Shown: positions 1-27,552 of the stretch, one piece after another | How positions within the stretch are numbered: the first letter of the stretch is position 1 | How the letters are laid out: each line of letters starts with the position of its first letter | IMG/VR virus record: IMGVR_UViG_644736385_000001 | Location: 1-27,552 of that record | Reading direction: 5' to 3' (one strand) | Length of the DNA: 27,552 nt | Source: a virus | Notes under the pieces: model-generated | Told to the model about the DNA's origin: nothing | Seen by the model: the letters and a program-made list of their open reading frames with translations, nothing else | The model's database searches: none | Made by a program: the position numbers and the translations under genes

Positions 1-747
<747 letters not shown>

Positions 748-792
748 TGGTTGTAGTGAGTATTCAACATTAATCTAATTTTGACCGTAAAA

Positions 793-800
793 TTTATATA
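793..800 (+). promoter_or_regulatory. TATA box of the tRNA-Ser gene
   Basis: TTTATATA about 35 bp upstream of the mature tRNA 5' end, preceded by a purine-rich BRE-like stretch. Confidence 0.6.
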
Positions 801-834
801 CTAAATCATTATATTCATCATATGTCTGTTTTGT

Positions 835-924
835 GCAGGGGTAGCCAAGCCAGGACTACGGCGCTGGACTTGAGATCCAGTGGGGCTATGCCCCGCCTGG
901 GTTCAAATCCCAGCCCCTGCGCCA
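835..924 (+). tRNA. tRNA-Ser(TGA): tRNA-Ser (anticodon UGA), probable provirus integration target
   Basis: Acceptor GCAGGGG/CCCCTGC, discriminator G, encoded CCA, anticodon arm CTGGA-CTTGAGA-TCCAG, long variable arm GGGGC-TAT-GCCCC, T arm CTGGG-TTCAAAT-CCCAG. No intron. Confidence 0.97.
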
Positions 925-1154
925 TTGATTTAACAACCTAACAGGGCTTTTTTGATATAGTCCAGTGGTGAAGTTAAGCTGTTTTATGTAGAATCTACAA
1001 GGAGCATTTAGAGGACTATGGTTTTTTAAGTTATGCATAACTGGACTAAAATTTGATGCGGTAAGTTATTGATAAATTTAAAGATAAAAATATAAGTGAT
1101 GATAAAAAATATGAAAGTGAAACCCTCTGCAACCCTCCGAAACTATTGTCAATT

Positions 1155-1586
1155 TTAAAGGTCAATGTCATCAGCCCCCTCTTTATCTTCAGTAAGTTGC
1201 AGTAACTCCTTCATTTCTTTTATTGCCATGACTAAATTTCTACCAGCGACTTCTTTTTCTCTTGCCGTTGCCTTTGGATTTTCTAAATCTTTTTTTGCTG
1301 TTTTAATCATTGTAAATAAACCTTCTAATGCCAAACCAAAATTTTTTGCAAGCTCTTTATACATTTTTGAGTAAATTTCTGTAGTTTCTTCTTCTATTGC
1401 TTCAAGTAGTTGGGGCTTTACGTGATTTTGCATGTGTCTTAAAATCGCACTGTATGAGATGTCTTCGTTATACTTTTCCTTTAAATATTTTGATATTCTT
1501 TTAGCTCCCCAACCCTGGAAATACAGTGCTTCTATCTCAGCCCTGTGCGGGGAGTTACATACCTTGCATAATTTGTTATTTGGCAT
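1155..1586 (-). CDS. Small DNA-binding protein, candidate terminase small subunit
   Basis: CxxC (CKVC) and HxxxH (HMQNH) bracket an HTH-like segment ([11 protein letters not shown]...ISYSAILRH), followed by helical oligomerisation-like segments. Last gene of the packaging operon. Confidence 0.5.
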
Positions 1587-1587
1587 G

Positions 1588-3435
1588 CTAATCCCCCCTA
1601 TAAGGAGTTATTGTGCATCGGCAGTTGTAGCCAAGAGGAGGAACTAACTCTGGATGTTCTGCTGGAACAAAAACAAGCCCATGTAGTTTTCTATGAGCTG
1701 GTCTGACTCTGTCATCTTTCATTGTGATATAAACAACTTTATCATTCCACCATCTGGCAGCTCTTGCAGTGTTGTATGTTTTTGTCAGTTCTTGCCTTGC
1801 CCTTTGTTGTAATCTTTGCCCTTTAATGTTTCCAATGACTTTTTCTAATTCTTTTTTAAGTTTTTCTTCACCGTAACCCTTTCTAATTCCATCATTTAGG
1901 ACGTCTAAAACTTGCTGGGAATAAGATGAATAGATGTTTTTAAACGCCTGCTCCCAAATTGGCTTTAATTGTGTTAAAATATCCGCAGGTAAATCATCAT
2001 AAACATGTAGAGCGTTCATCGCTGGGATGACATAATCAATTATAAACCTATCAACTTCCTCCCTTGCAAATTGGCTTAATAAATTGTCGTCGAAGTTTGG
2101 ATATTGCATAATAAAGTTTATGAATTTTTTGATGCTCTCTTTTCCAAATTTGTCTCCTTTCTTTGCTAAGTATTCCATTACTTTTCTTAGTTTTTCCCGT
2201 TCTTTTTCTAACTCCTGCAGTTTCTTTTCATCAGTGATGTAATAAAGCCCACTATCGATTGTTTCTACAAGCCCTTCTTTTAGTGGTTTTGCTTTTTTCA
2301 ATAATCTTTCGACTTCTTTTTCAGTTAAATCAATTGTAGATGCCATTATTTCATTTTCGTATTCATTGCTCGGGAATATTCTTTCAATGTATGCACTCAT
2401 GTCTTGTCCTGTTACTGCCTCAACTTGTTTTAATTGTGCAACTGCTTGTATTTTTTGTAGTTGCATGGTGTCAAACTCTGGGTCTGGATTTTTGAATTTA
2501 ATCCAAACGTTTTTGTATCCCATTTTTTGTAACTGCTCATAAATCCATGTTTCTACTTCTTTTTGATAGCCCAAGACAATCCTTAATAAATTCCTGTCTA
2601 TTGTTCTTGATGTAGTTAATTCTTGCCCTGATGCTTTTACAGTTGAGATACTTGTTCCCAGAGCCATAAAGATGGAGCTGTCATATTGGTAGAGTAAAAG
2701 CTCGATTAAATCTGTGGGGATTTCCTTGCCGATGGAGATTGTCTCAATAACTGCGTTTGTTGATGGAACTACAATCCTTGTATGATTTTGCCAATTAGCA
2801 AATGCCTTTTTTAAATACTCTAAGACCTTTTTTTCGTCACTTTTACCTATCACAAGTGGAATTAAAGCCCTCTGCACCATCATAGGGGAGATTGTATAAA
2901 GTATTTGTTCTTTAATCTTAACGATTTTTTCAACGGTCTCATGTGAAGGAATTGAATTGTAAAACACTGATAAATATCTGCTGTCATAAATTTCATCTGC
3001 ATCAATTTTATCCCAAATTTCTTTTGGGGCTATAACTATTTTCTTAGCTTCCACTTCACCATTCCACCATTCTCCTGCAGGAATGTCAGCGGTGTATTCA
3101 ACGTAATAATCCTTTCCATTTGTTCTGACAATGGCAGTATCTGGGTTTATTCTATTGAGTTGATATAAGATGCATTTTCCTTTTAATAAATAATCAATGA
3201 AAGCCAATTTTATGTCTTCGAGTTTTTCTTCAATTAAATCAGCAACTTTATTTTTTATCTTGTTGTTGCTACCTTCAACTGAAAATTCTGTAAAAATTTG
3301 AGTTAATAAAACTCTTATAGCCATATTGACAGCATAGTCCTTTGCTAAATCCACTACTTTATTTTCTTCGCCTATTGGAGGGAGTAGGCCATCTTTATCA
3401 GATAACAGGAATTCAAAGCTCATGTTATCCCTCAT
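1588..3435 (-). CDS. Portal protein fused to a C-terminal MuF/SPP1-gp7-like head morphogenesis domain
   Basis: C-terminus carries the MuF signature ([12 protein letters not shown]...PPLGYNCRC). The N-terminal ~370 aa are portal-sized and directly follow TerL with an ATGA overlap. The portal call is positional and no separate portal gene is seen. Confidence 0.75.
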
Positions 3436-5030
3436 AGTAAGCTTTTGAATTCAATAATTTCATCATCATCTAATAACTGCTGGAGCTCAAAGTCGTCAAA
3501 TAAATCCCTTGTTAGCATGTTCATGGAGCATTCATAAACAGCTCCGATTAAAGCATCGGCTAAGTCAGGACTTTTCTCTCCAAAATACTTAACTTTGTTT
3601 TCTTCCACTTGATGCTGTAAAATCTGCAATCTTAATTTTTCATTTTTCTGGATTTTTATCTGCTGGCTTTCTATTAGTTTTTGAAGTTCCTTCCACATCT
3701 TAACTTGTTGTGGCATGCTCCAATTGAGGATTTTTGCGTTGCTAAACTTCTGGGCGAAATAGGCACTGTTAAATTGGTCGAATGAAATATAAGCTGTGAA
3801 ATGTTTTCTTAAATGCTCTATAAACTCTTCAACTGCTTTATAATCAACGATGTGGTTTTTTGTTGGCTGTATCTCAATAATGTCGCTGACGATGATTTTA
3901 TCCCCTTCTGTGTATGCAATGGCAATGGCAGTTGAATCGTGTTTTAGGGATAAATCAAAGTGGGCAAAAATAGGCACATCAACGCTTCTAATTTGCTTAA
4001 ACTCTAAGATTGCTTTTCCTTCTTTATAAACTACTCTGTGCTGAAATAAAGGGACTAATTCAACCATGCAGGCGTCTAATTTGGCAACATCTATGAAGTA
4101 AGCATCTAAGTCAGGTGGCTCGCACTCATACATTTTCTTGGCGAGTATGGGGTTTCTTTCGTAATCATCTGCAAAGTCCTCTTTTTTCCTGAATGGATTT
4201 ATTTCCCATGTTTTACCTTTGAATGTGAAGACGTTATCAATATTTTGGTTCTCAATAAACAGTTTGTAGCCAACGTCATCTAATGGGTTTGGTGTTGGGA
4301 ATCTTGTCCATGTTATAACAATCAATTTTCCATCAGTTCCAAATCTTGTTTTTATACTGCTAAGAAGTTGGTAAAATAGTTTTTCAGCATTATAAAAGTT
4401 TTCATCACTAATTTCATCAATTACTGCGCATAATACATTCATTCCCTCAAAGCTCGTTGAATGTGAGTGTCCGCTAACTAATTCAATGTTGTCTCCAATG
4501 CTAACGCTTGTTTTTGTCAGTCGTATTGGAGCTTTACCTGTGTTTTTTTCTTCTTCAAAGCCAACTGCCTGCCATAATAAACATTTTTTAAACCAGTGCT
4601 TAAACTCCTTGAAGAAGACCTTATTAGCTAATTCCATGTTCGGGGCAATATTGACAAAATTAACTCTTGAATATAAATTCTCTTTGAGTGTTGCCTTCAT
4701 TAACATATAATTAAATAATAATGATACCATGAAGTCCTTTCCACTTCCTTTTCCTGCTAAGATTATTGATGTTGGGTATTCAGCCATTCCTTTTAAAATC
4801 TCTTTCTGTTTTTCTCCTAAGGTGTTAATTCCTATAACTTTCTCAGCAAACTCTACAATGTCAATGTCTTTAAGTGTTTCTACTAACTCATAAAATGCCT
4901 GTTTAAACCAGCCCTTTCTTTTTGTTATTGGAATGTTTAAGTTATTGCAGAGTTGGATAAATGCCTCTTTGTTTAATGTTTTATTCTTAATTGCGAGTTT
5001 AAAGAGTTCTTTGAGATACATAGCCATCAC
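3432..5030 (-). CDS. terL: Terminase large subunit
   Basis: Walker A (AGKGSGKD), Walker B (AVIDE), and an RNase H-like nuclease domain with acidic motifs (HFDLSLKHDSTA, SFDQF, PDLADAL). Confidence 0.92.
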   Translation of the reverse strand: MMAMYLKELFKLAIKNKTLNKEAFIQLCNNLNIPITKRKGWFKQAFYELVETLKDIDIVEFAEKVIGINTLGEKQKEILKGMAEYPTSIILAGKGSGKDFMVSLLFNYMLMKATLKENLYSRVNFVNIAPNMELANKVFFKEFKHWFKKCLLWQAVGFEEEKNTGKAPIRLTKTSVSIGDNIELVSGHSHSTSFEGMNVLCAVIDEISDENFYNAEKLFYQLLSSIKTRFGTDGKLIVITWTRFPTPNPLDDVGYKLFIENQNIDNVFTFKGKTWEINPFRKKEDFADDYERNPILAKKMYECEPPDLDAYFIDVAKLDACMVELVPLFQHRVVYKEGKAILEFKQIRSVDVPIFAHFDLSLKHDSTAIAIAYTEGDKIIVSDIIEIQPTKNHIVDYKAVEEFIEHLRKHFTAYISFDQFNSAYFAQKFSNAKILNWSMPQQVKMWKELQKLIESQQIKIQKNEKLRLQILQHQVEENKVKYFGEKSPDLADALIGAVYECSMNMLTRDLFDDFELQQLLDDDEIIEFKSLL

Positions 5031-5563
5031 ATTTTTTTAATAGCTTTTTCTATGATTTTTGGAAGATTCTTTTGGACTTTTTCTAACGCTGGTTTTATAA
5101 ACGGTCGGGCTGGAATATTCATATTCCTTGTATGAGCTTTTACCCTAACTTTGTTAGATTCGTTTTTATCTTTCTTTTTTGTCATTCCCTTTTTGCCTTT
5201 TTTCCCTTTCTTAGATTTTGGTTTCTTTCTATAATGTTCCTTAACATTTACAGTTCCTGAAAATCCAAACTCATGCACTGCGGCATATTCCATATTGTTT
5301 ATAACTTTAACAGTTATCCCTTTTCTATCAACTTTAATCCTACTTTGAGTAGCTTTTACTAGATGCCCATGCTTCATTAATCCTTCAGTGTTCCAGCCAT
5401 GTGTTTCTTTGTATTTTTTGTATTTTTCATTCAGAGGTTTCCATTTTAGTTCTTTCTTTTCAAATCCTCTTCTTATATTGTCATCAACCTCAGCAGTTAG
5501 TTCTTTCTCAATCTCATGAGCTACTGTCTCTTTAAATTTCCTAATCCATTCATCATAATCCAT
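5027..5563 (-). CDS. Virion morphogenesis/neck protein (Mu gpG / HK97 gp10-like)
   Basis: Motifs WKPL, YAAVHEFG and IPARPFIKPALE, with a Lys-rich insert between V.EH.R and VKAHTR. Confidence 0.8.
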   Translation of the reverse strand: MDYDEWIRKFKETVAHEIEKELTAEVDDNIRRGFEKKELKWKPLNEKYKKYKETHGWNTEGLMKHGHLVKATQSRIKVDRKGITVKVINNMEYAAVHEFGFSGTVNVKEHYRKKPKSKKGKKGKKGMTKKKDKNESNKVRVKAHTRNMNIPARPFIKPALEKVQKNLPKIIEKAIKKM

Positions 5564-5883
5564 TATTTCAACCTCAATGGCTTACCTGTCAAAATCAAAT
5601 AAGCAACATAAGCTCCTAATAGTTGATGTCCATAAGCCTCTGCAATTTCTTCTTTTGTATAGTCATCACAAGCCAGTTCTATGACTTTTAGATAGTTTAA
5701 AGTTCCATTTTCAAGCCCGTGTTTAATTGCCTTGTCTATTGCTTCAATAACCTCCTCTTTAATATCGTCTGGAAGACCAAAAGCTGTATTTATGATTCTT
5801 AGGATTCTTTTATCAACGTCATTACCCATATCGGCAGATTTTTCTTTTTCTTGGATTTTCTTCCAAAGAGACATTTTAACCAC
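5563..5883 (-). CDS. Hypothetical helical protein
   Basis: Contiguous with neighbours, GGTGG RBS; no recognised motif. Confidence 0.65.
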   Translation of the reverse strand: MVKMSLWKKIQEKEKSADMGNDVDKRILRIINTAFGLPDDIKEEVIEAIDKAIKHGLENGTLNYLKVIELACDDYTKEEIAEAYGHQLLGAYVAYLILTGKPLRLK

Positions 5884-5900
5884 CTAAGAGTTTTAAAAAT

Positions 5901-6299
5901 TCAATTAGAATCATTAACAATTGGGATAACGCAGGAGGAAGAAGTTTTGAAGCTATTATCATTCCTGCTATGCTTTCTATTGTCCTCATTATAATGTATT
6001 TTTTGAGTTTCTTTTTCAATTCTAATGATTGTGTTGTTTGATGCTTTTGAATCGCCCACAACAATCTTTTTAACTCTTTGATGAGGTGGTTTAAGAACAT
6101 CTGAAATAGCCGAAATAATCCCACCATTACCTTTAATACCGTTGTATAGAAAAAACAATAAAGAGAAAATCCCAAAAACAACCAAAGTTAATGCCATTGA
6201 TTGATATAGCCCTTTTAAATAGAAAACTAATTCCAAAACCAAAAACAATGCTACAAATCCGATAACTGTTTGTTTGTCCATTTTTTCACCAGTTATCAA
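5901..6299 (-). CDS. Membrane protein, two N-terminal hydrophobic helices and a soluble C-terminus
   Basis: Hydrophobic runs VIGFVALFLVLELVFYL and ALTLVVFGIFSLLFFLY. The start is probably the ATG at 6281 (MDKQ), after GGTGA. Confidence 0.65.
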   Translation of the reverse strand: MITGEKMDKQTVIGFVALFLVLELVFYLKGLYQSMALTLVVFGIFSLLFFLYNGIKGNGGIISAISDVLKPPHQRVKKIVVGDSKASNNTIIRIEKETQKIHYNEDNRKHSRNDNSFKTSSSCVIPIVNDSN

Positions 6300-6561
6300 C
6301 GATAATCAGCTTTTTTCCCAAAGCTTGTAGAATTTTTAAAACAGTATCAATTCTTGGATTGGCTAATTCATTGTTTTTAATTGCGTAAAGGGTTCTGACA
6401 TTCACACCTGTCTTTTTGGATAGGGCGTGGTATGAAGTCCCATTTAGTGCTTCACTTACAACTTTTGATAGTTCATCGAGTAATTGCTCTGTTGTGGGTA
6501 TGAGAGTTCCTTCTGCTTTAATTGAAACTGCTATACTTGCTGTTTCTACCTTAGCAGTCAT
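6286..6561 (-). CDS. XRE/Cro-type helix-turn-helix regulator
   Basis: SYHALSKKTGVNVRTLYAIKNNELANPRIDTVLKILQALG is a typical XRE HTH. GAGGGG RBS; first gene of the leftward operon. Confidence 0.88.
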   Translation of the reverse strand: MTAKVETASIAVSIKAEGTLIPTTEQLLDELSKVVSEALNGTSYHALSKKTGVNVRTLYAIKNNELANPRIDTVLKILQALGKKLIIVDNW

Positions 6562-6591
6562 ATTATCCCCTCATTTACTTTTATTCAAACT

Positions 6592-6638
6592 CATATAAAT
6601 ACTTTTGTTTATTTGAGTAAATAAAAACTTAAATATGA
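6592..6638. promoter_or_regulatory. Back-to-back promoters for the packaging (left) and virion (right) operons
   Basis: Minus strand CAAAAG-TA-TTTATATG (TATA at 6592-6599); plus strand AAAAAC-TTAAATAT (about 6623-6636). Confidence 0.55.
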
Positions 6639-6663
6639 GAAAACTAAGGATAAATGTAGGGGC

Positions 6664-6677
6664 TGTGGGGCCCCACA
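6664..6677. repeat. Perfect 14-bp GC-rich palindrome TGTGGGGCCCCACA
   Basis: Read directly from the sequence; lies between the rightward TATA and the first virion-operon RBS. Confidence 0.9.
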
Positions 6678-6708
6678 CTAATATCAATACAACAAAAAGG
6701 TGTTCGTT

Positions 6709-7005
6709 ATGGCGTTGTTTGGTAAGAAAGAAGCTGAGGCGGTTGATGACTTAGTTCCTAAAAAAAGTGATTTTGTTGAGAAGATTGCTCAGGAGGTAAT
6801 AAGGAAGGATAAGGTTGATGGTTTAGTTAGAAAACATGAGATGGAGCAGTTCTATCATGAAAAATCACAAAGTGAGAAGATTGCAGAATTGAAGGCAGAG
6901 TTAGCTAAGAAAGATAAAGAAATTGAAGAGTTGAAGGAGGAGATTAGAGCATTAAGGGGTAAAGCTGGGGGAGTTGGAATGGGAGGTAGCCCAGCTGGTA
7001 GGTAA
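6709..7005 (+). CDS. Small coiled-coil protein upstream of the prohead protease
   Basis: AGGTG RBS favours ATG 6709 over GTG 6700; heptad-like KIAELKAELAKKDKEIEELKEEIRALR. Confidence 0.7.
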   Translation: MALFGKKEAEAVDDLVPKKSDFVEKIAQEVIRKDKVDGLVRKHEMEQFYHEKSQSEKIAELKAELAKKDKEIEELKEEIRALRGKAGGVGMGGSPAGR

Positions 7006-7063
7006 ATTGGAAGTATTAGAAAAGATTGTTTTAAAGAAGCTTTAATTTCTCTTCTTTTCCATT

Positions 7064-8173
7064 TTGGTGGTTAAAATGCAGATTTGGATGAAAGTTTTAG
7101 AACCAACAACTATTGACGGGAGGGAGATAACAAAGGACTTCATTATGCAATATGCTCCAACTTTGAAAGGAAAGCCAGTTAATATAGACCACAATTATTT
7201 CAATGCTTCAAATACAGCAGTTGGAGAGGTTAAACAAGTAGCAGTTAATCCTGAAACAGGAGAGCTTTATGCGTTATTGGAGATTTTTGATGATGTATAT
7301 AATCAAATTAAAGATGAACTAAAAGGGGCTTCAATTGAATGGAACGCCAACCCAAGTGGCGATACTGGAATGTTTAGGGCTGTTGCCTTGTGTGTTAATA
7401 CAGTTCCAAAGGTTCCAACTACAATGGGAACCCAAGCTGAGGTTGTTGCTGCTTCCCCCTCTCATAAATCAAAAATGGAAGTTGTTGATGGGAATTGGGA
7501 TAAAACAAAAGCTATCCAAGCTTTAAGAAAATGGGCAAGTTCAGACGGAAGTGGAGATAAAGACAAGATAGACTGGGATAAGTATAAGCTTGGCTTTGCT
7601 TATTACGACCCTAACAAAAAAGAAGATTTTGGCAGTTACAAGTTCCCTCACCATACGGTTGTTAATGGCAAGCTGGTCCTACATAAGCAGGGGCTTTTTA
7701 CTGCAATGGCTTATGTTAATGGTGCTATGGGTGCTACGATTCCTGAAAATGTTAGAAAAGAAGTGTATAAGCATTTAAGAGAACATTACAAGAGGGATTT
7801 GGGTATGAAAAGTGATGAAGTTCCTGAGTTTAAGGCATCTGAGAAATTAGAGCAAGAGTTAATTGAGAAGGTTAAAAAAGCAGTTGTAGAGGATTTAAAG
7901 AAAGATATGCCTGAGATTATGGCATCTGCGTTAAAAAAACAATTGCCTGAACTTCTCGCATCTATAAAGGAAGTGAAAAAAGAGCAAAATGAGACAAAAG
8001 AAGTTAAGGAAATCAACGCATCTGAGATTTGTGAAAAGCTAAACAACATAGAAGCTTTATTGAAAACTATCGTTAAGAAGCAGTTAAACTCATCTGAAAT
8101 AAGTGCTTCAAAACCTCCATCAGGAAAAGGAAAACCAGATGTTTATGAGAATGGGGTTATAATTGACTTGTAA
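7064..8173 (+). CDS. Prohead protease with internal accessory domain and C-terminal scaffold-like region
   Basis: Assemblin/HK97-type pattern LKGKPVNIDH...VGEV...LKGASIEW...AVAL, then a W/Y-rich domain and a charged helical tail. Precedes decoration and capsid genes. Likely start ATG 7076. Confidence 0.8.
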   Translation: MVVKMQIWMKVLEPTTIDGREITKDFIMQYAPTLKGKPVNIDHNYFNASNTAVGEVKQVAVNPETGELYALLEIFDDVYNQIKDELKGASIEWNANPSGDTGMFRAVALCVNTVPKVPTTMGTQAEVVAASPSHKSKMEVVDGNWDKTKAIQALRKWASSDGSGDKDKIDWDKYKLGFAYYDPNKKEDFGSYKFPHHTVVNGKLVLHKQGLFTAMAYVNGAMGATIPENVRKEVYKHLREHYKRDLGMKSDEVPEFKASEKLEQELIEKVKKAVVEDLKKDMPEIMASALKKQLPELLASIKEVKKEQNETKEVKEINASEICEKLNNIEALLKTIVKKQLNSSEISASKPPSGKGKPDVYENGVIIDL

Positions 8174-8182
8174 GGTGAGACA

Positions 8183-8509
8183 ATGGCAGAGGTTGTTTCA
8201 TTACCAATTGCGGCTACTGAATTAGAGCCATATACTTTTGTTAAAATTACTGATACTGGCTTAGTAGTTGGTAACTCTACAGGCATTGATGGAGTTGTGT
8301 TGCCAAGAGCAGCTCCTTTAGTTAAGGGGGCTATTGCGGATGTTATAGTTTTAGGAGTTGCAACAGTAAAACTTGCAGATGGAGAAAATCCAAAGGTAGG
8401 AGATTATGTTTTAGCAGATACATCTGGATGTGCAGTTGTTGATAATGAGAATGGTAGATTTAAAGTCATTAGAGTTCATGGGCAGTATGTTGATGTTTTG
8501 ATTAAATAA
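8183..8509 (+). CDS. Capsid decoration/cement protein (DUF2190-like beta fold)
   Basis: 108 aa, Gly/Val-rich beta pattern (VIVLGVATVKLA...KVGDYVLADTSGCAV), located between protease and capsid gene. Confidence 0.7.
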   Translation: MAEVVSLPIAATELEPYTFVKITDTGLVVGNSTGIDGVVLPRAAPLVKGAIADVIVLGVATVKLADGENPKVGDYVLADTSGCAVVDNENGRFKVIRVHGQYVDVLIK

Positions 8510-8522
8510 TTGAGGTGATTTT

Positions 8523-9281
8523 ATGGCTTTAACTGCAAGAGAGGCAGAGATTGTAAAGAAAGCATTTAAGCAAATACATGATTCTCAGAATTTCATTAGG
8601 AAAATCATGCCAAAACAGAAGATAGATAAAGACAAGGAAGTTTATACGGTTGAAACTATTGAATTGGATGAGTCAATTTTGTCAGAAACAAGTATGGAAG
8701 TTATTGAAATCCCTTATAAAACTTCATCAACATCTAAGAGAATATTTGATTTAGCCGCAAAATTAACAAGACCGAGAAGATTATTAACTCCTGACAATTT
8801 TACAAAATTAAGTTTAATGCTTGCTAAAATTATCACAAAATCTGAAAACTATTACGGAATTAATGAATTGCTAACTAATTCAACAGTTGAAAGTGCATCA
8901 AAATCTTGGGATGCTGCTACGCCGAAAGATATTGTTAAAGATATTCAAAATGCTGTTATTCAAATACAACAATACACTAACGCACCAATAAACATGGTTT
9001 TACCAACTTCAAAGGCGACTTACTTTAAAACACCAAATGATTATGGATTATCTCCTGAAAATCTACTAAAAGGGACTATTACAAATGTATTTATCACAAA
9101 TTTAGTTAAGGATAAGGCAATATTAGTTCCTGCAGACCCTACAGTTGTGTCTTTCAATGTGGCTGAGGATTTGAAAGTGGATAAAAAAGAGGATTTAAAC
9201 ACTGCAATTATTTGGGCTACTGAAGCAATCTGTCCAAGTGTTGATTTAAAAGAAGCGGTAATTGTATTGAGTGGAATTTAA
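8523..9281 (+). CDS. Major capsid protein, compact HK97 fold (inferred)
   Basis: Position after protease and decoration gene, strong GAGGTGA RBS, and an overall pattern compatible with short HK97/encapsulin-like capsids. Confidence 0.75.
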   Translation: MALTAREAEIVKKAFKQIHDSQNFIRKIMPKQKIDKDKEVYTVETIELDESILSETSMEVIEIPYKTSSTSKRIFDLAAKLTRPRRLLTPDNFTKLSLMLAKIITKSENYYGINELLTNSTVESASKSWDAATPKDIVKDIQNAVIQIQQYTNAPINMVLPTSKATYFKTPNDYGLSPENLLKGTITNVFITNLVKDKAILVPADPTVVSFNVAEDLKVDKKEDLNTAIIWATEAICPSVDLKEAVIVLSGI

Positions 9282-9284
9282 GGG

Positions 9285-9596
9285 ATGATTATGGTTGATG
9301 TTTCGGAAGTTTTAGCTAAGATGAAGCCACTCTTAGGAATGAGTGCTGATGAGGACTTTGCCAATCATGAACAAGCAGAGGCATCTGCAAACTTAGCAAT
9401 AAAAACATCCCAAGTTGAAGATGCTGACATTATTGCTATATTGGCTTGCTATTATTACACTGAATCAAGGGATATGAAAACTGACGAAAACGTTTCAGTT
9501 ATGGCTAATCACTTTTATAGAATGTATCAAATTGCTATTGAGGAAGCAAAACAGAAGGAATTAAATGAAGAAGAGGGGGCGGTGTTCTTTGACTAA
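9285..9596 (+). CDS. Head-tail adaptor/connector (inferred)
   Basis: About 100-aa acidic helical protein immediately after the capsid gene. Confidence 0.55.
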
Positions 9597-9888
9597 CTAC
9601 ACTAATGCAAAGGCGTTAGTTGAGGAAATCATCAATAAGCTAAAAGAATCTGGTGTTAAAGTTAAATCTCCTTTATCCAAAATTCAAGATTTCCATTGTG
9701 AGGCAGATTTTTCTATTGAGATTGAAAATAGAGTAGCTTATGTAGATGCAACATTTACTTTTGATAAACCACCAAATTCTAACATGGTTGAGAAAATTGA
9801 AGCAGTTATGACAACGTATAACTCTTATTTGGAAAGGATTGACTTTGAGGCAGATTATACTAAGTTAGAGTTTAGGAGCGTGAGATAA
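9565..9888 (+). CDS. Tail terminator/neck protein (inferred)
   Basis: Alpha/beta protein just before the tail tube gene. Likely start TTG 9589, after GAGGGGGCGGTG. Confidence 0.5.
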
Positions 9889-10592
9889 TGGTGCTTCCAA
9901 TTAGTATTCCAGACCAAAGTAATATTTTAGGTTCTGGAAAGTTGGCAATTTTTGGAGCTAAATCTCAAATTGATACATTTACAGGAGATGGGGCGACAAA
10001 GGAATTTTCATTAACAAAGGATAACGCTGTATTGGGTTCTGAGGTTGTAAAAGTTGATGGAGTTCCAAAGGTTGAGGGGACTGATTACACTGCTGTGCAT
10101 GAGAATGGTATTCTAAAAAGTATTAAGTTTAACACAGCTCCAGCAAATGGTGCAGTTATTGAAGTTGAGTATTTGTATTTGGATTTACCACTCGGAGGAG
10201 CTTCTGAATTGAGTTTGAAAGAGGATAAAGACAAGGAGGAGGTAAGTGTTGATTGTTCTTATTCAACTATTCAAATTGAAAAAGGGGCTAAGATATCATT
10301 TAGTTTTAAGGACTTGCTTACAGTTGGAGATATCAACTTAACATCCTATTTTACTGGAGAGATTGAAGAAGGGAGCAGTTATGTTAGGTATAAAAACGGA
10401 GCTTCAAAGAGTGGGAACATTGCCGTCTTAGCTTATTCAAAAGAGGCCACATTAGCTCATGGAAAGGAAGCTCCTAAAAGAATCATCTTAATCTATGGAG
10501 CTATGCCAAATAGCTTGGATATTGATATTTCTGGAGCTACGAAGAGTTTTGACTTGACAGCTCAGGCATACAGAGTTATTGACTTAAAATAA
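9888..10592 (+). CDS. Major tail (tube) protein with an inserted beta-sandwich domain
   Basis: Tube-like pattern (LGSGKLAI...LGGASELSL...ISFSFKDL...IILIYGA...FDLTA) interrupted by an FTGDGATKEFSL...VDGV...DYT...IKFNTAPANG..IEVEY module. Confidence 0.75.
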   Translation: MVLPISIPDQSNILGSGKLAIFGAKSQIDTFTGDGATKEFSLTKDNAVLGSEVVKVDGVPKVEGTDYTAVHENGILKSIKFNTAPANGAVIEVEYLYLDLPLGGASELSLKEDKDKEEVSVDCSYSTIQIEKGAKISFSFKDLLTVGDINLTSYFTGEIEEGSSYVRYKNGASKSGNIAVLAYSKEATLAHGKEAPKRIILIYGAMPNSLDIDISGATKSFDLTAQAYRVIDLK

Positions 10593-10601
10593 GGTGATTA
10601 G

Positions 10602-10967
10602 ATGAACAATCACTTAGAATTCTTAAAACAGTTAGATGAGAAGTTTAAGGAATCAGAACAAAAGAATCTCGAAGCATTAGAAAAAATTAGGTCTAATTTA
10701 CCTCAATTAGAAATTGAGATATTTGGAGAAAAATTAACGGCAATAATTCCACCACTCTCAGTAGAAAAGGAAATGATTGAAGATGCGAATAAATTAGACC
10801 CTTTGAACTTTGCATTAAAATACATCCCAATTTTATATGGCATTCCAAAAGAGAAAGTTGAGGAATTACCTTCGATTGTTATTGCAGAACTTATCAAGAA
10901 TTACTTTGAGGCTTATAAGAAGTTAAACCAGGATAAATCCTTTCGCAATAGAGTGGGCGTTAAGTGA
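10602..10967 (+). CDS. Tail assembly chaperone (G-like)
   Basis: Lies between tail tube and tape measure genes; AAGGTGA RBS; ends in tandem TGA TGA. Confidence 0.75.
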   Translation: MNNHLEFLKQLDEKFKESEQKNLEALEKIRSNLPQLEIEIFGEKLTAIIPPLSVEKEMIEDANKLDPLNFALKYIPILYGIPKEKVEELPSIVIAELIKNYFEAYKKLNQDKSFRNRVGVK

Positions 10968-11115
10968 TGATGCAACAGAACTTTATTTAGTCTGCAAATT
11001 CCTAAGAATCCCCCCAAGTGAAGCGATAAAGCTAAATAGGATGGATTACAACATTATATTAGGATTTGCAATTAGAGAATTGAGGGATAAGCTAAAATAT
11101 GGGGGGATTCTATGA
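10945..11115 (+). CDS. Unannotated +1-frame extension of the tail chaperone (GT-like product, about 170 aa in total)
   Basis: The +1 frame is open 10927-11115 and encodes AIEWALSDDATELYLVCKFLRIPPSEAIKLNRMDYNIILGFAIRELRDKLKYGGIL. It has no start codon before 11041, and its stop overlaps the next ATG (ATGA 11112-11115). TCC-TTT-CGC lies at 10938-10946. Confidence 0.75.
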   Translation, partial: AIEWALSDDATELYLVCKFLRIPPSEAIKLNRMDYNIILGFAIRELRDKLKYGGIL

Positions 11116-11483
11116 GATGGCTCACACCATTCGGTATGTTGTTCATAAGTGGGACGTATTATGGATTAATATTTTTTGGCTTAATTATGGAAGTTATTCA
11201 TAATGCATTGGTTAGTTTAGTTTTAGCATTTTTTGTAGTATTTGTATGGGATTTAATTTTGTCCATAATATATGGTTTAAGATTTGTTAAAGAAGGGGAA
11301 TATCTATATTTAGAATGGAATGGGCAGTTTCCAGACCCTTATGGATTGTTTGCAAGCACGTGCCTTTCAGCAGTGATTTGGACATATACAGATTCATTAT
11401 TATTGGGTTTAATTGTCCCAGTTATTGTTGTATTCTTAGGAAAGCAGTTAATGCGTGGATTGTATGAAAAAGTTAAAAGTTGA
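11112..11483 (+). CDS. Multi-pass membrane protein between chaperone and tape measure genes
   Basis: Three to four hydrophobic segments; GGGGGG RBS; overlaps both neighbours. Confidence 0.75.
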   Translation: MRWLTPFGMLFISGTYYGLIFFGLIMEVIHNALVSLVLAFFVVFVWDLILSIIYGLRFVKEGEYLYLEWNGQFPDPYGLFASTCLSAVIWTYTDSLLLGLIVPVIVVFLGKQLMRGLYEKVKS

Positions 11484-14004
11484 AGGAACTTTGGAATTGA
11501 AATTGGATGATAAAGATGTAAGGAAAAATCTAAAATCATTAGAAAAAATAAAATCAAAATTAGAGATAGAAGGTAATATCAACGCAATAATTAAGCAATT
11601 GGATGAGTTAAAAAATGTCAAATCAGAAGTTGAATTTAAGAGTAATATAAACATGATTATTAGGGAGTTGGAAGAGATAGAGGCAGAAGCATCTAAAATG
11701 AACATAAACTTTGATTATGATTTATCAAAACTAAAAAGTGAATTAGAACAATTGAAAAACACAAAAATCGATATTAAAACAAATACAGACTATATATTAA
11801 AACAAATCAATAAAATAAAAAGTGAATTATCTGAAAAACAAACAATTAGGGCAAAGGTTGAAGTGGATAGAACAGAATGGGATAAACTAAAGAAGGAATG
11901 GTCTGAAAAATATCACATAGATGCCATTGCAGATGTGGCAAGTGTAGGAACTGCATACATGGGGATTTCCGACGCTGAAAAATACAACGAACTAATAACA
12001 ATTTTAAGAGAAAGGGGTTTGACTAAAGACCAAGCAGAGAGGTTAATACAACTTGGCTTATATAACGGCTATTCTTTGGATGAAATTAAAGATGGATTAG
12101 GATATGCAAATGAGGCAGTTTTGAAGTTAGCAGCATCAAATGATAAATATGCGGCTCAAATATTGGCAGCAATGGCAATGGCTGAAAGGGGAGGTAGTGA
12201 GTCAGGAGCAGATGACATTAGAAGGATGATAACCGCACTCGCTGCTTTAGGGAAGTCAAATGAAGAAATAATGAAAATGGTGAATGCTGAAGTTTTAGAA
12301 ATGAAGCAAGGGCATACAGAAGTCGCAGAAGCAATTAGAGAATTCAGCATAACAATGGGAGATACCTTAGACCCAGAAACGTTTGCATCAATATTGATTC
12401 AGGCACAAGCAGCAGGGGCTCAAGATGTAGGGCAGTTAGCAGATGCCATAAATGCATTAGCGTTAAATGCAAGACAGATGGGATTTGATGTAAAAACTGC
12501 ACTAAAAGAGATTCAAAAAACAAAAGATGATAAAACATTGGCAGAGTTGGCAAAAAAATATGGCTTAACTTATGAACAAATAGTTAAAATTCATGATTAT
12601 TTACAGAGGGTAGATTTAGATAAGGGCTTGCCAGACAATACCAACGAACTTGATAGGTTAATAAGCATAAATAAAGACCAAAGGGGAATTTTAGAAACGA
12701 TTAAGCAGGATATTGAAGGGTGGTTAGCAGGTCATGGGTTTTTACAATATGGAGCAGAGCTTGGAGTAACTCTTGGAGGTCTTGGAAAAATACTTGAAAT
12801 AGCAATTGGTGCAGCAATTGGTTCTGCGTTAAAAGATGCTTTTGGTAAAATTAAATCCATATTTGGTAAAATTAGTTTGGATAATTTAAAACTTCCAGAA
12901 CTCTCAAAAATCAAATTACCTGTTGATTTAGAAATCCCAAAAATTCCAAAACTCCACATGCCTAAGATTAAACTGCCAGTAGATTTAAAACTACCTAAAA
13001 TTCCAGAAATCAACATACCAAAAATTAACCTGCCAAACATCTCTGGATTATCTAATGCATTTAGGGGTTTAGGTGAAGCTGTTAGGTTTGCTGGAAGAGC
13101 TTTTGGAGTTTTATCAGTAGTTATTGAGCCATTAAAACAACTATTAAAAGGAGATATACAAGGAGCTATAGAGCATTTAAAAATAGGGCTTATTGAATTA
13201 GCCGCATGGCCAGTTGCTTTGGGAGAGATGTTAGCAGCTGTTACATTAGCTGTTGGTGATTTCTTAGGATTGTTTGACTTAGATGGAGACAGTCCATTAG
13301 CAGCTGCAAGAGCTGGGATTCTAACACTCTTAGCAGCATTTGAAAGCATTTATTCATTTATCACTGGTGATTGGAGTGTTGTAACTAACACACTGCAAGA
13401 AGCGTTTGAAACACTTGGAATGAAAGAGGATGAAGCCAGACAAGCAGCTGAAAACTTAGCCCAGCAATGGCAACAATTACCTCAGCAAATATTAGACGCA
13501 TTTAATGGCTTTGTTGATAATATTAAACAAACATTTAATAGGTGGTGGTATGAATTGAATATATGGTGGTCTCAAAAAATAGAAGAAGCTAAGAACTGGG
13601 GTAGTGATTTGATTCAAAATATAATTGATGGAATAAAAAGGAAGTTTTCAGAGTTGAGGAATGCTGTAAGTCAAGCTGCGAGTATTATATCGAACTACCT
13701 ACACCATACCACACCTGAAACAGGCCCATTAAAAGACGATGATAAATGGGGAATCCACTTTATGGAAAACATTATTGGTGGAATTAGAAAAGAAATTCCT
13801 AACTTAAAGAAAACTATTGATTATACTGCTCAACTGATGAGCTCCGCAAATCCTAAAAATTGGAAAATTCAACAAGTAGGAATGACACACAGCACATCTT
13901 ACTCTTATGGAGATATACACATAAATGTAGTTGGAAATAGCTTTAATGAGCATCAATTAGCTCAAAAAATTGCTTTAATTCTAAAAAGACAACAATTCAG
14001 ATAA
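11455..14004 (+). CDS. Tail tape measure protein
   Basis: About 850 aa, Ala/Gly-rich helical core, Trp-spaced C-terminal repeats (WWYELNIWWSQKIEEAKNWGSDLIQNIIDGI) and the typical ending GDIHINVVG...LAQKI. Likely start ATG 11464. Confidence 0.9.
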   Translation: MDCMKKLKVEGTLELKLDDKDVRKNLKSLEKIKSKLEIEGNINAIIKQLDELKNVKSEVEFKSNINMIIRELEEIEAEASKMNINFDYDLSKLKSELEQLKNTKIDIKTNTDYILKQINKIKSELSEKQTIRAKVEVDRTEWDKLKKEWSEKYHIDAIADVASVGTAYMGISDAEKYNELITILRERGLTKDQAERLIQLGLYNGYSLDEIKDGLGYANEAVLKLAASNDKYAAQILAAMAMAERGGSESGADDIRRMITALAALGKSNEEIMKMVNAEVLEMKQGHTEVAEAIREFSITMGDTLDPETFASILIQAQAAGAQDVGQLADAINALALNARQMGFDVKTALKEIQKTKDDKTLAELAKKYGLTYEQIVKIHDYLQRVDLDKGLPDNTNELDRLISINKDQRGILETIKQDIEGWLAGHGFLQYGAELGVTLGGLGKILEIAIGAAIGSALKDAFGKIKSIFGKISLDNLKLPELSKIKLPVDLEIPKIPKLHMPKIKLPVDLKLPKIPEINIPKINLPNISGLSNAFRGLGEAVRFAGRAFGVLSVVIEPLKQLLKGDIQGAIEHLKIGLIELAAWPVALGEMLAAVTLAVGDFLGLFDLDGDSPLAAARAGILTLLAAFESIYSFITGDWSVVTNTLQEAFETLGMKEDEARQAAENLAQQWQQLPQQILDAFNGFVDNIKQTFNRWWYELNIWWSQKIEEAKNWGSDLIQNIIDGIKRKFSELRNAVSQAASIISNYLHHTTPETGPLKDDDKWGIHFMENIIGGIRKEIPNLKKTIDYTAQLMSSANPKNWKIQQVGMTHSTSYSYGDIHINVVGNSFNEHQLAQKIALILKRQQFR

Positions 14005-14006
14005 AG

Positions 14007-14573
14007 GTGATATTTATGCCAGCAGGACCTGAACAGTCACAATCACTTGTAGCAAAAATAAATCAATTGGTATTACTTGGAAAAGGGACGTTTGTTTATT
14101 GTGAATTTGATTCACAGGCAACTGAATCAGATAAAGCACTTACAATTGTCGATAACACAATAAGATTTAACTTACCTCCGAATTATTACCCAGTTATAGT
14201 TGATATTGTAGCCGTAGATGAAAATGGTAATGAAATTTATGGAATTCCAATTAGTAAAATAACATACGATTACGATGAATTACCACAAGGTAACCGTCAA
14301 GTGATTGCAGAACCCTCAGAAAACAATACAATTGACGAATCCAAACATTGGATTGCTTATGTGGTCTGTATTGGAATCGACGACACCAAACCAATTGTTG
14401 ACGTAAAAAGTCAAAGTGGTAGCGTTGAACCAAAGGGGAGAATATACCTCATTAATTATAGTGATACTAACGGAACAGATGAAATAACGATACAATACTT
14501 TAATGGAACATCGGAAACAATAACTGTCGATAAAGCCAACTTATGGACAGTGAATCCATACACATTGGGGTAA
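14007..14573 (+). CDS. Putative tail-tip protein, beta-rich
   Basis: Directly follows the tape measure gene; AGGTGA RBS suggests ATG 14016; no recognised family. Confidence 0.55.
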   Translation: MIFMPAGPEQSQSLVAKINQLVLLGKGTFVYCEFDSQATESDKALTIVDNTIRFNLPPNYYPVIVDIVAVDENGNEIYGIPISKITYDYDELPQGNRQVIAEPSENNTIDESKHWIAYVVCIGIDDTKPIVDVKSQSGSVEPKGRIYLINYSDTNGTDEITIQYFNGTSETITVDKANLWTVNPYTLG

Positions 14574-14591
14574 TGTAAAAGTGGTGATATT

Positions 14592-15641
14592 ATGTCCCCA
14601 ATCCTCTCTAACACCAATTCTTTTTTGTCAAACAGTGATTACAGTGACGGTAACACTAACAGTGGGCAAACCAATAGTTCCACACAACCTATTTTGTCAA
14701 ACACATCAAATGTGTTATATAATACAGTGCAAACAAGCCAGACACCAACAACAAACACAAGCACTGCGACTCCAATATTATCAAATGCGGCTGATACACT
14801 TTACAATACAATAGCAACAAAACAATCAAATTCAGCTACAAATGTAACAACACCAATATTGTCAAATATGGCTAATATGCTTTACAACACTATATTATCA
14901 GCAAAACAATCAAATTCAGATTCAAACATCACAACACCAACATTGATGAACGCGTCAAATGCACTTACTAATACAACAATAACAACAACTCAACAGACAA
15001 CTACGCCAACGCCAAGTGTAACAGTTATAGAACACAAAGTTTGGAGGGAAGGAAACACTGTTTATTCAAAAATCGTTTATTCTGATGGAACAGAAGATTT
15101 AAAAACATTAGATTTAACCGATTATTACAATGAAGCTTATAACGAAGGTGTAAATAGTGTTGATTTTAGTAAAACAAATCATACAATTGAAAATGGAATT
15201 ATCAAAGTAACAACTACACTAACTAATGGAAAATCACAAGAATATGCTATCACTCTTGATGAAAACTTAATTGTTAGTTTGTATAATCAAATTATGGCAA
15301 ATAGAAGTAGTTGTTTCCAAATTAGACAAAATGAAACAGAATATAGCTTTTTAGTTGAAAGCAGACAGTATCAGCCACAACCAAACTTAGCATATCAGCC
15401 CGCAGTTGATGGAACACCGGTCTATGAAATTTTAGGAAAAGAGCAAAAAACGTGGAATTTCACACTTTATGTTGATACTATCCCAAAAATGCAGTTTCTT
15501 CAACAGTTAGCAAGTAATCCAGTATGTGAAGTATATTTCGATGAAATTGATGATTGGAAACAGGCGTTAATCACTTCCATAAGCTTGACAAGAATAACTA
15601 CTGGACATTACTATGCCGATATTGAACTGGTGATTTTATGA
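14592..15641 (+). CDS. Tail protein: N-terminal Thr/Asn/Ser-rich repeats plus C-terminal distal-tail (Dit)-like domain
   Basis: Repeats of PILSN..N.LYNT at about 26-30 aa spacing. The last ~110 aa (YQPAVDGTPVYEILGKEQKTWNFTL...ITSISL) have a Dit-like pattern. Confidence 0.6.
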   Translation: MSPILSNTNSFLSNSDYSDGNTNSGQTNSSTQPILSNTSNVLYNTVQTSQTPTTNTSTATPILSNAADTLYNTIATKQSNSATNVTTPILSNMANMLYNTILSAKQSNSDSNITTPTLMNASNALTNTTITTTQQTTTPTPSVTVIEHKVWREGNTVYSKIVYSDGTEDLKTLDLTDYYNEAYNEGVNSVDFSKTNHTIENGIIKVTTTLTNGKSQEYAITLDENLIVSLYNQIMANRSSCFQIRQNETEYSFLVESRQYQPQPNLAYQPAVDGTPVYEILGKEQKTWNFTLYVDTIPKMQFLQQLASNPVCEVYFDEIDDWKQALITSISLTRITTGHYYADIELVIL

Positions 15642-16192
15642 AGACAATAATAGTTGATAAATCAGTTTCCTTAAATATAGAGTATTCAATTAATGCCATT
15701 GACCAGTGTAATATAACTTCATTAAAGGATTTACAAATCCAACCTTTCGATAGTGTAGAGGTTATCTGGAATGATAAGACAATTTTTAGAGGATATTGTA
15801 TAGATGCAAGATTATCTCAAGCATTTGGACAACAACAGTATGAATACACAATAAACTCTCCATTGTGGATATTATCTCAGCAAAAAACAGATGCGAAGAC
15901 AACCTTTTTACAACTGTTTTTACAAGAATGTTGTGATTTATGTGATTTGGAGTTAGATTATCAATTTTCAACAAATCCACTTATTTACATTGAAGAAGGT
16001 AAGTATTTTGATGCATTGAAGAAATGTATTTTATACACAAAAAACTACAATACGAGGTTTTATGTCGATTATGACCAAAACAAACTAATTTTCACTGACA
16101 AAATAGATGATGATAAGTTCTACCCATTGGCAAAATGTGTAGGTTACGAATTTGAATGGGACACAGAAATTATAAACCAAGTTATATGGTGA
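15638..16192 (+). CDS. Baseplate hub (Tal/gp27-like) N-terminal part (inferred)
   Basis: Pattern IFRGYC...YTINSPLWIL...FYVDYDQNKLIF...DTEIINQV; ATGA overlap with the upstream gene. Confidence 0.55.
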   Translation: MKTIIVDKSVSLNIEYSINAIDQCNITSLKDLQIQPFDSVEVIWNDKTIFRGYCIDARLSQAFGQQQYEYTINSPLWILSQQKTDAKTTFLQLFLQECCDLCDLELDYQFSTNPLIYIEEGKYFDALKKCILYTKNYNTRFYVDYDQNKLIFTDKIDDDKFYPLAKCVGYEFEWDTEIINQVIW

Positions 16193-18555
16193 AGAGTATG
16201 GTTCAACTAAATGCTACTGGTTATGTTTCAAATTATAATTGGGAAAAAAGAATATTTGATGCTGTTTGTTACACATCTAATGAAGTTCAAATTGGTCAAA
16301 TTACACCGCCACCAAAAGGTTGGTTGATTGTCGATAGTGCAATTTGTCAATCACCAGATAGCGGACCTCTTCGCTATTATTCTGAAGTTCCTGTAACCTC
16401 AACGTACATTCTAGAAGATTATAGGGGTAATAGATCGATAGCAGCAATAATACGAGGGGATATTAACGCTCCTGACAAAAAAGAATATATTACCGTCAGA
16501 ACTGTTGGATTCGATATATCTGCACAATTCAATATTGTTGAAACTGTAAAGTCTTCGGGAGTATTAAGGGTTGAATTACCACCTGTACACATAACTGATG
16601 AGATTGAAATCGTCTATCACTTCCATACTGAATCATTCGAAATAAACATACATAGGGATAATTCGAACAAAAACTGTTGGATTGAATTTCTTGACTATTT
16701 CAACCCAGATAACTATAAAAGTTCTTTTATAACAAATTTGCCTAAAAAACCTGATGATGAAGATATGGCAGTTTTAATTGATGGTGTAACATTAAGCGGT
16801 GAGGTTATTTTTGAAGTTACGGCTGGGAATGAAAAACGGTATGTAAGAGTACATTTTGATGACTTTGAACTTGAAATAGACCCAATATATATTGCAGAAG
16901 TTTATACCATCTCCAATTACGGTCTACTGGTAGATATATTTGGAATAGTTTACTATGTAGGAGGGTTGACAAGTTTTATACTACCGCTTGTTCCACATTT
17001 CTATATTAGAGTGGACGATGTTGCCATACCGATTGAAATTGAATACCAAGCCAATTTCAAATGCAATGGTGGTTCTAAACAGTATTCCAAACGGCAAATA
17101 ATAACGGATGGAGGGTTGTTTGTTCCAATATTGCCAGCAAGTGAAGGAATAACAGATACTACCGTCAATGCCTGGGGAAGGTGGGTATTAAACTGGACAA
17201 AAAATGGAGACACATTTACATTCACATTCAAAAACTTCACATATTCAGTTTATGACTATGATTGGCTACAGTGTGATGATGTCAAGGCAGAAATAGAACA
17301 TAAAATCGTCTTACATTACGTTGATGGTTCTACTAAAGAGTTTGACCTTGAACCTGTTGTTGCTACAAGTGATGTATGTTCTCAACTGCCAAAGAAAGAC
17401 GTTTTTGCTGAATCATTTGATTCGATAACACCTGCCTGTGTTTGTTATAGAAACAGCGAAGCATCAAAAACAGTTACTTACACAATTAGTTATTTTACGA
17501 GAGATTATAATCCAAAGCTTTACAATATCAAATATTCACTCCTTAGAGTTTATTATGATGATGTTATTTTGTATGACGGTGTTGCGAAAGAAGAGATTAC
17601 GATAACGTTCAATTTACCAGAAAATACTGTGAAGCACGTGGTATTCGAGCTATATGGTGATGGATATGTTGCAGATAGAAAGACTGTCATTGTTGAAAGG
17701 CGACAATACTGCCACGCTATAAACATAAATGCCAAGACCTATGATTTAGAAGGTAATGAAACAAACAAATTCCCTCATCCAACAAGTGCAGATTATGATG
17801 AAAATAAACACTCTGAAATAATTGTCAAAATCAAAATAAAAGATGAACAGGGGAACTACATTGATGTTCCAGTTGATAAAATCAAAACCAATTGGCAATA
17901 CAACGTAGAGAAAGTAGATACTGGCGTCTATCAAATGAAAATACTAAACACTGCCGATAATGCACTGAATATCCAAGATTATGGAATATCGGTTTATATT
18001 GATAAACAATGGTGCAATGAAAACGGTTACTACAACAAATATAACATTGAAGCTGAAAACATAATAATAAATAGCGACAAAATAGAAAAGATTGGATTAT
18101 GGAATTTTAACGGCATCGACCATTATGAAAACGGTGTAACCTATCTAAAACAGAAATATGAAAAAGTTTCTGGAATATTTGTAAATCCAATTGTTGAATT
18201 CTCCATAGTAGAACAACTAAACAAAGAAAGAGATAGGTGGCAATATTCATACTGTTATAGGATTTATGACAGTCCAATGGAATTGAATCTACCAACTTAC
18301 ACAGATGAGGAAAAGAAAGAACTTGCTAAGGCAATAGTAAGAGAAATGGGAAAACCAAGAAAAATAGAAACCTTCACAATATTATCAAAAGAGATTCCCA
18401 AAATCAATTCATCAATTACTGTAAATTATAATGGGCAACTAATTTCAATGCCTGTATATTCTGTAAGATTCAGTTTAGAAAACTCGAACATTCAAATTCA
18501 AATAAGAAACGACCAATTAAAATTGTTGAAAGATTATCTATCACTAATTAAATAA
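16156..18555 (+). CDS. Large tail-tip/adhesin protein
   Basis: About 790 aa, beta-rich in Tyr/Ile/Val, last gene of the virion operon. GGTGA RBS suggests ATG 16198. The C-terminus resembles hub C-terminal domains. Confidence 0.6.
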   Translation: MGHRNYKPSYMVKSMVQLNATGYVSNYNWEKRIFDAVCYTSNEVQIGQITPPPKGWLIVDSAICQSPDSGPLRYYSEVPVTSTYILEDYRGNRSIAAIIRGDINAPDKKEYITVRTVGFDISAQFNIVETVKSSGVLRVELPPVHITDEIEIVYHFHTESFEINIHRDNSNKNCWIEFLDYFNPDNYKSSFITNLPKKPDDEDMAVLIDGVTLSGEVIFEVTAGNEKRYVRVHFDDFELEIDPIYIAEVYTISNYGLLVDIFGIVYYVGGLTSFILPLVPHFYIRVDDVAIPIEIEYQANFKCNGGSKQYSKRQIITDGGLFVPILPASEGITDTTVNAWGRWVLNWTKNGDTFTFTFKNFTYSVYDYDWLQCDDVKAEIEHKIVLHYVDGSTKEFDLEPVVATSDVCSQLPKKDVFAESFDSITPACVCYRNSEASKTVTYTISYFTRDYNPKLYNIKYSLLRVYYDDVILYDGVAKEEITITFNLPENTVKHVVFELYGDGYVADRKTVIVERRQYCHAININAKTYDLEGNETNKFPHPTSADYDENKHSEIIVKIKIKDEQGNYIDVPVDKIKTNWQYNVEKVDTGVYQMKILNTADNALNIQDYGISVYIDKQWCNENGYYNKYNIEAENIIINSDKIEKIGLWNFNGIDHYENGVTYLKQKYEKVSGIFVNPIVEFSIVEQLNKERDRWQYSYCYRIYDSPMELNLPTYTDEEKKELAKAIVREMGKPRKIETFTILSKEIPKINSSITVNYNGQLISMPVYSVRFSLENSNIQIQIRNDQLKLLKDYLSLIK

Positions 18556-18597
18556 ATCCAAATTAATAAATGTAAATTGGAAATAAAAAATAAAAAA

Positions 18598-18915
18598 TCA
18601 TTTAAATCCAAATAACAACTTTATCAACTCGATGGCGTTAGGATTAGTTATAATTATAGCAAATAGGATAATCAAAGTGTGAATAATAAGCTTATATTCC
18701 AACTCTTTTTTAACCATGTCAATCTTTCCCTCTAAATATTTAACATCCTCCTTCGTAGCTAACTCTCCTCTTAACTCATCCTTTAACTCATTCTTAACTT
18801 CTATCTTTCCTTCTTTCATTAATTCAATTATTACATCATAAAACTCCCGTGCCTCCTTCTCATCCTTAACCTTTTTAAGAATCAACTCATATAATTTAGC
18901 ATAGGCAATAGCCAT
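18598..18915 (-). CDS. Coiled-coil protein with LATKED motif and C-terminal membrane anchor (DUF1640-like)
   Basis: ELATKEDVKYLEGKI followed by hydrophobic LIIHTLIILFAIII; GGTGGTG RBS. Confidence 0.7.
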   Translation of the reverse strand: MAIAYAKLYELILKKVKDEKEAREFYDVIIELMKEGKIEVKNELKDELRGELATKEDVKYLEGKIDMVKKELEYKLIIHTLIILFAIIITNPNAIELIKLLFGFK

Positions 18916-18982
18916 AACACCACCACGTAATCATTAATTCCTATTATTGACTCAAAGTATATTAAAGTTATTGATTTGGAAA

Positions 18983-19237
18983 TTATTTTAAACGCTCTTT
19001 TAACTCTTTGATTGTCTCTTCATTAAATTTTAGTATTTTTAAACAGTTCTCAATCTCAATCTTTAATAACTCTTCTGTTAATTTACAGCCCTTACCCCTA
19101 ATTAAGTTTAAAGTCCTCTTATAATCTGCTATTTTATTCCTCAACTGTTTATTCTCTCTTTTCAAATGATTTATTTTAATAATCAACTCTATTCTCTCAG
19201 TTCTACATTTATGCTTTATTGACATAAACACCACCAA
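18983..19237 (-). CDS. Small basic coiled-coil protein
   Basis: GGTGGTG RBS (start probably ATG 19225); heptad pattern. Confidence 0.6.
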
Positions 19238-19264
19238 AAAAGTTTTAAGTTTTAAAAAAAAGAA

Positions 19265-20197
19265 TTATTTAGTTATTGAAATCTCATCCCCCTCCCTTAC
19301 AACCCTACAAATCCTTGATAACTTTCCAACAACTCTACTCCTCCATGCAATCACATCAACAACTGTTTTATTTGGCTTCTGCTCCATTATAATAGTCCTA
19401 TAAATCTCCTTCACGAAAAAACTACCTTTATCACCAAACGGGTCAGTAACTATAAACTTTTTTCCACCATATTGGAAATATTCCGTTTTATTCATCTCAG
19501 AAGTTGGTTGATTGGTAACCAAAGCATAGCAGTCATTTTCCACACAATAATCCTTTAAAGCGTATAAAATAGCTTGAACATTCAACAACACATTACCTTT
19601 ACCCCTCATATTTGCAACTGCAAACTTTCCAAGAGCTGGAAGCCCTACAGAATCCAAAACCAAATAATTATATCCTTCTGGAAGCTTTTCAGTTATGAAT
19701 TCAACAAGCTTATCAAAGTTAATTATGCACCTGTAATCACATCCAGAAGATTTCAATAACTCCCTCTGCTTTTTGGTCATATTTCTTTCAGTGTCAATAT
19801 ACATGACTTTATTTCCAGCCTTTGCCTTTTCTAAAGCCCAGTTAAAAGCTATAAACGTTTTCAAACTTCCAGTATCTCCAAACAATTCAATTATATCAGG
19901 GTCCTCTAAGTTTGCCTCTAAGATGCTAAAATCAACTTTTATTCCATTCTTTACCTCTTTCTTTTCCATGGTAACGCCATTCTGCCCATTCACAGTTCTC
20001 ACCTTCTTATAATCATCTAAAAGTTTCAACTCCTTCAACCACATCACAAAAGCCCCCTTTTCATCCAACAACCCCTTACTTGCTTTAACCCTATCCATCA
20101 CTTGCTTTCTAATTTCGTTGGGATTAATCTCCGCACCATAAACCTTCTTGTGAATAACTGCCGCTCTTAGGTAATTAACTTCTACATCTGTAGCCAT
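19265..20197 (-). CDS. RecA/RadB-fold ATPase (Sak4-like recombinase candidate) with an extra N-terminal helical domain
   Basis: IIELFGDTGSLKT (Walker A), VMYIDTE, YLVLDS (Walker B), ALVTNQ. Confidence 0.88.
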   Translation of the reverse strand: MATDVEVNYLRAAVIHKKVYGAEINPNEIRKQVMDRVKASKGLLDEKGAFVMWLKELKLLDDYKKVRTVNGQNGVTMEKKEVKNGIKVDFSILEANLEDPDIIELFGDTGSLKTFIAFNWALEKAKAGNKVMYIDTERNMTKKQRELLKSSGCDYRCIINFDKLVEFITEKLPEGYNYLVLDSVGLPALGKFAVANMRGKGNVLLNVQAILYALKDYCVENDCYALVTNQPTSEMNKTEYFQYGGKKFIVTDPFGDKGSFFVKEIYRTIIMEQKPNKTVVDVIAWRSRVVGKLSRICRVVREGDEISITK

Positions 20198-20438
20198 TCA
20201 AATCCCTCCGATTAACTTTCAATCTTTTCATCAACACTTTTCTTCCATCTGATTCCAACACCTGCTTTCTAACCTTCTTAAACATCTTCACACCAACTTT
20301 TTGAACTTTAATATCATTAGCCAAAGCTTCAATAGCCTCCTTCCTTTCTAAGAATTCTTTACGGCTTTTAGCACAGCCATAAGAAACAGCCCTCCCAGCT
20401 TTTAAAACGATAAAATAAATCCTACCTTTTGAAGCCAT
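20175..20438 (-). CDS. Hypothetical basic protein
   Basis: GAGGGAGGGA RBS, coupled to the ATPase gene. Confidence 0.6.
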   Translation of the reverse strand: MASKGRIYFIVLKAGRAVSYGCAKSRKEFLERKEAIEALANDIKVQKVGVKMFKKVRKQVLESDGRKVLMKRLKVNRRDLNGYRCRS

Positions 20439-20565
20439 AATCCCTCCCTCGCTTATCCCCTCTCCCCTTTATCACTCCAAAAAACGACTTTCTACCGTTA
20501 TTCTCAATAACATAAGTCTGCTTAATCCTGCCATTTTCTTGCTTACTAAATGCCAATATTTGCAT
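20422..20565 (-). CDS. 47-aa ORF below the track cut-off (MQILAFSKQENGRIKQTYVIENNGRKSFFGVIKGRGDKRGRDYGFKR)
   Basis: AGGTGGG RBS; fills the gap between the histone gene and the 87-aa gene and overlaps the latter. Confidence 0.5.
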   Translation of the reverse strand: MQILAFSKQENGRIKQTYVIENNGRKSFFGVIKGRGDKRGRDYGFKR

Positions 20566-20631
20566 ATTCCCACCTAAGGATTTATTAAGGCAAAATATTT
20601 AAGAGTAGAAAATTAGAAAAACAAAAAGTGC

Positions 20632-20916
20632 TTAGGCAGTTATCTCTGCAACTGATACTCCATAAATCTCCTCAATCAACGCAGCTAAATACCCATTATC
20701 TTCTATAGCTTCGATTATATCCTCCTTCTTTATGGTTTTCCTTCCTGATTTTTGTGCATTCATTCTTGCTTTAACTAAAATCTCAACCAAAATCTTTTGC
20801 AAGTGGTTGTTAAGTTCCTCAACAGCATCATTAGAAATCCTAAAATCATAACCACTCTCAGGATAATTATCAGCAATATTTTTCATAACCCTCTTCAAAG
20901 TTGCCTTAGGAATCAT
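20632..20916 (-). CDS. Archaeal histone variant (HMf fold, MJ1647-like) encoded by the provirus
   Basis: [10 protein letters not shown] (helix 1), RIS.DAVEEL (loop 1/helix 2), [14 protein letters not shown] (loop 2/helix 3); AGGTGA RBS; C-terminal extension. Confidence 0.92.
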
Positions 20917-21167
20917 ACTCTCACCTCATGCTTTTCTTTAATTCTACTTACAAAACCAGCCCTCAAATCAATAATCTTATTAGGAAAATCAGCAATCATC
21001 TTAACAATCCAATCCGCAACCTCTTCAGCATCTCCTTTAGCCTTTATTTTAACCTCTCCACCACTGTATTTGATTATAATAAGATTTCCAAAACTCGAAA
21101 TCTCCTTAATCTCATTAACATTAATCCTCTTAGTTTCACTGCCCTTTTTAACAACCAAAAACTTCAT
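20913..21167 (-). CDS. Hypothetical protein, first gene of the leftward early operon
   Basis: GAGGTGGAGGG RBS supports ATG 21167 (MKFLVVKK) rather than 21215; ATGA overlap with the histone gene. Confidence 0.65.
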
Positions 21168-21205
21168 AATCAACCCTCCACCTCTTTTTATAAACAATAA
21201 ATAAT

Positions 21206-21330
21206 GGGGCTTCATCCCGCCCCGTCTTTTTTAAAAAAAATTATTAGATGTGGGGGAGGGGTTTAGTGTTTCGGGGCTTACATCCCACCCAAGGGGTCCC
21301 AGCAGATAAAGCTGGTTATCCTCAGGTGGT
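21206..21330 (-). ncRNA. Candidate structured leader or small RNA
   Basis: 21247-21330 is 47/84 G+C in an otherwise AT-rich window. Contains hairpins CCAGC-N7-GCTGG and GGGGC-N8-GCCCC, a repeated GGGGCTT(A)CATCCC motif, and a T8 run on the minus strand (21233-21240). Confidence 0.45.
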
Positions 21331-21339
21331 CATTTAATA

Positions 21340-21382
21340 CTTACAATTTAATAGTTGTAAGCTTACAATTATAAAATTGTAA
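21340..21382. promoter_or_regulatory. Two tandem palindromic operators TTACAA-N8-TTGTAA
   Basis: Copies at 21341-21360 and 21363-21382, 22 bp apart, overlapping the expected start site of the leftward promoter. Confidence 0.7.
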
Positions 21383-21388
21383 TATAAA

Positions 21389-21402
21389 TATAAAAACCTT
21401 TC
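21389..21402 (-). promoter_or_regulatory. BRE-TATA promoter of the early operon
   Basis: Minus strand GAAAGG-TTTTTATA. Confidence 0.7.
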
Positions 21403-21450
21403 TCTCTAAATTTGTTAATTGATGATATTAAAAAAGTTAATAACCATAAT
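21394..21450 (+). repeat. Imperfect ~56-bp direct repeat A, copy 1 (copy 2 at 21911-21966)
   Basis: Shared AAACC.TTCTC.CTAAATTTGTTAAT.G..GATATTA.AAAAGTTAATAAC. Confidence 0.85.
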
Positions 21451-21498
21451 CAAAAAATAGCAAAACAATCATCATAAAAATTATAAAATAAACCTGGG

Positions 21499-21726
21499 AT
21501 GATTATGGATGAAAAACGGAAGCTTTTATTTGACAAAATAGCTAATGCTGGAATAGTTTTTGTAGGATACGAATTTTTATTTATGTTGTATGTCATCCTA
21601 AATACTGCATCTGGAATGATGACCTTGCACATGGGAGTTGTGCTATTTATTGGAGATGCCATTGCAATACTAATAACAATCTGGCTATTATGTGCAATAT
21701 TGTATGACATCTATAAAAAGCTTTAA
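21499..21726 (+). CDS. Small two-helix membrane protein
   Basis: 75 aa with two hydrophobic segments. Confidence 0.6.
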   Translation: MIMDEKRKLLFDKIANAGIVFVGYEFLFMLYVILNTASGMMTLHMGVVLFIGDAIAILITIWLLCAILYDIYKKL

Positions 21727-21848
21727 TTAGTTTCTAATGCTTTTTTACCTCCTAATTTGAAATACCACACATACAACCCCAATGATAATAAAACAATCAA
21801 TCCCAAAGAAGCCAAACCCATAAGTGTAACTATAGTTTGATTATCCAT
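21723..21848 (-). CDS. 41-aa single-pass membrane peptide, not in the ORF track (MDNQTIVTLMGLASLGLIVLLSLGLYVWYFKLGGKKALETN)
   Basis: GAGGTTGA RBS and an upstream TATATAAA; one transmembrane helix followed by GGKK; its stop overlaps the stop of 21499-21726. Confidence 0.65.
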   Translation of the reverse strand: MDNQTIVTLMGLASLGLIVLLSLGLYVWYFKLGGKKALETN

Positions 21849-21910
21849 AAACATCAACCTCTTTTTTGCTACTATAATCTTATATTGAAAGTTGATTTTA
21901 TATATTTTGG

Positions 21911-21966
21911 AAACCTTCTCCTAAATTTGTTAATGGCAGATATTATAAAAGTTAATAACAAATAAT
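21911..21966 (+). repeat. Direct repeat A, copy 2
   Basis: Matches 21394-21450. Confidence 0.85.
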
Positions 21967-22912
21967 GACATTATTAAATTTTTTCTATTGGACTCAAAAG
22001 CAACATATTTATATAGAAGTTAAACCCATAAAGACATTTAAAAACAGCAATCTCTGTTTTTATCTGAGGGAACTCGTTATGGATATCTTATATATTTTAG
22101 TAGCATTAGGTTTAGGAGTAATGGGTATTTTAGGATATTTTGCAACAGTTGCTGGAGTAATTCAATTTGGAGAATATATCTTAAAATTTAAAAAATTGTT
22201 AGCCCGTAGTGTAGCTATTAAAAGAGTTATCTGGTGGGCAATCAACAAAGAAATCCATATTGAATTTAAAAGTAATAAAAAATACCTTGAAAAAATTAAC
22301 CCTACACAAAAAGATTTAACAAACATTAGAAAAATCGTAGTAGATATATTCACCAAAGAGTTTGGAGGAATAAACAAAGATTCTGGAAGAATGGGAGTTA
22401 ATTACATACTCATAATTCCAAAAGAATTCAACATTCCCGTTGAAATCAGTATTCTCCCAAATATAGAATTAGACCTATCATTAGATTATGAAGATTTAAA
22501 AAAATATTCAAAACTCATGCAAGACCAATATATCAAAGAATATGGTGACATTCTACCAAGTGATTTAGGTAGAGAATGTCATATAGGGACCGCAATCAGC
22601 ATAAACTTATTTGGGACTTTAGTATTCACCTATAGGAAAACTAAAAACTATGAAAAGCTTTTAAATGTCATCGATAAAATATACTCAAAAATAGAAGAAT
22701 ATTATGGACTTCATAAACCATTTCATGAAGAATACCGCTTAAAACTGAAAGTATCTGAAAATGTAATACAATCAGAAATCCACCCAATTAAAATCAGAGA
22801 ATCAGATTTCTCAGTTACTATTAAAGACACAAAAGTAGTAATATGGTCAAAAACTATAAATTATTTGAGAGATGCAATTAAAAATTACCTATTGAAAATA
22901 CCCATACTCTAA
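21965..22912 (+). CDS. Membrane-anchored protein of unknown function
   Basis: Probable start ATG 22079 (GAGGG RBS), giving an N-terminal TM helix (ILYILVALGLGVMGILGYFATVAGVI) and a ~240-aa soluble domain. Confidence 0.7.
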   Translation: MTLLNFFYWTQKQHIYIEVKPIKTFKNSNLCFYLRELVMDILYILVALGLGVMGILGYFATVAGVIQFGEYILKFKKLLARSVAIKRVIWWAINKEIHIEFKSNKKYLEKINPTQKDLTNIRKIVVDIFTKEFGGINKDSGRMGVNYILIIPKEFNIPVEISILPNIELDLSLDYEDLKKYSKLMQDQYIKEYGDILPSDLGRECHIGTAISINLFGTLVFTYRKTKNYEKLLNVIDKIYSKIEEYYGLHKPFHEEYRLKLKVSENVIQSEIHPIKIRESDFSVTIKDTKVVIWSKTINYLRDAIKNYLLKIPIL

Positions 22913-23676
22913 AATGTCATATAATCTTCTAAGTAGTTCTCAATGACTTCTAATACTCTTTGATTGGCTTCCATATCTGAATCATACTTTTTATATAGGG
23001 TAATCGTTCCTTTTTTAGTTACTCTAACCTTTATTATCTCATTATCCATATCTATTTTTAATCCTAAAAATCCCTTCTTGGTGTTACTAACCTCAGAATA
23101 TAACTCATCGTCTATATCTATATCCTCCCCATACATCGTTCCACTATGGACGCTTCCGGTCCTACCTTTGAAACTAAGCCCCCACATACCTGCTCCAATA
23201 ACTCCATTTCTTAAATCTTCCTCAAGTTTTTCAACTAAAAAAGTAACTGGCTTAATGCCATTCTTCCTTTTAAACAACATATAGGATAATTCTGCTAAAC
23301 CATCTCCCTCTATACGTGAGTTTTTAAATAAGATGTAATTTTGGTCTAAATATAACGACATCCAAAAATCAATTGTAAATGTCCTTCTAATAATTCTACT
23401 ACTCTCCTTAATTTGTATCTCATGATTTCCAATCTGTTCTATTTCATAATCTATAATTGGGAACTCTATCTGATAATATAATCTGCCCCCCACATATTCA
23501 ATATCGTTAGATGCAGATACTACTGGAGGGTCAAATACAATAACTTTATATAATTGATACTCTTTACCATCTATTGTGTCCAAGACTTTATTTTTACCTA
23601 AGATTTCTTCAGGGTCTATAACTATAGAAGAATCTACAGCACACACCCACCTGTTAGTAAAACTCAAACACACCAC
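22909..23676 (-). CDS. Acidic soluble protein of unknown function
   Basis: 255 aa, GTG start with GTAGGTG RBS and an upstream AAAAGCTTATATA promoter-like box; convergent with 21965-22912. Confidence 0.75.
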   Translation of the reverse strand: MVCLSFTNRWVCAVDSSIVIDPEEILGKNKVLDTIDGKEYQLYKVIVFDPPVVSASNDIEYVGGRLYYQIEFPIIDYEIEQIGNHEIQIKESSRIIRRTFTIDFWMSLYLDQNYILFKNSRIEGDGLAELSYMLFKRKNGIKPVTFLVEKLEEDLRNGVIGAGMWGLSFKGRTGSVHSGTMYGEDIDIDDELYSEVSNTKKGFLGLKIDMDNEIIKVRVTKKGTITLYKKYDSDMEANQRVLEVIENYLEDYMTF

Positions 23677-23798
23677 CTACTAAAAATACTTTAACTTTAT
23701 AATTTTAACATTAAAAAATATATAAGCTTTTTGATTAATCACTCTTTTACATTGACATCTCATAGGACCAGCAGACAACACACCAAAAAAGAGAAAGG

Positions 23799-23825
23799 TT
23801 ATTTTACAGTCAAATCATAGCATTT
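23799..23825 (+). repeat. Exact 27-bp direct repeat B, copy 1
   Basis: TTATTTTACAGTCAAATCATAGCATTT, also at 24795-24821; both copies are preceded by ATAGGACCAG and AAAAAAGAGAA. Confidence 0.93.
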
Positions 23826-23942
23826 ATAAAATCATTTAAATATGCCCTCGTTTAGTTAGTAATACTCACTATATAAAGTGGATATGAACACCACATAATT
23901 GAGGTATTAATGGAAACTTTTTAATACAACATATCACAACAA

Positions 23943-23974
23943 TACTATAGTAAAACTATGGTTTTACTATAGTA
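23943..23974. promoter_or_regulatory. 32-bp inverted repeat upstream of the DUF4258/DUF2283 pair, candidate operator
   Basis: TACTATAGTAAAAC-TATG-GTTTTACTATAGTA, perfect 14-bp arms. Confidence 0.7.
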
Positions 23975-24007
23975 GGATAATAACCATACAAACCATCAAA
24001 ACTACAG

Positions 24008-24349
24008 GTGGTAAGAAGGGGCAACATGGATATTGATGAGGTTATTGAAATATTATCAGAAATAGAAGAAGAAAATATAACTATAACAAACCATTTTATA
24101 GAAAGATGTGAAAGTAGAAAAGATAAACTTCCCAATATATCTAAAATAAAAAATATGCTATTAACTCAAAAACCTGTAGGAATCTTAAAGCAGAGCGGGA
24201 ACAAATTCCGATTATATTATGAACTCGATGAAAAATATGACCTAATCATTGTTATTAGTGTTTGGAATACCAATCCTATAGAGATAAACTTAGTAACCAC
24301 TTACCCACAAGAGAAAAAGAAAAGGGAGAGGAAAGATGAAAGAATATAA
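24008..24349 (+). CDS. DUF4258-like (RelE/BrnT-fold) putative toxin
   Basis: ITNHFIERC...KFRLYY...LIIVISV...INLVTTYP pattern; start may be ATG 24026. Confidence 0.7.
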   Translation: MVRRGNMDIDEVIEILSEIEEENITITNHFIERCESRKDKLPNISKIKNMLLTQKPVGILKQSGNKFRLYYELDEKYDLIIVISVWNTNPIEINLVTTYPQEKKKRERKDERI

Positions 24350-24698
24350 AGCAACAAACTTAGATTATGACATGAGAAACGACAGCTTATATATCTACAC
24401 AAAAGGGAAAGAATATAAAGGTTCATTAGACTTAGGGGATATTATAATTGACTTCAGCGAAGATGGAAGTCCTAAGGGAATTGAGATATTAGATGCCTCA
24501 AAAAAATTCAAAATCCCAAAATATGACCTAAAAAATATCGTAAGCTTTAATAGCATAATAGAAATTACAAAAGACGTTGTAAAAATAGAAATGAAAATTA
24601 CAGTATTGAAAAGAAATAAAGAAGTGGAAAAATCAATTATTGCTAAGGGCTTAAACGAGATGAACTTAGCAGAAGGCATAGCAACAATGACATGCTAA
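24336..24698 (+). CDS. DUF2283-like putative antitoxin
   Basis: YDMRNDSLYIY...DIIIDFSEDGSPKGIEILDASK is the DUF2283 signature; overlaps the upstream gene. Confidence 0.85.
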   Translation: MKEYKATNLDYDMRNDSLYIYTKGKEYKGSLDLGDIIIDFSEDGSPKGIEILDASKKFKIPKYDLKNIVSFNSIIEITKDVVKIEMKITVLKRNKEVEKSIIAKGLNEMNLAEGIATMTC

Positions 24699-24794
24699 GC
24701 ACGTCTTTTTTATTAACATATTAATTTGTATATTTGAATGTAATTACACAATCTCCTATTTTATAGGACCAGAAAAAAGAGAAGTTGAAAGGGC

Positions 24795-24821
24795 TTATTT
24801 TACAGTCAAATCATAGCATTT
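24795..24821 (+). repeat. Direct repeat B, copy 2
   Basis: Identical to 23799-23825. On the minus strand it is followed by a T7 run that could terminate the hicA transcript. Confidence 0.93.
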
Positions 24822-24856
24822 TAAAATAACATGTTTAAGTTTCAGTTGGATAAGAT

Positions 24857-25171
24857 TTATATAACTCCCCTATCTTTTAAATACCCAACATACTCTTCAT
24901 AACTCATAGAACATTCAATAAATCTACCAAAAGAATCCCAATCAATCTTATTATCACTATTAACAAAACTTAACTGTCTTGCAATTTTTTTAATAATGTT
25001 ATCTGATATTTCAGTAGTCCTATCACTATGACTTATTTTGGTGCGAATCGGTGTCTTTTTCCCATCAATTTTTAAAATTAATTTGATGTGATGAGAATTC
25101 TTTCGTTCAAAACCTTTATTAGTCAGGGAGTTTATTATATCATTTCCCCTATATCTCCTTGACTTAACCAA
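24857..25171 (-). CDS. HicA-like mRNA interferase toxin
   Basis: KGFERKNSHHIKL...RTKISH...EIS..IIKKIARQL is a dsRBD-like HicA pattern; TTG start with GGGGAGGGA RBS. Confidence 0.75.
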   Translation of the reverse strand: MVKSRRYRGNDIINSLTNKGFERKNSHHIKLILKIDGKKTPIRTKISHSDRTTEISDNIIKKIARQLSFVNSDNKIDWDSFGRFIECSMSYEEYVGYLKDRGVI

Positions 25172-26165
25172 GGTCTCCCTCCCCTAAAATTTCTTTAAGT
25201 TTCTTTTTTAACCTAAGAGCAGACTCATGAAGATTTTCATCACCTTCATAAAGATACTCCTCAATCATGAAATCAAACTCCTCTTCCAAATCTTTAATAG
25301 CATCCTCTAATGTATTCCCACACCCTACAAGATTTAACTCCCTATTATCCAGATACCAAACTTTATCATCATAAATAACCTTGAATTTTAACGGTTCTTT
25401 AAGTTTATATTGTCCTATCTCATATAATTCAATTTCTTTGAGTGGTTGGAAATCCAGTATTATTTCAAATTTTTTCTTGTTTTCATTCAATACTCCTATA
25501 ACCTTAACAGGTTCTTCAAGTAATTTTTTAATCTTTTCTTTTAAGTCAGGATTCTCTCTTGGGTCAAATTCACCTTTTATAATTTTTCCATCCATTGTAT
25601 ATAATCCGAAAGTATTTGGTTCTCTATCCAACTCTACCCTTGTTAAAGTCCCATATACTTCAGTTTGATACTTTTTAAGGTATTCAACATAAGTATCTTT
25701 GATATACCTTCTTTTTTTAGGATTTAAATAAATATATTCTGCATCGGTTGGATTTTCACCAACTCCAATACTTATATGATTATCATCATCTGACCAAATT
25801 TTTTCCAATCTTTTTAAAATATTAATAGCTTTATACTCTGGAAACTTAGACAAAATTTCTTTCAACTCGTCCTTTGAATTGACATTACTTATTTTCTTAA
25901 AAAACCTTAATGTTATATCATGGGCTGGACCACCATCTGTCAAGTGACAAGTTAAAGGATTAACACCAAAAACCGCACTACCCCTCTCGAAATTTTCAAG
26001 ATATAACGTAACATAATCAGATTTCAAACGTCTTGGCTTTAAATCATACAACAAACGTTGAAAATTTGATAGTATATGAGACAACGTCAGCACTTTTATT
26101 TTATGGCCCCTCACATCCCTACCCTCAACCTTTATCCATATTTTTTTCATAAATATCACCAACAA
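25164..26165 (-). CDS. Large protein with a C-terminal HicB-like domain
   Basis: C-terminal VWYLDNRELNLVGCGNTLEDAIKDLEEEF resembles the HicB partial RNase H fold; ~250-aa unknown N-terminus. Probable start ATG 26150 (GGTGA RBS). Confidence 0.7.
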   Translation of the reverse strand: MLVIFMKKIWIKVEGRDVRGHKIKVLTLSHILSNFQRLLYDLKPRRLKSDYVTLYLENFERGSAVFGVNPLTCHLTDGGPAHDITLRFFKKISNVNSKDELKEILSKFPEYKAINILKRLEKIWSDDDNHISIGVGENPTDAEYIYLNPKKRRYIKDTYVEYLKKYQTEVYGTLTRVELDREPNTFGLYTMDGKIIKGEFDPRENPDLKEKIKKLLEEPVKVIGVLNENKKKFEIILDFQPLKEIELYEIGQYKLKEPLKFKVIYDDKVWYLDNRELNLVGCGNTLEDAIKDLEEEFDFMIEEYLYEGDENLHESALRLKKKLKEILGEGDLG

Positions 26166-26291
26166 TTTCCCAACATAAACAACAATACAATAACAATAAA
26201 TTTACCAATTTCGATTTTTAATATAATTGTATAACTATATAACGATTACTATATGAGTTTAGAATATCAAAGATTGATAATGTTTAAAAAA

Positions 26292-26780
26292 TCATTTACC
26301 TTCTCTATGGAAAAAGACTTCAATGTTCTTTGACGGCTGACCTATTAACATATTTATATATTCTATAAAAACATAAACAATTAATGACATAATTTGTGCA
26401 GGAGTATAATCTTTAGGAGGGTAGCATAACCACGGAGTTCTCCAATCATTATTTTCATCAATAATCATCAAAGATATAGGACCTACACTCTTATGTTTCA
26501 TCCAGCACTTTCCATCATCCAATTTTTTATAAGAAATAGTGCATAGAATTTCATGTGGCGTTACATTTAAATAGTAATATCGCTTTTCAAGCCAATCAAC
26601 GTATATCTGCACTTCTGAGACTATCTGTCTGTCATGTATAATCTTACCAAACTGTTGCAATATGTCACAAAACGAAATTACATCCGACAATGTCCAATAA
26701 TTTACCTGTTTTTTATCCAATCTTTTTAATCTACTTACTAATCTTTTTAGGTCGTTACGGTCCTCAGGTGATAGTGCCAT
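26292..26780 (-). CDS. Hypothetical protein
   Basis: 162-aa ORF with GGTGG RBS; no recognised motif. Confidence 0.6.
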   Translation of the reverse strand: MALSPEDRNDLKRLVSRLKRLDKKQVNYWTLSDVISFCDILQQFGKIIHDRQIVSEVQIYVDWLEKRYYYLNVTPHEILCTISYKKLDDGKCWMKHKSVGPISLMIIDENNDWRTPWLCYPPKDYTPAQIMSLIVYVFIEYINMLIGQPSKNIEVFFHREGK

Positions 26781-26895
26781 ACTGCCACCATATTTAAGTT
26801 TGTTGATATTTGTAGGATAGTGTCCCGAGATGTGTCGGATTTAGAGATAAATATAATTCTTTGAGATTTTACAAAATTCTAAATAATTTATGTCC

Positions 26896-27121
26896 TATTT
26901 TTGGTTTAGAGTCCAAATTATGAAATCGTATAATTTGGGCTTATCTCTAAGGTATTCAAACTTAATTGTTCTTATTTTCTTGGTTTAGGGAATATAAACC
27001 GTTATCTAAGTATCTCGGTTTAAATGTTACTAAACCGCATAATCTCAATAAATTGACCTTTTAAGTCCAGAGATGAGAACATTTTAAGCTTTTTTACAAA
27101 TAAGACTCTAAACCAAAAATA
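26896..27121. repeat. 226-bp segment bounded by perfect 18-bp inverted repeats, with internal palindromes
   Basis: TATTTTTGGTTTAGAGTC (26896-26913) and GACTCTAAACCAAAAATA (27104-27121). Confidence 0.85.
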
Positions 27122-27195
27122 AACCATTTTTCTTTGAGTTTTGAACAAAATAAGGCAAATGTTTGTCCATCTCAGAATTGATATATAGTTCTATA

Positions 27196-27552
27196 TTACC
27201 CATGCTCAGATATGGAATTTTGTGAATCCAAATCTATGACTTTGAAATGAATTTCAAGTGCTTGGTTATCTTTTAACTTTTCAAATGTTTTCAATAGCTT
27301 TAAGATTTTTAACGCTTCTTTACCTCTTTCAGTGATTGAATAATATGATTTTACTCTACCACCCTCATAATCGCTTTTTTCTGTTTTACTTACTAATCCT
27401 TCAAGCAATAACTCTGATAAAAGCAATGTTAAATTACTTGGATTTATGCCTGTTTTTCTTTGAAGTTGTCCAAAAAACATCTCACCCTCTTCCTCAAGAA
27501 GTTCAAGAATTTTATCAACGTTTTTCTTCATTAATGTTTTTCTAATCATCAT
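27196..27552 (-). CDS. Winged-helix transcription regulator (MarR/ArsR/PadR-like); 5' end at the window edge
   Basis: ILELLEEEGEMFFGQLQRKTGINPSNLTLLLSELLLEGLVSK...YYSITERGKEAL. Confidence 0.85.
   Translation of the reverse strand: MMIRKTLMKKNVDKILELLEEEGEMFFGQLQRKTGINPSNLTLLLSELLLEGLVSKTEKSDYEGGRVKSYYSITERGKEALKILKLLKTFEKLKDNQALEIHFKVIDLDSQNSISEHG

Follow-up and report, generated by a model that had tools for sequence, protein, structure and literature searches.

A +1 ribosomal frameshift at the sequence UUU_C is predicted to extend a short tail gene, G, of an archaeal provirus by a segment, T, which is read in another frame and lacks a start codon of its own. A probability of about 0.8 was assigned to this reading, i.e., to the expression of T as a +1 trans-frame extension of G, on the basis of sequence comparison. 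The window, that is, the whole stretch of DNA that was analysed (27,552 nucleotides of IMG/VR record IMGVR_UViG_644736385_000001), had previously been read from its letters only, and it had been claimed that a 121-aa and a ~170-aa product are made by a +1 shift. This sequence-only reading was supported by the conservation of the +1 frame, by the constraint acting on it and by an invariant UUU_C; the mechanism is inferred, as are the slip, how efficient it would be and what G and T do.

Provirus context and layout of the locus

The window is a head-tail provirus, and is best explained as carrying a siphovirus-type provirus of a Methanocaldococcus, a heat-loving methanogen. The host may be Methanocaldococcus fervens AG86, whose provirus is the isolated siphovirus MFTV1. 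The description of MFTV1 as an isolated siphovirus is that of Thiroux et al. (2021), as cited in PMC8651126. An ORF at positions 8523-9281 matched HK97-type capsid families weakly. The features of the locus under study are as follows (positions of the window).

9888..10592, plus strand: putative major tail (tube) protein, 234 aa; conserved position and weak tail-tube leads
10602..10967, plus strand: G, putative tail assembly chaperone; ORF of 121 aa ending TGA TGA; homologues in M. jannaschii (MJ_0341), in M. voltae and in metagenomes from vents, among others
10938..10946, plus strand: predicted shift cassette UCC_UUU_CGC; slip from UUU 10941-10943 to UUC 10942-10944
10942..11115, plus strand: T segment; +1 codons from TTC to TGA 11113-11115; 56 residues after Phe114, giving a predicted GT of 170 aa
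11112..11483, plus strand: membrane protein ORF, 123 aa; its ATG overlaps the T stop (ATGA)
11455..14004, plus strand: tail length tape measure protein; phrog_58 (3e-15) and seven more tape-measure PHROGs; PF10145 weak

All coordinates and codons of the sequence-only reading were re-read and found to be correct. According to the ORF reading of the window, the 0-frame ORF (10602-10967, plus strand) comprises 121 codons and ends in a tandem stop, TGA TGA, at 10965-10970. The -1 frame is shut by TAA 10934 and TAG 10949, and the ATGs around the G stop belong to this frame. The +1 frame is open over 62 codons, from TAA 10924-10926 to TGA 11113-11115. Its earliest ATG, GTG or TTG is ATG 11041, and the start-less +1 ORF (10927-11115) overlaps the end of the 121-codon ORF. 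TCC TTT CGC is located at 10938-10946, with CGC as codon 115 and the sole CGN codon of the 0-frame ORF. The stop of the +1 ORF and the ATG of the next ORF (11112) share the sequence ATGA.

In a genome-wide count, a +1 frame open for this length past the stop was found at 13% of the ORFs of at least 100 aa. Such open frames are common because the next gene mostly uses that frame. The open length is therefore uninformative alone, and the case rests on the comparative evidence, which was graded as strong on the sequences compared.

The 234-aa ORF upstream of G kept its position in all relatives, in which it encodes 234-239 aa. Matches to PHROG and Pfam were weak, and the leads obtained from a protein atlas were the phage tail-tube clusters PF25681, PF27173 and PF06199 (scores 0.88-0.91). 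From its position and these weak leads, it was assigned as a putative major tail (tube) protein. The order of tail-tube-like gene, G, start-less +1 ORF and tape measure gene was the same in all relatives. The gene pair is thus at the usual place of the G/GT chaperones of long-tailed viruses, i.e., two ORFs lie between the tail tube and the tape measure gene, here with a small membrane-protein ORF interposed.

Relatives of the module

In a search of 40 Methanococcales genomes, G was detected in M. jannaschii (MJ_0341, 91% identity) and in three Methanococcus voltae genomes (27-32% identity). Eight further, more distant G proteins of hydrothermal-vent metagenomes emerged when 1.8 billion proteins were searched with a profile, and more contigs with the module were recovered by a profile of the T segment. 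Altogether, about ten diverged lineages with saturated synonymous divergence were compared; they are related to one another, so counts across lineages are not independent. The M. jannaschii module (L002, 1492-2002) adjoins MJ_0341, shows 91-94% identity to that of the window and carries an identical UCC_UUU_CGC.

The IMG/VR contigs L011, L012 and L013 carried the module as well, with T segments 100% and 94% identical to that of the window. The occurrence of a near-identical module in viral contigs from metagenomes indicates close kin of the window and M. jannaschii proviruses in environmental samples. The T search of viral contigs returned near-identical copies only. Matches of the T profile to genome contigs were spurious, located inside unrelated long proteins of bacteria and Desulfurococcales, and the phage collection gave neither a DNA match nor a meaningful protein match.

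The T segment as coding sequence

The sequence-only reading had depended on conservation of the +1 ORF in relatives; the ORF was conserved in each relative recovered, and the frame in which T is read was subject to purifying selection. A +1 ORF of 61-98 codons overlapped the end of G in every lineage, and the -1 frame closed after 6-17 codons. A conserved helical segment of ~57 aa, T, was encoded in every lineage. In distant lineages its identity to the copy of the window was 33-53%, that of G being 27-43%. Motifs of T were W-A-x-S, IYLV, an EA pair, LGFA-x-R and a terminal RG[IL]L.

Pairwise dN/dS of T was 0.07-0.2. The stretch 10972-11040, bounded on one side by the two stops of G and on the other by the earliest possible start codon, had a pN/pS of 0.08 in the T frame versus 3.85 and 0.81 in the other two frames, and the differences within it were concentrated on third codon positions. 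Judged by this pattern of substitutions, the +1 ORF is a genuine coding sequence under purifying selection in its own frame. As in G/GT pairs, the second ORF is start-less, overlaps the first and is conserved as coding.

The T segment alone was predicted by AlphaFold as a small helical domain with a pLDDT of 91.9. Among viral structures, the best matches of this model carried the name tail assembly chaperone or, in the case of the top match, came from Haloferax tailed virus 1 (a 50-aa protein, TM score 0.72-0.80).

The predicted shift site and its conservation

An in-frame UUU followed by C was present at the homologous place in the frame overlap of all lineages and is the invariant element of the site, in spite of a G protein identity of only 27-45% between them. 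The sequences observed were as follows.

UCC_UUU_CGC: window, M. jannaschii and two metagenomic variants
UCC_UUU_CUG: M. voltae and one vent lineage
UCC_UUU_CUU: two vent lineages
UCC_UUU_CUA: two vent lineages
AAA_UUU_CGA: two vent lineages
AAU_UUU_CGC: two vent lineages

The conservation of TTTCG, to which the sequence-only reading had pointed as a check, was confirmed for TTT and the following C; the CGN codon was replaced by CUN in most lineages. UCC preceded UUU in the window and in seven of nine lineage groups, and AAA or AAU in the other two. Wherever the residue at this place was serine (seven lineages), it was encoded by UCC, which accounts for 7-9% of the serine codons in both host genera. 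Since UCC is kept synonymously and the +1 frame would be untranslated upstream of the slip, this points to selection on the RNA sequence.

The place of the shift could be narrowed down from both sides. In M. voltae the 0-frame stop follows two codons past UUU (TCC TTT CTG GAT TAG), and in the window the +1 frame does not open until five codons ahead of UUU. Provided that the site is homologous, the shift is therefore confined to AAA_UCC_UUU_C. Within the overlap of the window (10927-10964), no codon other than UUU allows its P-site tRNA to re-pair at +1.

No consensus base pairs indicating a stimulatory RNA structure 3' of the site were detected in an alignment of 12 lineages, and the window sequence 3' of the site folded no better than shuffled sequences (z +0.5). 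The overlap contained no homopolymer run of more than 3 bases, and no start codon near the site was conserved across lineages. In-frame UUU_C also turned up at further places, both in the G genes of some relatives and in structural genes of the window besides G (CAG_TTT_CCA at 11328, CAG_TTT_CTT at 15495 and GAA_TTT_CTT at 16687, none of them after UCC). UUU_C alone is therefore insufficient, and its context matters.

Codon usage and tRNAs

The claimed rarity of CGN codons was borne out for CGC. In 1005 long ORFs of the genome, CGC was the rarest sense codon (40 of 371,000 codons; 0.11 per 1000); UUU_CGC occurred three times and in-frame UCC_UUU_C once in these ORFs. A single tRNA-Phe(GAA) and a tRNA-Arg(GCG) are encoded in the genome. 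The site of the window thus combines UUU followed by C, UCC 5' of UUU and a rare CGN codon (CGC) in the A site. In M. voltae, CUG was the third rarest sense codon (1.24 per 1000, determined in 200 kb). CGN is not required family-wide, as CUG, CUU and CUA also follow UUU. CUU and CUA are only moderately rare, and CGC is presumably a common codon in GC-rich haloarchaea; a hungry codon is therefore not the whole explanation.

Proposed mechanism and products

Most ribosomes would stay in the 0 frame and terminate at TGA 10965, yielding G (121 aa). A fraction of them is proposed to halt at CGC, for which the A site is still waiting; the P site would then hold peptidyl-tRNA-Phe (anticodon GAA), paired with UUU 10941-10943. 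The tRNA-Phe could then re-pair one base forward on UUC, by which a G:U wobble would be replaced by a G:C pair. Decoding would resume in the +1 frame at GCA and end at TGA 11113, yielding GT with 170 aa and the junction ...QDKSF|AIEWALSDD...; the predicted tryptic junction peptide is SFAIEWALSDDATELYLVCK. UCC in the E site would belong to the signal, which is also the case in influenza A PA-X and human PLEKHM2.

If phage lambda is taken as the model, the tape measure protein would be coated by G together with the G portion of GT, and the tail tube protein would be brought in by the T portion. The rate of slipping would set the ratio of G to GT.

Alternative explanations

T could be produced as a small protein of its own if ribosomes initiate internally on a start codon that is near-cognate or peculiar to the lineage, or if they re-initiate once G has been terminated. 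For some lineages, gene callers set a start (ATG, GTG or TTG) close to the site (MKWAL..., MEMSQ..., MINPF..., VKWAQ...), and an ATG or GTG was located at most 3 codons from the site in three lineages, for which separate initiation retains some probability. The positions of these starts differ by lineage, however, and they are absent in the window, M. jannaschii, M. voltae and the vent lineage L038. The window is without ATG, GTG or TTG between TAA 10924 and ATG 11041, yet this stretch is strongly constrained in the T frame, and no Shine-Dalgarno-like sequence precedes the site. Initiation at ATG 11041 itself had been named as an outcome that would speak against the shift; the constrained coding signal starts ~95 nt upstream of this codon, and T therefore cannot start there. 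Independent initiation of T was accordingly regarded as unlikely. T is either left unannotated or called from arbitrary starts, which agrees with the expectation that the recoding had been missed by annotation.

The +1 frame could also be reached by a -2 ribosomal slip, by a short bypass or by an indel due to RNA polymerase slippage. A -2 shift or a one-base change of the transcript would yield the same downstream frame, and these routes are indistinguishable from a +1 slip at the protein level here. Polymerase slippage is unlikely, as no homopolymer of more than 3 bases is present in the overlap. No tRNA of the overlap can re-pair at -2, and matched take-off and landing codons for a bypass are missing. 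Moreover, nucleotide conservation is limited to (UCC_)UUU_C, which is known as a +1 cassette, and recoding by one of these other routes was considered very unlikely. Lowest of all was rated the explanation that G is the only product, the +1 ORF being a degenerating leftover or a frame open by chance in a prophage that is defective. The frequency of such open +1 frames in the genome (13% of ORFs) would fit this explanation. It is opposed by the dN/dS of 0.07-0.2, by the intact ORF in about ten, mutually related lineages with saturated synonymous divergence, and by the high confidence with which the fold of the T segment was predicted; it appears hardly credible. A +1 slip of the ribosome at UUU_C is thus the preferred reading.

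Assignment of G as a tail assembly chaperone

The model of G had a pLDDT of 75.6. Its best four matches among 48,161 PDB chains were 5ir0 (phage-satellite ORF19, Z 5.1), 2ob9 (HK97 tail assembly chaperone, Z 4.8), 3klu (prophage protein YqbN, Z 4.7) and 3fgx (Z 4.4). These structure scores (Z 4.4-5.1; Foldseek E 0.007 or worse) are within the range of chance matches, but chaperones are enriched among the matches. A Foldseek search of G against the PDB returned nothing. Among viral structures, the G model gave weak matches to several entries named tail assembly or tape measure chaperone.

Sequence searches of Pfam, PHROGs and the PDB with G, T and their profiles returned no chaperone family. 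One match of the sequence search, 8fje, is a designed repeat protein and was discarded. By position and gene architecture, G and T are assigned to the G/GT chaperones.

The models of G and T matched proteins of two haloarchaeal tailed viruses. Two accessions next to each other were hit, H9YPG6 by the G model and H9YPG7 by the T model, and probably stem from adjacent genes of a single tailed virus. The model matches give a hint that the fold of T may be common to haloarchaeal viruses despite the lack of sequence similarity.

Comparison with known recoding systems

A TTT-CGC +1 shift has been proposed for the chaperone pair of the HF1-group myoviruses (Dyall-Smith et al. 2020, PMC7230728). The statement in the sequence-only reading that UUU-CGN +1 sites had been proposed for haloarchaeal viruses was therefore right as to the TTT-CGn proposal, and wrong in naming siphoviruses, since it concerns the HF1-group myoviruses (PMC7230728). 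In haloarchaeal siphoviruses -1 sites have been described, together with a likely +1 site in the myovirus HSTV-2 (Atkins et al. 2016, PMC5009743; De Lise et al. 2021, PMC8211752). According to reviews, just one programmed frameshift has been demonstrated in Archaea, a -1 shift in fucA1 of Saccharolobus, and no +1 shift (PMC8211752).

The HF1 group (HF1, HF2, Serpecor1 and Hardycor2; Hafunaviridae) and HSTV-2 resemble the provirus in that all are tailed viruses of archaea in which the tape measure gene is preceded by two chaperone ORFs. In the HF1 group the second ORF is likewise in the +1 frame, with UUU_CGC just before the stop of the first ORF; in HF2, the first chaperone CDS was read to end in AAG TTT CGC AGA TAG. 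Both cases are predictions. The HF1 group consists of myoviruses of GC-rich halophiles in which TTT is rare (PMC7230728), whereas the window is siphovirus-like and comes from an AT-rich hyperthermophile. UCC is missing before UUU in the HF1 group, and no sequence similarity to the module of the window was detectable. In the methanogen module, by contrast, UCC is conserved and the codon following UUU varies (CGC, CGA, CUG, CUU, CUA). The support comes from about ten diverged, mutually related lineages for the methanogen module and from six close genomes for the HF1 group.

As had been stated in the sequence-only reading, UCC-UUU-CGN is the +1 site of influenza A PA-X, where UCC_UUU_CGU was shown to shift by junction peptides (PMC5009743). 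UCC_UUU_CGG of human PLEKHM2 was shown in the same way (bioRxiv 10.1101/2024.08.30.610563). Mutation of UCC lowers the efficiency of these sites, and RNA structure is not needed (PMC5009743; bioRxiv 10.1101/2024.08.30.610563). The archaeal site shares with both the E- and P-site codons, the CGN codon that comes next, the independence of a stimulatory RNA structure and the proposed re-pairing of tRNA-Phe from UUU to UUC with an empty A site. PA-X and PLEKHM2 differ in that eukaryotic ribosomes and unrelated proteins are involved and that shifting was proven by junction peptides and reporters, whereas the archaeal site is predicted. In the archaeal family, furthermore, CUN is accepted in place of CGN, and two lineages are without UCC.

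With the G/GT pair of phage lambda, the locus has in common the position between the genes for tail tube and tape measure, a short first ORF, a start-less overlapping second ORF and similar product sizes (121 and 170 aa here); the role of the G:GT ratio is presumed to be the same. Lambda and most phages use a -1 slip on an X_XXY_YYZ heptamer (Xu, Hendrix and Duda 2004, as cited in PMC5009743). In the window, in contrast, the -1 frame is closed, the predicted shift is +1, and a small membrane-protein gene is located between T and the tape measure gene.

The methanogen chaperone site is thus a further case of an already predicted kind and does not represent a new mechanism. What is added is an unusually deep comparative support and an extension of the codon after UUU from CGN to CUN. 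The annotation of T, which was missing or started at arbitrary codons, is corrected. A phylogenetically well-supported +1 site is provided in tractable organisms (Methanococcus, M. jannaschii), probably in an isolated, inducible virus, and allows a cassette of the influenza/PLEKHM2 type to be tested on archaeal ribosomes. As a tentative and rather doubtful extension, (UCC_)UUU_C may be an old recoding signal common to unrelated archaeal tailed viruses, from siphoviruses of Methanococcales to haloarchaeal myoviruses. It would then work on archaeal ribosomes up to ~85°C by the mechanism used in influenza A and human cells, and in the methanogen viruses it might also meter a third product, the membrane protein, via re-initiation at ATGA.

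The small membrane-protein gene downstream of T

The ORF at the T stop encodes a membrane protein of 123 aa in the window and M. jannaschii and of 43-64 aa in non-voltae lineages. The overlap of the T stop with the ATG of the membrane protein (ATGA) was present in all non-voltae lineages. In these lineages a Shine-Dalgarno-like GAGG or GGGG was also found within the last codons of T, which encode Arg-Gly-Ile/Leu-Leu. The translation of the membrane protein might be coupled to ribosomes that have shifted frame. The small ORF is missing in M. voltae, in which a tape-measure-like gene follows directly after T. The regions compared were as follows.

Window 11085-11483: end of T and small membrane-protein ORF
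L030 3101-3232, L032 3460-3603, L033 1153-1323, L035 1586-1726: small membrane-protein ORF in contigs of relatives
L037 3511-3705, L038 1199-1390, L041 1659-1790, L042 1665-1808: small membrane-protein ORF in further contigs

In the window, the membrane-protein ORF and the tape measure ORF, as listed from a GTG start, have 29 nt in common (11455-11483). With this start, the tape measure ORF is again in the +1 frame relative to the membrane-protein ORF.

Follow-up and report, generated by a model that had tools for sequence, protein, structure and literature searches.

The stretch of viral DNA analysed here, 27,552 nucleotides long and referred to as the window, contains the structural and packaging genes of a tailed virus, namely TerL, a portal/MuF protein, an HK97-like capsid protein and a tape measure protein, with the structural module lying on the plus strand between positions 7064 and 18555. 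As listed in Table 1, the 3' end of a tRNA-Ser gene forms attL, and an identical attR is found at G000:C1:1480545-1480600, about 4.6 kb past the end of the window, so that the two sites make up a perfect 56-bp direct repeat of the tRNA-Ser 3' end, 31.26 kb apart. Between the end of the window and attR we found genes for an MCM helicase, an RNase-H-like exonuclease, a DUF2540 protein and a tyrosine integrase, the last of which adjoins attR. The element is an integrated head-tailed provirus (Caudoviricetes) of 31.3 kb, and the virion genes, the att repeats and the integrase together bear out the reading as a provirus made in an earlier note on this DNA. The host genome comprises 1,507,251 bp in two contigs (1,485,061 and 22,190 bp), and the host is a hyperthermophilic methanogen. 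The provirus may be the isolated virus MFTV1 (about 31 kb), and the host Methanocaldococcus fervens AG86. The M. fervens transcriptome paper, in the portion of its text available (PMC10560149), mentions just an unspecified 'histone family protein'. Outside the structural module, seven tightly packed ORFs run on the minus strand from 21167 to 18598, and the second of these is the histone-fold gene that is the subject of this report.

Table 1. Features of the histone locus and the left attachment site (positions in the window)
Feature	Position	Strand	Remarks
tRNA-Ser(TGA)	835..924	+	3' 56 nt (869-924) = attL
Putative promoter region and leader of the leftward cluster	21206..21402	-	TATA-like sequence at 21381-21396, GC-rich leader of ~190 nt; no Rfam family
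Upstream ORF, 84 aa	20913..21167	-	from SD-preceded ATG at 21167 (100 aa from 21215); no family
Shine-Dalgarno sequence GAGGTGAGAG	20918..20927	-	separated from the histone ATG by one base (T20917); same sequence in four diverged elements
Histone-fold gene, 94 aa	20632..20916	-	ORF, profiles, AlphaFold2 model
T5GT5 tract, candidate archaeal oligo-T terminator	20617..20627	-	starts 4 nt past the histone stop; kept in 4/4 elements
TATA-like box (TTAAATATTTT) and SD AGGTGGGA before the next ORF	20566..20610	-	conserved; possible internal promoter
47-aa ORF downstream of the histone gene	20422..20565	-	no family
87-aa ORF	20175..20438	-	no family; weak homologue at same position in G016
310-aa RecA/RadA-superfamily ATPase	19265..20197	-	RadB/Sak4-like core, residues ~85-250; profile searches
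84-aa coiled-coil ORF	18983..19237	-	65% identical homologue near the histone gene on plasmid G014:C2
105-aa ORF, final gene of the leftward cluster	18598..18915	-	hydrophobic C-terminus

The histone ORF starts with an ATG at 20916-20914 and ends with a TAA at 20634-20632, and reading of the same positions on the plus strand meets many stops. The earlier note had placed a histone gene at 20632-20916 with an insertion of about seven residues in loop 1 (L1); gene and insertion are both real, and the insertion measures eight residues relative to MJ1647 and to canonical histones. The protein matched the PF00808 (CBFD_NFYB_HMF) profile, for which the earlier note would have taken the lack of a match as a refutation, with 40.3 bits (E 4e-10), above the gathering score of 21.4, and PF00125 with 39.3 bits (gathering score 26.4). 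The NCBIfam profile archaea_histone (NF043032) scored 49.5 bits (E 4.3e-13) at a cut-off of 50, and the shortfall of 0.5 bit is probably due to the L1 insertion. In the PDB the top match was 8bdk (HmvA/MJ1647; E 3.5e-9), with 48-52% identity over the fold; the alignment covered residues 1-71 with a single 8-residue gap at loop 1 and left the tail unaligned. Among the PHROGs the only match was a weak one to a family of unknown function, and a blastn search with the histone region against a phage collection, from which records close to the window may be missing, gave no match.

The AlphaFold2 model, for which the input alignment held 22 sequences, had a pLDDT of 90 and a pTM of 0.71, and showed the order alpha1 (4-17), L1 (18-28), alpha2 (29-56), L2 (57-63) and alpha3 (64-73), followed in the tail by a helix at 75-85 and a short one at 89-93, where the pLDDT went down to 67-80. 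The inserted residues are shared out in the model between a lengthened alpha1 and a lengthened L1. Foldseek and VIA-align matched the model to histone folds without exception. By VIA-align, the best full-length matches of this monomer model were NF-YB/H2B-type folds with an alphaC helix (82 residues, Z 9.2-9.7), tied with H3-type folds (Z about 9).

The claim that the fold is complete, with its DNA-contacting and salt-bridge motifs, agrees with the profile match, with the model and with the motifs themselves, which we located as K8-R9, F25-R26-I27-S28, R59-K60-T61-I62-K63 and E65-D66. The archaeal-histone set of DNA contacts is thereby complete (R9, the L1 arginine R26, R59-K60-T61, K63 and the R59-D66 clamp), and R9, R26, R59-K60-T61 and D66 are invariant or almost so in our alignments (A1 and A2). 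The protein has in common with HMfA/B, HTkA/B and M. jannaschii A1-A3 the three-helix fold, the R-K-T of L2, the R-D clamp and the arginines of alpha1 and L1. R26 is retained in every mobile-element copy as well as in canonical histones, whereas chromosomal HmvA has Asn at this position and Tyr in one case (13 sequences, alignment A1); this L1 arginine and the 8-residue insertion at alpha1/L1 distinguish the viral protein from HmvA. The net charge of its DNA-binding fold, +6 to +8, is above that of the HmvA fold. The histone fold is intact, and on balance we favour the view that the proviral histone is a functional protein, for which DNA binding is predicted.

Five histone genes are present in the host genome: three encode canonical histones of 67 aa, another is a chromosomal orthologue of HmvA (97 aa), and the fifth is the proviral gene. 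Comparison among them revealed a change at the dimer-dimer interface. At the positions equivalent to L46, H49 and L62 of HMfB, which form the four-helix bundle, the viral protein has N53, K56 and E69, in contrast to the L/H/L of the host's canonical histones (L/H/A in L003, the third paralogue). In HmvA the first of these columns holds N and the second mostly K or R, while the residue at 69 varies, so that N and K at the L46 and H49 equivalents are common to the viral protein and HmvA, and the canonical four-helix-bundle residues are gone from both. Because N/K/E replaces the L/H/L interface, as in HmvA, canonical hypernucleosomes are not expected from the viral protein, which further differs from the canonical histones in having 27 additional residues in the L1 insertion and the tail.

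To our knowledge, HmvA/MJ1647 is the only histone for which DNA bridging has been shown experimentally. It is also the best sequence relative of the viral protein, with which it shares the N-terminus (MIPKAT/MLPKAT) and a helical C-terminal extension whose last helix has common hydrophobic core positions and an equivalent of E95. In the tail, however, the two proteins differ considerably. Past alpha3 the viral protein has 21 residues (24 if counted from I71) as compared with about 33 in MJ1647, in keeping with the earlier impression of a shorter tail; while HmvA possesses a two-helix tetramerisation module of alpha4 and alpha5 (about 27 aa or more), the viral tail lacks the alpha4 segment of about 12 residues and offers an alpha5-like helix only. 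According to Ofer et al. (2023, PMC10516927), a K80-E95 salt bridge is strictly conserved in MJ1647 homologues and was validated by charge reversal and disulphide trapping. In the viral protein the E95 equivalent is present as E91, but the K80 equivalent is Y76, and it is E in P0003. From residue 65 onward, that is over alpha3 and the tail, the viral protein has eight acidic residues and no Lys or Arg (net -8), whereas HmvA has 9-10 acidic and 9-10 basic residues and hence a tail balanced in charge.

A 13-residue segment of the tail could be aligned to residues 84-96 of MJ1647. The hydrophobic positions match, and the score of 24 was reached by shuffled controls (mean 14.7, sd 2.9) in 17 of 2000 cases; all mobile-element copies end, like HmvA, in V-x-x-[AS]-E-[LI]. 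From these alignments we infer that the tail helix is homologous to alpha5 of HmvA. Its hydrophobic face is broad (Y76, L77, L80, I81, I84, Y85, V87, V89, I92) and must be buried, which could be brought about in a dimer of dimers, on a partner protein, or by folding back in the manner of alphaC of NF-YB/H2B. Since alpha4 and K80 are absent, a tetramer of the HmvA type is not guaranteed for the proviral histone. The acidic alpha3-plus-tail segment could instead serve in partner binding or auto-inhibition, and the alphaC-like behaviour of the tail in the monomer model makes a fold-back helix with no role in oligomerisation possible. The description of the protein as MJ1647-like therefore needs qualification: the best PDB match, the identity over the fold and the N-terminus uphold it, but the tetramerisation and bridging behaviour of MJ1647 is not transferable as it is, because alpha4 and a K80 equivalent are missing and the protein falls outside the HmvA clade.

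Relatives of the proviral histone form a very small group. A profile search of 5.8 billion proteins returned seven clusters at 105 bits or above, with the next scores at 60 bits or below, and a scan of 1.84 billion representatives gave two matches below 1e-10. Wherever genomic context was available it was always a mobile element, that is, Methanocaldococcus proviruses, viral contigs and one plasmid. An orthologue is carried by a provirus in genome G016 (IMG/VR UViG_646311944_000001), and there is a metagenomic relative with 90-93% identity; further relatives lie on a 21-kb contig with a tape-measure gene, on short vent-metagenome contigs of small unannotated ORFs, and on a 27-kb plasmid of Methanocaldococcus sp. 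16A that also encodes an MCM protein, an integrase and an exonuclease. The plasmid 'histone-like protein' (P0016) belongs to the same mobile-element lineage, with 49% identity and the same terminal motif, but the provirus form has a longer L1 insertion and a longer acidic tail. NCBI already annotates the G016 orthologue as a histone-domain protein and the sp. 16A plasmid copy as histone-like, so a histone-fold gene on a Methanocaldococcus mobile element is on record. MJECL29, encoded by the extrachromosomal element of M. jannaschii, is likewise a histone gene on a mobile element of this genus, and a query of the three-replicon genome G004 with the proviral histone did not recover it; Ofer et al. 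(PMC10516927) give it as a canonical paralogue.

The proviral histone and its G016 counterpart are 90% identical in protein and 88% in DNA sequence, whereas the other proteins common to the two proviruses, with the exception of one 101-aa ORF, are only 25-48% identical. We obtained a dN/dS of 0.128 at a dS of 0.40 for this pair, and since dN/dS is low despite appreciable divergence at silent sites, the similarity of the two histones reflects constraint. The gene is under purifying selection.

The surroundings of the gene were compared between elements. The histone ATG overlaps the stop codon of the preceding 84-aa ORF (ATGA), and judging from this arrangement the histone is translationally coupled to that ORF, the position of which is taken by a different ORF in each element, including unrelated ones of 221 aa in G016 and 252 aa in L040. 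From the Shine-Dalgarno sequence through the histone ORF, the T5GT5 tract and the TATA-like box to the Shine-Dalgarno sequence and start codon of the next ORF, a single block is conserved in four elements. The earlier note had reported a RecA-fold recombinase close by, and the 310-aa protein indeed matched the RadB model (E 1e-8) and the RecA, RadA, DMC1 and RAD51 profiles (E about 1e-7), and 11 of 20 members of its family also matched AAA_24. Its proposed co-transcription with the histone is doubtful, since in four elements an oligo-T tract, a TATA-like box and a fresh Shine-Dalgarno sequence follow the histone stop; with the conserved oligo-T placed directly after this stop, transcription may end, at least partly, ahead of the ATPase gene, and support was found neither for co-transcription nor for the designation 'early operon'. 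The order of histone, small ORF and ATPase slot is seen again in G016 as well as on the 21-kb viral contig, where the slot protein shares just the N-terminal ~70 residues with the 310-aa ATPase, and on the plasmid the histone gene is located between those for MCM and the exonuclease. Adjacency to replication or recombination genes was thus seen on four different elements, and this recurrent company suggests, by association, a role connected with the replication or recombination of the element's DNA. An Rfam scan of positions 18400-24000 gave nothing credible, and PHROGs matched neither the small neighbours of the histone gene nor the neighbours in G016, L043 and L040.

The same neighbourhood could be read as pointing to a local transcriptional regulator, a small histone-fold protein with a possible preference for certain sites that would serve as a repressor or architectural factor at the control region of the provirus in the maintenance or switching of lysogeny, nearer to NF-Y-type factors than to bulk chromatin. 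One ORF separates the gene from the leftward promoter and leader, a duplicated 39-nt element found ahead of two TATA-like boxes is close by, the conserved oligo-T directly behind the gene suggests that it belongs to a short transcription unit near the promoter, and the best full-length structural matches were NF-YB-type folds with alphaC. The structural scores, however, are tied (Z differences below 1), the plasmid and the other viruses have the gene in differing regulatory surroundings, and no DNA motif is linked to the proviral histone; we regard such a local regulator as rather unlikely. Far less likely still is a protein that condenses the genome and is packaged with it in the capsid, because the gene sits in the leftward non-structural cluster, outside the structural module, and has a homologue on a plasmid devoid of capsid genes. 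Tailed-virus capsids, moreover, hold naked DNA at near-crystalline density, which also counts against a virion protein. The precedent that could be invoked by analogy is that of giant-virus histones, which are packaged in virions (cited in PMC11390915).

The explanation that accounts best for the data overall, and to which we incline on balance, is that the proviral histone forms a homodimer, does not build canonical hypernucleosomes, uses its tail for a second interaction and acts on the DNA of the element itself. Some 30 bp of DNA would be bound by histone-fold homodimers at their L1-L2 and alpha1 sites, and polymerisation into canonical hypernucleosomes would not be possible for them. The hydrophobic and strongly acidic one-helix tail would provide the second interaction surface, most likely in a dimer of dimers that would bridge or locally compact DNA with a geometry unlike that of HmvA, or alternatively by docking of a partner protein. 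The likely target would be the DNA of the element itself while it replicates, recombines or becomes established. The functions put forward in the earlier note, which were chromatinisation of the viral genome, competition with host histones and silencing, are conjectural. Bacterial plasmids encode H-NS-like 'stealth' proteins, and truncated H-NS antagonists also exist. By functional analogy, the provirus may follow a comparable strategy and bring its own nucleoid protein, in that a mobile element would carry a variant of a bridging nucleoid protein of its host, although H-NS-like proteins have an unrelated fold and belong to another domain of life.

The tail also lends itself to the opposite view, namely that the viral histone acts on host chromatin and not on viral DNA. 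Its alpha5-like helix might enter the tetramerisation module of host HmvA and cap or break bridges in a dominant-negative manner, or its acidic tail might bind the basic faces of host histones, and by either route silencing would be relieved or the host nucleoid remodelled after induction or infection. The match to the alpha5 core and E95 of HmvA together with the absence of alpha4 and K80 is what one would expect if the tail mimicked part of the interface, and the net charge of -8 of the alpha3-plus-tail segment fits the second route. A candidate target is at hand, since the host and all 16 further Methanocaldococcus genomes that were searched each have one chromosomal HmvA. In vitro, HmvA blocks access to promoters (PMC10516927). 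Against this, the DNA-binding fold is intact and more basic than that of HmvA, which would be needless in a pure decoy, and the divergent paralogues A3 and MJ1647 do not cross-oligomerise (Ofer et al., PMC10516927). We consider an antagonist of host chromatin improbable, and prefer a histone acting on the element's own DNA.

To place the protein among the histones, phylogenies were built with the host histones, the MJ1647 orthologues and the plasmid copy, as the earlier note had proposed. The host's HmvA paralogue is 52% identical to the proviral histone over residues 1-69, and among the 16 other genomes the proviral type occurred in G016 only (90% identity), G014 having an extra copy on its second contig. 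When a maximum-likelihood tree was rooted on canonical histones, all 28 HmvA genes from chromosomes, which represent both families of the order, came together in one clade that held no viral copies. The support was 98/93, or 99/100 on fold-only columns with the two longest branches removed; these values come from short alignments (65-97 columns) in which long branches may be drawn towards the outgroup. A tree constrained to group the viral copies in one clade with the HmvA genes of the genus was worse by 26.7 log-likelihood units (AU p 0.009). We conclude from these trees that the mobile-element lineage is the closest sister of chromosomal Methanococcales HmvA/MJ1647 and not a member of it.

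This position bears directly on whether the provirus merely carries a recently captured host HmvA that hitch-hikes with no viral role. HmvA is the nearest named relative, as such a capture would predict; however, the HmvA clade and the AU test exclude the viral copies, so the proviral histone does not stem from a recent uptake of the host's own gene, and the selection data (dN/dS 0.13) and the conservation of the gene on at least four distinct elements, with indels of their own, speak against a passenger as well. Recent capture was accordingly rejected, being the least probable of all the explanations that we weighed.

Histones in tailed archaeal viruses had been called rarely reported in the earlier note, which is partly outdated in view of the G016 annotation and of a preprint that mined IMG/VR. 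The available portion of this preprint (bioRxiv 10.1101/2024.12.06.627149) describes archaeal-like histones in Caudoviricetes with predicted Methanobacteriota hosts and names six viral clusters (MFVH, VTTH, VFFH, VHHH, BBVH and VKH); neither there nor in the available portion of PMC11390915 is a viral cluster of the Mc or HmvA-like type named. These viral histones and the phage histones of PMC11390915 resemble ours in being histone folds of tailed viruses, and for several of them tetramers held together by a C-terminal helix, with bridging of DNA, are predicted, but the tetramerising classes are truncated in alpha3 and lack RxTxxxxD, whereas in our protein alpha3 is complete and the motif is present. 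MJ1647-type (Mc, arCOG02145) histones are given as exclusive to Methanococcales (Ofer et al. 2023, PMC10516927; Schwab et al. 2024, PMC11390915), and the available portions of both papers make no mention of viral or plasmid copies. For a separate lineage that is sister to HmvA and has its tail and L1 remodelled, we found no description in the accessible text of these two papers or of the preprint.

HmvA, described as unique to Methanococcales chromosomes, thus has a sister lineage confined to viruses and a plasmid of the same hosts, in which the fold that contacts DNA and one half of the tetramerisation module are retained, and which is under purifying selection. The lineage amounts to a natural dissection of the HmvA module, with alpha5 present, alpha4 and K80 absent, and an acidic tail in place of a balanced one. 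If the host is that of the isolated MFTV1, a cultivable virus-host pair is available in which one may ask whether a viral histone organises its own genome, regulates lysogeny or interferes with host chromatin.

The lineage also bears on the origin of histone variants, by capture or by domestication. In the tree with its root on the canonical histones, the copies from the plasmid and the viruses diverge between these histones and the long HmvA stem, and this branching position, the canonical-type L1 arginine and the shorter tails of the mobile-element copies allow a tentative reading, to which we give a limited chance only. The mobile-element lineage would then be the source, and HmvA would descend from a histone of a virus or plasmid that was domesticated, with alpha4 and the K80-E95 lock acquired, and the L1 arginine lost, at a later stage.

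The control region of the provirus contains a 39-nt direct repeat, each copy of which is followed, on the minus strand, by GAGAAGGTTT and a TATA-like box. The repeat copies, together with their TATA-like boxes, resemble a pair of operator/promoter regions. The leftward cluster is the group of minus-strand ORFs that includes the histone gene; its first ORF is separated from the TATA-like box by a GC-rich leader carrying a hairpin (GGGGC...GCCCC) and a T-run. This leader matched none of the Rfam families, and it shares about 70% nucleotide identity with the related provirus of genome G016.

Features of the provirus and its borders (positions are those of the window unless stated)
Feature	Position	Strand	Content
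Host gene flanking attL	1-747	+	KTI12/PSTK-type kinase (PF08433, E 3e-63)
Coiled-coil ORF	6700-7005	+	101 aa
Tail-module ORF	14592-15641		349 aa
Tandem duplication within the tail-module ORF	14803-14970		84 nt, 70% identical
RecA-like ATPase	19265-20197	-	310 aa
GC-rich leader	21206-21402	-	~190 nt
Direct repeat	21406-21444, 21921-21959		39 nt, copies 90% identical
Two small overlapping ORFs	24008-24698	+	PBECR4-like nuclease match, weak (E 0.005); DUF2283 protein (E 7e-14)
Provirus right end	L070 (host contig G000:C1:1476025-1482000), past the window		MCM helicase, RNase-H-like exonuclease, DUF2540, tyrosine integrase

Within the leftward cluster, the RecA-like ATPase has only its N-terminal ~70 residues in common with its positional counterparts in two other viruses (L045:559-1284 and L043:2993-3724), whose C-terminal domains gave no family match. 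The pattern resembles a domain swap within a recombination module.

The coiled-coil ORF is a second small gene with unusual conservation: its counterpart in the G016 provirus shares 87% identity and the one on the L043 viral contig 70%, against only 25-48% for its neighbours. The overlapping ORF pair may represent a defence cassette or a toxin-antitoxin system carried by the provirus. In the tail module, one ORF contains a tandem duplication.

At the provirus ends, the tRNA-Ser serving as integration site lies immediately downstream of the kinase gene, and the tyrosine integrase adjoins attR. The set of MCM helicase, exonuclease and histone is also present on a 27-kb plasmid of Methanocaldococcus sp. 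16A.
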